From assembly GCF_009914755.1 (NCBI RefSeq), contig NC_060947.1: DNA of 64,000 nucleotides; one strand, written 5' to 3'. Under the pieces are notes generated by a model that was not told the DNA's origin, searched no databases, and saw nothing but the letters and a program-made list of their open reading frames with translations. The stretch comes from the human T2T-CHM13v2.0 reference genome, Homo sapiens. Below, piece after piece: positions 1-64,000 of this stretch. Numbering within the stretch: the stretch's first letter is position 1; each line of letters starts with the position of its first letter. The translations under genes were made by a program, and so were the position numbers.

Positions 1-1370
1 TCCTGCAAACCCTCTCGCTTTGCAGTTTTCTCCAACTCAGTAAGTAACGCCACTGAGTGTGCTCAGACCAGAAACCTTGGAGCCATTCTTAATTCCTCTC
101 TCTCTCTCTCTCTTATGTGTTGCACTAAATCCTTTCATCTCTATTTTCAAATGATGTAACTAATCTGACTACTTTTCATCACCTCTACTATGACTACACT
201 ACTTCAAGACACCATCATCTTTTGCCTAGATTTCTATAATAATCTCCAAATTTGCTCCTAGGACACTACCCTTGCTCTGTGACTGACTGTTGTCCACACA
301 ACAACTACAGTGATCATTTTCAAATTGAAGTCAGGTTACATCAATCTCCTGCTCAAAAGTTTCCAGTGGTTTCTTTCTGCCTTTGAAATAATACCCAGAT
401 TGCTTCCCCCGATCTTTAAGGTCCTGTATGATCTGATCTCTGGTTATTCCTCTGACCTCATTCCCTACCACTCTACTCCATGCCTTCACACCGCACTCTA
501 GCTGTGCTGATCTCTGTTTCTCTTCTAGCACAACAAGCACACTTCAGATTGACAGCCACTGCATTTAGCCTTTCCTCTGTCTAGAGTGCTGTTCCCTCAG
601 ATATCCGCATGGCTGGCTCCACTTCTCTCAGTTCTCTCCTCAAATGTCCCCTCTTCAGAAAGGCCTTTCCTAACCATTCTATCTAAAGACCAACCATAAT
701 TATCCCTTCTCTTTCCCCATCTGCAGTGAGTTTATTAATGCCTCCCTCCACCCAAACTTCATGTCCACGTAGAACATCAGAATGTGATCTTATTTAGAAA
801 ACAGAGGGTCTTTTCAGAGGTAATCAAATTAAATGAGGTCATGCTGCATTAAAGTGGGCTCTATATCCAATGACTGGAGTCCTTGTAAGACGAGAGGAGG
901 ACGTACAGGCACACACAGAGAAGCCCATGTGAAGACAGAGACAGGGATTAGAGTGATGCAGACAAAAGTGAAAAAACATAAAGGATTACCAGTAACTACC
1001 AGAATCTAGGAAAAGTCAAGAAAGGATTCCTGAGAGCTTTGAGAGGGAAGATGGCCCTAATGATGCCTTGATTTCAGATTTCTAATCTCCAGTACCATGA
1101 ACGAAAAAATTTCCATTATTTTAAGCCATCCAATTTGTGGTAATTTGTTATGGCCATCCTAGGAAATTACTACACCTGTTTCATTTTTCTTCATAGCATT
1201 ATGGCATTATGGCAATTACATGATAATATAATATAGGTCTATTTGTTTACTGTCTGTCTCCCTCACTAGAATATAAATGTTTGAGGATAATGCTGTATCA
1301 TGGAGATAAAAGCAGTGCTGGGCACTTATTAGGCACTCAATGAATGTCACCTGAGTGAATGAAAAAATGA
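1..1370 (+). mobile_element. L2 LINE 3' region, split by an MLT1 LTR
   Basis: L2-type phrases (gctcagaccagaaaccttggag..., ctcctcaaatgtcccctcttcagaaaggcctt, 3' end gcacttattaggcactcaatgaatg). Confidence 0.75.
722..1174 (+). mobile_element. MLT1C/B-like MaLR solo LTR
   Basis: cagaatgtgatcttatttagaaa...aaatgaggtcat...ttttaagccatccaatttgtggtaatttgttatgg...ctaca typical of MLT1. Confidence 0.8.
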
Positions 1371-1961
1371 ACAAGGAAAGAAAAACATGAATTTCTCACT
1401 ATGTGTGAAATTCTGTTTTGCATGCTTATAGTGCTCGCTTTCTGTCTCCCTCCCTCTCTCTCTCCTCCCCCTCTTACCTTTTGGAGAGAAATCTAATGCC
1501 CCAGGAGTCTAGGTTCTTAAAAGTTGATGTTCCCTTTCCCTGCTTTCCCTTTCTTTTTCTCCTCCTCCTATTTCATTTTATTTTTCTCCCGTCTCATATT
1601 CATAACATCTCTGGTATGTACCATGTATGCTATCCAATTAACAAGCTATTATTACATCCATTATCTCATTTGACTCTTCATGTATCGTGCCCCAGTGCTC
1701 AGAAACTGGGCTTCCATGTGAGTGATGATGCCTTAGATAGAACCTGGTCTTGACTAAAGAGTGCCGATGAGTGAGGCCTTTCCAACAGAGAAGTGCCAGC
1801 CAGGAAATATGGGAAGTATGCTTGTCAAGCAAAGCTTGATTTAAGACCTGGATCCAATGACAGGAAAGCTTCTTGACTTCCTTCCTTTTTTGCCACTGAG
1901 TCTGAGATTATGCCAGAGAATGTGGTAACCCTCAAACACCTATAGAAAGTATCCCAGGGAG

Positions 1962-2413
<452 letters not shown>

Positions 2414-2544
2414 TCAGTTTCTGAGCACTACAGCCATGATACATGAAGGATCAAATGAGATAATGGAGGTAACAGTAGCTTGTTAGTTAGCTAGCATACG
2501 TGATACATACCAGAGATGTTGTTATGAATATGATAATGGAGAAA

Positions 2545-2645
2545 AAGAAAATAAAACAGGAGGAGGAGAAAGAGAAAATGGGGAAGAGGAGAAGGAGTGG
2601 AGAAGGTAGAAGAGGGAAAGGAGGGAGAAAATGAGAAGGAAGAGA
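2545..2645. repeat. Purine-rich (GA) low-complexity tract
   Basis: aggaggagaaagagaaaatggggaagaggagaagg... Confidence 0.8.
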
Positions 2646-3599
2646 AATCGTTCATTTAGTCCTACATGTCATTGGTGAATATAACATACAGAAGATTGCA
2701 AATGTGACCACTAAACTTTTGACACTCTGGCAGTCACTTGTTTGGGCACCTTGGACAAGTCCCTTTCCTTGCCTAGGCCCTGGTTTCCCCACTAGTCAAT
2801 TTGAGGAGTTCACTCCTTAGATGCTCTCCAAGGACCTGCACAACTCTGACCTCTTTAAGTCCATAATCTTTGCATTCGCCTGTTTAGCTCTGTGATCTGG
2901 GTCAGTGGAGCCGCGAAGCATCAAGGCCAACCGGGACACAGTTTGGGGACTTAGCAGATGTCCTTGAAAACAGGCAAAGATTCCCAGTGCCAAAATTACT
3001 TCAGTCCATGAATGGGAACCTTAGCTGCCTTCCCATAGTCCCCAGCTTTATTCCCAGAAAAACATTGGTCCTGGGGGCTTGCTGATGTGTATCTTATTTT
3101 ACAGTTCTTTTTCCTAAAAAATAAATAGCACAAGCTATCATTTGTTCCTCTGCACAGAATAAAACGGTCCAATGAAATTCAGCCAATTTGTCCTTTAATA
3201 CTTTTTATTGGCTCTTTAATGATAAATTCATTTGAGCACTTTGCCCCAGAACCTAATTCACAGTAACTCTTAATGTAAATGAGGCCTCTCCCAATCTCTG
3301 CTCCTGGCCCCTTTTGAACTTTCATAAATCACACCTCGCTGTCTTAGCCACAGCCACTCTAGTCTTACTTTGGGAAAGGATCCAGCATGACAAGAACTAC
3401 ACTTACAGTTCCACAGAAATTAACTATAGGCAGGTATCCCCAGAGGAAGCCAGCCTAGACTAGAAATGGAGGGGGCACAGTCTACGAACACCATGTTGCT
3501 TCCTTACTGTTAAATCTTTCCAAGATAACTGGTGCGGAATCTAAATCCCTTGCCCAAATGTAGGCTCAGAATACTTTACAATTCAAAAAAAGGACTTGT

Positions 3600-3900
3600 C
3601 ATACACTAGGAATAATACTGGATCTAGAACCCAAAAGACCAAAGTAAAATTTTAGCTTTACCACTTACTGCGCTTTGGGCAATTTACATAATGTCTCTGA
3701 GCCTCCTGACTCTCCTCATCTCTAAAATGGAAATAATAATAGTACATAACAAATAACATTGAATAAGGTACCTTTCTCTAAAGCACATAGCACAATGCCT
3801 GGCACATATGTGTCCAATAAATATTAGCTATTAGCCACTGATAGTATTAAATGAAATGATGGGTGTGGGTATGCTATGTAAAATAAAAAGAGCCACCCAA
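3600..3900 (+). mobile_element. MIR
   Basis: MIR core tctctgagcctc...ctcatctctaaaatggaaataataatagta; 3' cacatagcacaatgcctggcacata. Confidence 0.8.
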
Positions 3901-4029
3901 AGTGTGTTTGCAAAATAGGTGACTCTAATGTGAGCAGCTACATTTTAGCCTTAGTTTCATTATATTGCATCATTATCATCATGAGCAAAGGTCACATATT
4001 CAAATTTGTTCAAAGGAAATAATCATAGA

Positions 4030-5140
4030 TATAGGCACAAATTTAGGTGCAAGCTGTAGCATCATTATGATAGCTGACAAATGGTACCTACCTAAATGTC
4101 AAAAAAAAGCCTAGTTGAGGAAACTGTAACATCTACATACAATAGACTACTAGGCAGCAATTAAAATGATGCTCTGAAACTATATTTATTGACACAAAAA
4201 TATGTCTGAAATGTACTCTCCATCAAAAAATAAGATTGGGAAACAGATGTTCTATTTTCTATTTTATAAACCTATCTTGTATTAATTTGAACAATTTTTT
4301 ACCTTGTAAATAAAATAAGTGTGTACCATATGATCTTACTTTTGCAAATACATAGTATATATGTTAAAATGCAGAGGAAGATTCCCAAAGATATTACAGG
4401 AAATGGTGATTATGCCTGGATAACATGAACTTAGTTGACTTTTACTTCTTCTTTGAACTTAGTTGAAAAACTTTCAGGGTTTTGTTTTTAATAATTTGTT
4501 TAAAACAATGAACTTGTATCTGTTCAGTATCATGACAGATAGCATCCCTAGCCCTTAGTCTCTAAGTCTCTCAAAGTAGCCAAAACTTGGTTTCAGAGGC
4601 TGACGTGCTGGTTTCAGGGAGATTTGAGCTTCCCAGTAAGCACAGGCAGGCACCTACCTACTGCCCCCCAAACATACTGTGTCAGATAAATAAAGGCAAA
4701 ATATAAATTTTAAAAATTATGCCATTCAGGAAGAAAGAGCACAAGGAGGAGTGATTACTTAAATGGGTATGAAGTTTCCTTTTGGTGTGATGAAAGTGTC
4801 TGGGAACTAGATAGAGCAGATGGTTGCACAACATTGTTAACGTATTAAATACCACTGAATTGCACATTTAGAAACAGTTAACACTATTTTATTATATATT
4901 GCAAAATAGCTAGAAGAGTTGAAATATTCCCAATGCAATAAAATAATAAATGCTTGAGATGATGGATACCGCAAGTACTCTGATTTGATCATTAACACAC
5001 TACATGCTTATATCAAAATCACATGTGCCCCATTAATAAAATACAAGTATTATGTATCCATAATAATTAGAAATTTAAAAATGGAAAAAAATGTTTAATA
5101 TGTGTTGCGTGAATTTCACTTTAATAAAAAAATAAAAATT
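4030..5140 (+). mobile_element. Old L1 3' fragments (L1ME/L1MB with nested L1MA-like 3' end at ~4885-5085)
   Basis: gtttccttttggtgtgatgaaagtgtctgggaactagatag...atggttgcacaacattg; caaaatagctagaagag...tgatttgatcatt. Confidence 0.7.
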
Positions 5141-5367
5141 AAGTCACCAACTAAGTGCAGGTAACTTGATTATTCATGTGAAAATTTTTGCCTCTTAAGT
5201 TTTTGTGTGGCCAACATGTAAACACCTGCACAACTAGACCAAAATTTTAACAGAAGCCTTTTCACTTTGCTGGGGAGAGATGTATGTTATTAACCAATAT
5301 GCAGATTTCATCACGTTGTTATCATAGTCATAGAACGTCAGAACTGAAAAACAGCTCAGCCAGTTCA

Positions 5368-5742
<375 letters not shown>

Positions 5743-7128
5743 TTAGAATTCAAGTGTCCCTGTTCAGCATTCTTTCCACCATAATCTACAGCTAGTCTTT
5801 TCTTCATTTATTTTTCTGGGCCTCTTTAAGAATTATTTTTTAAATAAATATTTACTCTTTGATCAGATTCTCTGCCTTCATGCCATTTTCCAGAATTTGC
5901 TTTGTGAACCCAAAATCTTTCGATAAACTGTACATACGCCATGTGTTTTGATGGTTATATTGAGCAAAGTCATCCTTGTTTGATATAGTTATTTCAGTTG
6001 TGAGAAGCAGGTGATGGGTTTTGGATTGACTCAGTAATGCTCCACACCTTCTCGGCCCTACCACTTTATTCCTGGGAAAGCTGAAGACCTAGGTTTTATC
6101 TGGGTCTCAAAAGCACTATCATTAACACAGCAGTTTCTGTGTCTGTGCCCCTTACACTGCCCTGATTCCAAAACCCAGCTAGATTGTTTATTTGCTGGAC
6201 AAAAACATATTTCCATCAACAGCCAAGAAAATTATACCTTACTTGATCTTTGTATAGATTAATTTCTGAGAAAGCCTATGATCATGTGGCTTTCAAATTT
6301 TTCTCCACAGTTGAACAGTACAGTTGCCAGTGAACTCTCCTATTTGGAATCAGAGGAGCATTGACATGAGGGAGGCAGCAAGGACCTTCTGGAACACCTT
6401 GTTAAGTTTCATGTCATTAATTTTCAGCTTTGCAACACATCCATGCGGCCATTTGGAGTCTGACGTGAAGTATGTTATTCCTGCAAAATGGCAGGTTTTC
6501 GAAAACATGCTGGGCAGCTATGACATTGTTAGGAGTTCTGATACATTTGGAGCGAATGATCTGATTTGAATCTGTATCCCAGCCTCTGGGGGTTTACCCA
6601 TTGCACATCTTAGCAGTGAAACCCTATATAGTGATTCAAAATCACTTCCTAAGCTTTAGAACAAACAAGATTAAGGAGTTCAGTTTGTTTCTTGCCTATC
6701 AGAGAACGGTTGATGACTTGGTAAGTAATAACTTGAGCAGGAAAGAAAGGAGAAGGAATTCTATTTGTTAACATATCCCAATCTGTGCAAATAATCAATT
6801 TTGAACCAAGGCCAATTTTATGGTGGGGCTTCTGATGCAAGGGAACAAGAGTTTTCCCAGGCAGATTCAACAAAGTCAGCTACAGTTGGATTCACTCAGC
6901 ATTACTTGCAAGAAAAAAAAAAAAAAAAACTCAAAACAAATGATCATTGACACTAAATTTGGCCACTATACATAGATAGATGTAGACCAAACTTTGAAAG
7001 GACTGCCAGTGATATGTCCCCTCTCACAATCTCCAATTCAGGGATAAAATGAGAAGGTTGACTGCTGTGATTTTCCACATTTTTTTTTCCACAGTGACAC
7101 ACAAGCAAGGAACACACTCCATCGAGGA

Positions 7129-7479
7129 GGCTACAGTCTGAATGTCTGCATCCCCACAAAACTCATATGTTGAAATCCTAGCCTCGAAGTTCATGGCTTT
7201 TGGGAAGTTATTAGGTCATGAGGTTGGAGGCCTTATGAACAGGATTAGTGTCCTTATAAAAGAGGCCACAGAGAACTCCCTCAATCCTTCCACCATGTGA
7301 GGACACAGTGAGAAGGCACCATCTATGAGCCAGAAAGTGGGGTCTCACCAGACATTAAATCTTCCAGTGCCTTGATCTTGGACTTTTCAGCCTCTGGAAC
7401 AGTGAGAAACAAATTTCTGTTATTTCTAAACCACTCAATGTATGGTATTTTGTTATAGCAGCCCAAATGGACTAAGACA
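7129..7479 (+). mobile_element. MLT1A-like MaLR solo LTR
   Basis: ctgaatgtctgcatccccacaaaactcatatgttgaaatcct...ttgttatagcagcccaaatggactaagaca. Confidence 0.85.
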
Positions 7480-7899
7480 GGTGGTTACCCAGATTATGAT
7501 AAATCATGTGTGCATGTGTGTGTGCACGCATGTGTGTTGGAGAGAAAGTGGGAGGAAGCAAGGCAATGAGGCAGCTGAGGACAGGTGGCTGAAGTACTCC
7601 AGGTAAATCTTGGCACACAGGAAATCAGGTGGCTCATAGACTCTAATTTATTTCAAAAGGTAAATCAAAGTTGGAAACTCCTGGACTGCATACATACTAA
7701 AGTCCTTTGCACTGTTTAAAATAACTGACTTGAATAAAAAATACTATTATCCTTATGAGATTTTTAAGTATCATAACTTTCTTGTGGCCACATTTATGTG
7801 GTACCCAACTGGACTCTTATGAAGGGGTGAAAACTATGCTTCAGATGTCATGTTTATGCCCATGTCAGCCTCCACATGATTAACTTCATTCAATGGTTA

Positions 7900-8190
7900 T
7901 GGGCTGATATAAAGGATGGATTTTAGAGACAGAAGACCTGGACTCAATTTTTTTTTATCTGCCATTGACTAGCTTTATATGCCTCAGTTTCTTCATCTCA
8001 ACTGAAATCCTGGAGCAACTATCTGAAATTTCCTCAATTTCTCTATGGTTTGCTCTCATCATCTATAAAATGAAGATAATAATAGTACTTCTCTCCTAGG
8101 CCTGTTAAGGATTTAAAGAAAAGATACTTGTAGAGCTCTTCAAGTTGCCTATGGCAGAGAAAATGCTCAATAAGTGTTACTGATAGGTAA
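7900..8190 (+). mobile_element. MIR fragments
   Basis: gcctcagtttcttcatct, atctataaaatgaagataataatagtac, aaatgctcaataagtgtta. Confidence 0.7.
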
Positions 8191-8214
8191 TAGTAACATC
8201 ATCTTTGTGACCAT

Positions 8215-8374
8215 CATTATTATTATTATTGATGGGATCTACCTCTGTCACCCAGGCTGGAATGCAATGGTGCAATCATAACTCACTGCGGCCTTGAACT
8301 CTTCTCCTCAAGCAATCCTCCCACCTCAGCCACCCAAGTAACTGAGACTACAGGCGTAAGCCGCTGCACCTGGC
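8215..8374 (-). mobile_element. Alu monomer (FLAM/FRAM/AluJ fragment) with (TAT)n tail
   Basis: ctctgtcacccaggctggaatgcaatggtgcaatcataactcactgc...ctcaagcaatcctcccacctcagcc. Confidence 0.9.
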
Positions 8375-8807
8375 TTTTAACATTATTATTAAGGTGCTTT
8401 TCATAGCTCCCAGGATACAGTAGGCACTTAAAATTGGCTTTTGAATGAATTTATCAAGTTCCTATACCATAAAAATGCACATAAAACTACTACTAATAAT
8501 AAGCTACATTTTTGAGCTATAATGTGTCAAGCACCATGACCACAGCAGCTGTTTTAACATAAAGTAACTTGCTTAACCCTAACAATGCATCTGCAAAGTA
8601 AGTTTCCAGTAGAGATTCCCATAGATCAAGAACCTGACATCACTAGTCACACACCACTAGTAAATCACAAAGTCAGGATTTGAACTCAGGTCTGTCTTAC
8701 TGGAAAGTGACTATTAATAATGATAACAAAAATAGCAAAGACTCATGGAGTGCTTAGTACATAACAGGCATTAATACCTGTTACGTAGTAAGCAATACCC
8801 AATGTGT

Positions 8808-9004
8808 TTTTTTCAAACTCTTATTTTAAATTCACGGGTACATTTCAGGTCTGTTACATAGGTAAACTTGTGTCATGGGGGTTTGTTGTAGAGATTATCT
8901 CATCACTCAGGTAGTAAGCTTAATACCAATTAGTTATTAATATTTTCCTGATCCTCTCCCTCCTCCCACCCTCTGCCCTCCGATAGGCCCCAGTGTGTGC
9001 TGTT
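8808..9004 (-). mobile_element. Short L1PA 3' end
   Basis: tgttacataggtaaacttgtgtcatgggggtttgttgta...cctgatcctctccctcctcccaccctc...ggccccagtgtgtg. Confidence 0.9.
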
Positions 9005-9029
9005 AAACGTGCATTGAGACTGCATCTAA

Positions 9030-9336
9030 GGCCGAGTGTGGTGGCTCACGCCTGTAATCCCAACACTTTGGGAGGCTGGGGTGGGGCAGATCACTTGAGC
9101 TCAGGAATTCAAGACCAGTCTTGGCAACATGGCAAAACCCCATCTCTACAAAAATTACAAAAATTAGCCGGGTGTGCTAGTGCACGGCTGCAGTCCCAGC
9201 AGGCTTGGGGAAGTGAGGCAGCAGGATTGTTTGAGCCCGGGAGGTTGAGGCTTCAGTGAGCCATGTTCATGTCACTGTACTCCAGCCTGGGTGAAAGAGG
9301 GAGACCCTGTCTCAAAAAAAAAAAAAAAAAAAAAAA
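9030..9336 (+). mobile_element. Full-length Alu (AluJ-like)
   Basis: Dimeric Alu, ttgagcccgggaggttgagg right arm, long A tail. Confidence 0.95.
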
Positions 9337-9648
9337 GACTGTGTACAGTGTATTCTTGGTTTCCAGGGTTATAAATTAGAAAGGCACTGGAAATATTGAG
9401 AGAACTGGGGTGTCAAGATGCAAAAAAAGCAGAGGCTATCTCTTGCTCTCTCTCTTTGTCTAAAGAAGGAAGCAAAGGTAACAAAAGCCCATGCTGCAGA
9501 GGAACAATTTGGGATCTAAGTAGAGCACAAACAAACACAAACCCTTCCTGGAAACTTGGGTCAGAATCCTAGAACTAGCCAAGGCCTTGAAAAGCAAACT
9601 TGGCAAACCCCCTGATTTGTAGTCCAGAAAGCTGAAGTCCTGAGAAGG

Positions 9649-9799
9649 GGAGCAATGCAGTTTATCATCTCCCACAGGATCTCAAAGTATTTGCAAGCTC
9701 TGCAAGCAGAGGGTGGGAGGAGGGAGAGGATCAGGAAAATATTAATTTGGAGCAATGCAGTTTATCATCTCCCACAGGATCTCAAAGTATTTGCAAGCT
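9649..9799. repeat. 51-bp perfect direct repeat around a 49-bp templated insert
   Basis: ggagcaatgcag...tttgcaagct at 9649-9699 and 9749-9799; 9706-9746 is the reverse complement of 8936-8976. Confidence 0.95.
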
Positions 9800-12700
9800 T
9801 TGGAGTCTGGTGGGGTAAGGCCACTACAACATTTATCATGGGTTCTGTAGGGCCCAGAGGCAAAATGTGACAATCATGCATCTGGCACAGGTCCTGGCCC
9901 TCAAGGAGCTTACTGTCCACTGAGAGAGACAAACAAGTCATGAGCACATGAATTTAAGCCAGGAGAGAAGTTCAATCACACAGACAATGTGAGTTCTGAG
10001 GAAGTAAATCCCTTTCATTTGGTGTTAGGGTGTCAAAAGAAGCTTAGTAAAATAGATGATACTGACAAAAGACAAGTAAAATCACAAGAAGGAGAAATAC
10101 ATTTAGGTAAACTGCTATATATCAGAGGCAGAAAACTTCAGGGTGTGTTCAGCAAGAGGTAAGGGGTCTAGTTCTGCTGGAAATGAGCGCACATGAAGGA
10201 GAACAGAGGGGCATAGGCTGCTCAGTTTATTGGAAAGCCTATGGACAAGAAGCTAGGGAGGGGAGATTCTGTTCCTTAGCTGTCGTAGTCTGAGTACAGG
10301 ACGAAGCTGATAGAACTAAGCCTTAGAAAGAGGTACCTGGCACCACTTTATGTTAAATGCTGGAAAGAGAAGAGGCCAGAGAAGGAAGGCATGGGAAGCT
10401 GAAGAACAGCTAGGAGGCTATCTGTTGCAATATACAGGCAAGAGGTATCGAGTGCCTGCCTAAATGAAATAGAGAAATGCCCTGGGAAGAGGAAAGGAGG
10501 GGTGGCTGCCAGCTACACTTTTGCTTCTCTTCCATTAAGGCTATGCTTAATTGCTGAATGGCACCCAGGTGACCTGAAGCAATACCTAGTCCCAACTCAC
10601 ACCCATCTTATTCCTTAGATACTTTTGCTCCCTAAAAGGATGTGACTCACTAAATAGCTTCTGATTATTCAGTCCTTCTATTCCAGCCTGCATTTGGTCA
10701 AACTCTGGCATAATTGAACACCTTTTAACATTCTCAAATCTTAAATTTTATGATCTCATCAACACATTCCTACTGATTGCTTTCTTTCTTGTCAGAGAAA
10801 AGTATCGAAGTGGGATGCACAGGCAGAAGCCAGCCAGTTCAAACAACAGCCCTTAAACTGTGATCACATCAACAACTGCATCCCATTGTCTGTGACCACT
10901 GCTTTTCTGGGTCTTAGCTTCTAGTTGGAGCTTCTTGCTGCACCAATCCTCAAACAACAAAAGGCATCTGCCTCTCAGGATCGGCGCTACTTGGCAATTT
11001 GATATGTGCATTCAGAAACTAGCATTTACCAATCGAAATGCTTCAAAAGTAGCTGGGAGGCAAAGGGCAGGAGATCCCTGATTAATTCTCCACCATGTTC
11101 TTAGACATTCCAAGAACCCCAAAAGCCCCACAAGAGAAATTAGTCCTTGGCACTGCATGTTTACTTTTGACCTACTCAGAGCAATCTGCACTATCCTCCC
11201 ACCATTCAGTGAAGATATCTGCTAAAAATAAACTAGATGGATTTGACTTTCTCCACTAAGATAAGTTACTGATCTTAGGGTAAGGCAATAATACTCAGTA
11301 AAGCCATCTCTGTACCAACAGAACACATCTCAAATCTTACTACAACAAAGTCTGTTTAACAACTTTCACAAAGACTAAAAATGGAACCACCACAAGCAAG
11401 CAAAAGAGCTTGGAGTGATCAGCAGGGAAAAGAATAATAAAGAAGGAGGCATCAGCCTTACAGGGATGAGCACTGGGGCATGCTGCAAATACCTGTGGAG
11501 CACTATTTACTAGAACCAATGGCGAGCAAAATCATCCCTATGAAAAGAGATGTAAAATTAGTCAGTTGGTCAGCTTTCTGCAACACACCAGGTGGAGGGT
11601 ATGGTTCTAGGAGACTGGGGATAGTTGTCACAATCACACCTCAGCTTTCGCAGCCATGTGATTTCCTGCCTTCAAATTTGTCCCATCCTGATTCTAATTT
11701 ACTACCCTGCCTGTGCATGCAACTTTCAGACAGCTCCTCCTTGGAAGCTGCTTTCAGAGCTGGTCATACATACTTTGAAACATCTGCTATTGCGAGAAGA
11801 ACCAAGGGTCAGTGGAGAAGCAAGCGACAGATGGAACTGACTCAAGAAAAAGAGATAAACTCAAACCTCCCACTAGAGAGCTAAAAACTTCCAGAGATAG
11901 TGAAGTGGGCTCTAAACTTACTTCAGGATTTGGTCATCTATTATTCTGGATGTTAAAGGAAGATGTGATCCCAGAATCTACACTGGGGTATTACTTTTAC
12001 AAGCTGCTCTTCTTGGGCAGGACTACTAATGGCCTCAGTCTACTGGGGATGCTAGTGGTTCCAGCCTGCTGGATTTCCATGGAGCCAAGATGCACATGTT
12101 GGGTAGCACTCAGGACGCTGGGCTTAGGAACACGTGCAAGAGTACAACAGTATCTCTGCTGTCACAACACCCCCCATATAACTGAGCCCTCCAATAGCGA
12201 ACAAGTGTAATGCTACTATTCAGAGAACTGAATACATCATGTCCAAGTGCTTTGGCAGACATTACTTTATTAGATTCTCCCAACATTTCATGGTCAGGGT
12301 TTTTATCTCTATCAACAGATGAAGGATCTGAGACTGGGAGCAATGAAATGACTTGACCAAAGTCACTTTGCTTGGTAGAGGACGCCAGGGATAGCACCTC
12401 AGCCTAATACAGAAATGTGAATGAAGAAAAGACTAGCAAATCTGATATGCCTTTCAGATATCACATTGTCATACAGGCCGTCTCTAGTGCCTTTTTGTTT
12501 TTTTAGATGAATATCCCAAGAGAGGATTCCTTTCTTAAAAATGTGGCAGGACCCAGAAAACTAAGATTGAGAAGTGAGTTACTCTGCATCTTATGAACAT
12601 GGTAGACAGAGCTATATATCTCTGTTAATGGTGCTGCATGAAGAACTATCATGTAGTTCTAAAGTTCAGTGAAGAAAACTATACAAACTGTATGTACACA

Positions 12701-13879
12701 ATGCAAAACCACTGTTTTCAAACCTACATGAATTAGAAACAGAGTTTGGAATGGACTTCAAGGAACTAGAGCTAATGGAGCTACTGGCTGTGGAAAAGCT
12801 GAGGTTCAGCACACTTAGGAGCCATATCCAGGTGAGAGGAGTTGCATACAGTTGAGGGCTGCATAGTGGCAAGGGCAAGGCCATACAGAGATAATAGGAG
12901 TCATGTTTAATAAGAGTCAGAAGAGGAGAGGGCTGACCTGACCAACAAACCCCTATATGTACAAATCATGGTAGAGAGCCAAAAATCAATTACAAAATAT
13001 GTTTTCAGTCTTCAAGGCACTTAAGGACTAACTGAAAATAAAGAACATATTCCATAGAAAAGATAACTGATAAAAAGGGTAGTCTAAACTGAGGGCCAAA
13101 TAAAGTTTCCCAGCCTGGGACGTTCCATCAAAAGTCCTGAGTCTTGATGCAGGCTTGACTCCCACTCTGCTATGTGACTCTGGATGAGACACTCCTCCTT
13201 TCTGGTCTTTAGCTTTTTATCTACACAGTGACGGGTCTGGACCACAAGATCTGTAAGACTGTTGCTGTGACAGCCCTAAATGGCGCTGCCAATTAGTGGA
13301 GTAAGGGAAGAAAAAATGTGCTCTCCTAGCCAGCAGAGCTCTGTCTTGAAACAGCAAAGTACAAATTGCCCCCAAATATATGCTGTCACCAAACATTCAT
13401 GCCCTCTGGCTGGCCTCCTGAGCAATCTCCTGAGGATAACCTTTGTTCCCAGCTTCCTTTCAGATAGTTGTCTGCCTCTTCTTTAATTGAGGAAGCTGTT
13501 GTTTCCAACAGCTGGATGTTGGTGTGCTCAGCCTTCAGGAAGATCCTACAGATGGGGTTGGAACTACCTGACAAAGCAGAGACTTGTTTCTGAAAAAAAG
13601 TTCCAGATCCTTTCAAAACCCAAAAGCCCTCGCTCAGGGAGCAGAGTAAGATGCTGTAGGGACAAGAAGCAGCCAAAGGAATTGCACACATCACACATTC
13701 TTGCCTCATTCCAGCAGCTTCAGAGATCAATCAGCAGAGATGAGGTCACTTTTGACCACTAAAATAAATACCTGAAAAACTGACTGTGGAACAGTGTGGA
13801 GCCGGGCAGAGGTTACTCACATAACAGGTGTTTGACAAATAGCTGAGGTCTTGAGATGAGGTCATAGAGAAGAGATAGC

Positions 13880-14090
13880 TTGGGTAGTAGAATAATAGTC
13901 TATCAGACTTCACTTTGAATCTCAACTCCTCCATTTGCAGGCTGAGTGGCTTCGGCCTAATTGTTCTACCTATCTGAGTCTCAGTTTTCTCATCTTTAAA
14001 ACTGGAGATGATAATGGAACCCAGCTCTTTGATTTGGTGTGAAGATTACATGTGACTTGGCACAATACTTGGAATACAGTAGATACTAAA
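13880..14090 (+). mobile_element. MIR
   Basis: ctgagtctcagttttctcatctttaaaactggagatgataatgg. Confidence 0.75.
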
Positions 14091-15581
14091 TTAAGAACAA
14101 CAACCATATGTACCCACCACTTTCTGCATCTTTGTTCTCCCTTAGGGATGTTCCTTTTCCATGTCCTGCCTGTATATCTGCTCTCAGGAAAAGATCTAGG
14201 AAAGCTACCATTTGTTAGGTAACAGGGAAAACTGTGAGGGGTAGGGTGCAATGCCAGGGAGGGCCTCCTCTGCTTTCCAAGACCAGTTAGCATTTTTAAC
14301 AAGAAAGAAACACAATAAGAAAAATTAGTGGAGTTCAAATAGTGGATTTTCAGACTTCAGCCAGATGGTGAAGGGGGAATTCTGGGGGGTAAGGAAATCT
14401 TCACATTACTCCAGTATGAATGCCTGTTCAATTCCACTTTAATTCATTCCAATTGAATTGAACAGATTCTGAGTAGTCCCCTGCTAAGTGTTTAGAATGT
14501 AGGCATGAAAAAGACAAGGATTTGCCTTCAAGAGGCTCACAACCTACTAGTTTGCAGTCATGTAAGCAACTCATTAAAATAAAACAACACAATACTTGCT
14601 ATGAAAAAGTCTGAGGGAATGTGTGCTGGAAACACAGGAGAATGAGTTATCTATTCTGTCTGGGGGAAACTGGGGGAATTCATGGATCAGGTAGAATTTG
14701 CGATGAGCCTTGAGAAGCAATGAGTATTTCAAAGGATAAAGATATAGGAAAGGGTGGTCAAAATGGTGAGAAGGGTATAAACAAAGGTACCAGGTTATGA
14801 AAGTTAAGAATATATCAGGAGAAGTACACTAGTTTTGTGTGGCTGGAACTCAAAATCACAAGTAGAAAAATTGTGTTTTGTAAATGGAAAGCTAGGCTGG
14901 AGCTAGATCATAAAGGGCACTGAAAGTCCTCCTGTGATTTGTAAGTGAGGAAGATAATTATATGACTAATAACATGTTTAATAACATTGATTTAGCAATT
15001 ATGTGGACTTTGAAATAAAAGGAGTAATACAAGAAGCAGAGGCACAAATAAACAATATTGAGAATTAAAAGGGTCATAACTACAGATGTAGCAGATAATA
15101 AAAAAGATCAGTCAATGCTATGAGTAACTTTACACCCATAAATTTAACAATTTCAATAAGATATCGACATTAGTAGAAAAAAAATTTTTTAATTGACTCA
15201 AGAACATTCTTATAAGCACTAAATTTTTTTAAACTTCCCATTAAGCAAACATCAGTCAAGTTTTACTAAATATTAAAGAAACAGATAATTCCAATCTTAT
15301 ACCAACTCTTCCAGAGAAAACAAGACAAGAATATTTCCCAACTCATTTTATGGAGCTATTCTCACCTTGTCACCCCAAAATAGACAATAACATGAGAAAG
15401 GAAAAATATATACTAGCATAACTTGTGATCATAAATATAAAAATACTAAATAAAATATTAAGAAATGAAATCCAGCAATGTATAGAAAACAAAATAAATC
15501 ATGACCAACTCAGATTAAATCCAGGAATTTAAGTTTCACTTTAAAAGTTCTATGAATGTAAAGTGCCATATTGCTTTAATG

Positions 15582-15803
15582 CAGGGGTGTCCAGTCTTTT
15601 GGCTTTCCTGGGCCACATTGAAAGAAGAAGAATTGTCTTGGGACACACATAAAATACACTAAGACTAATGATTGCTGATGACCTAAAAAAAAAATCACAA
15701 AAAAAATCTCGTGTTTTAAGGAAGTTTACTAATTTGTGTTAGGCCACATTCAAAGCCATCCTGGGCCACATGTGGCTCATGGCCCACAGGCTGGACAAGC
15801 TTG
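15582..15803 (+). mobile_element. MER30 (hAT-Charlie MITE)
   Basis: caggggtgtccagtcttttggct...ggctggacaagcttg; 8-bp TSD ctttaatg/ctttaaag. Confidence 0.9.
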
Positions 15804-15821
15804 CTTTAAAGGATTAAAGGA

Positions 15822-15930
15822 TGAGATCGGGTGCATTCAGGATGGCCCAAACCCTCAGCATCCTACAATATACCCAGGTAACAAACCTACACATGTACTC
15901 CCTGAATTTAAAGGAAAAGGTGGCAAAAAA
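15822..15930 (+). mobile_element. Very short L1PA/PB 3' tail insertion
   Basis: cccaaaccctcagcatc...atatacccaggtaacaaacctacacatgtac; flanked by aaaggattaaagga / aaagggttaaagga. Confidence 0.8.
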
Positions 15931-16630
15931 AAAGGGTTAAAGGAGAGAGAAAAATAAATAAATTACACTATATGATCATCTCAAAAGACGCAGAAGATGC
16001 ATTTGATAAAAGTCAACATCCATTCACAGAATAAAATATTGTAGTATTCCATTTAAAAGTCTAGAAGAAAAGAAGAGTGTCTACTACTCTGATTCAACAT
16101 TGGACTACAGGTCTTAACCAGTGCAGTAAGGCAAAACAATGGAGTAAATGGCATAGGGATCAGAAAGCAAGCAATAAAAGTGTCATTATTTGTAGATGAT
16201 ATCATTGACTATATAGAATAAAAGAATGTTACAAATTATTAGAATTTTATTAAGAGAATTTAACAAGGTTGCCAGAGCCAGGCTTTTAAGTATAGGTAAC
16301 ACTCTATTTCTCAAGCTATATGGTAAATACATGGGAGTTCATTTTATTTTTTCATTATAATTATTTTTAATCTTCATGGATGTGTCATATGCACTTTTTG
16401 AATGCATCTTTCACCATAAACATTAGAAACACACACACACACAAACAAAAAGTTTGGAGGCAGAAAGATGAGTGTTATGCTCTACTATTTCAGGCGAGGG
16501 AGAAAAGGGTGTGAAACAGATCAGTGACAGCGAGCATGGGCCAGGTTAGGGCTCTTAGAAGAAGCCCATGACCCCCACCTCTGAGCTCAGAAGGGGATGG
16601 AGAGAGCGAGAGGGATCTGAATAGGGTAGC

Positions 16631-17300
16631 ACATCTGTTTTGTTTTGTTTTTTGACTTTTTAATAATGGTCATTCTGACTGGTGAGATTTCTGAAAGAAC
16701 TAAAAATCGAACTACCATTTGACCCAGTAATCCCCCTACTGGGTATATACCCAAGGAAAAATAAATAATTCTACCAAAAAGACACATGCACTTGTATATT
16801 TCTCACAGCACTATTCATAATAGTAAAGACGTGGAATCAAACTAGATGCCCTTCAATGGTGGATTGGTACATATATATCATGTATATATTGGTACATATA
16901 CACCATGGAATACTACACAACCGTAAAAAGAAATGAAATCATGCCTGTTGTAGCAACATGGATGCAGCTGGAGGCCATCATCCTAAGCAAATTAATGTCC
17001 AAACAGAAAACCAATACTGCATGTTGTCACTTGTAAGTGGAAGCTAAACGCTGGGTACGCAGAAACACAGAGATGGGAACAATAGGCACTGGAGACTCCA
17101 AAAGTAGGGGAGGAAGGGAGAGGGACAAAGATTGAAAAATTACCTATTAAGTACTATGTTCACTATTTGGGTGATGGGTTCAATAGAACCCCAAATCTCA
17201 ACATCATGCAATATACCCATGTAACAAATCTGCACATGTACCCACTGAATCTAAAATTTAAAAAGAAAAGAATGAACAGCAAAAATAAACAAAAATAAGG
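16631..17300 (+). mobile_element. L1PA/PB 3' end with inverted 5' segment (16631-16688)
   Basis: Sense L1 from gaactaaaaatcgaactaccatttgaccc to A-rich tail; preceded by antisense acatctg...gactttttaataatggtcattctgactggtgaga. Confidence 0.9.
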
Positions 17301-17643
17301 CAAGACAGAGCCACTCTTCACCTATCTAGCAATGAGGACTCCCCTGAGTTAGCAACCTTTGCCACAGAGCGTCATTCCTGACAGCCTGCTCCCTCTGTAC
17401 CCCTGCTAGGAGAAAATGGGAGCTGATCTCTTATGGCCCCCATGGCTACAAATGATGGTCTCATCTCACCTCGGTTTGCTTCCTCTGGCCACTCCCTGCC
17501 TATGGACACACGCATCTTAGCCATGGCCTAAAATAACGTAGCCAAATGAATCAAACAAATATGCATTTACTGGGTCTGACTAACCTAGCCTCACATAGAA
17601 TAAAAGTTAGAAATAACAACCTAATTATAAGAACAGAACTTAC

Positions 17644-17715
17644 TTAAACTATCTATTAAAAGCATGGCAACCTGTCGAGTTGCTATCCACAACTGGTTCT
17701 GTCTGAGGCTTGTGG
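17644..17715 (-). other. Candidate 72-nt internal exon
   Basis: Minus strand: cctcttcaccactattctctgcag|CCACAAG...GTTTAA|gtaagt; long U-tract upstream (plus-strand A run ~17748-17790); non-repeat sequence. Confidence 0.55.
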
Positions 17716-18406
17716 CTGCAGAGAATAGTGGTGAAGAGGTTTCTATCTCAAAAAAAAAAAAAAAAAAAAAGAAAGAAAAGGAAAGAAAAAACAAAAACTC
17801 TACTTGCTAAGCCTCAATACTGGCTGGACAGTTGTTAGAGTACTGACAAACGTAGGTAGGATCAATGGTTGTCCTTTTGCTTCATGCAGGACCAATGACC
17901 AGGCCCTGGTCACAAGGTACTTCAACTTTCTGCCCTTGAGCCTTTATGTTACTGTCCTCTCCCCTGTCCTTGTCTCTGGTTCTCACCTATGAATTGAAAG
18001 AAAAGAGAACCAATCCAAGGGTATATCAAAGTCTGCTCCAAAGAACTGTAGCTGAGGTGGGGAGGAGGAAGGAAAACTCTGAATTCTCCATCAACATCTC
18101 AAGCACAGCAACTACAATTTGACCTGTTTGAAACACTAAACTTTACATAAGATTTCAGAGAGAATTTTTTTAATTACTGTTAGAAGAAAACAAAGCAAAA
18201 CAAACCTTAAAAGGTGTGAAAACTGCTACATTAGTAGACTTCTGGTCATAAAAATGGCGATTTATTTTTAGATTAGTTAAGTCCAGAACCATAGCCTGAA
18301 ATACTGGTGGCAGCAACTGAGAGGCAGAATTGAAAGTGATCAGGGCCCACCCACAACCCCAAAAATAATGCAATGGCCATGTGGGTCATCCTTCCCATTA
18401 CTGGGG

Positions 18407-18413
<7 letters not shown>

Positions 18414-18458
<45 letters not shown>
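18414..18458. repeat. (CA)n microsatellite
   Basis: ~22 CA units. Confidence 0.98.
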
Positions 18459-18460
<2 letters not shown>

Positions 18461-18928
18461 AACACATGTTCAGTAACCGCCAGGGAGGCAAAATAACTTC
18501 TCTGGGGCTGGAACTCATTGTAATAGTATGGCATCAGAAAGATTAGGTATGACCTGGAATTTGCAAAGCAGATGGCCCCAGCTTGGAACATTGCTTTACC
18601 ATGTACAACAGGCCACAAACCAAGGACACACGAGCAGATTAAGGAGGCGAGGTAAAGCTATCAAATATGTACCTCAGGAAGAACATGTTAGCACTTAAAA
18701 GTGAGAGGAATGGAGAGATGGTGGGAGAGAGAGAGGAGGGAAGGATGGAGAAAGGGAAAGAGAGAGGGAAGGAGAAGAGTAGAGACGATAATAGGCAGAT
18801 ATGAACAAGAATGAGAGGCTCTGTGCAGCACTGACTATAAACAACACTAGGAATTTGATCTGAAGCCCAAACCCCAAAAGATGATCAACTCAGGGAAAGG
18901 CAGACTACCAACTGAAAAAAAAACTTAC

Positions 18929-18963
18929 GTTTAAAGGACCATGATGAGAACTCTTCAGTGGAG
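18929..18963 (-). other. Candidate 35-nt internal exon
   Basis: Minus strand: cgctttttatcgtctttgttgtattgtag|CTCCACTG...TTAAAC|gtaagt. Confidence 0.6.
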
Positions 18964-19417
18964 CTACAATACAACAAAGACGATAAAAAGCGTTTTTCCT
19001 TTGAAAAATGTGGAAACCTGCAAATGATAGGATTCCTCCACTAGCCAAGAAAGGTGAAAAGCTTTGTAATAATTACCACTTTCTTGAAAAGTAAAAGCTC
19101 AGAAGCCAAGCATCACATTCAAGAAGACATCACAGCATTCCCAGGGCCTCGGTTCACGGATGCAATCTCTTGTATTCTAACAGGGAAAGCGGGATCACTA
19201 ACCTTACGTGGTCCCGTAGGTGGTTTTCTATGTGGTCCACTTTCCATGGCCCAAGTATAAGAAATGGATATACTATTAATATCATCCATTATCTACTCTT
19301 CTCCTGTGATACCATGAATGAATAAAGGCAGTTGCTATGGCTTAGCATCTCAAAAAGACACAAAAAATCAAGCAAGAAGAGCAATCATTTGTAAGGGTGA
19401 GATGCTCTGAATGTGTC

Positions 19418-19499
19418 CAGTACTCAAATATGACTTATGCCCATTTAAATTGAACAAGTTCATCAGGGACTGATGGGCATAAGTCATATTTGAGTACTG
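19418..19499. repeat. Perfect inverted repeat, 27-bp arms, 28-nt loop
   Basis: cagtactcaaatatgacttatgcccat (19418-19444) / atgggcataagtcatatttgagtactg (19473-19499). Confidence 0.97.
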
Positions 19500-20569
19500 A
19501 AAAAACTTTGCTGCTGAACCATTAATGCACTGGACTCAGAGACCCAATTCTGACTGCTGCTGAGAAGCTGCTATTAGTACCAAAGGCCATACTCTCCTCA
19601 AAGCCATTCTGGCAAAAAGCCAATAGTCTACTATCCCTCCACAGATTATTAATATTATGGTTTCGTTAGAAATCAATAAATCTACTTTTTAATCATCCTT
19701 GAAGCCAACAGCTACTGAATAGTCTGCTGCAAATACCTAAAAACCTGTGTGATTTATCTTACTGCTATTCCAACTACAGCATTTGTTTTTAAACACATTT
19801 TGTTGTTTGTGGTTTATAATCAGACTTGGTATTATATTTTTACGTGTGAAACAGATTTGCAATTTTGAAAAAGAATATTCGACGGATTGGGTATTATTTT
19901 GCCTTTCACAAAAACTAAAAGAACTATCATACTTGGAAAATAAAAATTTGAATTTGAGGAAGTATAAAATCTTTATAATAAATATTAAATATGTCTGCAA
20001 TTAAACGAATAAATAAAGGCCTCAATCTATCCCCTTTCACACTGTAGTAAGTGAAAATACAGATTTTTAAATCAGGACTTCATCGAATTGTATAATGTCC
20101 TTGCCTTTCCCTTTGATAAATATAAACATATTACAAAGCCACACAACCATTTCAATATTATGCAACTATTTGTTTCCTTCTAACAGCTGTCCCAATGGTG
20201 GTTAAGACCAGCGTCTACACTCTTTCTTAGAGAATTTGAGTCGATGTGGAGGACTGGGCTGGGAGAATGGCTCCACAAGAAAACTTGAATGTCTTTGTCT
20301 CTCTCCTTCTCTTTGCCTCTCTCCTTTGTGCTTGGCTAACCTCACCCATCCTTTAAGGTCTAGCACCAGCCTTCCTTCATCTAAGAAGTTGTCATGACTT
20401 TTTTCAAAATTTCTATGACATTTATAATCCCCACCACAATACAGTATCTTATAGTTCTTCTAGTTGTTTGTGTATGTGAATCTTCTCCTCCCTATTGTTT
20501 TATAGCATGATAATTATTATAAAACAGCCTGCTGAGGCCCCAACATACACAAATATCATGGTAAGGAAA

Positions 20570-21000
20570 ATAAATTTGTGCTTGGAGACAGAAGTTTTAA
20601 TTTTAACATCCCTGCTTTATTACTTACTATGAACGTGGCTCTGGAAAAAATACCAAACTTGTACGAACCTTAATTTCCTCATCTGCAAAATGAGAATGAT
20701 GCTGGGTGATGACAAAGGAGGAAGAGGAAGAGAAGGGACAGGATGAGCAAAAAAAAAGTCATTGTCAGCACAGCATTGTGGAAATTGCACTTTGGCATCA
20801 GATAGACCTAAGCTCTATTACTTACTTGCTGAGACACCAAATATAAGTTATTTAGGATCTCTGAGTCTGTTTCTTCTTTGATGAAACTGGAATAACAGCT
20901 CCTACCCTGACGTCTTTTCTTGTTAACAAATGTAAGGATGTAGTAAAAGACCCAGCACATAACAATGCCTAGGACAAATGATAGGGATTACTCTTATACT
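20570..21000 (+). mobile_element. Two MIR fragments
   Basis: ttcctcatctgcaaaatgaga; tctctgagtctgtttcttc. Confidence 0.7.
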
Positions 21001-21614
21001 AATGATCATGATAATAAGTCATACTTGATCCCTGGCCTCAAGAGGTTCCCAATCCACCAAAGAAAATGAGATAGAAAAGCAGCCCCATCTCATTGTGCAG
21101 CCCCACATGCTGACGGCCAAATGGGCCGTACAGACGGTGAGAGGCTTAGGGGATGAAAGGGAAGGGAGAGCTAGCTGAAGGCCGCAGCAACGTGGAAAGG
21201 CTCCATGGACAAGCAGGGTTTAGAAGGGCCTGACTTAGCCATAAAACAGAAAGGCATTTCAAGGAGGAGAAACAGAGTCTAGATAAGACAATGAGAAACA
21301 TATTTGAAGAATGATGCCTAGATCCATGTAAATATAAGAGAGAGTTTGTGTTGAGGATCTTGGGAGATAAGGCAGGGTAAGGACAAGGGCTCAGTAAAGC
21401 ACAGTTCCCTTGCCATTCCTTCCCCAGTATAAGTGCTCACTCCATGCCTTGCACTTTCCCACAATAAAATCCAAACTCAAAAGTTTAAACAGTGTCCTAG
21501 AGGCAATAAGAAACCAGTGATGACTTCTAATTGGAGGGAAGACATAATGAGAGCTGTACTTTCAGAAAATTAATCTGAGAGTGCTGTGCAGAATCTAGTT
21601 AAGAGGCTGGTTAG

Positions 21615-22092
21615 TTCATAATGTCCAAAAGATGGAAACAACCCAAATGTCCATCAACTAATGGCTGGATAAACAAAATGTAGCATGTCCATACAATGGA
21701 ATATTATTCAGTCATCAAACGGAATGAGGTACTGATACGTGCTACATGTGAGAATTATAAACAGTACTAAGGCTAAGTGAAAGAAGCCAATCACAAAAGG
21801 ACACATATTATAAGTCCACCTATGAAAGTCCAGAATAAGCAAATTCATTCAAACAGAAAGCAGATTAGCAGTTGCTTAGGGCTGGTGGGGAGGGAAGTCA
21901 CAGTGAACAGGGATAGTGGCATGATAGCTGAAGGGTTTGGGCTTCTTTTTTGACATGTTAATGTTCTAAAACTGACTGTGGTAATGGTGGCAAAATTCTG
22001 TGAATATACTAAAACCATTGAATTGTATGCCTTAAATGGGTGAATTGTATGGTACTATATGTGAATTATATCTCAATATAGTTGTTTTTAAA
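21615..22092 (+). mobile_element. L1MB-type 3' end
   Basis: ggaaacaacccaaatgtccatcaact...ctaagtgaaagaagccaatcacaaaagg...gtgaattatatctcaat. Confidence 0.85.
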
Positions 22093-22279
22093 AGAAACAG
22101 TTAAGAGCTACTGCAGTTATCCAAGTGTGAATTACTGTAGGCCTGAGACTGAGAATTGAATAACATGGGAGAGGGAGAAGTGAGAACACATTCTCAGAAC
22201 TAGACTGAAAGGAAGATGGAGATAATGTCTGCTTTAGAAAGGCAGGCTCCTTGTGCCTTCTAGAACCTTAAACAGGGAT

Positions 22280-22545
22280 GATAGTGTGGCAGAGTGGTAA
22301 ACAGCAGACTTTATTATCACCCAGCATGAGCTTCAGATCTGCCTCGGCCACTAAGTAACAGTGACCTGGAACAAGTCACTGAGCCTCTTTGAGCCTCAAG
22401 TTTCTCATCTGCAAAATGGCGGCAATGGTAGTATCTGCCTCATAGAGTTGTTGTAAGAATTGGATGATAAAAATGTATTAATGTTGGGTAAAATGCCTGA
22501 CACATAGGAGATCTTCAATAAATGTTAGCCATAATGATCATCATT
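22280..22545 (+). mobile_element. MIR (near full length)
   Basis: gtgacctggaacaagtcactgagcctctttgagcctcaagtttctcatctgcaaaatgg...aataaatgttagc. Confidence 0.85.
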
Positions 22546-22926
22546 ATCATTATTCATAAATACTTTTGAACAAACATGGACAATAATAGAGAGGGTGAAG
22601 CTTTAAATTCAGAGGAGCAGTCTGTAGGGCCTGGTATTTGATGAAACCTAGGCTGGGACTTCTTGTCATTGTCATTGGAATACATATTAGCTGATGGAAC
22701 TTCACTGCCCAAAATAGCTTTTAAGCTGGGTTTCCAAGCAGAAGAGTGAAACTTAATAGCCAGTCTATCAGTAAGAAATACCCTCAGAGAAATGTGGCCT
22801 TTGGCTACCCAAAGGTAACCAGGAATATTGGGCAGCACTGGACTACTCTGCCTTTACTCAGGCTTGGCCATTTCCTGCCTGCCAGATAAAAAGAGAATAC
22901 ATATCCCAAAGCAGTCATAAACAGGC

Positions 22927-23288
22927 TGTCTTAGTCTGTTCAGGCTGCTATAACATAGTACCATAGACTAAGTGGCTTATAAACACCATAAATGTATTTC
23001 GCACAGTTCTGGAGGCTTGAAGACGAAGATCAGGGTACCAACGTGATCAGATTCTGGTGAGGGCCCTCTTTTAGGTTGAAAACAAACAACTACCCCTTGT
23101 AACCTCACATGAAGGAAAGGCAGGGAGCTAGCTCTCTGCTCTATTCCTATAAGGGCACTTAATCCCATTCATGAGGGCTCAATCCACATGACTCAATCAC
23201 CTCCCAAATGCCTCACTTCCTAATAATTTCACATTGAGGGTTAGATTTTAACATATGAATTTGTAGGGGAGACAAACATTCAGTCAAA
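22927..23288 (-). mobile_element. MLT1A-like MaLR solo LTR
   Basis: tgtcttagtctgttcaggctgctataaca...cacagttctggaggc...acaaacattcagtc. Confidence 0.85.
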
Positions 23289-26200
23289 CTCCACTCCTTT
23301 TACAGAGAAAGTCTGTCAACCCCTAATTTAAGTTATATTGAGCCTGCAACTGTGTCCTTTATAATTTTCCATTTCTTTCAAGTTTTTTTTTTCATTTTAA
23401 AATCGTTATTCTTCTTCATTGTATTTTACCAAGACCATTGCTAATACCAACACTGGTTTTCAGTAGGACATAGGATCAATTCCCTATCTGGCCAACTCTC
23501 ACCTCAGGTATAAAGAGTCGTGGAACTCAGGGCTGCTGGATGCTTTGAAAGATAAGGCCTGTTTACAATTCATTCCATACCCTCAATGGCCATGCTACAA
23601 TTGACATCTATAGACCATGAGGTGCTGTGTGTAGCAGACACAATGTGGTATGGAGGAACAGGTGCTGAGTGGGAACCTAGGCCTTTCCACTAACTTTTTT
23701 AATAACTCAGGGAATTTTTTTTTCTTTCTAGACCACAGAGTCCTCTTCTGGTTGCAACCTAAGATTCTTTATGTTCTCGTCTGACCTCATGATGCAGGTT
23801 CCAAATTCTATAGAATATAAACTACCAGAATCTACCTTCATGCTCACGAACTCCTATCCTGAAGTCAGGCAGGCCTGGATGTAAACCATCACACTGGTAT
23901 TTGGCCTGCTCTCAAACATCAGATACATGACTTAACCTCTTAAAGACATAGTTTCTTCATCTGTTAAATAGTGAGGATCCAATAAGATGGGGCATATAAA
24001 GCAACTAGCACAGGTTGGGACACATAGTAAGCAAACAATAAACAAGTAATTATCAGCACTATTACTAAATATTCACTATTTATTTAGTAGATATCTAAAT
24101 GACATCATCATCTTTTTAGAATACATTATGTTAACACTACAATACTTTAGAATGCATTCCTGGCTGGCATGTCTAGAAAAAATTACATAAAAGAACCTAA
24201 ACTTTTAGAATTGATAGATTAGAAGAGATTACAATAGGGCTTTTTTCTCTTACCAAATAATTCATCACAGGTTTCCTGCAAAAAGTAAACTTCCCTCAAG
24301 AAAATATTATTCAATTCTTTAAGATCACTTCCATTGTGTAAAAACATATGGTATGCTTGATACAGATTGTGGAGAGGCATTTGGTTGACTTCTGTTGGCA
24401 ATAGCAGCATTCCAGAGATAGAGTGACACTGCATGGGAATGCTAATCCTGTACATTTGCAAACTGAGGCTAAAGCAAACCTGTGCTTCTAATGCAAAAAT
24501 CTCTGAGTAGCCATCCTAAAATGAGTCCCTCCCATGTACATGACAGGCATCTTCCAGCTGACAGAGCACATTCCACACACAGAGGCGCCCTTAAGCCTCC
24601 TGGCAACTCCACAGAGGCAGTCAAGATTGATTATGCTCATTTGTCAAATGACTCAACAGAGCCACAGAAAAGTTGGGTGACTTACCCAAGGCCATCCAGC
24701 TGGGCAGCCACAGAGTTGGCGTTTAAAGTTCAGTGTTACTCTTGTCACTATACCTTCTGCATAGTTTTGTTCCATTCCAATGTCATGAATTTCTGAAGAA
24801 AAGTTGGGCTTTGCTTGCAGGAGCCCAGAGTTTTGCAATTTCCTGCTGACTATGGTCTTACTGACCCTGCATTTATAAATTTTTAGTGCTGGATAGAGTA
24901 CCAGCCTTCACAGATGGAATGGGAGCACAGAATAATGGATTTGGGCCTCCGAGATGTTTATCCTCATTATTGTTTCTAGTAGCTGATTTAAATATTTTAA
25001 TGAATCATTTTCTTGTGCTTAAGCTCAGAGAATATGTGAGCAAAGACAGTGACTTCTAAGATCTAGTTAGGATTCCAAATGTACCAATGAAAATACTACA
25101 TAAAGTTCAAATGTAGTTTTGACATTCTTTACAAAGGGGTTTTAAACTCTTCATAGCCAAGTGTGTAAGAGTCTAGATTTGCCTATGCAACCAGTGCCAT
25201 GAGGGCCAGAGAGGAGACCAAGAAGATTCTAAGAAACTAGGGGGAAGAAAGCAAGAGTGTCTGATCAGCATCTCTGTAAGGCCACTATTACCCCCACTGA
25301 ACAGATGAGGAAAGCGAGCCTCCGGATATCTCCGGAAGGCTTCAGAAGCTTGTAATTATCCTTTGTGCCAAAGCTATGCTATTTTTTTTTCATTGTTTCA
25401 TACTTTTAATATGTATGAGACCCTGGGGATATAAAAGTGATTAAGACACAGTCCTGTCCTTAAGGAGTACACAATAAAGTAGGGAGGAGGGGTGTGAACA
25501 AGTAAATTGACAAGTATGATAACGTGTGATGAAGAGTGGCAACATGCTAGCCACTATTATAAGAGGCACCTGGCCCCTGGTAATAATGCTTATAGAGTAA
25601 GTTAATGCCTAAAATTATGGTTGTGAGAGTAGAAGCATATTGTGACTTGCTCCTTTAAGATGGCTTTCCCTGAAACAAAAGCAACTGGTTATTTATCATG
25701 AATACACTACATGCAAGAAACCTTTTAAATAGCCCAGGCAACAAAATGAAGTAGACCCCACAGATGGAAAGTAATCAGAAAGCCTTAGGTCATTGATAAA
25801 ATATGCTGATCCTGAAATATTCATCCTTCATTGCTGAAAAGAGAAGGATCAGGTTATGAAAGCTGACCTCTCAGGCCATCTGCCAGGGCTAAGTGAATAT
25901 TGTGAAGAACAGTTCAAAATAAATATTTATGAAAGTAACTGAAGAATGAGAGAAATATGGAGGAAAGGAGGGAAAGGAGAGAGGGAGGAAAGGGAGAGAA
26001 GAAGATGCAAGAGGGATGACTTTGACCCCTCTTGGATTATGAGACTAGTTCATGATCGGATATTCAGACCCTCAAAATATAAAATATTAACTGACAGAAG
26101 GATATTGAACAGAAGGAAAAGATGATGGTGATGATCACAATGATGAGAAGGAAGAGGAGAGGAGAGGCAGCAGTGGCGGTAGTGATGGTTTTATTGGATA

Positions 26201-27029
26201 TCTAGGATTATTTCAATTAATTCATGAAAATACTGTAGTGAAGCAGCAAAAGTAAAAAAAGAAAAAAAAAATGTGGATTCAAGTCTTGGCTCTGCCACTC
26301 CCTAGCTGTCCATATCAGGCTTCAGTTTTCTCACCTTTAAAATGAAATAATCCTATCCTACCCACCAGGAAGACTGTGAAGACCAAATGAGATGATGGAA
26401 GTGAAGAGCCCATGTAAACTCTAAAAAGTACCACTCAGAAGTTAGTTATCATTTTTCATAATTGTATTTTCAATGATGGAACACTGTTTGCCTTTGACAT
26501 AATGCAGTTTTGAAGTCCCTCGTGAGTTATAGATCTCAGTAAGGTACGGATTTCTTGTTGTTTCCACATCAAATAAGACACAGAAACCTATGTAAGAAAA
26601 TATATTCCAAAGGTCAACAGTCCCAAATTTAGAGGGTCCAGATCACTGGAAGTTCTAAGCTATGGGCAGTCTTATAAATGCCTTAGTCAGGCATCTGATG
26701 CAACCCTAATGTCTCGAAACCCCAGCTCTGCCCGGGCAGCTGACATAGAAGAGTGCTGTGTCTGATTGACTGGGAGGCAGAGGCACAGAGGAAAAAACGT
26801 AAGAGACTCAGCTATAAGAAGATACCAATTAAGACCATGGTCAACATTTTACTTTATCATTCTTACAAAAGTCATACAAGCCCATGACAGAAAAATCTCA
26901 GAATATACATGAGAAAATAAAATCAACTAAAATATGTCGTAGCTGTACTACCTATAGACAACCATGGTTAATACCCTCTAGTGTGTATTCGAAGTTCTCA
27001 TTCTGTGTTGTATGCATGGATTTTTATAT

Positions 27030-27411
27030 ATATATTTTTTTTAATTTTAACTTTTATTTTAAGTTCTGGGGTACATGAGCAGGATGTGTAGGTTTGTTAC
27101 ATACGTAAATGTGTGCCATGGTGGTTTGCTGCACAGATCAACCCATCACCAAGGTATTATATTAAGCCCAGCATGCACTAGCTATTTTTCCAAATGCTCT
27201 CCCTCCCCCAACCCCACCCCCCAACAGGCCCCAGTGTGTGTTGTTCCCCTCCCTGTGTCCATGTGTTCTCATTGTTCCGCTCCCACTTATAAGTGAGCAC
27301 ATGCGATGTTTGATTTTCTGTTCCTGTGCTACTTTGCTGAGGATAATGGCTTCCAGCTCCATCCATGTACCTGCAAAGGACATGCTCTCGTTCCTTTTTA
27401 TGGCTGCAAAG
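27030..27411 (-). mobile_element. 5'-truncated L1PA 3' end
   Basis: L1PA 3'UTR (cccagtgtgtgttgttcccctccctgtgtccatgtgttctc...); TSD tatgcatggattttta (27011-27026) / tacacatggattttta (27412-27427). Confidence 0.95.
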
Positions 27412-27894
27412 TACACATGGATTTTTAAAACAGCAATGACATATAGTTATGTTGTTTAAAGAGTGAGAATATTTTATCACAAAAATAAGCAAGTTTTATA
27501 AAATAAAAAGTATTAAATAATGAATGCAAGGAAGAACCAGGACAATATGGTGAGGGCACCACAATAAAGTTTTCTACTTTGTATTCTCTTGACAGGTATT
27601 AAAACCTGTTCCTGTGGTATCTGTCCTTGCTCTGGGAGATGCGACCAACTCATTAGTGTTTATTAACAACCAACTCAGCAACAAAAAATGCTCTCAGATG
27701 TCAACACATGTCACATGTGGAGTAAGCACTTTATTACCAGCAAAGGGGATGAGAATCATAAAATGTATGCCAAAGTATCTGCAGTATGTTTTTGGATGAT
27801 GACGAAAATGAAAAAGAAGACATGGCAGGAGAAAAGGAAGGGAAGACAAATGCATGCCCTAGATGTCATTCTCTTTGAGAAAACTAGGGCTTTC

Positions 27895-28140
27895 TCGGCT
27901 ATTAAGAGTATGGGCTTAAAGTCAGGCAGACACGATTTGGCATTTGAGCTCAGCCACTCACCAGCGGAGCGACCACAGACCAGCCATCACTTTTTTCTGA
28001 GCACCCATTTCTTCACATCTGAAACAGTAGTGAATAATGACCAAAACTTCTTCACCTGGCTGTTGAGAGGCTCAAGTGAAACAATGCATGTTAAATGCTT
28101 AGAACAGAGCCTGGCACATAATTAGAGAACCATAACAGTA
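27895..28140 (+). mobile_element. MIR
   Basis: aaatgcttagaacagagcctggcacata 3' end and degenerate core. Confidence 0.7.
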
Positions 28141-28661
28141 GCTCTTCTTTAGGGTGCCCTATACAAATCAACCTAAGGAGACCTTAGGGATATAAACTGG
28201 AAAGAATTTAGAGATCATTGAGTCCAAGCCCTTCATTTCTCAAAGGAAGACCCAGCCTCGAAGAGGAAAAGATCATTTACCAATGGCACACACCTATTTT
28301 CAATTAATTCACCAAATACTTACTGAGCATCTGGGCAAAACACTGCTGGATGGAATAAAATGTGTCTCATAGAAGAAGATGCTTACAATCTGTGCAGGTT
28401 ACTTAATTTCTCTGTGCCTCAGTTTCCTCATCTAAAAAATGGGAACAATTTTGTAGACCACTGCCTGGAACATAATAAGCTACATATATTTTTGTTTTTA
28501 TGTAAATATATTTATATTTCAAATATTTATGTATTTTATATTCGTATACTATAAATAGATGTGTACATGCATCTTATGTACATATAATGTATATATAAAT
28601 GTATATAAAATGTATATATATAAAACATAAAAAGATATATATATCTTTCATTTTTATATGC

Positions 28662-29025
28662 TGATATGGTTTGGCTGTGTCCCCACCCAAATGTCATCTT
28701 GAATTGTACTCCAATAATTCCCACGTGTACTCCAATAATTCCCACCGAGGGACCCGGTGGAAGATAATTGAATCACGGGGGCGGTTTCCCCTCATACTGC
28801 TCTTGTGGTAGTGAATAAGTCTCACGAGATCTGACGGTTTTATAAGCGGTTTCCACTTTGCTTCTCCCTCATTCTCTCTTGCTGCTGCCATGTAAGAAGT
28901 GCCTTTTGCCTTCTGCCATGATTGTGAGGCCTTCCCAGCCACGTGGAACTGTGAGTTCATTAAACCTATTTTTCTTCCCAGACCCGGGTATGTCTTTATC
29001 AGCAGCATGAAAATGGACTAATACA
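28662..29025 (+). mobile_element. THE1 (B-like) MaLR solo LTR
   Basis: tgatatggtttggctgtgtccccacccaaat...cagcagcatgaaaatggactaataca; 5-bp TSD tatgc/tgtgc; internal 20-bp tandem duplication 28705-28745. Confidence 0.95.
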
Positions 29026-29099
29026 TGTGCCTATATATTTTATAAACAAGAGTAAGGCAAAGATTATCTTCCCACGTCTCCAGCTGTTTAGCTTTTTAC

Positions 29100-29478
29100 T
29101 CCTGGTAAGCAAAGTTGTGGAGACATGGAGTATTCACAGCAATATTTGAGCATCCAGTGACTTATTTTTGAGGTGTTGAGAGACAATTGCAGTAGCAGTG
29201 GTGGTGGCTTCTTCCCCTTGGACTGCGGCATCAGCTATGCGTCCTGAAATCTAGCGTTCCAGTGGTGGCTTCCCAACTCCCCACCTCTCTGCACGTAAAA
29301 GCAGCTGCAGCTCCCTTTGGAGGGCCAGTTTTGTGGTGGTGGTCTAGGTTTCATTCCTGGAGACACAGCCTAAAGCCCCCACTTCCACCCACCCCATAGA
29401 TTTTGTAAGTACCTAATTAACAGCACTAAAATACCTATTTTAGCTTATGGTACCTACAGATGAATGTTGACTGCTACA
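29100..29478 (+). mobile_element. Old ERVL LTR (LTR33-like)
   Basis: gcagtagcagtggtggtggc...tagattttgtaagtacctaatt...tgactgctaca resembles LTR33-type 3' end. Confidence 0.4.
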
Positions 29479-30479
29479 GATGGCTAAGATCTCAAAAGGC
29501 AGAGATAGAGTGGAGGGAGAGTAAATGCATCCCAGCTGGTGGGAACAGCCAGATCAGGTATATGCAGCATACTTTCAGGCGACCATGAGGAGAAGCGGCC
29601 TCTGGCCAATCACAGCACGTCTGGCAAAGGTGTTCAATAGGAACTGATGCACCAAAATGAACTTCGTGATCATGTTATCAGACATGGAAGAGGACGGGAT
29701 ATAATTGCATACCACCCCGATGAGGCAAAGCTGGGAGATCCTCAGTAGCATCACAACTCCTAAGAGTTCTCTTTTAGAACTGGGGAAAGAAAATCTGGAG
29801 ATATATAGTTATAGCAACATACTCTAAAGATGAAGATGTTTTAGCAGTAAGGATAAAGATAGAACCGAGGCTGCCTAATACTGAATAACTTTATTGCTTC
29901 TAAACAGAAATTTTTGATTAAAGCATATCAATATTAACTCTATTTTATAGGATTCCAGTATTTCTGCCAAGACAGTTCTGTTGCAGTGCCACAGAAAATG
30001 TCCCCAATGAAACTGTTTCAGTTTATGAATGCTATCTATTTCTAGAAAAAACACACGCTGCTGCTTCTCATAAACGGGGAAAGTTTACATAAGAGAAACA
30101 AAACATAACACCCAAAATGAACAGTACATTTAAAATAAAATGCTTCTGTACTGCCGGAAAATGAGCACAACGAATACCTAATATATTTTCCCTATTCTAA
30201 ATTCCTTATACATGAAGCATTTTTTATTCCTTAGTTTTTGCCTAATAGATTAAAACTTAATCATTAAATTGCTGGATGAACAACCTCCTCCCCCAGCCTG
30301 GGCTGTTTCTATGTGGAAAAATAAAACATGTGGGTAGTGATGTGGCAGAAACATTGCAAAGTTTTATTCCATGACCATTTAGTAGTAGAAATGGTCATAA
30401 ATTCTAAGACCAATAAAAACCAGGGCCATATTTATTTGATACCAAAAAGAAAATCAATCACTTTCCTATTTTACAAAGA

Positions 30480-31180
30480 CAGAAAAAGCATAATCTTTAA
30501 AGTCAAACAAACATGGGATTGAGTCCTGGCTCCCACACTTACTATGTACATGATCCTGGGCAAGTCTCTCAATCTTTCTGAGTCCTTATTTCCTCATCCG
30601 TAAAATGGGGGTTATGATACACTTACTTCACAGGGCTGCTGTGAGATGAAATAAAATAGTATTTGTAAAACTCTTAGCACAGTGCCCAACATATAGTAGG
30701 CTCTCCATAATCATTAACCATCAAGTTACCCTGCTTTTTTTGTAATAACAACATTGAGATACCATTCATATACTATACAATTGACTCATTTAAAATATGC
30801 AATTCAATGATTTTTCATATTAAATAAAAAATCACAGCTGGGAAACCATCACCACAGTCTAACCTTAAGATATTATTGTCTCCCAGAAACAAAAGCTTGC
30901 ACCCATTAGCAGTCCTTTTTAATCCCCATAAAATGTTGCCAAGACCTTAGGCCCTGGATCCAGTCACAACTGGGCTCAAATCCAAGCTCTACAACTTACT
31001 AGCTACATAACCCTTGGCAAGCTGCTTCGCTTTACCAGCTCTCAGTTTCTGCACTGTAAGAGGGAGATGATAATAATACCTGCCTTATAGGCCAGTTGTA
31101 AGAATCCAGTGACACAATGTATACACAGTACCGGCTAATGTCTGGCCCATAGGGAGCACCAGATAAATGGCAAGCATCTT
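30480..31180 (+). mobile_element. Two MIRs
   Basis: tttcctcatccgtaaaatgggg; ctcagtttctgcactgtaagagggagatgataataatacc. Confidence 0.8.
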
Positions 31181-31339
31181 CATTGCTATCCTCCTCTTCA
31201 TACATTCTGCTTATTTTCCTCTTCCTTTTCTTTACCTGTGTTTCACATCATTCCATTAGAATGCATCTCCAGGACCTGGAACAGTGCCTCATACATAGTA
31301 AGCACAATATTTATTTAGTGAATTAATTACTTGATTATG

Positions 31340-31342
<3 letters not shown>

Positions 31343-31389
<47 letters not shown>
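31343..31389. repeat. (TG)n microsatellite
   Basis: ~23 TG units. Confidence 0.98.
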
Positions 31390-31394
<5 letters not shown>

Positions 31395-32245
31395 TTTAGA
31401 CCAGGTTCTATTCCAGAAAATAAAATTAAAGTGGCTTTTTGAGTAGTGCCAAGACACTAAGTCATGAAAACAAAAGGGTAAATGTTCACAACCAATGCCA
31501 ACTGGAGGCTGTGTCTATCAACAGTGCTCCAAATTATCAAAATCCCTGTCTAGATTCAGCCACAGAGACCTCGTGGGATTCAGTCGCATTCAAGAGCTCC
31601 AGATCAACCCATCATCTGTCTCTCCACCACCCCTTCTCATATTCTTCAAGTGTATGTACCTACACCTGCCAGGTTCTCCAACAGCTCCAAGAAGGTTCTT
31701 ACCAAAGGCTCACAAGGCTAGTAGACTGTGAAGCCATGACTTAAAAACAGGCCACCTGACACCAAAGCCTATGACCTCTTGGCTACAGCACATTCCCACC
31801 TTGCTAGAATTATTAATGTTTCTTCAGGAATTAAAAAGAAAAGTATACTCCCTCTTTGTGTATTCTGCAATGGTAGCAGGTAACACAAAGATAGAAAAAC
31901 ACTACTAAAAAATAATCATTCAATATTCAATCACAAATGTTGTTATTTCAAACCAGGTTGGGGGTGGATTATACTTGGCTTATCACTTAAAATACGTGGT
32001 TACATTTTAACAAATCACCTCTTTACCCTTTAGTAAAAGTCCGTTCACAATTCCTTATACATGATGAGAATACCTTTTAATTGTTGAATAAGTGGTAGCA
32101 TGATAGAATAGAAAGAGCACTGGAGTGGGAGGCAGATGGTGAGGCCACTAAATGCTTGACTTGGCCAAGTGCCTGTTGCCACTCTGAATCTCTACTTCCT
32201 CTTCCGGAAAATGAGGAAGACTGAAACAAGGATGACTAAGCGCCC

Positions 32246-32293
32246 TTCTGGCTCCAATATTCTCAGATTCTGGCTCCAATATTCTCAGATTCT
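32246..32293. repeat. 22-bp perfect tandem duplication
   Basis: ttctggctccaatattctcaga x2 + ttct. Confidence 0.95.
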
Positions 32294-33599
32294 CCGGTGT
32301 CTCTAGGCAAAGCAAAAGTGACTTCGGATTCTCTTAACACCCACTTAATTTCAATAATTAATGTCTTTACAGCCTTCGATGGCAAGTCATCAAGTGACTT
32401 CATCATGAGCTACTCTGAGTAAAACAGAGAGCTCAGGTCTCCTTCTAAGGCCTCAGGGCCTGGTTAACCGGAAGCTGGCTTGCTAAAGGGAATGGGAAAA
32501 TTCAAGCTCATGAAAAAATGCCCTTTGTTTAGAATGATTTGCCTTGGAGGATCTGAGTTATTTTGCCTTAAAGTAAGCAAGCTCCATTATGCAAAAAAGA
32601 GAACTGGTTCTGCTTCTGAAAATACAATTACCTAAAATCTAGATGTACAAAATACATGAATCAGGAGGCAACTGTTCAAACACACGGATAGACTCAAATC
32701 CTGGCTCTGACAAATAAACGCTAGGTGTGTAAACTAGGTAGGCCAGTTGTGTTCAACAATTGGACATTTACTGAGCATTGACTATATGCCAGGTTCCAGG
32801 TCAGGGGATAGGACTATCAAACTCAGTACAATCAGTAGCTGCCCATGAAGATCTCACTGGCTTGTGAGTGGAAGAAACACTTAAACAGGAAGCTTTCCTG
32901 GAGGAGATAACACATGGGCAAGGCATTGGACTTATCCAACTTCTCTGAGCCTGTTTCCTCATCTGTTCAACGAGGAAAAAAAAGTCTGCCTCATAGGACT
33001 GATATGAGAGTTCAATAAGGACATCAGTGAAGAAACTGAGCACAATAAAAATCCATAATGATAGTTAGTGCTCATGATGTTTTCTCAATATTATATAAAT
33101 GATGACTTAACTAATCTATTTATTTTTATGTTAATTATTTCTTGTCTGTCTGCCTCACTAGAATGCTCTACATCAGGAAAGAGATCTTTATTTTGTTCTA
33201 AATATATATCCCCAAAACCTATAACAGTGCTTTACTTATACTAAATGCTTATTAGACAGTTCTGGAAGAAAGAAGAAACTATAGAAAACTTTGAGATTTT
33301 TAGAAATACCTAAAATACAATTTAAGATAAAAGTGTATGTATTATACAGATACATTTTCATGTTAAGTCTCTGAGCTCTCCCTTTCAATCATAAGTCCTT
33401 CTTTTATGAAAACCTGGGGTTGACAGGAGAAGTAAGGTAGTGGTATGTCAACCTGAAAACTCAACTGGAAGTCTCACAGCCATCTTAAAATTAATGTGTC
33501 CTAAATGGAACTCTTGCCGTTCCTCTAAACCCATTCCTCCCAGCCTTCCCCATCTCAGTAAATGTTACCATGCAGTCCTACTCTTTATATCCTTCCAGT

Positions 33600-34072
33600 C
33601 TGTTTCAAATCTGCTAGTTGATTATCCAACATCCATATCTGCCTTCTTTCTTACTAACAAAGCTCCCATTTTATTCAGTGTGACTACATATCTGGCTAAC
33701 AGATAGCATGTCCTATCCTCTTTTCTAACTGATATGTAAAAGACAATCACTAGGTGAGGCTTCCAAGGATTGCTCTTCAAAAGGACTGAATTATATGGTA
33801 AGCAAGCCATTTTGCGTCCACATCGCCATCCTCCTCCTTCCTGACTGGAAGGCCAGCAGGCATCTTGGACCAAAAAGTGACTTTAAGGATGAGAGCCCCA
33901 TTCCAACTCTGGAAAACAGAAAGCCAGAAGGAGCCTGTGTCCTGATATCCTGGAACTACCATATCTACCCTGGAATGCTCACCTCCAGACATCTTTCACT
34001 TGAAGGAAACATATTTAAGCTACTACTTCGAAAGATTTCTGTTATCTAGAGTTGAATGACTTTCTGATACAA
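33600..34072 (+). mobile_element. Old MaLR LTR (MLT1J-like) within L2
   Basis: ttctttcttactaacaaagctccc...ggcatcttggacc...gaaggagcctgtgtcctga...ctgataca. Confidence 0.55.
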
Positions 34073-35504
34073 ATTCTCAGGTCAAATATTTATTTTCTTC
34101 ATACATTTCTCAACAGCTTTCAATAATTGTTCATTTTCTTTCAGTGTTCTATTGTTCCGTTGTTTGTCTTCTCAACTAGAAACGTGAACTCCATGACTAC
34201 AGAGACTGTATGTTTGGTTCACCATCTTGTAGCATGTGCCTGGCACATAATAGAAGCTTAATAAATATTTTCACATGAGTGATTCAAATGTCTTGGATAA
34301 TACCTGATATATAATGGGTACACCAGGCCACTCCCGTTTTTGGAATCATGAAGGGCTCTTTAGCTCAATGAGTAAATACATAGATCTCCAGGATCACTTC
34401 TGTGAATACAGTTCAACAAATTTTATTGAGCACCTACTAGGCGCCAGACTCTATGCAGGAGACTAAAGGGAAGTGTTCCCAAATGTTCAGTTCAAGCATG
34501 TCATACAAAACCTATGTCTTGATTTCAATAGAAAACTAAAAGCAACCCGACCCTTATTGTGGGCTACTTTTAAATCTTACCAAGAAATATACAATGAGTG
34601 ATCATTGCTAATTTTCATTAAAAATGTATAAATTCCAACATAGTGGGATGTTCATTTTATGACATCAGGTTTAGTATTCTTAATTTATTTTGCTCATTTC
34701 TGGCATACTTTATTTCCATTGGTATTTTTCCTTCTAAGTCAAAAAGAAATGCAGGAGCAAATATTTCTAATTTATCCCAAAGACCAACTTGTTTTGGGTA
34801 ATTAACATATTACAGACTATAATAATTCTATTATAGCTTTGTCTTTTCTAGTAGTTGAATTCTTCCCATGAATATTGTTTTGGCATTTTTTGAATCTTGA
34901 GAAAATATGAATATTAATATGAAAAAAGCAAATATCCCTTCTCATTGCAAACCTAAAAGCTCATTTTAATTGTCTTTCCATGGAAACACTCTGGAAGTTG
35001 TGCTGAAGGTTGAATCCTGCTCCTTCAAGTTGGTGAAGAAAAGAAAAAGGAGAGCGGGGGGAAAAAAATCCATTTAGCACTGTGTCATGTTCACCAGAAA
35101 AAGAGAAAAGAACACCAGGGGGAATATTAGTGAGGGAAGGAAAGGCCAAATTGAAGAACATACAGCAGGAGGGAGAATGGTACAGGGTGACCATGTTCCC
35201 ATCTCCGCCATAGCAACCACCTGATTACTGATGACTATACTTCCCTGGGGACTGCTAACAAGAAAGTAAAGCAGCCCACTTGGCTTTCTAAGATGCGCTG
35301 TGCTACCAAGTTGAACATTAAAAATATCAGTCACAGTATGACATGAGGAATAGCCAAGCTATCAATACTACTGAAGGGAAGCATATAACAGTATTATCAA
35401 CTACCATTAACTGAGAACTTAAGATGTGCCAGACACTGTGCTAAAGGCCTTTTAGGAGTAATCACTCAAGTAAAAAAAAGGAAGGCACCAGAGACCACTT
35501 AACC

Positions 35505-35722
35505 CAGTGGTTCTCAACTGGGGGTAATTTTGTACCTCCCAACAGAAAACATATGGGCAATATCTGGAGGCATTTTTATTTGTCACAACTGGAAAGGGAG
35601 GTGCTGCTGGTGTAGAGTTGGTAGAGGCCAGGATTACTGCTAACCATCTTACAATGCACATGACGGTCCTACACAGCAAAAAAATTAACAAATCCAAAAT
35701 ATCAGCAGTTCAGAAATCTCAA
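35505..35722 (+). mobile_element. MER20 (hAT MITE)
   Basis: cagtggttctcaactggggg...gcaatatctggagg...gtcacaactgg...gtagaggccagga. Confidence 0.85.
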
Positions 35723-36578
35723 TTAAGCTCTATACTTTATGGTACAGAGGAGATCAAGGTCCAGGGATGTGTGTCTTATCCAAGGTCATTCTTATCTATC
35801 TGTCATCTATATATTGGACCTATCTTTTTATCTATCTATCCATCCATGCATGTAGGCATCTATTGGGCTTAGCTTAAAATTTCACTTAAAGGGTCCTGCT
35901 ACATTAAAAGTGTGAAAATCACTGCTCCAGTCCCCAGGTATTCTCAGAGGAACTGATGCAGGTGTTCCTTCCATTTTCCAAGAAACCCACTACTATCCAG
36001 AAATACATATCACACTCTCCTGTTAATTCCTGTTACTATCATTAGTTTTAAATGAGAAGCACAGCTATCTAAACAAGAGAGGAGATCATCCACCTCACCA
36101 CCCCACTCCCCACATACACATTACATCTCACAGATGCCTGGGGTAATACCTCCCTGTTGCTCAGGACTCATACAGTGAGTCCCCTGTCCTTCCTCAATCA
36201 CTACCCACTTGTTTGCTCAATGAAGGATCCTCTTTCATGCTTCCTCACATATTCTATCCTCTTCATATTATCTCCTTGGTACAAGGCACTAAGCTGGGGC
36301 TAGGCGTAGGGGATAAGGAGATCTCAAGAACAAGGCACAGTCCAGGTCCACTAGGGACTCCAAGGCTGGTAGGGGATGGAGTGGGTAATGAATGAATTTT
36401 CCACCAGGTATGCTGTGATAAGAATCTCTGCAGTTCGCACAGTCCTATAGGGGAACACAGGAGAAGAGGAGTACATATGGCAGTTTAAATGATGAGAGAA
36501 CACTTCATAGAAAAGGTAGCAGGCATTCTCCATGGCCAAAAGCAAGTAGCAGATTGCCCCTTTATAGAAATGTACATA

Positions 36579-36807
36579 CAGATTCTCCTCTACTTACAAT
36601 GGGGTTACAGCCCAATAAAGTCAACATAAGTCGAAAATATTGTAAGTCAAAAGTGCTTTTTCAAGTTATAATATTTTCAACTTACTATGGGTTTATGCAG
36701 ACGTAACCTCATCATAAGTTAAGGAGCTTACTAAATGCGTATTGCTTTCACACCATTATAAAGTTGAAAAATTGTAAGTCAAACCATCATAAGTTAGGAA
36801 CTCTCTG
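36579..36807 (+). mobile_element. MER47-like Tigger MITE
   Basis: cagattctcctctacttacaatggggttac... terminal inverted repeat ...cataagttaggaactctctg; preceded by TA. Confidence 0.75.
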
Positions 36808-37142
36808 AATTAGGAAATGAGGAGACTCCACAAAAGAGGAAACAGACAGAAAAGGAGGCCCCAGATCCATCGTAGTTTTATAGCTTTTGACATTTAAGCA
36901 AAACAACAGAACCTTACTGTAACCCTTTATGCCTTCTACTCAATGGTTTATAGGCTATCACTAGAGAAATTAAAAAATAAATTCCCTACCTTGGAATCCA
37001 ATGCCCTTCACTCCCTACCTTAAACCAAATCTCCCTCCTCAGAAACCTGTTAAAGGATACAAACTGGTCTGTTCATCACCACCAGAACTCCCTGAGAGCT
37101 TTTCACCTTCCTGCCTTTGCCAGTATCTAAACCTCTCCCTCT

Positions 37143-37579
<437 letters not shown>

Positions 37580-37714
37580 TAAACCTCTCCTCCCAAGTCC
37601 TTATTTACCCAAATCCTTATTTACCTTTCGCACTGGGAGCTTGCAGTCCGCCAATAATAATGAGAGTTACTCCTTGTATTCATTACAACTATGAGGCTTA
37701 GTAGTAATTCGTGA

Positions 37715-38930
37715 ATAACATCTTCATTTACTGAGTACTAACCATGTGCCAGGCACTATTCTAGGCCCTTTGTCTGTATTACTTTACATAATCCTCCCAA
37801 GGACGTGCTATCATCCTCTCCATTTTGTAGTCAGAGAAAGAGGCACAGCGAAGTGACATAAGTTGTCCAAGGTCACTCAGCTAACAAGTGGCTGAGCCGG
37901 TATTCAAACTTAGTTCTTGTAGGCTCATGGCTAAGGGCTTTCCATCATGCTATGCAAGGTTCCTAGGGCCTGCCTGCTCTGTGATGCCTCTCTTGAGTTC
38001 CCAGCTCTCTGAGCTCCCTTGTTTCTCTGAACTCTGAAATACACAGGGTCTGTAACTCTTGTGGTCCATGTTACCTTTGTTAATGATATAAATTAATAGT
38101 AATGACAGCAGACTTTAAATAGTCCTTCCATAAAGCAGGCACTCTTTTAATTGCTTAACATAGGTTAACTTATTTAATCCTAGCAACATCCCTATTATCA
38201 TCATCATCCCCATTTTACAGATGAGGCAAGTGGAGCACAAAGAGGTGAAGGCACTTGACAAAGGTCCCACAACTAGTGATATGGTTTGGCTCTGTGTCCC
38301 CACCCAAATCTCATCTCAAATTGTAATTCCCAGAGGAAGAGACCTGGTGGGAGATGATCGGATCATGGGGGCAGTTTCCCCCATGCCGTTCTCATGATAT
38401 TGAGGGAGTTCTCAGGAGATCTGGTTGTTTGATAAGTGTCTGCCATTTCCCCTGAGCTCACTCGCTGTCTCTCCTGCTGCCATGTAAGACATGCCTTGCT
38501 TCCCCATAGCCTTCTGCCAAGACTGTAAGTTTCTCGAGGCCTCCCCAGCCATGGGGAACTCTGAGTCAATTAAACTTCTTTCCTTTGTAAATTACCCAGT
38601 CTCAAGTAGTATCTTTATAGCAGTGTGAAACAGACTAATAACAACTAGTTAGTGGTTGAGCCAGTTTATGAACTTAAGCAATGTTGCTCCCATGCTGTCC
38701 CTTGTCTTCCTAATCACTGTATTGTATTACCTCTTGTATACTAACTCACTTAATCCATGCATCAACCCCATGGGGTAGGTACCATAATTTCTATTTTTAT
38801 AGCTGAGGAAACTGAGGCTCAGAGATGTTAAATAACTTGCCCGAGGTCCCAAAGCCAAAAGGAAGAGGAGCTAGGATTGGAATCCACTCAGTCTGGCTCC
38901 ACGGTCAGTGGTCTTAACCTCTACACTATG
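37715..38930 (-). mobile_element. MIR cluster (one copy split by the THE1D/MSTA LTR)
   Basis: cccattttacagatgaggcaagtggagcac; atagctgaggaaactgaggctcagagatgttaaataacttgcccgaggtc. Confidence 0.8.
38277..38643 (+). mobile_element. THE1D/MSTA-like MaLR solo LTR
   Basis: tgatatggtttggctctgtgtccccacccaaatctcatc...cagactaataaca; perfect 5-bp TSD actag at 38272-38276 and 38644-38648. Confidence 0.95.
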
Positions 38931-39791
38931 ACCCCTAACCAGTGATAAGCTGTCTGGGGCCTCCCAAGCTGGGTCCATTATTAAACCACCCACCAGAAAC
39001 AGTAGGTTTGAGCCCAAGGAAAAGTATTTTCAAGCCACACTGCTAAAGGCCCCCAACAGGTTTCCCCCCAGGTCTATATGGGAACTGACCTCAATTAGTT
39101 TGGGACATGTCCCATGGATAGCTTCAGAGCCTGGGCTTCCTACGCCTTCAGGCACTGTGGGCTGTGGGCCAGCCAGAGGACTTAAGTCCCTGCCTCCTTA
39201 GCCGCAGACTGAAGTCAGGCCTAAAGTGACAACCAGATTCACTATTGAAATACAGATGAATAATGAAGGCAGAGGAGGCAGAGAAAATAACAAGCATGTT
39301 ACTCATTCTTAAACCATAAACGTACAATTATGACCTCACTCGCGAATAATTTCAGGTGGCACTCTGCTGACAAGTAAGGATGACTCTCTGCATGCAATAG
39401 GACCACTTAATATAGTAGAAAGTGGTATGGGGAGAAGCCTATAATCATTTATTGTTGTTTACATTTCCCCTAAGGGCTTCCAATGTTATGATTCTGACAT
39501 CATTATAATTTATTACATTTCTTTCTATTCCTCAATAGAGCTTGTCACAAAATGTTAGCAATTCTCATTCTTTATGAAAAGATCAGACAGGATTTAAATG
39601 TTTATAGTGTTTTCTTGAGACCTGTATCTCCACACCATTTGTAAAATAAGCAAATTTTACAGGGTAAAAGAAAGAGCATGCATCTTAATTTTGGAGATTT
39701 GGATTTCAGAAGTTGCTCCATCACTACCTATACGATCGTGAGCAAAGTAGTCATCCTTCTAGTCATGTTTAATGGTACCAAATATTTGATT

Positions 39792-40060
39792 TAGGGTCTA
39801 ACTCTGTCATCCAGGCTGGAGCACAGTGGCAAGATCATGGCTCACTGCAGCCTCCAACTCCTGTGCTCAAACTCTCTTCCTGCCAGCTTCCTGAGTAGCT
39901 GGGACAACAGGCATGTGCCACCATGCCTGGCTATTTTTTTTCTTTTTTATAGAGATGGGGCTATTTTGCTTAGGCTGGTCTCAAACTCCTGGGTGCAAGT
40001 GATCCTCCCGTCTTGGCCTACCAAAGTGCTAGGATTATAGATATGAGTCACCACCCCAAA
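39792..40060 (-). mobile_element. AluJ-like
   Basis: ctctgtcatccaggctggagcacagtggcaagatcatggctcactgcagcc...caaagtgctaggattatag. Confidence 0.9.
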
Positions 40061-40069
40061 CTGAGGACT

Positions 40070-40608
40070 TGTTTTAATCAGGTATTTAATCGGGTATACA
40101 GACATGGAAATGACTGTCAGAAGAAAGGGGTTTAGTATACTACTCAAAGGTCCCTAGAAGCAGGAGGCACACCACACCACATAGGGCCATGTGGGGAAGC
40201 ACCAAGGCCAGTCAGGAGACAGAGGATGTGAGAGAAAATGTGAGCAAGAGCATTTATTGTGGTTTCTGCAGGAAGACACGGGTAAGGCAAGGTAAGCAAG
40301 CTTAGGATCGGCTAGTTTGAATAATTTTGTGGACTCTGGGGTAAAAAGTCTGTCCCTAGTTATCTGGTACCTAGCCCTGCAGTGATTAGGCAAGAAGATA
40401 GTGACACAGACCATGAGATTCTGATAATGAAGGCAGCTGGGGTATAGGCTTTGTATTGCTTGGTTTGCATAAGAAAAGACACTCAAACTGAATTGTTTTC
40501 CATCTCTAACAAGTGGCTAACACCAGGAGGGGTGGTCCCTTCAGGGTCAGTAAGGCCCCAAGATGCCAAAGCATCAGAATACAGAAAATAAAAGACAGGA
40601 TTAATACA
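40070..40608 (-). mobile_element. MER74-like ERVL solo LTR
   Basis: Reverse complement starts tgtattaatcctgtcttttattttctgtattctgatgctttggcatct, matching the remembered MER74 5' end. Confidence 0.7.
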
Positions 40609-40759
40609 AGACCTCAATTCCCTTCTCTATAATTGGGGATGGTAATCATGGTGTGAAGTTATTTTGAGGAGTAAATATCATATTTGTAAGTGCAAGTTTC
40701 TCTGTGCTATTCCAGAACACATAGAAGTAAAGCTGTTAGACAGAAATCATAAGGAGGTG

Positions 40760-42160
40760 GATTCTCATTCAAGAACCTGCTCCAAGCAGGTTTTCATCTC
40801 TACCACTCCACTGGCACCATACTTACCATGATTACCAATGATCTCCACATTGCCAAATCCAATAGGCAATTCTCACTCATCTTATTCAACCTTTCTGTGG
40901 CATTTGACACGTGAAATCTTTTCTATACATGGCTTCTGTAACCAGCACTCTTTTGATTCACATTCTTCCTCCTTGGCTACTCCTTCTTATTCTCCTCTAA
41001 GGAATCTTTAGATATATAACAGGCTTCTCAAAATTCAACATTGAATTCTTGATTACTCCCATCCAAACCTTTCCCCTAAGACTTCTTCATCTTAGTAAAA
41101 GGACTGGCATTTACTCAGTCCCTCAGACCAAACTTTTTGGGACCATTCTTGACTCCTCCTTACTCCCACACCTGCATCCAATCCATCAGCAAATCTTGCA
41201 AACTCTATCATCAAAATATGTGTGTATCTCTAGGGTAGGTTTGTCTAACTTAGGCACTATTGATATTTTGAGCCACATAATTCTTTGTTGTGAGAGGCCG
41301 TCCTGTGCACTGTAGAATGTTTAGCAACATCGCTGACCTACACCCACTAGACACCTGTAGCAACCCTGCACCCACATTATGACAATAAAAAATGCCTCCA
41401 GATATTGCCAAATGTTCCAGGGTGGCGGGAGCAAAATCACCCCCGTTGAGAACCACTGCCCTAAAGTAATAACTTCTCACCACCTCCACCCAAGTCCAAG
41501 CCACCACCAGCTTTCCCCTGGAGTAGGACAGTGTTCCTGTTCCCACCTCTGCCTCCCACAAGTTTATTCTCAAAAGAACATCGACTGATCCTTTAAAAAC
41601 ATAAGTCAAATCATGTCACTTCCTGGCTCAAAACCTTCTAAAAGCTTCTTATTGTATTTTTTTAAAAATGCTCGCGTTCTTACCATGGCTTACAAGACCC
41701 TACAAGATCTGGCCTCTGCCTATCTCTTAAACCTTGTCTCCTGCCACCTTCCCCCTCACTCCCGCCATGATGGCCTCCTTGCTGGTCCTCAGGTACAACA
41801 AGCAGATCTTGAGCACAGATGCTTTGTACTTACTCTTCTCTCTCCCAGGCATGCTCTTGTCCAGTTGTTCAATGGCTCACTCACCATATCTAGGTCTCAG
41901 TTTAAATGTCACCTCCTTGGAGAGGACTTCCATAACTAAAACAGCACTCTAGGCACTATTCCCTTCTTTTTTTCTTTTAAAGCACTTATCACAACTTGGT
42001 ATTATATACTTGTTTATTGTGTGTCTTCTGTATTAGAATGTCAGCTCCATGAAGGCAGGCACTTTGTCTTGTTCACCACTGTATCCTCCCCACTAAGAAT
42101 GGTACTAAGCACACAGCAGGTGTTGAATAACAATGTGTTGAATAACAATGTGTTGAATAT
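40760..42160 (+). mobile_element. L2 3' region interrupted by MER20
   Basis: caatgatctccacattgccaaatccaat..., catccaatccatcagcaaatc, gctccatgaaggcaggcactttgtcttgttcaccactgtatcc. Confidence 0.8.
41236..41458 (-). mobile_element. MER20
   Basis: gtcctgtgcactgtagaatgtttagcaacatc...ccagatattgccaaatg...gttgagaaccactg. Confidence 0.85.
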
Positions 42161-42161
42161 A

Positions 42162-42686
42162 TGTGATCTAAGTCCTAAATTAAGGCCCAGTATTATGTGC
42201 TGCCTTCGCAGGTGGTAAAATTAGGAGGGCCTTGAATGCCATAACCACAAGTTCTCTTTCCCACTCTACTCTTGTAGATAAGGTCCCCTAGCCAAACAAT
42301 CCTCCTTAACAAGGGGACGAGGCACAATTGTTGCCTATATACGAGTAGGGAGTTTCAGTTCCCTGCCAGAGTGTGGAGTTATTCAAACCGACCAATCACA
42401 TCTTCCCAGGGAACGGGGAACCCCACTCTCTTGACACTACAAAGCCTGCCTCCCACAGACCCTGCTGCTTCAATTTCTTCAGGAGTTTCTCTTTGTTCAC
42501 CAGTGAACCCCCATGTGTCCTTGCATGAAATGTAGTGCCCTCGTCCCTGGGATGTGAGTATATGTGGCTAATAAACTGCTGTCAGTCTTGTCTGTTCAGT
42601 GACAGACGTCATGTGTTCAGCCATCCACATAACCCCATGACATGAATCTCTCCCTCAACAACGGGATAATAGGAGGCAAGTAAGAC
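42162..42686 (+). mobile_element. MER73-like ERVL solo LTR
   Basis: gtcctaaattaagg...tattatgtgctgcctt...ttattcaaaccgaccaatcacatc...ctaataaactgctg. Confidence 0.6.
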
Positions 42687-44440
42687 ATTGTATGAATGAA
42701 CGTAGAAATCTTTTCACAACTAAGGCCCATCAGATATGGGAATTTAGCTCTCACTTCCCTCTAAGTCTTTTCTTCTTCAGGATAAACATCATCCAGTCCC
42801 TTCAGTGCCCTCACAGGTCTTGACTCCCAGACCCTCTCCATCCTCATACACTACTTTTGATGTCCAGATCATACCCGCCTTGCAACACAGGGCCTACAAG
42901 TGAGCATAGGAACTTCTCTCCACATGTGGGCTGACCACTGAAATGAAAACAGCAGATCCTGGAATTAGACAATTCTGGGGTCTGATCAAAGCTCTCTAGC
43001 TTCCACTCTGAGTCAACCTAGACAGGTTACCTCACCTCAGTTTCCTCATCTGGAAAAGTGGAAATAACAATAAGTTCCCCGTAAGGTTTTTGTGAGGCTC
43101 AATCAAAAGCATCTCTATGGAGTGCAGTCCAGAGTTGGTACTCAATGAGCAGTTGCTATTATTAACATAATCAAGTAAGAAAGACAAATGTTCCACAGAA
43201 GTAAACCAGGATTTGGGGAAGAAAGCAGGCTGAGGGTGGCCTGAGGATGAGTACAACCAGCCTAGGCTTCCAAATGGGAGCTCTCTCACATGGTTCCCCT
43301 AGGAAGAGGGTGCGACTGCTAACTCCCATCCCAGCTGCATAGACAGCAAACATTCTCAGCCTCCAAAACAGGAGTCCAATTACCAAAATCACATAATATA
43401 TGTTTTTTGCTTCTGTCCATGAAACCAAAAGAAAATCTTTTAATTTTTTTTCAAAATTATGAGTCCCAAATGTTCACGACATGGAACAAGGACCCAATCA
43501 ATTAAAATCAATTATGGAAGTTAAGGGGGGAAGTCACAAAAATAGAAATTGATACACATCTGACTTCAGGAGTATTTTTAAGTCTCCTTAGAAGCAGTTT
43601 CCTTATGGGAATATTCATATTTAGGACTGATTTTTCATAAATGTCTTCAATCAGATCCAGAAAAAAACTGTTGTCACTAACACCAGCAATTTTTTTGGCA
43701 ATAAAAAGACGTTCAGCTCTTTCTCAGCTTGCAAAATTATGGATGTTGTAGTGTTCCACCTGCCATTCACTTAAAAATAATTAGTTAAGAATGAAAACTA
43801 TTTTTTTTCTCTTTGGGGAAGCTCCAGTATAATCTGGAAGAGTTCCCATTGTTGTGATGCAGTTCCTATGGTTGTGATGCAGTTCCATAAAGTTGTATGT
43901 CTTAGTTTTTATGAACATTAAGTTGCAGCAATTAAAACAAATGGAAATATCAAAAGAATCTGATACCAGTTATATTAAAAAGAGTTATTTAAAGGACCCA
44001 TAGCCCTTAACTGAATGCTAGGTAAATCAGTTAAGCAGACGTGGTCTGGGCATCTGCTCAGTGCCTGGCCCTGTGTTAGGGGGACAGTAAGAATGAAGAT
44101 TCATGGCTGACAAGCACACAGCTACAGCAGAGCCAAGGCCTTAGAAAGGGATAGTCTGGTAGGTGGAACGGACAAGGATAGAGGGTGAAAATAGATCCAG
44201 AGTGCTAGGACCATTCTAGATTCTCACAGCTCAGTCCATGCCCATCTACTGCAGCTCACCTACATGCCATATCCCATGTACACCCTCAACCCCTGCTACC
44301 AGTGCCTGGGTTTCATCTGTTCAGATGAGGTGCTTAACACACAATCAACTGGTTGGCCTTCAGCAAGTCACTTCACCGCTGTGAGACTCCATTTCTTCAC
44401 AGTCAAATAGGGATGATAAATGTACCTATACTTTACATGA

Positions 44441-44609
44441 CAGCAGTCAGCCATGGCTACAACAGTAAAGGTCATGTATTTATATATTGTCTGTTGTGGT
44501 TTTTGCACTACAAGGCCGAGTTGAGTCATTGTAACAGAGACTGTATGGCCCACAAAGCCTAACATATTTACTATTTGGCCCTTTACAGAAAATGTTCACT
44601 GACCCTTCC
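44441..44609 (+). mobile_element. MER58-like hAT MITE
   Basis: gttgagtcattgtaacagagactgtatggcccacaaagcctaacatatttactatttggccctttacagaaaa. Confidence 0.8.
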
Positions 44610-45046
44610 CATAGAACGTCCTCCCCTTTTGTTTCTACTTGGCTAAGCCTTACTCATTTTTAAAAATTCAGCTCAAGAGTCCCCTCCTTTAGGAAACCTT
44701 CCCAGACCTTTTGCCCTGTCAGTGCTCCAAAGAAATCGGGAATCTAACCCTTCCTCTCCACCTCCACTTTGCACTCAGTTCCTGCCCCTATCAAAGTACG
44801 AATCACACTGGGCTGGAAATATCTGTCTGAAACCCAAGACAGTGACTTCTCTGTGGGATGGCTCATTCATCTGTGGATTCTGAGTACCCAGAACACAGGG
44901 CATGGCCTGGAAAATGGTACCAAATAAATCCTGCTTCAATGAACAGGCTTGGCTGGCCTGTATTTTTAATGTCACACAAAGTCAGCATTCAATAATCCCC
45001 TTGGCACTTAGATGAGGTCACAGTCATGTCCCGTCGGCAAGAATAA

Positions 45047-45065
45047 TGACCTCTAGAGGGAGCTG
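45047..45065 (+). promoter_or_regulatory. Candidate CTCF motif
   Basis: tgacctctagagggagctg resembles the CTCF core CCNCYAGRKGGMRS, in non-repeat sequence. Confidence 0.3.
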
Positions 45066-47493
45066 TGCTCCAGTAGACAGGTGTGGCTGAAGAAAGTCAG
45101 CAGGAGAGTACAACCTGCTCCTGCTGGGCAGTTTCATCCCTGCAAGCCTCAAGCCCAAAAGCTATTTCCAAATCTTTCTCCACTCAAATGTCAGCTCTGA
45201 GAATGGCTTCACCAGGGGTCTGTTGTCTGAGCCACATCCCAGTCCACTGGGTCCTCTTGCCTGTCCAAAGGGCTTACCTCCTTCATTTCAGCTCACCACA
45301 CCCAACTTTGGCCAATCCCCAACTCGCGACACCACAACCAATGTGTCTTAGGTACTACTTCACTCACCATCTACTAGCATGGCTATGGACCTTGGCTTTT
45401 CACTTGATCATTTTCTTCTTAGGTATTAATCTTAGTACTAGGAATGGAGGGTGCAGTGCCGCAGAAAAAAAGCACCATACCCAGGTGTTACTACAGGTTC
45501 CTCCACTTTCTTACTGTGAGAACCTTGAGCAACTTAGGCCTCACCTTCCTTATTCACAATTTGGAGATGATATCACCACCTGGTCAGAGGAAGGGAGGCG
45601 ATCATAGGAGTGAAAATGTTCTTCCATCTAAGATGTGTGATTCTCAATAGATAGGAGCATGACCCCCTTCCACAAGAAGGTTTTTCAGAGCCACCTGGAG
45701 TACTTTCTCCAACTATATCCAGCCCTGGGAAGATCTAGAACAAGGTCTTCACCTCTTGAGAATGAGAGCTGGGTGAGGTATCTTTACCTGTGGCGGATTA
45801 GTGTGTCTCAAAGGTCTGAGGCAGGAAAGGGGTTGACAACCACCACTCTGGTGTTGTACAAATGGAAGAGGACATTGTAGTGTAGTAATGAAGAGGCCAA
45901 CAAGGAATGGGGCTCCAGTAATGTTTCCCAACTTTTTTCATGTATGGCACTTAGTACAGCATGCCAATCGTACATGGCATGCTGGGGGAAACAGCTGAGG
46001 CTGCTGGCCACCACAGGCAACTCAGGGCCAGCACTCTTGGCAGTCACAAGGGCTAAGGAGAATGACATGCCAAATACCCCTTAACTTATTTTTCAGCACA
46101 TACTTAGGAAATTGTGCTTGAGCAGATGTTGGTAACTTTGACATATGACCACCTTTCAGGGGCAAGTAAGCCAATACAAGGGTTAAGAGTATACTTATAA
46201 TCATTACCCCACCAACCCCTGGCATACCAGGAGTCAAAACCACATCCCATCACTAGGAAAACAGGCTGATGTCGCTTTAGAACCTCACCCTCCTTTGAGT
46301 TTAAGGGAGGTTCTTGGTTCACTGCATGAGTCTGCCTCTCTTTCCACTTCTGATGTTCCTTAGCCAGGACTCATAGGCATTATTCTACCTAAGCCTGAAT
46401 CCTGGACTATGCTCAAATGGGGAAAACAATTTGCCCAGAAGCTTAAGAAACTCAAGAGCTTAAGAAACAGCATCAGTACCAGGATCACGCTCAGGACCAG
46501 GGATGCAGGTGCTGCCCTGGTCCTGGACTCTAGTTCTCATTACCGGGATTATCCTTCTTCCTTAGAGTGAGATCCCTGCCTCATCTTCCAAACCCAGTAA
46601 CTTGTTTCTTGTTTTGTTTCTGTGTCCAAAGCTGTCTGTTTCCCAGTTCCTAAAGGCCTGGATACCTATCTTATTCTTTCCTAATCTCTAAAGGCCTAGA
46701 ATGCATACTCTCGGCAGTAACTACGACACCAATCATTATATACTACCACAATCCCCTAGGCCCACTTGGTTCTCTGGATCTCATACTCTGAATTTTTTCC
46801 AAGACCTTGAGGCTAATTGTTCTCCCCAGTGCTTGTGCCATCCTGTCTGGGGTGCCTGCTGTCTACATCCATGCCCTTCCTGGTCTGGCCTCTGCCTAGT
46901 CAATGGAGTCCAAAGGCTCTTTCTCCTATATAGCCTCTGCTTTAGCATGACAAAGACATGGAGTAAAACTGCAGGTCAACTGCTCACTAGCTGTATGACC
47001 TTGAACAAGTCAGTCTGCTTCGACTTCCTCATTTATGAAATGATAATATGAAAATTGCCCACCTTATAATGTCATTGTGAAAATTAATGAAAACGTTGCA
47101 TTCGTTCATTAAATAAATGGTTGAGTGCCTACTATGTGTGAGGCACTGTGCTAATCAGTCAATAGGAGATAGAGTGGTGCTCTCTGGTATTAACATTCTA
47201 ATGGAAACTAGTAAATAATTATCTATAAATATTAGTTATAATAATGACAATGCTGGTCAGGGACCATTTCATTTTAAGTGTTTACTAGACCTTCTGCAGT
47301 CTATTTCAGCACCTGCAACAACGGTTGGCATAGCAACACTATAATCAGTCTGAACATTGTTCCTAATTTAATCCCTTCATTCAATAAATGTGGTGGTGGG
47401 GGAGGGGGGAGCTCCTCTGTGCAGCTACTCTGGCTGATGCTATGGAGGCATTCTTCCCAAACCTGGTTCTTCAGCAAAATAATCAGGGAAATA

Positions 47494-47517
47494 TACACAC
47501 ACACATACACATACATA

Positions 47518-47551
<34 letters not shown>

Positions 47552-47563
47552 TGTGTGTGTGTG
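47494..47563. repeat. (CA)n/(CATA)n followed by (TG)n
   Basis: tacacacacacatacac...acacacatgtgtgtgtgtgt. Confidence 0.95.
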
Positions 47564-49750
47564 TAATTTATGTAATTAATATAATATGTAATAATATAAT
47601 GAAATATTTAATATAATGTAATTTATAATATCATATGATATATTCATCACATATTACACTTTCAGTTCTACTAAATCTGAATCACCAGGGTCAAGAATAT
47701 GTGTATTTTAAGGCTCCTCAAGTGATTCTGATAACCAGCCCAGCTCAGAAACTGATGCAGTGGAGAACAGGGAGAAGACAGCCTAAATCCCACCCTTGTT
47801 AGCATGGCCTTCTTTAGGCCCTTTGTAGAACAAATAAACTACTGCATGCATAAGTGCAGAGGAGGAAGAGGCATTTTTTGTAAGGGGCACTTGAGAAAGA
47901 TTGCATATTAGAGACAGGCCCCAAAAGATGACAGATCTCTTGCGTCTGAAAAGACCCAAAGCAGCAAAAGAAAGCTAGGAGATACCAGACTGGGGCCCAA
48001 GTTCAAAATTCTCACATTTCTTTATGAAGATAATGATGAGTTCGAGCTCCCAAGTGTCATGATGGCCCTATCTGTAACACAAACACATGCTGAGAAAAAG
48101 TCCAGGCAGAGGGCTAGGAGGCAGATCCTTTATTTGCTTGAAAATGTCAGCAGACACACTACTAGACCCAGGAACAGTCTCTTCCTTTCTCACTGTGACC
48201 ACTCCTGCCTTATTTGTTTAAAATGAGGGCAAGTCCCTGATGTTCCACCTTATCGATTCTCTGACATTTCGGAGAAAGCCACTTGTCCGTCTCAAGCCCA
48301 TTTTCAAAGTCCTTCAATAAGGATTCCTTTCTGCTTTCAACCAATATTTATGGAGTACCTTTTATGAAGCGGGGACAGTAGTAAGAACTGAATGAATAGG
48401 GAACAAGGAACTAACAAAAGATTGAACAAATATGTGACAGAAGTATAACTTCAAATGAACAATTTTTAAACTATTTAGTATTTCTGCCTCCTTATTCTTC
48501 TATACAAATTTTGCTAGCAATTTGTCACATCTTATAAAATAACCCACTGGGACTTTAATTGGCATGTAGTGACACTATATATTAACTCAGGGAATATTGC
48601 ATCTTTCTTATATTTTGTCTTTTCATCTGGAACAAGGCATCTCTCCATTCATTTATTTAATGTCTTTTATTCTTCCCATTATGATTGTATAATTTTATTT
48701 AAATAAATCTCATGTCCCAAATTAAATTAATGCCAAAGTATTTAATGTATTCTGTCTCCATTGCAAATGAATTATCTTACTCACTATATTCTTCAATTGT
48801 TTGCAACTAAAAACATGTGTTAATTTGCTTTGAATTACATGACATTGCTGAGCTCATTTATACCAACTAATATTTGATAGTCTTCTGTGTCCTAGACATG
48901 CACAGTCTTTCTGGAGTGTATCCCCAGTACCTATCACAATGCCTGGCATACGGTAGGTGCTAGACCTATTAAGAAAGGTTTGGCTTTCTTTGCTGATGGC
49001 ATTACTTTTTCCTTATTAATGCCTATGGCTCAAATTTCTACTATACTGTTAAAAAATGGTAGAGCCTTAGTCCTATTTTTGTCATCTGTAATTTTTTCTA
49101 TTTTCATAGGGACTTTCTCTTTTCCCCATGAAATAGTGTTAGATTTTATACCAAAATATATGAAAATCATACTCGTTTTTGGGTTGCCAAATAAATTATC
49201 CAAGAATAGTTGTTTCATTTATTGGATGCTTTTTCAACATCTATTTAAAAATATTATTTTAATTACGTTTTCGTATTAATATGATTATCATAATTTTTGT
49301 TTTATCATCGTATCCTGTGCTCCTAGATTAAATGCCACTTAAAGATAAATTTGTAAGTGGAATGATTTTTCTATTTATAATTCTTAATGAAGAATGAATA
49401 TCCATAAATAAGGTTGGCCTATAATTTTCTTTTTTTTTGTACTTTTTCCCAATTTGAGGATTGAAATCATGTTTCCTCAAAATGTAAATTAGGAATTGGG
49501 TAAACTAGTGTCAATTCAACATTTAAAAACAGTTTATGAGAGAATTTTTTTATTCTGGTAGAAAGTATAGCATAGGAAAAGATAATAAACTTTGTAGCCA
49601 GATAAATCTGGGTTCAAATCCCCACTCTATCACTTATTTGCTGAGGGATTCAGGCAAGCCATTTAACCTTTCTGAGCCTATTAGATCAGCTGTAAACTGG
49701 TTTTACTAATGGTACCCATATATAATTGTTGTATGGATTAGAATATAGAG

Positions 49751-49752
<2 letters not shown>

Positions 49753-49791
<39 letters not shown>
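49753..49791. repeat. (TG)n microsatellite
   Basis: ~19 TG units. Confidence 0.98.
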
Positions 49792-49796
<5 letters not shown>

Positions 49797-49834
49797 GATT
49801 AAATTTACAGTAGGCAGTCAAAAATGATGAACAG

Positions 49835-50124
49835 AGCTAGGTGCAGTGGCTCACACACTTCGGGAGGCCGAGATTGGAGGATCTCTTGAGACCAGGAGTT
49901 CAAGACCAACTGGGGCAATATAGGGAGACCCTGTCTCTACAGAAAATTTTAAAAATTAGCTGAGCATGGTGGCATATGCCTGTATTCCCAGCTACTCAGG
50001 AGGCTGAAGTAGGAGGACTGTTTGAGCCCAGGAGATCAAGACTGCGGTGAGCCATAATCATGCCAGTGCACTCCAGCCTGGGTGACAGAGCATGACCCTG
50101 TCTCAAAAAATAAAAATAAAAAAT
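49835..50124 (+). mobile_element. AluJ-like with small 5' deletion
   Basis: Dimeric Alu; gtggctcacacactt lacks cctgtaatcccag. Confidence 0.93.
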
Positions 50125-51330
50125 ATCAACGTTGCTCTAGAAGTCTGAATTCTTTCTATTAATCTATTGGAGCCAAAAACCCATGGTTTGTGTGGATTTT
50201 ATGATAGGACTTTAATTATTTTTCTTATTCCTTCCTTTGCTACCAGTCTATTCATGTTTTCTGTTTAAGCTTGCACGAGTTTTATATAATTTTGCAGGAG
50301 GTCATTCATTTCTGCTCTGGTTCATCTGATTTATTAGCACATACAGAAGGTTATTGTTTCTCTGCAAATTTCTAAATCTTTCACATTCATCATCTGATCT
50401 CCTGTCTCAGTACTAATGTAATGAATTTGTGTTTTCTCTTTTTTTAGTTAGCTAAACAGTTGTTCATTTTTTTCAAAGACAAGATGTAGTATTTAATAGC
50501 TTTTTCTCTAGTTTATTTCTGGTTTTACGTTTACTACTTCCTCTGCCCACCATTTCTGGCTTCTGACATTCTTCCTATTAGAAAGCATCTAGGTGCAAGC
50601 TTAATTCATTATATTTGGCCTTCCTTTCTTTAAGACATAAACATCTAGAGTAATGTATCTTCCTCCAAGCACCACTTTGGCAACATACAACACTATTTTG
50701 TTATGTTCATATTTATGCTTGTTTTGCTTTTTAAAATGTCTAGGTTATTAGGATCTGCACTTCTATCAAAATCAAGGTGTTATGTAAGAGAGCATGTTGG
50801 TAATTTCCCTTAATTTTTTCTCATTTTATTGTAGTTTCACAAAATGCTTTCTTAGTACTTTTGTCTTTTAACATTTACAAAGTATGTATCTAAGTCCAAG
50901 TATGTCATTTTTATGAATGATATGCACACATCTGTGAAGAAATCTTATCACTACCTTAAGAGCAAATAATGTGATTAGTTTGAAATCTATGCTGTCATTT
51001 TTAATTAAAATAAGAGCAAGAGGACTTTGAAAAATGTATATTTTCATTTTAAGATTCTAATCTTGACTATGGGAATTCTTCCAAAGGAAAATGAAATGCT
51101 CTTAGTTAATTTCCTAATATTGCCACTTAAACATAAGAATGACAGACTAAACAAACTATTTTAATGTGTTAATTCTAACCAAATGTAGTAATTCTTGCTA
51201 TTTAAACTCAGGAACATAGTAAGATCTCATTTTAGTAGAGTGAAAATACACCAGTGTTGCAATATGTACCTCTTCTATGGCCATAGGTCAAGGGAAATAA
51301 AATCCACATACTTCTTTTCTTATAATTGAC

Positions 51331-51592
51331 CAGCACTTTCCAATGTATATCCACTGGGTATTGATGGAGAGTAAGTGGGAAAAAAGGCTTCAGTGGTAAA
51401 ATACATTTGGGTAATGCTAGGTTACACAAAGGATTTCTTACTGCAAAATCTCTTAGGTTCTTTATATACTAATGTACCTTATGAATCTCTAAAAGAGGGA
51501 CATATGTTCTCAGGATTTGACCATGGATTCTTTCATTGTTCAGCATGTTGAAAGACTAATATTTTCATGGAATGCACTCTGGGAAACACTAT
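51331..51592. mobile_element. hAT-Charlie MITE (Charlie4-like)
   Basis: Imperfect TIRs cagcactttcc... / ...gggaaacact; internal atttgggtaatgctaggtt. Confidence 0.5.
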
Positions 51593-53093
51593 TGTAAGTA
51601 ACAAAAGCAGCTCTCCAAAGGCAGGGCTGCTTGGCCTTTGGAAGCAGTTTCTCCAGGCAAGCACATATCTGAGCCTGGAGGAGGCTCAGTAAACTCAAGC
51701 TGGGACCACGTGAAAAAAAAAAAAAAAAAAATTCTCACCAGAAGACTGGTGAGAAACGCCCAAGATGAGGGGAAAGGAGTGAGAGGAATGTCCTGGTGGT
51801 TGTTGTACAGATTTCAAAGGGTATACATCCAAAGGCCAAAGCATAGACTGTCCCAAGTCAAACTCCACTTAACATAGCAAAGGAAGAAGAATGGCTTCAT
51901 ATTGTAAGAAATGTATCTTTTCTCCTTTGAGGTTCACAACTATGCAATTATAGTGCTCTCTCTCTCTCCTCATCACTGTCACCTTAGGCCTCACAGGCAC
52001 CTTCTCATATTCACTGGGGGCTGTGGTACCTGACTCCCAAGTTTCCTCTTGGCCACAAGCCCCACCTTCACCCCAGGTGACTTCAACACACATGTGGACA
52101 ACATATCCAACTTCCGGCCTCTGAGTTCCTTGCTCTCTTCATCTCCAAAGATATTTACCTTTACATACCCACTTTGACCACTAGAGTTTGTTCTCACCTG
52201 GAACAGTTCAACTCTGAAATCTTAAATTGAAGCAGCCTACTTTCTGAGCACTAGTTTCCTCGGCCTTTTATTCTCACTCTTCTGGAACTTAGAAACTAGA
52301 AGAGTCAGGAGGCTATGAAGTCTCCATTAAGTCTATCGATCAGGCCACACTTGTCTTCCATCTTGGATACCATGGTCCCTGACTTCAATAATTATTTTAC
52401 GAATATTCTTAACAACTTTGCCTCTTCTTTCCATTTTTCCCACCTGGCAACCCCCTAACTCCAGATCAACATGGCAGAACATATGTCATGGAATCATATG
52501 GCCTGGCACTACTAGTTATATTGTCCAACCTCACTTGGGTCTTCAACCATGCTCAACAACATTATTGTGTACTAATACTATGTGTCCTAATCCAATTTCT
52601 TTCCCATTCCTCAATACAGCTCATTTAATCCTTTCATCTGTTTCCTCAAGCTTGATTTTACTACCTGTCAAAATATAGCACCTGTTTAAATCCCCTTCAT
52701 CTGCCATTCTGCAGATCCACATAACTATTTATTATTCTCAGAAGAAATCAGGTCTCTCTTGCCAGTGGGACTTTGCACATGCTGTTTCCTCTTCATGGAA
52801 CGCCTTTCTCCTGTGCTGGTAGAAAGTTACCTCCCCTTAAGCCTAGATAGCATCTCTCACAGAATGCTTTACCTTACACCCCGTCCCTTGCATCACCTTG
52901 CATCATGGTTTCCTCAAAATCCAACCATGTCAACCCATAAACTGCCAGACTCTCCTTGAAAGCAGGGACCATTCCTGTTCATTATTGGAGCCCGATACAC
53001 AACGTAGAGTAGTTTAAGGCATAGTTCTCAACCCGTGTTTGATGAATGATTAAACATAGAGTCATTAAACCCTTGTAAAGAAAGCAGTGAGTT

Positions 53094-53315
53094 GCAACCT
53101 CTGCCTCCCGGGTTCAAACAGTTCTCCTGCCTCAGCCTCCCCAGTAGCTGGGATTACAGGCACCCATCCTCATGCCTGGCTAATTTTTGTATTGTTGTAG
53201 AGATGGGGCTTTGCCATGTTGTCCCGGCTGGTCTCAAACTCCTGATCTCAGGTGATCCTCCCACCTCAGCCTCCCAAAGTACTGGGATTACACGTGTAAG
53301 CCACTGCAACCGGCC
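53094..53315 (-). mobile_element. AluS fragment truncated exactly at the retro-insertion boundary
   Basis: gcaacctctgcctcccgggttcaa...ccactgcaaccggcc; lacks the tail-side ~60 bp and poly(T). Confidence 0.95.
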
Positions 53316-54299
53316 TGTCAAGACAACTTCTGAGGTCTCTTCCTCCTTTTAACTGGGCAGAACCTTGATTGGAACTATTTCACAGGAGCTCAGATGAATG
53401 GCAGAAAAAAAAAACTGCTCATTCATTCTTTTTAAATTGTTAATTCATTACTTTATTTTTAAAAACTCTTTAATTCACTAAAATCATTTATCCTTGAGTC
53501 TTACTCTGGTAGAGAGCAGTGCACAGTGAGACTGACTTTAGAAAGCCAAAGATAGATTTGGCCAGTCCTGCTGTCCTTTCTATTTGCAATGTCTTGTAGG
53601 TATTAGTGGGAGTGAAAGAGCCTACCTGCAATTTTAGAGTGGCTATATATCCATTTGTTCAAGATTCTAGTATCCTGGGGCTGATCCTCACCTGTTTAGC
53701 TCCATAAGAAAGTGATGATTGTAAAAGTGACTGTCCAGGCAGGGTGTGGTCCACAGAAAGTGAAATGCTGCAAATTGCTTTAAAAACATTTTACTGCGGA
53801 GATCTGAATTGAAGGGTGATAGAGCAATTTGGTGTTGCTGAAAGAGATGATCATGTAAAAGCATAATATCTATGGTAATTCTTTTCAAAGCAGCATGGAG
53901 TGTGTCTTTGCTAATTTAGATCACATATCTGGTCTTGGTATCAATGATCAGTGCTTGGTTATGTGAGGCACCTACTGAATTTCTTGTGCTTGACACTAGG
54001 ACAGTTACAGATTGCAAATATCTATACAACCTTAGTTTCCTGACTCTATGTGCCATGTTTCTGCAATGGGAGTCTTAGATGTTTAAAATGACTGATAGTA
54101 TATGGAGGTGCTAAAAGCATCACTGCCAATTCCTAATATTTGGGGGCTCAAAGAATTGTTTTTACTTCCACTTTCATATCTGCACAGTGATCCACTCAAC
54201 TGCCACCCTATGGGGGTTCTGTCTCTGTACGTCTTCATCAGTCCTATCACGTCCTTCATCATGTCAAAATTTCAAAATAAAATTAAATAATGCTAAAAA
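53094..54299 (+). other. 5'-truncated retrotransposed non-TE transcript (retrocopy or orphan transduction)
   Basis: 17-bp TSD aaagaaagcagtgagtt (53077-53093) / aaagaaagcggtgagtt (54300-54316); AATAAA 54276-54281, A run from 54295. Confidence 0.8.
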
Positions 54300-54559
54300 A
54301 AAGAAAGCGGTGAGTTAAATCTAAAATTATTTAGAAGAGCATGTTATACTTTAAAGGTATATAATCTCTTTTCTTCCCACTTCAGATAGTTAACTTCTAA
54401 TTACCTTTCAAGATTTAACAAGTGTTAACTCTTCCAAAAACCTCTCCCAGATCCCCAGGGCTACTCTTCAGGGCTACCCTTGCCCTCTGCACTAACATCA
54501 CTCATTGTATTGTAATTATATGCTTACATGTTGGGCTTTCTATCTGAAGTATGAGTGTT

Positions 54560-54778
54560 GTTTTTTCAATATATTTTTTTATTTAAATAGCTTTTGGTGT
54601 ACACGTGGCTTTTGGTTACGTGGATGAATTCTATAGTGGTGAATTCTGAGATATTAGTGCACCTGTCACCTGAGTAGTGTACACTGTAACTAATGTATAG
54701 TTATTTATCCCTGCCCCCCCACCCTCCCCGTTCTGAGTCTCTAAAGTCCATTATATGACTCTGTATGCCTTTGCAGTA
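54560..54778 (-). mobile_element. Short L1PB-like 3' end
   Basis: ttttggttacgtggatgaattctatagtggtgaattctgaga; TSD aagtatgagtgtt (54547-54559) / aagtgtgagtgtt (54779-54791). Confidence 0.85.
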
Positions 54779-54835
54779 AAGTGTGAGTGTTCTGAAGGGC
54801 AACACATGTGTTCTACATTTAAATCTGTATCAATG

Positions 54836-55376
54836 TGTTAGGTTCTCAAGATCAAGCCCAGGTTCAATAATCTGCTAGGAAGACTCAGTGGATTTAACAA
54901 ATTGTTGCACTCACAACTATAATTTATTACAACAAAAGGATACAAAGCAAAACCAGCCTAGGGAAAAAGCACATGAGGTAAAGTCCAGGAAGAACCAGGT
55001 GAGAGCCTCCAAGAGTCCTCTCCCAGTAAAGTCACGTAAAACATGCTAAATTCTCACAGCAACAAGTTGTGACAACACATGGGAAATGTCATCTACTAGG
55101 GAAGCTCATTAGACTCAGTGCCAAGGGTTTTTGGAGAGAGTTGGTCATGTAGACACTTTCTGCCAAGCACATACCAAAATGTCAAAAACCCCAGAGGAAA
55201 GCAGGTGTTTGGTAAAAATGACAGTGTTTGTACAAATGGCTTAGGCACCAAGAGACACTTTATCAATTAAAGAATGGTGGAAACCCTCCTGAAAGACGAA
55301 TTCCCAGATGCCAGCCAAGGCCCAACCATGTCAACAGATAGCAGTCAGGCCTACTCTGCTAACTCTTTTCTGCACA
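54836..55376 (-). mobile_element. MER68/MER77-like ERVL solo LTR
   Basis: Reverse complement starts tgtgcagaaaagagttagc...aggcctga; atttattacaacaaaaggatacaaagc. Confidence 0.7.
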
Positions 55377-56409
55377 ATCCATTACACCTAGTATTAAGCC
55401 TGAGACTGCCAGACATTTAGATAGGTCATTCACCTATGTTATCCCATGACTTTTCACAATCACACTGGAACATAAGCATTATTATTCTAATTGTTAACAG
55501 ACAGAAACAAGCTCAGAGAGGCTAAACAACATGCCCAGAATCACAGTCAATTAAACAGGGCTATGATTTGATATTTTAGCTGCCTAATCTAGATCTCACG
55601 CCTTTTACACTTTACCACAATTGCCTATTCAGGGGGATTATATAAGCAGCATATAAGTAAAACAAGGCAGCAGAAACTGCATGGTTAGGCAAACACACAA
55701 ACAAGCAACTGAACTTGTAGAACACATACCAACCAAATTTCCAAAAGTTCTCAAGAGGCATTCTTGCAGTACCTTATGCAGAGATTTCTGGGCCCTTTTC
55801 TTGATTCCATCCACTCTCCAGAGGCAGCTACTTAACTGTGCAATTGCTAAGTTACAGACTTCTTCACCACTTAGAACTCAGGCATGTACCAGATGTACTG
55901 CCACACTCATTAGGGCTAAGCACACAGAAGCCCACCCAAGTATTCCACTTGGGATCCAGCCTAGTGATGAGTAGTTGGAAATAATCAAAGCACCAGAACC
56001 CTCAGGCCCTAATTGAGGAACACTCACTTTTGCTAATTATTCTTTCCTCAAGAAATATTTTGATTGTGTCAACTCTGGCACCCACTGATGGAGTTTTGAG
56101 ACTGCAACAGCAGGCTAAACCCACTTCAACAACTCATCTAATGAGTTAGGTGTTGTGTGTATGTTTAGGGAAAGCATTTTAGATCACCGTGAAGCAATGG
56201 TCACACGGCCAGTTCAAGTTCTCTGCCCTGTATTCAGTGCCTGCTCACTGGCCAATGCACTAGCCTCAGCCCTGAGAATGCAGAAATGAACAAGATCCAA
56301 TCATCATCTTTGCAGACAGAGTCCAGAGTAATGGTTAAAAAGTGGAATTTCCGTTGTTCCCATATCCTATGATTGACTAGGGACTATCCTTTGTCAATGC
56401 AAAGTTGAA

Positions 56410-57275
56410 AGGACCCACTGGAATCATCATAAACAATAATAACAATAGTACACACCATTTATGAAGCACTTACTGGGTACACCAGGAACTATGCTAAGCA
56501 TATTACATGCTTCACTCATTTATTCCTCAAAATAGCCCTGTGAGGTAGATATTCTTATTATCCCCAAATTACAGATGGTAAAACGGAAGGTTAGAGGAAC
56601 CAAGTAACTTTCTCAAGCCCAAACACCAAATATGTGCTAGCAGTGGGATTCAAACCCACTTCTGCTTTACTACAAAGCCCAAGTTCTTAACCATAGCACT
56701 CCCTACCTTAGAGAAGCTATTATAGAAACCAATTGAAGAAGTAAGACAGCAGGATTTGGCCACTCTGCCCCTCTCTCCCAAGTCAGAGGCTATTTCTGCA
56801 CCAAGGACAAAAAGTCTGCTCATTGCAGGTCCACACTAGGCTCAAAGAGCAGGTCTGTGACCTACAGCCCATCAGTTATTTTCACATGAACAACTCCATC
56901 CACAGAGACCCAAGTACACAGAGGGCTTAAGGCAGCCACCAGAGCTCACTTAATAATACACCCATATCTTACAGACACACAGTACAGGGGAAACAACAGC
57001 ATAGACTGGGTACAGATCATGTACCCCAGGCCTCAGAATGCTTGGATGGGTTTTCAATGGCAAGCTTCCCTACCACAGAGGAAGGATTTCCAGTTTACAA
57101 AGCACTTTCATATCTGATCCTCCTGGCAACCTTTTTAAAATGATTCTCACTTCTGATTTGAGGAAACTGAGGTTCAAGGATGTCCAATGACTTGCCAATA
57201 TCACACAATCTGTACGAGACACAGCGTGGACTCTGACCCAGGTCTTTTGATTCTAAACCAGTTTGTCTATACCAG
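56410..57275 (-). mobile_element. MIR copies (56410-56705, 57095-57275)
   Basis: ccctgtgaggtagatattcttattatccccaaattacagatgg; gaggaaactgaggttcaagg. Confidence 0.8.
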
Positions 57276-57294
57276 CTCACACTTGTTATTTATC

Positions 57295-57600
57295 TTTTTT
57301 TTTTTTTTTTTTTTGAGATAAGAGTCTCACTCTGTTGCCTAGGCTGGAGTGCAGTGGTGCAATGTCGGCTCACTGCAACCTCCTTCTCCCGGATCCAAGC
57401 TATTCTCCTGCCTCAGCCTCCCAAAGTAACTGAGATTGCAGGTGGGCACCACCATGACTGGCTAATTTTTTTGTATTTTTACTAAAGACGTGGTTTCACC
57501 ATGTTGGTCAGGCTGGTCTCGAACTCCTGACCTCAAACGATCTGCCTGCCTCAGTCTCCCAAAGTGCTGGGAATAGAGGCACGAGCCACCATGCCCGACC
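57295..57600 (-). mobile_element. Full-length AluS
   Basis: poly(T), gagtctcactctgttgcctaggctggagtgcagtgg...; TSD-like tgttatttat/tgttattaat. Confidence 0.96.
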
Positions 57601-57758
57601 TGTTATTAATTAATATAAACCCATCACTACACTGCTAAGCTAGTTAGGCAAAGACGTATTGAGTGCCTTACTATCTGCAGAGAACTGTATGAAATGCCCA
57701 AGAGTCCACAAAAATAGGTATGAGTTATGCATCTTCATGTGCACACAGAAATGCTTAC

Positions 57759-57816
57759 CTGGGAATTAACAGATCACTCAAAGTCCAACAAAACATGAGC
57801 ATATTTTTAAAGAAGT
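57759..57816 (-). other. Candidate 58-nt internal exon
   Basis: Minus strand: tttaacactttgtttaatag|ACTTC...CCCAG|gtaagc. Confidence 0.35.
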
Positions 57817-58239
57817 CTATTAAACAAAGTGTTAAATTCCTTACAGGCTTAAAAAGGAGACTACACAAAGGAAGGCATCCAGTTAAAGGTACCAAGAATG
57901 TTCAAGCTTTCAGGATTGCACAATGGTGATGGATTGAAAGCGGGGAAAATTTATTTGTTCTACTTATCTTAAAATGATTCAAATATACCTTAAAGAAAAA
58001 GGTAACCTAAATGTAGTAAGACCTGTCATCTTTATGGGTCCATTATAGATTCATCCATTCATTTACTCAACAAATACCTACTTAGAACTACATGCTAAGC
58101 AATATACTAGTTGCTAGGCATGAAAGGAAAAATAAAGCATACCGTAAGAGAAAAACACAGAGAAGGGTAGAAGGGAAGTCTAGGTACTGAGAAAAATGCG
58201 TACAAAGGCACAGAGGCAAGAGAGTATGGTGATTGCTAT

Positions 58240-59415
58240 TGACAATTACTATTTGAAACACCCTATACATGGCTTGTCTGAAGCATGCCCTCTTGATTTT
58301 CCTTCTATGTCTTTAAATATTCTGTTTCTATGTCTCTTACTGATTCTACTCCTCTCAACCTTTAAAAGAGGTGTTACTCAACTTAGTTCATATCTTTTTC
58401 TCCTCTCACTCTACTCTTCAACAAGATCATCCATAATCCAGGACTTCATTTCCCATTCATATCTTCCTCCTCATTAACCTTTAAATCTACATCTCCAGCC
58501 TGGGTCAAACATCTGAAATCCAGACTCATATATCCAATGATCTACTCTGTTTCTCCCCTTTCACATTTCATAGGAATTTCCAAATCAAACCCAGTTCAAA
58601 GTGGAGTCATTCACTCACCTCACCACCAAACTAGTATGTGCCTAGTGGTCCCAATAAATGACATCACCCCAGTGCTCCAGCCAGACACCCAGAAGTCATC
58701 CTTGACTCCTCCCTCACCCTCATTCCTGACATGCTACCCATCGGCAAAGTCCTGTGGGTCAGCTCTGTGTTCTAACTAACTATCTGATATTCCCACACCT
58801 CTCCATCTCCAGGCCCATATTCATTTCCAGAACACCATCAGCTTTCTTCCAGTCTCCTAATGTATCTACTGCAACAGGCTGCTCCCTGCTTCTATTCTCA
58901 CCCTCCTTCAAATGTGTTCTGTAGTAAGTCATTCCATCTTACCACCTTTACAAGAAGCCCCTGGTCCAAGTCATCATTTCCTTGCTTCCACTTTGTCCCT
59001 TAGGGTCTATTTCAACGGAGCATCCAGGCAGTATGGGGGAGGGGAGATGGGGCAGCAATCAGATCAATCCTTTTAACACTTCATGTGCATTTTATCATTC
59101 CCCCAATGTCTTCCCATCTCACTCAACATGAAAACTAAAATCCTTACACTGGCTAACAATGCTCTCCATGATCTGGGTCCCTACTATCTCAGAGATGTCA
59201 TCTTCCACCGCATTTCCTTGCTCACTCCATTTCTGTCACATTGGCCTTGTTGCTGGGCCTTGAATACGCCAATTCTCCTTTCTCCTAAGGGCCTTGTGTC
59301 TGCTCTTCTCTCTGCCTGTAAAGCTCTTTTCCTTCATGGTCAATCTCTCACTTCCACCAGGCCTTTGCTGAAATGCCAGCTTTTCCTCGAGGTCTTTCCT
59401 CACCACTAGATAGAT

Positions 59416-59460
<45 letters not shown>

Positions 59461-59464
59461 GAGT

Positions 59465-59499
<35 letters not shown>

Positions 59500-60240
59500 T
59501 GGCACCCTTTCCCCAAGGGCACACTCTTGGACCTTTGCTGCTTTCATAGCACTCCTCACCATGTGATATGTTCTACTTGTTGGTTTCTTTACTATCTCCA
59601 AACTCCACTCCACTAGAATATAAAATCCACAAAAGCAAGGAATTCACTGTCTATTTTATTATTTGGCTTATCCCTCAGAGCCGAGGACAATGCCTGGAAT
59701 GTAGTAAATGTTCAATAATTACCTGTGAAATGAATAGTAACTGCATTGACCTTTTCAAAATGTAACTGAAAATTGAATCATGTCACCCTAGGTTTAAAAT
59801 CCTTTAATGACTTCCCACTGCTGTTAGAAAAAGGTTCAAATCCAGCACCGTCTTATCCACCCTCCACTCACTCTGTCTGCTCCAGCCCTGCTGAATTTCT
59901 CTGTTTCTCTATCATGGTATTGTTTATTCTACTGATAAGCCTTCACACATGCTGGTCCCTCTAACCGCAAAGCTCTCCTCCCTTCTCATCATATAATGAC
60001 CCCTCCACATTCTTCCATCCCAGCTGAAAAGTCAATTTCCTGGAAAAGTCCGTCAGGTTTGTACATCTCCTTTGCAGTTTCTTCCTACTTCTCTTATTAA
60101 CTTATGTATATTTAGTTCTTCAATGTTCTGTTTCTCTGAATAAACCATTAACATGGAGACCATATATATTCTATTCAATACTCTGGTTTCCAGTAGGCAC
60201 ATAATAGGTACTCAGTGAATATTTCTTAACTAACTGCTAA
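58240..60240 (+). mobile_element. Cluster of L2 fragments
   Basis: aaatctacatctccagcc, tccagactcatatatcc, caatgcctggaatgtagtaaatgttcaata, ggcacataataggtactcagtgaatattt. Confidence 0.75.
59408..59497. repeat. Compound STR: (GATA)n followed by (CA)n
   Basis: tagatagatgatagatag... (~12 units) then acacac... (~15 units). Confidence 0.98.
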
Positions 60241-61164
60241 GGGCAAGTGCCTTATAATACAGCTCAGATCACATTAACATCTATGAAAGTAGTAATGTCA
60301 TGGGTTTTGTGTGCCCTAGGACCCACACACTGATTAGCCTAAGAAGCCGAAAAAGAGAACCTTGGAGCTCAGGCAGACTGAAGACATTGCCGGGCTCAAA
60401 CACTTAAGGTACACATTCTGCCTGAAGAATACATAGGCAAGTGAAAAAAACCCCATTCCTCCTGTGAGATCTAAGTTGGTGCTGTAAACATCAGTTGTTT
60501 ACAAGTGTGTCTGTCACCTGAATATAAAGACAGCTAGTTTCCAAAACTCAGTTATGATAAATGTGTCTCACTGCATTTTTTTCTAAGCTGCAAGCAATGA
60601 CTGATGTTTATTGTCAATATTTTAGTTGTCAAGTGAGAAAATGGCACAGATAATTGGCCACAGGTTCTATAGGTAAAAATGACAGCTAACAGAAAGAAAA
60701 AGATAAAAATACCACCACATAAAAACATAAATGGCATCATCACAGACAATAAAAATAGGGAAGGTGTAAACTTTCAGAGAATAGCAAAGTACTCTCTTCA
60801 GGAAAACTTTAATTAAGTACACGGCTTTTCAAAATCTGCCAGTAAGTAGTACTGGCAGAGTACCAAATCTCTCTAATTCTTAACAGTTTGGGGGAAAAAG
60901 TGGTTTTCAATTTCTGGGTACAATGTAATGGTTAAGAAAGGCCACCAGCCTGCCTGAATTCAATTCCTGGCTTGGTCACTTTCAAGCCATATGACTTTGG
61001 CAAGTGGTGTTATTTCTTGGAGCCTTGGTTTCCTCCTCATCTGTAGAAGAGTAAAATTAATGCCTGTCTCAAAAGTTGTTGTGAGAATTAAATGCAATAA
61101 CATAAGAAAAGAACAGAAAAAGCACTGATCAGTTTTTTCTTACTTTCATTGTGGTGGTGGTGGT

Positions 61165-61312
61165 TGTCATCATCCACATATCGCATGTAACTGAAAATTG
61201 AATCATGTTACCCTAGGCTTAAAATCCTTTAATGACTTCCCACTGCTATTAGAAAAAGGTTCAAATCCAGCACCATCTTGGATGGTTGATATGTCATCAT
61301 CCACATATCACA
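61165..61312. repeat. 21-bp direct repeat flanking a 95-bp copy of 59760-59854
   Basis: tgtcatcatccacatatcgca / tgtcatcatccacatatcaca; 61185-61279 matches 59760-59854 with 4 substitutions. Confidence 0.93.
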
Positions 61313-63079
61313 AAAAGAAATATTTGCAAGTAGAGGTCCTGATAGACTTTTTAATGAAAAGACTCAGCATTTGGAGAATCATCTAAGGCCATACAAAATA
61401 AAATGTTATAACAGCACACTGTCAAAGATAGGGCTTAGCACTGTGAACACTATATATGCCCTAAGTTTGATAACCAGGATAAGCAATGCAAGGTACTCAT
61501 GAGAATAAAAACCAGTGGGAAATATCCTGCCTCTGAAAATCAGGCTATAAAGATGTTGAAAGGGGAGCCAGAAGTCTCTAAGCTCATTTGTGTTTGGATA
61601 TTTATGTGGTAATCTGGGTTACTGATTCCATATTACTCATGCCTATGGTAATAGTCCTAGTAGTCTGGAAGAGCCCCAGTGCTTCACAGTCATCAACAAG
61701 GTGCCTATCATCATTTACAGGTGTTCCACACTTTGCAAAAACTGATAAGCTTCCACACAGCAACCGCAACACAGGCCTGACTAAATGTTAAATGTTAACA
61801 AATATATAACATAATTACAAAAGTAAATATTATAGCCCTGGTTTTATCCGAATGGACATTATTTGGATTACTAGTATTCAAATTAGCGGAGGTTTAACAA
61901 AGTTCAAAAGGAAGTACTTCAGTACACTCTGTGTTGTCTGTCTTCCCCACGCTGTGGATGCGCTCTCACTGTTCAATTAGGGAAGATGTCCCCCATTCAT
62001 CCCATTTTGGACCTGCTTGTCCCCCAAAATGTTCTCTGGACTTGAAGACAAACTAACCTAAATAAGGCGCTGCTGTTTTAGGTGATGAAGACTGCTTCCC
62101 TCCAAGGTGGGCTCCAACCAGACTCCACTAGGGCATTGCTGGAGCCTTTGAGCACAGATTGGGGATGCATCAAAATCTAGTCCCAAGGGACTTCCATGCA
62201 CAGTGGACCTACATACTAGCTGATCACATAAATCAAACTCTCCAGTCTCCTAACTGCCTTCTAGTATGGTTCCAGGCCCAAATGACTGCCTTTCTCTTCT
62301 TGCTACCCTAATATGCACCTGCCACCCCCAAATTTCTGTTAGTTCACTTCCCTTCCCAGTGGCCAGCTCTGCAGACCACCAACATGCAAGCTGAAGCCCA
62401 CACACACCAAAGCCAAGGAAAGGTAGCCCTGGCAGGGTGCAGCACTCCCCTCCTTCTCTCCCTTCCTGTTCTCACTGGCACTGCTAGCCTCAGGCCTGGG
62501 ATGGCGTACTCACTGAGCTGTAACCCTCACCACAGTCTCACTCTATGCATTGAGTGCCCATTGAGCAGGGAAGCCTGAACCCCCTCCTGGCCTGTGTGAA
62601 AAGAACTCTGACCTTAAGTTCAGCCCAGCCCTTGCCAACCCTTTTCCTCTACTCTGATGGTGTTCTACCACAACCCAAGCCAGAAACCCTGGAGACAAGA
62701 AGTTGCTTCTCTCTTAACCACTGCCTGAGACACTCCCCTTTTGGGGAAGCCAGTTCACATTCACATCCTATGAGAAACAAAGCCCTGAGATTGTACCTCC
62801 TGTCCTGATTATTCCTCAAGCCATATCACTTTCTCCAGAAGACCCCCCTGACATGCACTGCAGTCAGGCACTCATTCTGCCTTGCCTGGACTCCTGCAAT
62901 GGTCTCCTTCCTGGTCTCCCTGCCCAGTCTTCCCCCATCCTTATACTGCCAAAGTCCTCCTTCTAAAAGCAAGTCAGATCCCCTCATTCCTCTGCTGAAA
63001 AGATCTTCAACAGGTCCCCATTAGTTAAGGAAAGAAATTCCACAAATGTTAGCATGTTACCAAAGCCTCTAGAGCAACG

Positions 63080-63605
63080 ATCATCAAGCTTTTCGATCTC
63101 AGAATCTTAAAAATAATTGAGATGTGGCAGAGAAAAAAAGGGTGATTTCTTGGGGGAAAAAAACAGTACTCCAAAGACCTTATATTTTGTGAGCTACATC
63201 TGTCAATATATATTGAATTATAAATAAAAACAAAAAATTTTTAAATATTCAGGTATCAATTCCCTTGAAATTCACAATAATAAACCAACAACATGTTCAT
63301 ATAAATAATATAATTACATGGTAACATAAGTAACATATTTTTAAGAAAAATAACTAAAGTTTTATGAAACATAACCATATTTTTCAAAACAACCAAAAAT
63401 GTAGGTCAAAACAACACGGTTTTGTATTTTTGCAAATCTCTTTAATGTCTGGGTTAATGGAGGACAGCTGGATTCTTATGTTTGTTTCTGCATCTGATTT
63501 GTTATGGTAGTTTGTTTTAGCTGAGGTACATGAAGAAACTCCAGTATTACACAGATATGTAATTAGAAGAGGCAGGATTTTGCAGACCCCCTCAAAGGGA
63601 CTCTA
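63080..63605. mobile_element. hAT-Charlie DNA transposon fragment (Charlie2-like)
   Basis: ttttgcaaatctctttaatgtctgggttaatggaggacagctggattct...tgaagaaactccag. Confidence 0.65.
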
Positions 63606-63639
63606 GTGAGGAGGAATCAAATCAGCATCAAATCAAATG

Positions 63640-63837
63640 GGCATCAAATCAGAGAGGCTGGGAGAGAGGGATAGCAAAAACGAACAAGTATACTTTTGAG
63701 AGTGATGGATGTTTTCATTACCTTGATTGTGGTGATGGTTTCATGGTATATACATATGTCAAAACTTATAAAATTGTATATTTTAAGTATATGCTATTTG
63801 TCATATGTCAATTAGTTCAATAAAGCTATTTAAAAAT
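63640..63837 (+). mobile_element. L1ME/MC-type 3' end
   Basis: ccttgattgtggtgatggtttcatggtatatacatatgtcaaaactta...tcaataaagct. Confidence 0.8.
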
Positions 63838-64000
63838 AGGAGAAAAAAGCTTCAAAAATGCTGTTCATCATGACGTCAACCTCCCTTTCTTCCCCCTCTG
63901 CCTCTACTCCCCTTCAAGCCATAAAACTTACACTCCAACTGTGTGTTACTAACAGTGGTGCCCCAGACCCACCAGCACCGGTCCCTTTCTGCACCTTTCC

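What the first reader, a model, noticed from the sequence alone, without database searches (positions are those of the whole stretch)
9649..9799. Perfect 51-bp duplication enclosing an inverted 41-bp copy of a nearby L1 segment
Seen: identical 51-mers at 9649-9699 and 9749-9799. The spacer consists of a short re-copy (tgcaagc) plus 9706-9746, the exact reverse complement of 8936-8976 (~750 bp away). The copy includes the ttaatattttcc variant that appears peculiar to this L1 copy. Established: duplications with locally templated, often inverted inserts and microhomology typify replication template switching (FoSTeS/MMBIR) or polymerase-theta end joining. Inference: zero divergence implies a very recent 100-bp insertion that may be lineage-specific or polymorphic.
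Basis: partly seen in the sequence, partly recalled or inferred. Interest (0 to 1): 0.7.

Follow-up and report, generated by a model that had tools for sequence, protein, structure and literature searches.

The report
Human-lineage patchwork DNA repair scar
This is a real 100-base insertion in an intron of the FGF13 gene, listed as human-lineage in a published ape alignment and made entirely of short copies of nearby DNA; it is likely an ordinary scar of error-prone break repair and probably has no function.

Summary
The 51-mers at 9649-9699 and 9749-9799 are identical, and 9706-9746 is the reverse complement of 8936-8976. Genome-wide, the 41-mer occurs exactly only at those two places, and it carries the donor's private 5-nt insertion, so the local L1 copy is the template. 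A finer parse places all 100 bases: a 53-bp tandem duplication with 4-nt GGAG microhomology whose first copy is interrupted by 47 locally copied bases. One bottom-strand path of five switches (microhomologies or stems of 1-4 nt) reproduces the insertion exactly. Makova 2024 Table S24 lists this same interval (chrX:137,401,648-137,401,748) as a human-branch insertion. Their stricter list omits it, but also omits 14 of 26 small S24 rows nearby. Zero divergence alone bounds age only loosely (under 3.2%). Indirect evidence suggests GRCh38 shares it; fixation was not tested. Likely cause: serial microhomology-primed copying at a broken end (polymerase-theta-like); fork template switching is the main rival because the template is about 750 nt away. 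It is a new instance of a known class. One oddity: the event creates a splice-acceptor-like site on the FGF13 sense strand, with no good donor nearby and no evidence of use.

The parts
9649..9748 (+). The 100-bp insertion, left-aligned, as listed for the human branch
   Evidence: Makova 2024 Supplementary Table S24 row chrX 137401648-137401748
9649..9699 (+). First copy of the duplicated unit (51 of 53 nt, up to the interruption); begins with the GGAG microhomology
9698..9711 (.). 6-bp perfect hairpin with a 2-nt loop across the first junction; base 9700 is explained by a short snap-back (inferred)
9701..9707 (+). 7-nt re-copy of 9692-9698; its last 2 nt are shared with the inverted segment
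9706..9746 (-). 41-nt inverted copy of 8936-8976
9746..9752 (+). Second junction, equal to 9799-9805: 1-nt microhomology, 2 nt from the right flank, 4-nt GGAG microhomology
9749..9801 (+). Second, uninterrupted copy of the 53-bp unit
9802..9805 (+). Pre-existing GGAG, 53 nt from the GGAG at the unit start in the pre-insertion allele
   Evidence: such a 4-mer match at 53-nt spacing occurs at 404 of 63,940 window positions
8805..9004 (-). Old ~200-bp repeat fragment holding the template; L1 3' UTR of an old primate subfamily (family label recalled, from no call)
   Evidence: 40 scored genomic relatives besides itself and including it at 81-87% (others) from 1,908 candidates; 60-62% to two young human-specific poly(T)-led insertions L054 and L064
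8936..8976 (+). Template segment, including a private 5-nt insertion at about 8938-8942
9700..9745 (-). Splice-acceptor-like arrangement on the FGF13 sense strand made by the event: branch motifs at -43 and -32, 18 of 20 pyrimidines, CAG ending at 9700; use not shown

Best explanation
This is a 100-bp intronic insertion built wholly from local sequence, listed as human-branch in a published ape alignment, and likely made in one germ-line event when a loose 3' end at a DNA break repeatedly primed on 1-4 nt microhomologies (polymerase-theta-like, SD-MMEJ type). Shown: all 100 bases can be assigned to local templates. Read on the bottom strand, the path is: slip 53 nt at GGAG and add 3 nt; jump to the opposite strand of the L1 fragment about 750 nt away (1-nt microhomology) and add 40 nt; return (2 nt) and add 5 nt; snap back on a 3-bp stem and add 3 nt; re-anneal (2 nt) and copy the remaining 49 nt. 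Inferred: the direction, the order and the enzyme. A top-strand path also works but leaves one base untemplated. I put the class (one serial local-copying event) at about 0.9 and the break-end/theta version at about 0.6. The product is likely neutral.
For: The path sums to 3+40+5+3+49 = 100 and equals the minus strand of 9649-9748 exactly. The template is unique and carries a private marker; the chance that any of the 10 other places matching the first 34 nt lies within 1 kb is about 6e-6. Four of the five switches return to one ~14-nt spot, as iterative end repair would. Published passages describe theta insertions as patchworks of several small segments primed by minimal pairing (PMC12426944), snap-back and multi-round synthesis even with tiny loops (PMC2943611), and ~50-bp tandem duplications with junction microhomology made by theta joining at 3' overhangs (PMC8355091). 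Human-branch origin: Table S24.
Against: Theta templates are reported within about 20 bp of the break (PMC11541566; that search reached only 500 bp) and inserts are generally under 25 bp; here one template is 41 nt long and about 750 nt away. The long jump has only 1 nt of microhomology on the bottom-strand path. The short junction matches were parsed after seeing the sequence, so several parses were possible. The interval is missing from the same paper's PAV-based human-specific list. No ape sequence or raw read was seen here.
Confidence: 0.6

Rival explanations
1. Replication-fork template switching (FoSTeS/MMBIR) without theta joining: a stalled, leftward-moving nascent bottom strand switched to the exposed opposite-strand template about 750 nt ahead, then returned and re-copied 51 nt.
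For: On the bottom-strand path the donor lies ahead of the nascent strand and on the other strand, which is the geometry of a leading-to-lagging switch (inference). The distance and 41-nt length exceed typical theta templates.
Against: Three further 3-5 nt micro-steps, including a snap-back, cluster at one point, which is more typical of iterative end joining. Sequence alone cannot separate the two mechanisms.
Confidence: 0.3
2. Two independent events: a plain 53-bp tandem duplication, and a separate 47-nt templated insertion into its first copy.
For: The two parts can be described separately; small tandem duplications are the commonest short insertions (PMC8355091 introduction).
Against: The insert sits 2 nt from the duplication junction; Table S24 gives one 100-bp block on one branch.
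Confidence: 0.04
3. Assembly artefact, or a mutation private to the CHM13 cell line.
For: Perfect identity of both copies; no reads or second human assembly were seen here; Table S24 uses the same CHM13 assembly.
Against: An assembler has no route to a five-step microhomology patchwork (inference). The table of CHM1/CHM13 duplicative insertions against GRCh38 lists the two neighbouring events but none at the mapped site, which suggests GRCh38 also has it; that table is filtered, so this is weak.
Confidence: 0.04
4. A tiny L1 retrotransposition, or a copy from a distant L1, with a 51-bp target-site duplication.
For: The insert is L1-like sequence between direct repeats; Table S24 is captioned as most likely reflecting TE insertions; 9 other copies match the first 34 nt exactly.
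Against: No poly(A) tail; the segment is internal to an old fragment about 84-87% like its nearest relatives; only the local copy has the last 7 nt; the true human-specific retro-insertions checked show poly(T)/poly(A) and short flanking duplications.
Confidence: 0.02

Closest known systems
Polymerase-theta-mediated end joining / synthesis-dependent MMEJ templated insertions (PMC2943611, PMC12426944, PMC11541566; passages read)
   Same: Patchwork of locally copied segments, priming on 1-4 nt, snap-back inverted repeat at a junction, several rounds.
   Different: One template is 41 nt and about 750 nt away, beyond the ~20-bp window and <25-bp size usually reported; the net result is a duplication, not a deletion.
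FoSTeS / MMBIR complex rearrangements (described in the PMC11541566 introduction; otherwise recalled)
   Same: Duplication with an embedded inverted segment from nearby, microhomology at switches, no sequence lost.
   Different: Miniature scale (100 bp in all) with extra 3-5 nt micro-steps.
Small tandem duplications from staggered breaks (PMC8355091; passages read)
   Same: About 50-bp unit with junction microhomology, as reported for theta-made duplications at 3' overhangs.
   Different: The first copy is interrupted by 47 templated bases.
Human lineage-specific insertion chrX:137,401,648-137,401,748 in Makova 2024 Table S24 (PMC11168930)
   Same: Identical interval and length.
   Different: Listed as coordinates only, under a caption assuming TE insertions; no anatomy or mechanism is given in the rows and passages I saw.

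Membership tests
TMEJ / SD-MMEJ templated insertion | Inserted bases copied from sequence flanking the junction, with priming and resolving microhomology | tested here: met
   All 100 bases assigned; microhomologies 4, 1, 2 and 2 nt and a 3-bp stem
TMEJ / SD-MMEJ templated insertion | Junction lies within half of a repeat of 4 bp or more within 20 bp (SD-MMEJ criterion) | tested here: met
   7-nt re-copy, 6-bp hairpin and 7-nt flank match; the criterion is often met by chance (18-54% in that paper)
TMEJ / SD-MMEJ templated insertion | Templates short (<25 bp) and within about 20 bp of the break | tested here: not met
   Met by the three micro-segments, not by the 41-nt segment about 750 nt away
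TMEJ / SD-MMEJ templated insertion | Dependence on POLQ | not testable with these tools
   Historical germ-line event; so it is filed as 'works like', not as a member
FoSTeS / MMBIR | Serial template switches with microhomology giving duplication plus inverted segment | tested here: met
FoSTeS / MMBIR | Origin at a stalled or broken replication fork | not testable with these tools
   Fork direction and timing cannot be read from the sequence
L1 retrotransposition (TPRT) | 3' poly(A) tail and short target-site duplication | tested here: not met
   No tail; flanking repeat is 51-53 bp with microhomology
L1 retrotransposition (TPRT) | Source is a young, active-type element | tested here: not met
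   Source is a ~200-bp fragment, 81-87% to its best relatives and 60-62% to young insertions
Human-lineage insertion | Absent from the reconstructed human-Pan ancestor | tested here: met
   By look-up in Table S24, not by my own alignment
Human-lineage insertion | Called as deleted in all six apes (PAV list) | tested here: inconclusive
   No row, but 21 of 59 neighbouring S24 rows, and 14 of 26 of 200 bp or less, also have none
Functional 3' splice site / exon | Branch motif, pyrimidine tract, YAG, AG-free zone | tested here: met
   Crude motif scan only; tract is C-rich (5 T of 20)
Functional 3' splice site / exon | Usable downstream donor or poly(A) site | tested here: not met
   Best GT site within 700 nt matches 6 of 9 consensus positions; nearest AATAAA is 2,047 nt on
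Functional 3' splice site / exon | Spliced reads | not testable with these tools
   No RNA-seq here; no annotated exon in the window (annotation supplied with the finding)

The most novel reading that the evidence does not exclude
One repair event flipped an L1 pyrimidine tract into the FGF13 sense strand and, with its snap-back base at 9700, completed a new branch-point/tract/CAG acceptor. If spliced in brain or heart, it would give the long FGF13 transcripts a human-specific cryptic or terminal exon born in a single mutation.
Probability: 0.04. Interest if true: 0.65.

Novelty: new member of a known kind. Interest (0 to 1): 0.2.

Why it matters
As it stands it is a clean teaching example: every base of a human-lineage insertion can be traced to local templates, and it shows that coordinate lists of 'likely TE insertions' contain repair scars. 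It also shows micro-patchwork and a 750-nt jump in one event, blurring the line between theta joining and fork switching. It would matter more only if the new acceptor-like site is used in FGF13, a neuronal gene.

Tried and rejected
Distant L1 source or retrotransposition: rejected by the private marker. Stable secondary structure as a trigger: none of six folded stretches beat shuffles (z -0.62 to +0.71). An alternative 9-nt template for the first junction at 9427-9435 was noted but is not needed, since the 41-nt match covers 7 of its 9 bases. Base rate: 20 of 69 planned stretches were obtained, holding 24 rows of the PAV human-specific list; by eye 14 were tandem-repeat expansions, 8 retroelement pieces, 2 other, and 0 of 24 had this anatomy, so the anatomy is uncommon among such rows but the sample is small. 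Human frequency: the two large call-set papers and the deletion-breakpoint paper I looked for were not held. Yoo 2025 passages gave nothing on this site. Hellen and Kern 2015 describe supplements S1-S8 as enrichment and selection tables, so I did not open them. A search for FGF13 with cryptic exon returned one paper whose FGF13 passages concern expression only. Searches returned no papers. No protein tools were used: the feature is intronic and 100 bp long.

Full report
Observation. The window shows identical 51-mers at 9649-9699 and 9749-9799, and 9706-9746 is the exact reverse complement of 8936-8976; neither match extends. They are the two longest of 20 non-simple exact repeats of at least 20 nt in the window. 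In the whole assembly the 51-mer occurs only at these two places at up to 3 mismatches, so the duplicated DNA is unique sequence.

The template is local. The 41-mer occurs exactly only at the donor and the insert; one further place matches with 3 mismatches. The first 34 nt are less specific: 11 exact places, 9 of them elsewhere. The last 7 nt decide it. The donor carries a 5-nt insertion that 42 of 43 other family copies lack (35 with exactly a 5-nt gap, 7 with 4-9 nt, 1 with none), none of them holds the 15-nt tail, and the insert includes it. These 43 copies are the best-scoring ones returned, not a random sample. The donor is a ~200-bp fragment 81-87% like its best relatives and 60-62% like two young human-specific insertions; calling it an old L1 3' UTR is from recall.

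Anatomy. Matching each insert position against the window with the 100 bp removed shows that 9701-9707 repeats 9692-9698 and that 9746-9752 repeats 9799-9805. So the duplicated unit is 53 bp, bounded by a 4-nt GGAG microhomology that occurs at that spacing at 404 of 63,940 window positions, and its first copy is interrupted by 47 nt (9700-9746). A 6-bp hairpin with a 2-nt loop spans the first junction. Read on the bottom strand, five steps of 3, 40, 5, 3 and 49 nt reproduce the 100 bp exactly, primed by 4, 1 and 2 nt of microhomology, a 3-bp stem and 2 nt (the 3-nt check printed for the last step used the derived allele and does not count). A top-strand path also works, with a 6-nt match for the long jump but one untemplated base. 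These parses were made after seeing the sequence; direction and order are inferred.

Age. No differences in 92 paired sites only bounds pairwise divergence below 3.2% (95%); the chance is 0.33 at 1.2% and 0.002 at 6.5%. The better evidence is published. Makova 2024 (PMC11168930; passages; supplement searches and parts) extracted insertions of 70 bp to 15 kb against the parent node of a seven-ape Cactus alignment, and Table S24 lists human chrX 137401648-137401748, which is window 9649-9748. Against this, their PAV list of 1,711 human-specific X variants has rows at 137,386,198 and 137,471,825 but none here. That list needs a deletion call in all six apes and misses 21 of the 59 S24 rows on the part I read, and 14 of 26 rows of 200 bp or less, so the gap weighs little. 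Its coordinates fit this assembly: flanking duplications fall on the listed ends. Their main supplementary PDF was too large to read and may bear on the two methods.

Shared among humans? Not tested directly. Huddleston 2017 (PMC5411763; supplement searches only) lists CHM1/CHM13 insertions against GRCh38 that are duplications. Between 137 and 141 Mb it has two rows, of 121 and 94 bp, which match S24 rows of the same sizes and fix the offset at 1,689,695-1,689,955; nothing falls at the mapped site near 139,091,340-139,091,600. This suggests GRCh38 has the insertion too, but the table excludes mobile-element and tandem-repeat calls, so it is weak. For context, Hellen and Kern 2015 (PMC4419785; passages) found 2,712 of 23,981 human-specific insertions polymorphic.

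Mechanism. Polymerase-theta insertions are described as patchworks of small segments primed by minimal pairing, generally under 25 bp (PMC12426944, passages). SD-MMEJ includes snap-back and multi-round synthesis (PMC2943611, passages). Theta-made tandem duplications at ~50-nt 3' overhangs span most of the overhang and show microhomology (PMC8355091, passages). These fit the 53-bp unit and the three micro-steps. Against them, templates at fragile-site junctions lay within about 20 bp, in a search reaching 500 bp (PMC11541566, passages and section 12), while ours is about 750 nt away, which suits a fork switch. I put one serial local-copying event at about 0.9, split roughly 0.6 break-end and 0.3 fork. 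One defining theta feature was tested and not met, so it is filed as working like theta joining, not as a member.

How common. Of 24 rows of the PAV list examined (20 of 69 planned stretches), 14 were tandem-repeat expansions, 8 retroelement pieces and 2 other, by eye; none had this anatomy. The class itself is well described, and S24 has about 1,400 human X rows before this one.

Possible consequence. FGF13 is on the minus strand. There the insert reads as branch motifs at -43 and -32, 18 pyrimidines in 20, a 67-nt AG-free zone and CAG ending at 9700; the pre-insertion allele has no AG at that point. With cut-offs set at this site's own values, 2 of 4,679 AG sites in the window pass; with looser cut-offs 28 pass, so such sites are not rare in an exon-free intron. 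The tract is C-rich, the best GT within 700 nt matches 6 of 9 consensus positions (a score reached or beaten by 603 of 3,548 GT sites in the window), and the nearest AATAAA is 2 kb on. One literature search found no report of such an exon. I give use of this site 0.04.

Verdict. Real, human-lineage by published alignment, locally templated, and a new instance of a known kind of mutation. Its coordinates were already tabulated; I found no description of its anatomy in the searches run (listings only unless named above). Interest 0.2.

Noticed in passing
window 19418-19444 and 19473-19499: Perfect 27-nt inverted repeat with a 28-nt spacer, unique in the genome at up to 2 mismatches; possibly another local template-switch scar.
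   Followed up: partly
window 59760-59850 and 61185-61275: Near-identical direct copies 1,425 nt apart, in exact blocks of 24, 29 and 26 nt.
   Followed up: no
window 32246/32268, 42120/42135, 28705/28726: Short perfect tandem duplications with 22-, 15- and 21-nt periods.
   Followed up: no
window 9027-9345: Alu-like element (label recalled) antisense to FGF13, between donor and insertion; its poly(T) gives an acceptor-like site at 9307 on the minus strand.
   Followed up: no
window 8935-8942: The donor's private 5-nt insertion forms an 8-nt palindrome, and the inverted copy ends inside it; it may be an older small templated change.
   Followed up: no
L057:2002-2071 (chrX 115,399,095-115,399,165): Listed human-specific 70-nt AT-rich insertion that looks like iterative copying of a short motif.
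   Followed up: no
L055:2002-2058 (chrX 114,766,236-114,766,293): Listed human-specific 57-nt insertion with a ~15-nt flanking duplication and no template within 2 kb.
   Followed up: no

What the first reader, a model, noticed from the sequence alone, without database searches (positions are those of the whole stretch)
53077..54316. Hidden 1.2-kb retrotransposed non-TE RNA with a 17-bp TSD (retrocopy or orphan 3' transduction)
Seen: aaagaaagcagtgagtt (53077-53093) recurs as aaagaaagcggtgagtt (54300-54316), differing by one CpG-type change. Just before the second copy are AATAAA (54276-54281), ATTAAA and an A run. The left flank (gt|aaag) resembles an L1 endonuclease site. An antisense AluS is cut off precisely at the left TSD. 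Established: TSD + poly(A) signal + A tail + 5' truncation are the hallmarks of L1-mediated target-primed reverse transcription. Inference: ~1 kb of apparently unique sequence was copied here from another locus after the AluS period; repeat masking would show only a broken Alu.
Basis: partly seen in the sequence, partly recalled or inferred. Interest (0 to 1): 0.8.

Follow-up and report, generated by a model that had tools for sequence, protein, structure and literature searches.

The report
Old L1-made retrocopy from chromosome 1
A 1.2-kb stretch in an FGF13 intron is an old, inert reverse-transcribed copy of the tail end of a chromosome 1 transcript, an ordinary kind of event, with one odd extra match at its right-hand junction.

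Summary
The 17-mer lies at 53077-53093 and 54300-54316 (16 of 17 identical; 2 matches found, 0.00 expected). The segment between the repeats has one paralog in the genome, G000:C1:243363595-243364798, + strand. It is 93.6% identical over 982 aligned non-Alu bases. The chr1 locus carries the same antisense Alu at full length. The chrX copy starts inside that Alu, exactly at the left repeat. Homology ends 15 nt after a shared AATAAA, and chr1 continues with a GU-rich stretch.

This is a 5'-truncated, L1-type (target-primed) retrocopy of the 3' end of a chr1 transcript. It matches the published "class 1 templated sequence insertion". No L1 lies within 20 kb upstream of the source, so an orphan transduction is unlikely. 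The parent transcript could not be named; no large ORF or Pfam hit lies in the 20 kb upstream of the source. The kind is known and no function is evident.

One thing is unexplained. A 15-mer lies 26 nt past the end of homology in both loci, in register (shuffle p about 1e-5). Only 3 A's are untemplated. This allows a less usual, base-pair-anchored priming on a read-through RNA.

The parts
53077..53093 (+). Left target-site duplication (17 nt). Base 53093 (T) could equally be the first base of the insert, giving 1 nt of junction microhomology.
53093..53315 (-). 5'-truncated start of the retrocopy: an Alu that is antisense in the copied RNA. It lacks its own 3' part and A tail, which are present in the chr1 source (L002 about 1175-1281).
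   Evidence: Identity to the chr1 copy is 179 of 218 (82.1%) over 53093-53310.
53316..54296 (+). Single-copy body of the retrocopy, colinear with G000:C1 up to 243364798. No intron loss is visible. The longest ATG ORF is 62 aa and there is no Rfam family.
   Evidence: (919 of 982 = 93.6%, K2P 0.067, over 53311-54296)
54276..54281 (+). AATAAA poly(A) signal, shared with the chr1 source (L002 2464-2469). The last shared base, 54296, lies 15 nt after it.
54297..54299 (+). The only 3 A's that neither the source nor the target repeat accounts for. They are either the remnant of a poly(A) tail or, with one T>A change, no tail at all.
54300..54316 (+). Right target-site duplication (17 nt)
54322..54336 (+). 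Target-flank 15-mer TAAAATTATTTAGAA, identical to chr1 243364824-243364838. In both loci it starts 26 nt after TAATGCTA, so it is in register. Weaker similarity continues to 54379.

Best explanation
The stretch 53094-54299 is a fixed, 5'-truncated retrocopy made by the LINE-1 machinery through target-primed reverse transcription.

Inferred sequence of events. An RNA was transcribed from the + strand of chr1 (G000:C1, ending near 243364798). It carried an antisense Alu and ended at an AATAAA-type poly(A) site. L1 ORF2p took up this RNA in trans. The bottom strand of an FGF13 intron was nicked at CTTT/A. Its T-rich 3' end primed cDNA synthesis at the RNA's 3' end. Synthesis or attachment stopped inside the Alu. 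A second nick 17 nt downstream produced the 17-bp duplication.

Shown: the donor locus, the full Alu at the donor, the end of homology at the cleavage distance, and the duplication. Inferred: the RNA intermediate and the enzyme.

The copy lies antisense to FGF13. It has no ORF longer than 62 aa and no known RNA family, so it is most likely inert. Divergence of K2P 0.067 suggests an age of roughly 30 million years. That figure uses a recalled neutral rate of about 1.1e-9 per site per year and is rough.
For: - Duplication: 17-bp direct repeat, 16 of 17 identical, 0.00 expected by chance.
- Donor: one paralog in 3.1 Gb (2 of 2 scored candidates are self and chr1). The full alignment runs from window 53093 to 54296 against L002 1282-2485.
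- Direction: chr1 holds the complete antisense Alu and its T-rich tail upstream of the point where chrX starts. The direction is therefore chr1 to chrX.
- 3' end: homology ends 15 nt after the shared AATAAA. chr1 then continues with TTTGTGGATTTTT, a GU/U-rich stretch placed like a downstream element.
- Nick site: CTTT/A on the primed strand, against the consensus TTTT/A (consensus from passages of PMC5110952 and PMC12016303).
- Divergence: 93.6% in unique sequence. The Alu part is 82.1%, and 14 of its 39 differences are 7 adjacent CA/TG pairs, the mark of CpG decay.
- Published class: PMC5110952 (parts 1-2 read) describes exactly this kind. Class 1 templated insertions have a TSD of at least 5 bp, AATAAA 10-20 (abstract: 10-30) nt before the A tract, a TTTT/A site, and donors that include non-annotated intergenic or intronic sequence.
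Against: - Tail: only 3 untemplated A's remain (54297-54299). New insertions carry tails with a median of 38 nt (PMC12016303 passage), and the class definition names 10-40 A.
- RNA intermediate: the copy is colinear with the genomic donor, so no intron loss proves an RNA step.
- Nick site: it is one base off the consensus.
- Parent transcript: it could not be named, and use of the chr1 poly(A) site could not be checked, because no annotation or expression data were available.
- Extra match: the target flank shares an in-register 15-mer with chr1 sequence beyond the cleavage site. At least 15 in register occurred in 2 of 200000 shuffles. Complex AT-rich matches of 15 nt or more numbered 3 in about 2e9 position pairs of window against 31 kb of chr1. 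Plain poly(A) priming does not predict this.
- Not available: no primate orthologs, so no empty site could be shown.
Confidence: 0.85

Rival explanations
1. Anchored internal priming. This is still an L1-type staggered break and reverse transcription, but the template was a chr1 RNA that read through the AATAAA site. The AT-rich target flank (bottom strand) base-paired with the RNA at the 15-mer (22 of 25 counting the next bases). The 22-nt primer end (TSD plus AAATC) lay across an equal-sized bubble. Synthesis started right after GCUAAUAA. There was then no poly(A) tail. The A run is the source's AATAA plus the repeat's AAA, with one later T>A change.
For: - The 15-mer is 26 nt past TAATGCTA in both loci, with shift 0.
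- In-register matches (within 3 nt) of 15 or more arose in 2 of 200000 shuffles.
- The empirical rate of such complex AT-rich 15-mers is 3 per about 2e9 position pairs.
- Both flanks are single-copy at the search's sensitivity: the chrX flank matches only itself, and the first 186 nt of the chr1 flank match only themselves.
- The 15-mer occurs 113 times in the genome, against 90 for the reversed control, so it is not a repeat-family word.
- The predicted product, GCTAATAA followed by AAAGAAAG, has exactly the observed length and differs at one base (read).
- BLAST carries the alignment on to 54379, at 74% over 58 nt. This was the best hit of the reconstructed empty site against 21 kb of chr1, E 0.011.
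Against: - The junction falls 15 nt after AATAAA, with a GU-rich stretch behind it. That is what a normally cleaved, polyadenylated RNA predicts. Under this rival it is a coincidence (AATAAA occurs once in the 1.2-kb copy).
- The model needs a T>A change.
- It needs extension from a primer end that does not pair with the template.
- The anchor is a weak, almost all-A/U duplex.
- I found no report of this geometry. Searches were not aimed at it specifically, so this is not evidence that it is unpublished.
Confidence: 0.2
2. Orphan 3' transduction. An L1 or SVA upstream of the chr1 locus read through its own poly(A) signal to the AATAAA at 243364778-83. The insertion was truncated so severely that only the transduced flank remains.
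For: Structurally the two cannot be told apart from the chrX copy alone: TSD, poly(A) signal and 5' truncation would look the same.
Against: - A full-length L1 taken from chr2 (L008) was used as a probe against chr1 243343814-243374801. It gave only A-run matches (6 HSPs, all at probe 6916-6946). The same probe found old L1 pieces in the window at 72-77% identity, which serves as a positive control.
- None of 137 stop-to-stop ORFs of 55 aa or more from the 20 kb upstream reached a Pfam cut-off. None matched a reverse transcriptase, endonuclease or L1 ORF1 domain.
- The CT-rich run at L003 about 5520-6070 is the degenerated tail of an antisense Alu, not an SVA hexamer array.
- SVA was not sought by homology.
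- A source element that was polymorphic and has since been lost, or one more than 20 kb away, is not excluded.
Confidence: 0.04
3. DNA-level copy. The segment was copied from chr1 DNA, as a double-strand-break patch or by replication template switching using microhomology, with no RNA step.
For: The copy is colinear with genomic DNA, with no intron loss. A 15-mer of donor-flank identity sits near the right junction.
Against: - The 17-bp duplication at a T-rich/A nick site is the mark of L1 endonuclease.
- The copy ends at a poly(A) cleavage position.
- The 22 nt of target between the junction and the 15-mer are retained. Flap removal in homology-primed DNA synthesis would delete them.
- The left junction has only 1 nt of microhomology. 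The longest in-register match of the left flanks is 4 nt.
- PMC5110952 reports that such patches lack TSDs and poly(A) signals (its class 2).
Confidence: 0.04
4. Chance repeat: the two 17-mers are unrelated and nothing was inserted.
For: None.
Against: Shuffles give 0.00 expected matches. The repeats bracket, to the base, a segment that has one 93%-identical donor elsewhere.
Confidence: 0.01

Closest known systems
Class 1 templated sequence insertions (Onozawa and Aplan; PMC5110952, parts 1-2 of the text read)
   Same: Non-TE sequence templated from a distant locus. TSD of at least 5 bp. AATAAA 10-30 nt before the A tract. T-rich/A insertion site. Donors include non-annotated intergenic or intronic sequence. 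Attributed to L1 ORF2p acting in trans.
   Different: Those are polymorphic, young insertions with 10-40 untemplated A's. This one is fixed in the reference, about 6.7% diverged from its donor, and keeps only 3 untemplated A's. It also shows an in-register donor-flank/target-flank 15-mer, which that description does not mention.
Processed pseudogenes / mRNA retrocopies made by L1 in trans (abstract of PMC2912911; passages of PMC12016303)
   Same: 5' truncation, a normal-length TSD, minimal 5' microhomology (1 nt), poly(A) signal, and an endonuclease-type site.
   Different: No coding sequence and no spliced exon junctions. None of 137 ORFs upstream of the donor reached a Pfam cut-off, and the longest ATG ORF in the copy is 62 aa. 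Protein-based retrocopy catalogues would therefore miss it. That last point is my inference; no catalogue was consulted.
Orphan L1/SVA 3' transductions (search listing only: PMC7058536, PMC12593883)
   Same: Unique sequence with TSD and poly(A) signal, and no TE sequence of the mobilising element.
   Different: They require a source element just upstream of the donor. None was found within 20 kb.
Twin priming / 5' inversion of L1 insertions (passage of PMC12016303; abstract of PMC2912911)
   Same: The top-strand 3' overhang of the target (…GCAGTGA…) is complementary to the donor RNA (TCACTGC) right at the truncation point. This is the pairing geometry that twin priming uses.
   Different: No inverted segment is present. 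The 7-mer complementarity is only mildly unusual: 973 of 100000 shuffles reach 7 or more.

Membership tests
L1-mediated retrocopy / class 1 templated sequence insertion | Target-site duplication of at least 5 bp flanking the insert | tested here: met
   17 bp, 16 of 17 identical, 0.00 expected by chance
L1-mediated retrocopy / class 1 templated sequence insertion | Intact donor locus elsewhere in the genome | tested here: met
   G000:C1:243363595-243364798, 93.6% over unique sequence, and the only paralog
L1-mediated retrocopy / class 1 templated sequence insertion | Poly(A) signal 10-30 nt upstream of the 3' end of the copied sequence | tested here: met
   AATAAA at 54276-54281. The last donor-matching base, 54296, is 15 nt later.
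L1-mediated retrocopy / class 1 templated sequence insertion | Untemplated A tract (10-40 A when new) | tested here: inconclusive
   Only 3 A's (54297-54299) are unaccounted for. Tail shrinkage over about 30 My is possible, but so is the absence of a tail.
L1-mediated retrocopy / class 1 templated sequence insertion | Insertion at an L1 endonuclease site (TTTT/A and close variants) | tested here: inconclusive
   The nicked strand reads CTTT/A, one base off. It is not among the three variants counted in PMC12016303 (TTTT/A, TTTT/G, TTTC/A).
L1-mediated retrocopy / class 1 templated sequence insertion | RNA intermediate (intron loss or transcript-defined ends) | tested here: inconclusive
   The 3' end coincides with a predicted cleavage site. 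There is no intron in the copied stretch, so no splice evidence.
Processed pseudogene of a protein-coding gene | Homology to spliced coding exons of a parent gene | tested here: not met
   No ORF above 62 aa in the copy. None of 137 ORFs in the 20 kb upstream of the donor is above a Pfam cut-off. The nearest large coding ORF found (BTB + C2H2, 533 aa) lies about 105 kb downstream of the donor.
Orphan 3' transduction | L1 or SVA source element immediately upstream of the donor, in the same orientation | tested here: not met
   The L1 DNA probe gives only A-run hits in 31 kb around the donor, and its positive control in the window worked. No RT, EN or ORF1 domain was found. SVA was not tested by homology.
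Insertion younger than the primate radiation (empty site in some primates) | Orthologous empty site with a single copy of the 17-mer | not testable with these tools
   No primate assemblies are held. Only the window's own genome could be searched.

The most novel reading that the evidence does not exclude
The 3' junction was not set by a poly(A) tail. It was set by base pairing between the AT-rich target flank and a read-through chr1 RNA: a 15-nt exact anchor (22 of 25 with the next bases), 22 nt inside the primer strand. Reverse transcription then started across a symmetric bubble. This would be a hybrid between endonuclease-dependent insertions (with a TSD) and homology-captured templated insertions. 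The top-strand overhang may also have paired with the same RNA at the truncation point, as a kind of abortive twin priming.
Probability: 0.2. Interest if true: 0.5.

Novelty: new member of a known kind. Interest (0 to 1): 0.3.

Why it matters
Mostly as bookkeeping. It shows that unmasked, apparently unique intronic sequence can be an old L1-made copy of a non-coding transcript end. Repeat masking shows only the broken Alu. Protein-based retrocopy screens probably miss it as well; that is my inference. Such copies can mislead paralogy, mapping and conservation analyses in the FGF13 intron and at the chr1 donor.

The one point of wider interest is the in-register match between the donor flank and the target flank. 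If it recurs in other retrocopies, it would mean that base pairing between RNA and target beyond the A tract can steer which RNA L1 copies and where priming starts.

Tried and rejected
I replaced them with 137 stop-to-stop ORF references.
- SVA idea: the strongly C/T-skewed run in L003 is the degenerated tail of an antisense Alu, with no VNTR or SINE-R behind it. Rejected. TRF was run on L004 only.
- Fossil of ADAR editing in the copied Alu: A>G (chr1 to chrX) occurs 10 times, but 7 of these are halves of CA/TG pairs. The remaining 3 A>G compare with 6 G>A. In the unique part the counts are 6 A>G and 7 G>A. Rejected.
- The parent as the 3' UTR of the BTB-zinc-finger gene that I take to be ZBTB18 (name recalled from its position, not tested). 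Its 533-aa ORF lies at C1:243470259-243471857, about 105 kb downstream of the donor. Rejected.
- A second, longer retrocopy that might reveal splicing: the 1170 nt upstream of the donor Alu are single-copy. None found.
- Shared ancient repeat as the cause of the 15-mer: the chrX flank matched only itself at E up to 10. In the chr1 flank only positions 187-275 belong to a high-copy repeat. The search has low sensitivity for very old repeats, so this is not fully excluded.
- Rfam: no family at gathering score in L001 or L002.
- The bacterial promoter/terminator scan is irrelevant to a human intron and was ignored.
- Left flanks in register: longest match 4 nt, nothing there.
- The Alu consensus built from 18 local copies has itself lost CpGs, so its count of 6 of 39 differences at consensus CpG positions is an underestimate. 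I relied on the CA/TG pairs instead.
Full report
**Observation.**
- AAAGAAAGCAGTGAGTT lies at 53077-53093 and AAAGAAAGCGGTGAGTT at 54300-54316.
- The two differ at one base, CA versus CG.
- The repeat finder reports the pair as family D2.
- A pattern search allowing one mismatch finds only these two sites in 64 kb. The expectation from 100 dinucleotide shuffles is 0.00.
- AATAAA is at 54276-54281 and ATTAAA at 54282-54287.
- An 8-A run spans 54295-54302.
- An antisense Alu begins at 53093, the last base of the left repeat, and ends at 53315.
- The hub's mask list has only 53089-53299 masked inside the feature. Repeat masking does show just a broken Alu.

**The donor.**
- I searched the window's own assembly with 53311-54299. 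Two candidates were returned and both were scored: the locus itself, and G000:C1:243363814-243364801, + strand, at 93% identity.
- BLAST of 52500-54900 against the fetched chr1 locus (L002) gives one long alignment that starts at window 53093 = L002 1282. It runs at high identity to the shared TAATGCTAA at 54288-54296.
- In L002 the antisense Alu is complete, at about 1215-1504, and is preceded by its T-rich tail at about 1175-1214. The chrX copy begins inside that Alu.
- The Alu's other end abuts the same unique sequence in both loci, so it is one Alu insertion, copied along with its surroundings. The direction is chr1 to chrX.
- The 1170 nt upstream of the donor Alu are single-copy. There is no second, longer copy.

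**The 3' end.**
- The two loci share AATAAA (L002 2464-2469). They stay aligned for 15 more nucleotides, to 54296 = L002 2485 = C1:243364798.
- After that point chr1 reads TAACATTTTCAAATTTGTGGATTTTT, which contains a GU/U-rich stretch at the usual place of a downstream element.
- chrX instead reads three more A's and then the right repeat.
- This is the architecture of a cleavage and polyadenylation site, and the copy ends where an mRNA would.
- The nick implied on the bottom strand is CTTT/A. That is one base off the TTTT/A consensus given in PMC5110952 and in the hallmark table of PMC12016303.

**Divergence and age.**
- Over 53311-54296 the two copies are identical at 919 of 982 aligned sites (93.6%). 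There are 34 transitions, 29 transversions and 3 gap events, and K2P is 0.067.
- Over the Alu part (53093-53310) identity is 179 of 218 (82.1%) and K2P is 0.21.
- Of the 39 Alu differences, 14 form 7 adjacent pairs with CA in chr1 and TG in chrX. This is the pattern left when the same CpG decays independently on opposite strands.
- With a recalled neutral rate of about 1.1e-9 per site per year, K2P 0.067 corresponds to roughly 30 million years. This is rough and could not be checked against primate orthologs.

**Retrocopy or orphan transduction?**
- I took 20 kb upstream and 10 kb downstream of the donor.
- None of the 137 stop-to-stop ORFs of at least 55 aa from the upstream 20 kb reached a Pfam cut-off. 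Three sub-threshold hits (DUF1258, EspF, APC_r) are noise. None was a reverse transcriptase, endonuclease or L1 ORF1 domain.
- A full-length L1 from chr2 (L008) was used as a DNA probe. It matched the 31 kb only at A runs. It did find old L1 fragments in the window at 72-77% identity, so the probe is sensitive.
- A strongly C/T-skewed run in L003 is the degenerated tail of an antisense Alu, not the hexamer head of an SVA.
- An orphan transduction is therefore unlikely. A lost or more distant source element cannot be excluded, and SVA was not sought by homology.

**What the parent transcript is.** I could not name it.
- The copy has no ATG ORF above 62 aa and no Rfam family.
- A scan of 200 kb downstream of the donor finds a 533-aa + strand ORF at C1:243470259-243471857 with a BTB domain and C2H2 zinc fingers.
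- From its position I take this to be ZBTB18. The name and the hg38 positions are recalled, not tested.
- That places the donor about 105 kb upstream of that gene, in the interval after AKT3.
- The template was therefore probably a non-coding or unannotated transcript.

**What is known.** PMC5110952 (parts 1-2 read) defines class 1 templated sequence insertions by four features:
- a TSD of at least 5 bp;
- a cryptic AATAAA 10-30 nt before the A tract;
- 10-40 untemplated A's;
- insertion at TTTT/A.

It attributes them to L1 ORF2p acting on non-L1 RNA. The abstract of PMC2912911 says that trans-mobilised mRNA retrocopies, including 5'-truncated ones, are not associated with short TSDs. The 17-bp TSD here agrees. 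This feature is an old, fixed member of that kind. It lies antisense to FGF13 (hub table) and nothing suggests a function.

**The unexplained match at the right junction.**
- BLAST did not stop at the junction but ran on to 54379.
- The cause is a 15-mer, TAAAATTATTTAGAA. It lies at 54322-54336 in the chrX target flank, 5 nt beyond the right repeat. It also lies at C1:243364824-243364838 in the chr1 sequence beyond the cleavage site.
- In both loci it starts exactly 26 nt after TAATGCTA (shift 0).
- Among 200000 shuffles, 2 reached an in-register (within 3 nt) exact match of 15 or more.
- Between the whole window and 31 kb of chr1, only 3 complex AT-rich matches of 15 nt or more lie outside Alus and simple runs, this one included. 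That is 3 in about 2e9 position pairs.
- The word occurs 113 times in the genome, against 90 for its reversed control.
- At the search's sensitivity both flanks are single-copy there.
- With the reconstructed empty site as query, this flank match was the best hit in 21 kb of chr1: 74% over 58 nt, E 0.011.

**What the match might mean.**
- Classical priming on a poly(A) tail does not predict it, because a cleaved RNA lacks that sequence.
- An alternative does predict it. The bottom-strand primer could have been held on a read-through RNA by this anchor. Its 22-nt end would then span an equal-length bubble, and synthesis would begin right after GCUAAUAA.
- The product, GCTAATAA joined to AAAGAAAG, has exactly the observed length and differs from the observed A run by one T>A. 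In that reading there was never a poly(A) tail.
- Against the alternative, the junction's position 15 nt after AATAAA would then be a coincidence (one AATAAA in 1.2 kb). The primer end would be unpaired, and the anchor is a weak A/U duplex.
- I put this reading at about 0.2. Primate orthologs would decide it.

**A smaller oddity at the left junction.** The top-strand overhang contains GCAGTGA, which is complementary to TCACTGC of the donor right at the truncation point. Shuffles reach a 7-mer in 973 of 100000 trials, so this is only suggestive.

**Verdict.** It is a new member of a known kind: an L1-made retrocopy of a non-coding transcript end. Interest is low to moderate. The in-register flank match is the only element worth following up.

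Noticed in passing
window 54322-54379 and L002 2511-2565: In-register 15-mer identity between the target flank and the donor sequence beyond the poly(A) site, with weaker similarity after it (74% over 58 nt). Plain poly(A)-primed insertion does not explain it.
   Followed up: yes
window 53084-53090 versus L002 1276-1282: The left repeat contains GCAGTGA, the reverse complement of the donor's TCACTGC, exactly at the 5' truncation point. Shuffles reach 7 or more in 973 of 100000. Possibly abortive twin-priming geometry.
   Followed up: partly
window 53102-53306 (Alu part): All 7 adjacent dinucleotide differences have CA in chr1 and TG in chrX, never the reverse. A two-sided sign test, by my own arithmetic, gives about 0.016. 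This may be a strand bias of CpG decay related to opposite transcription, or it may be chance.
   Followed up: no
chr1 reads AATTTAAT there, so it arose after or during copying and was not a signal in the donor.
   Followed up: yes
window 54456-54481: Tandem 13-nt duplication CAGGGCTACTCTT / CAGGGCTACCCTT just downstream of the insertion (family D5).
   Followed up: no
window 27035-27413 (-), 16686-17040 (+), 21628-21719 (+): Old L1 3'-end fragments at 72-77% identity to a young L1 probe.
   Followed up: no
L011 about 230-1630 (G000:C1:243395030-243396430): About 1.4 kb with all six reading frames open. Repeated G-rich units of about 60 bp are visible at its start. It looks like a minisatellite and lies about 30 kb downstream of the donor.
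   Followed up: no
L003 5520-6070: About 550 bp of C/T-only repeat (CCCTT/CCCCT-like units) grown from the tail of an antisense Alu.
   Followed up: partly
L004 2830-3031: 67-bp unit repeated 3.0 times at 94% match.
   Followed up: no
L018 5458-7056 (G000:C1:243470259-243471857, +): 533-aa open frame with a BTB domain and C2H2 zinc fingers. I take it to be ZBTB18 from its position; the name is recalled. It was used only to place the donor on the map.
   Followed up: partly
L002 2672-2760: High-copy interspersed repeat about 190 nt downstream of the donor's poly(A) site. 717 first-look candidates; all 40 scored matched (1 is the locus itself, 39 elsewhere at 81-89% identity). Family not identified.
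   Followed up: no
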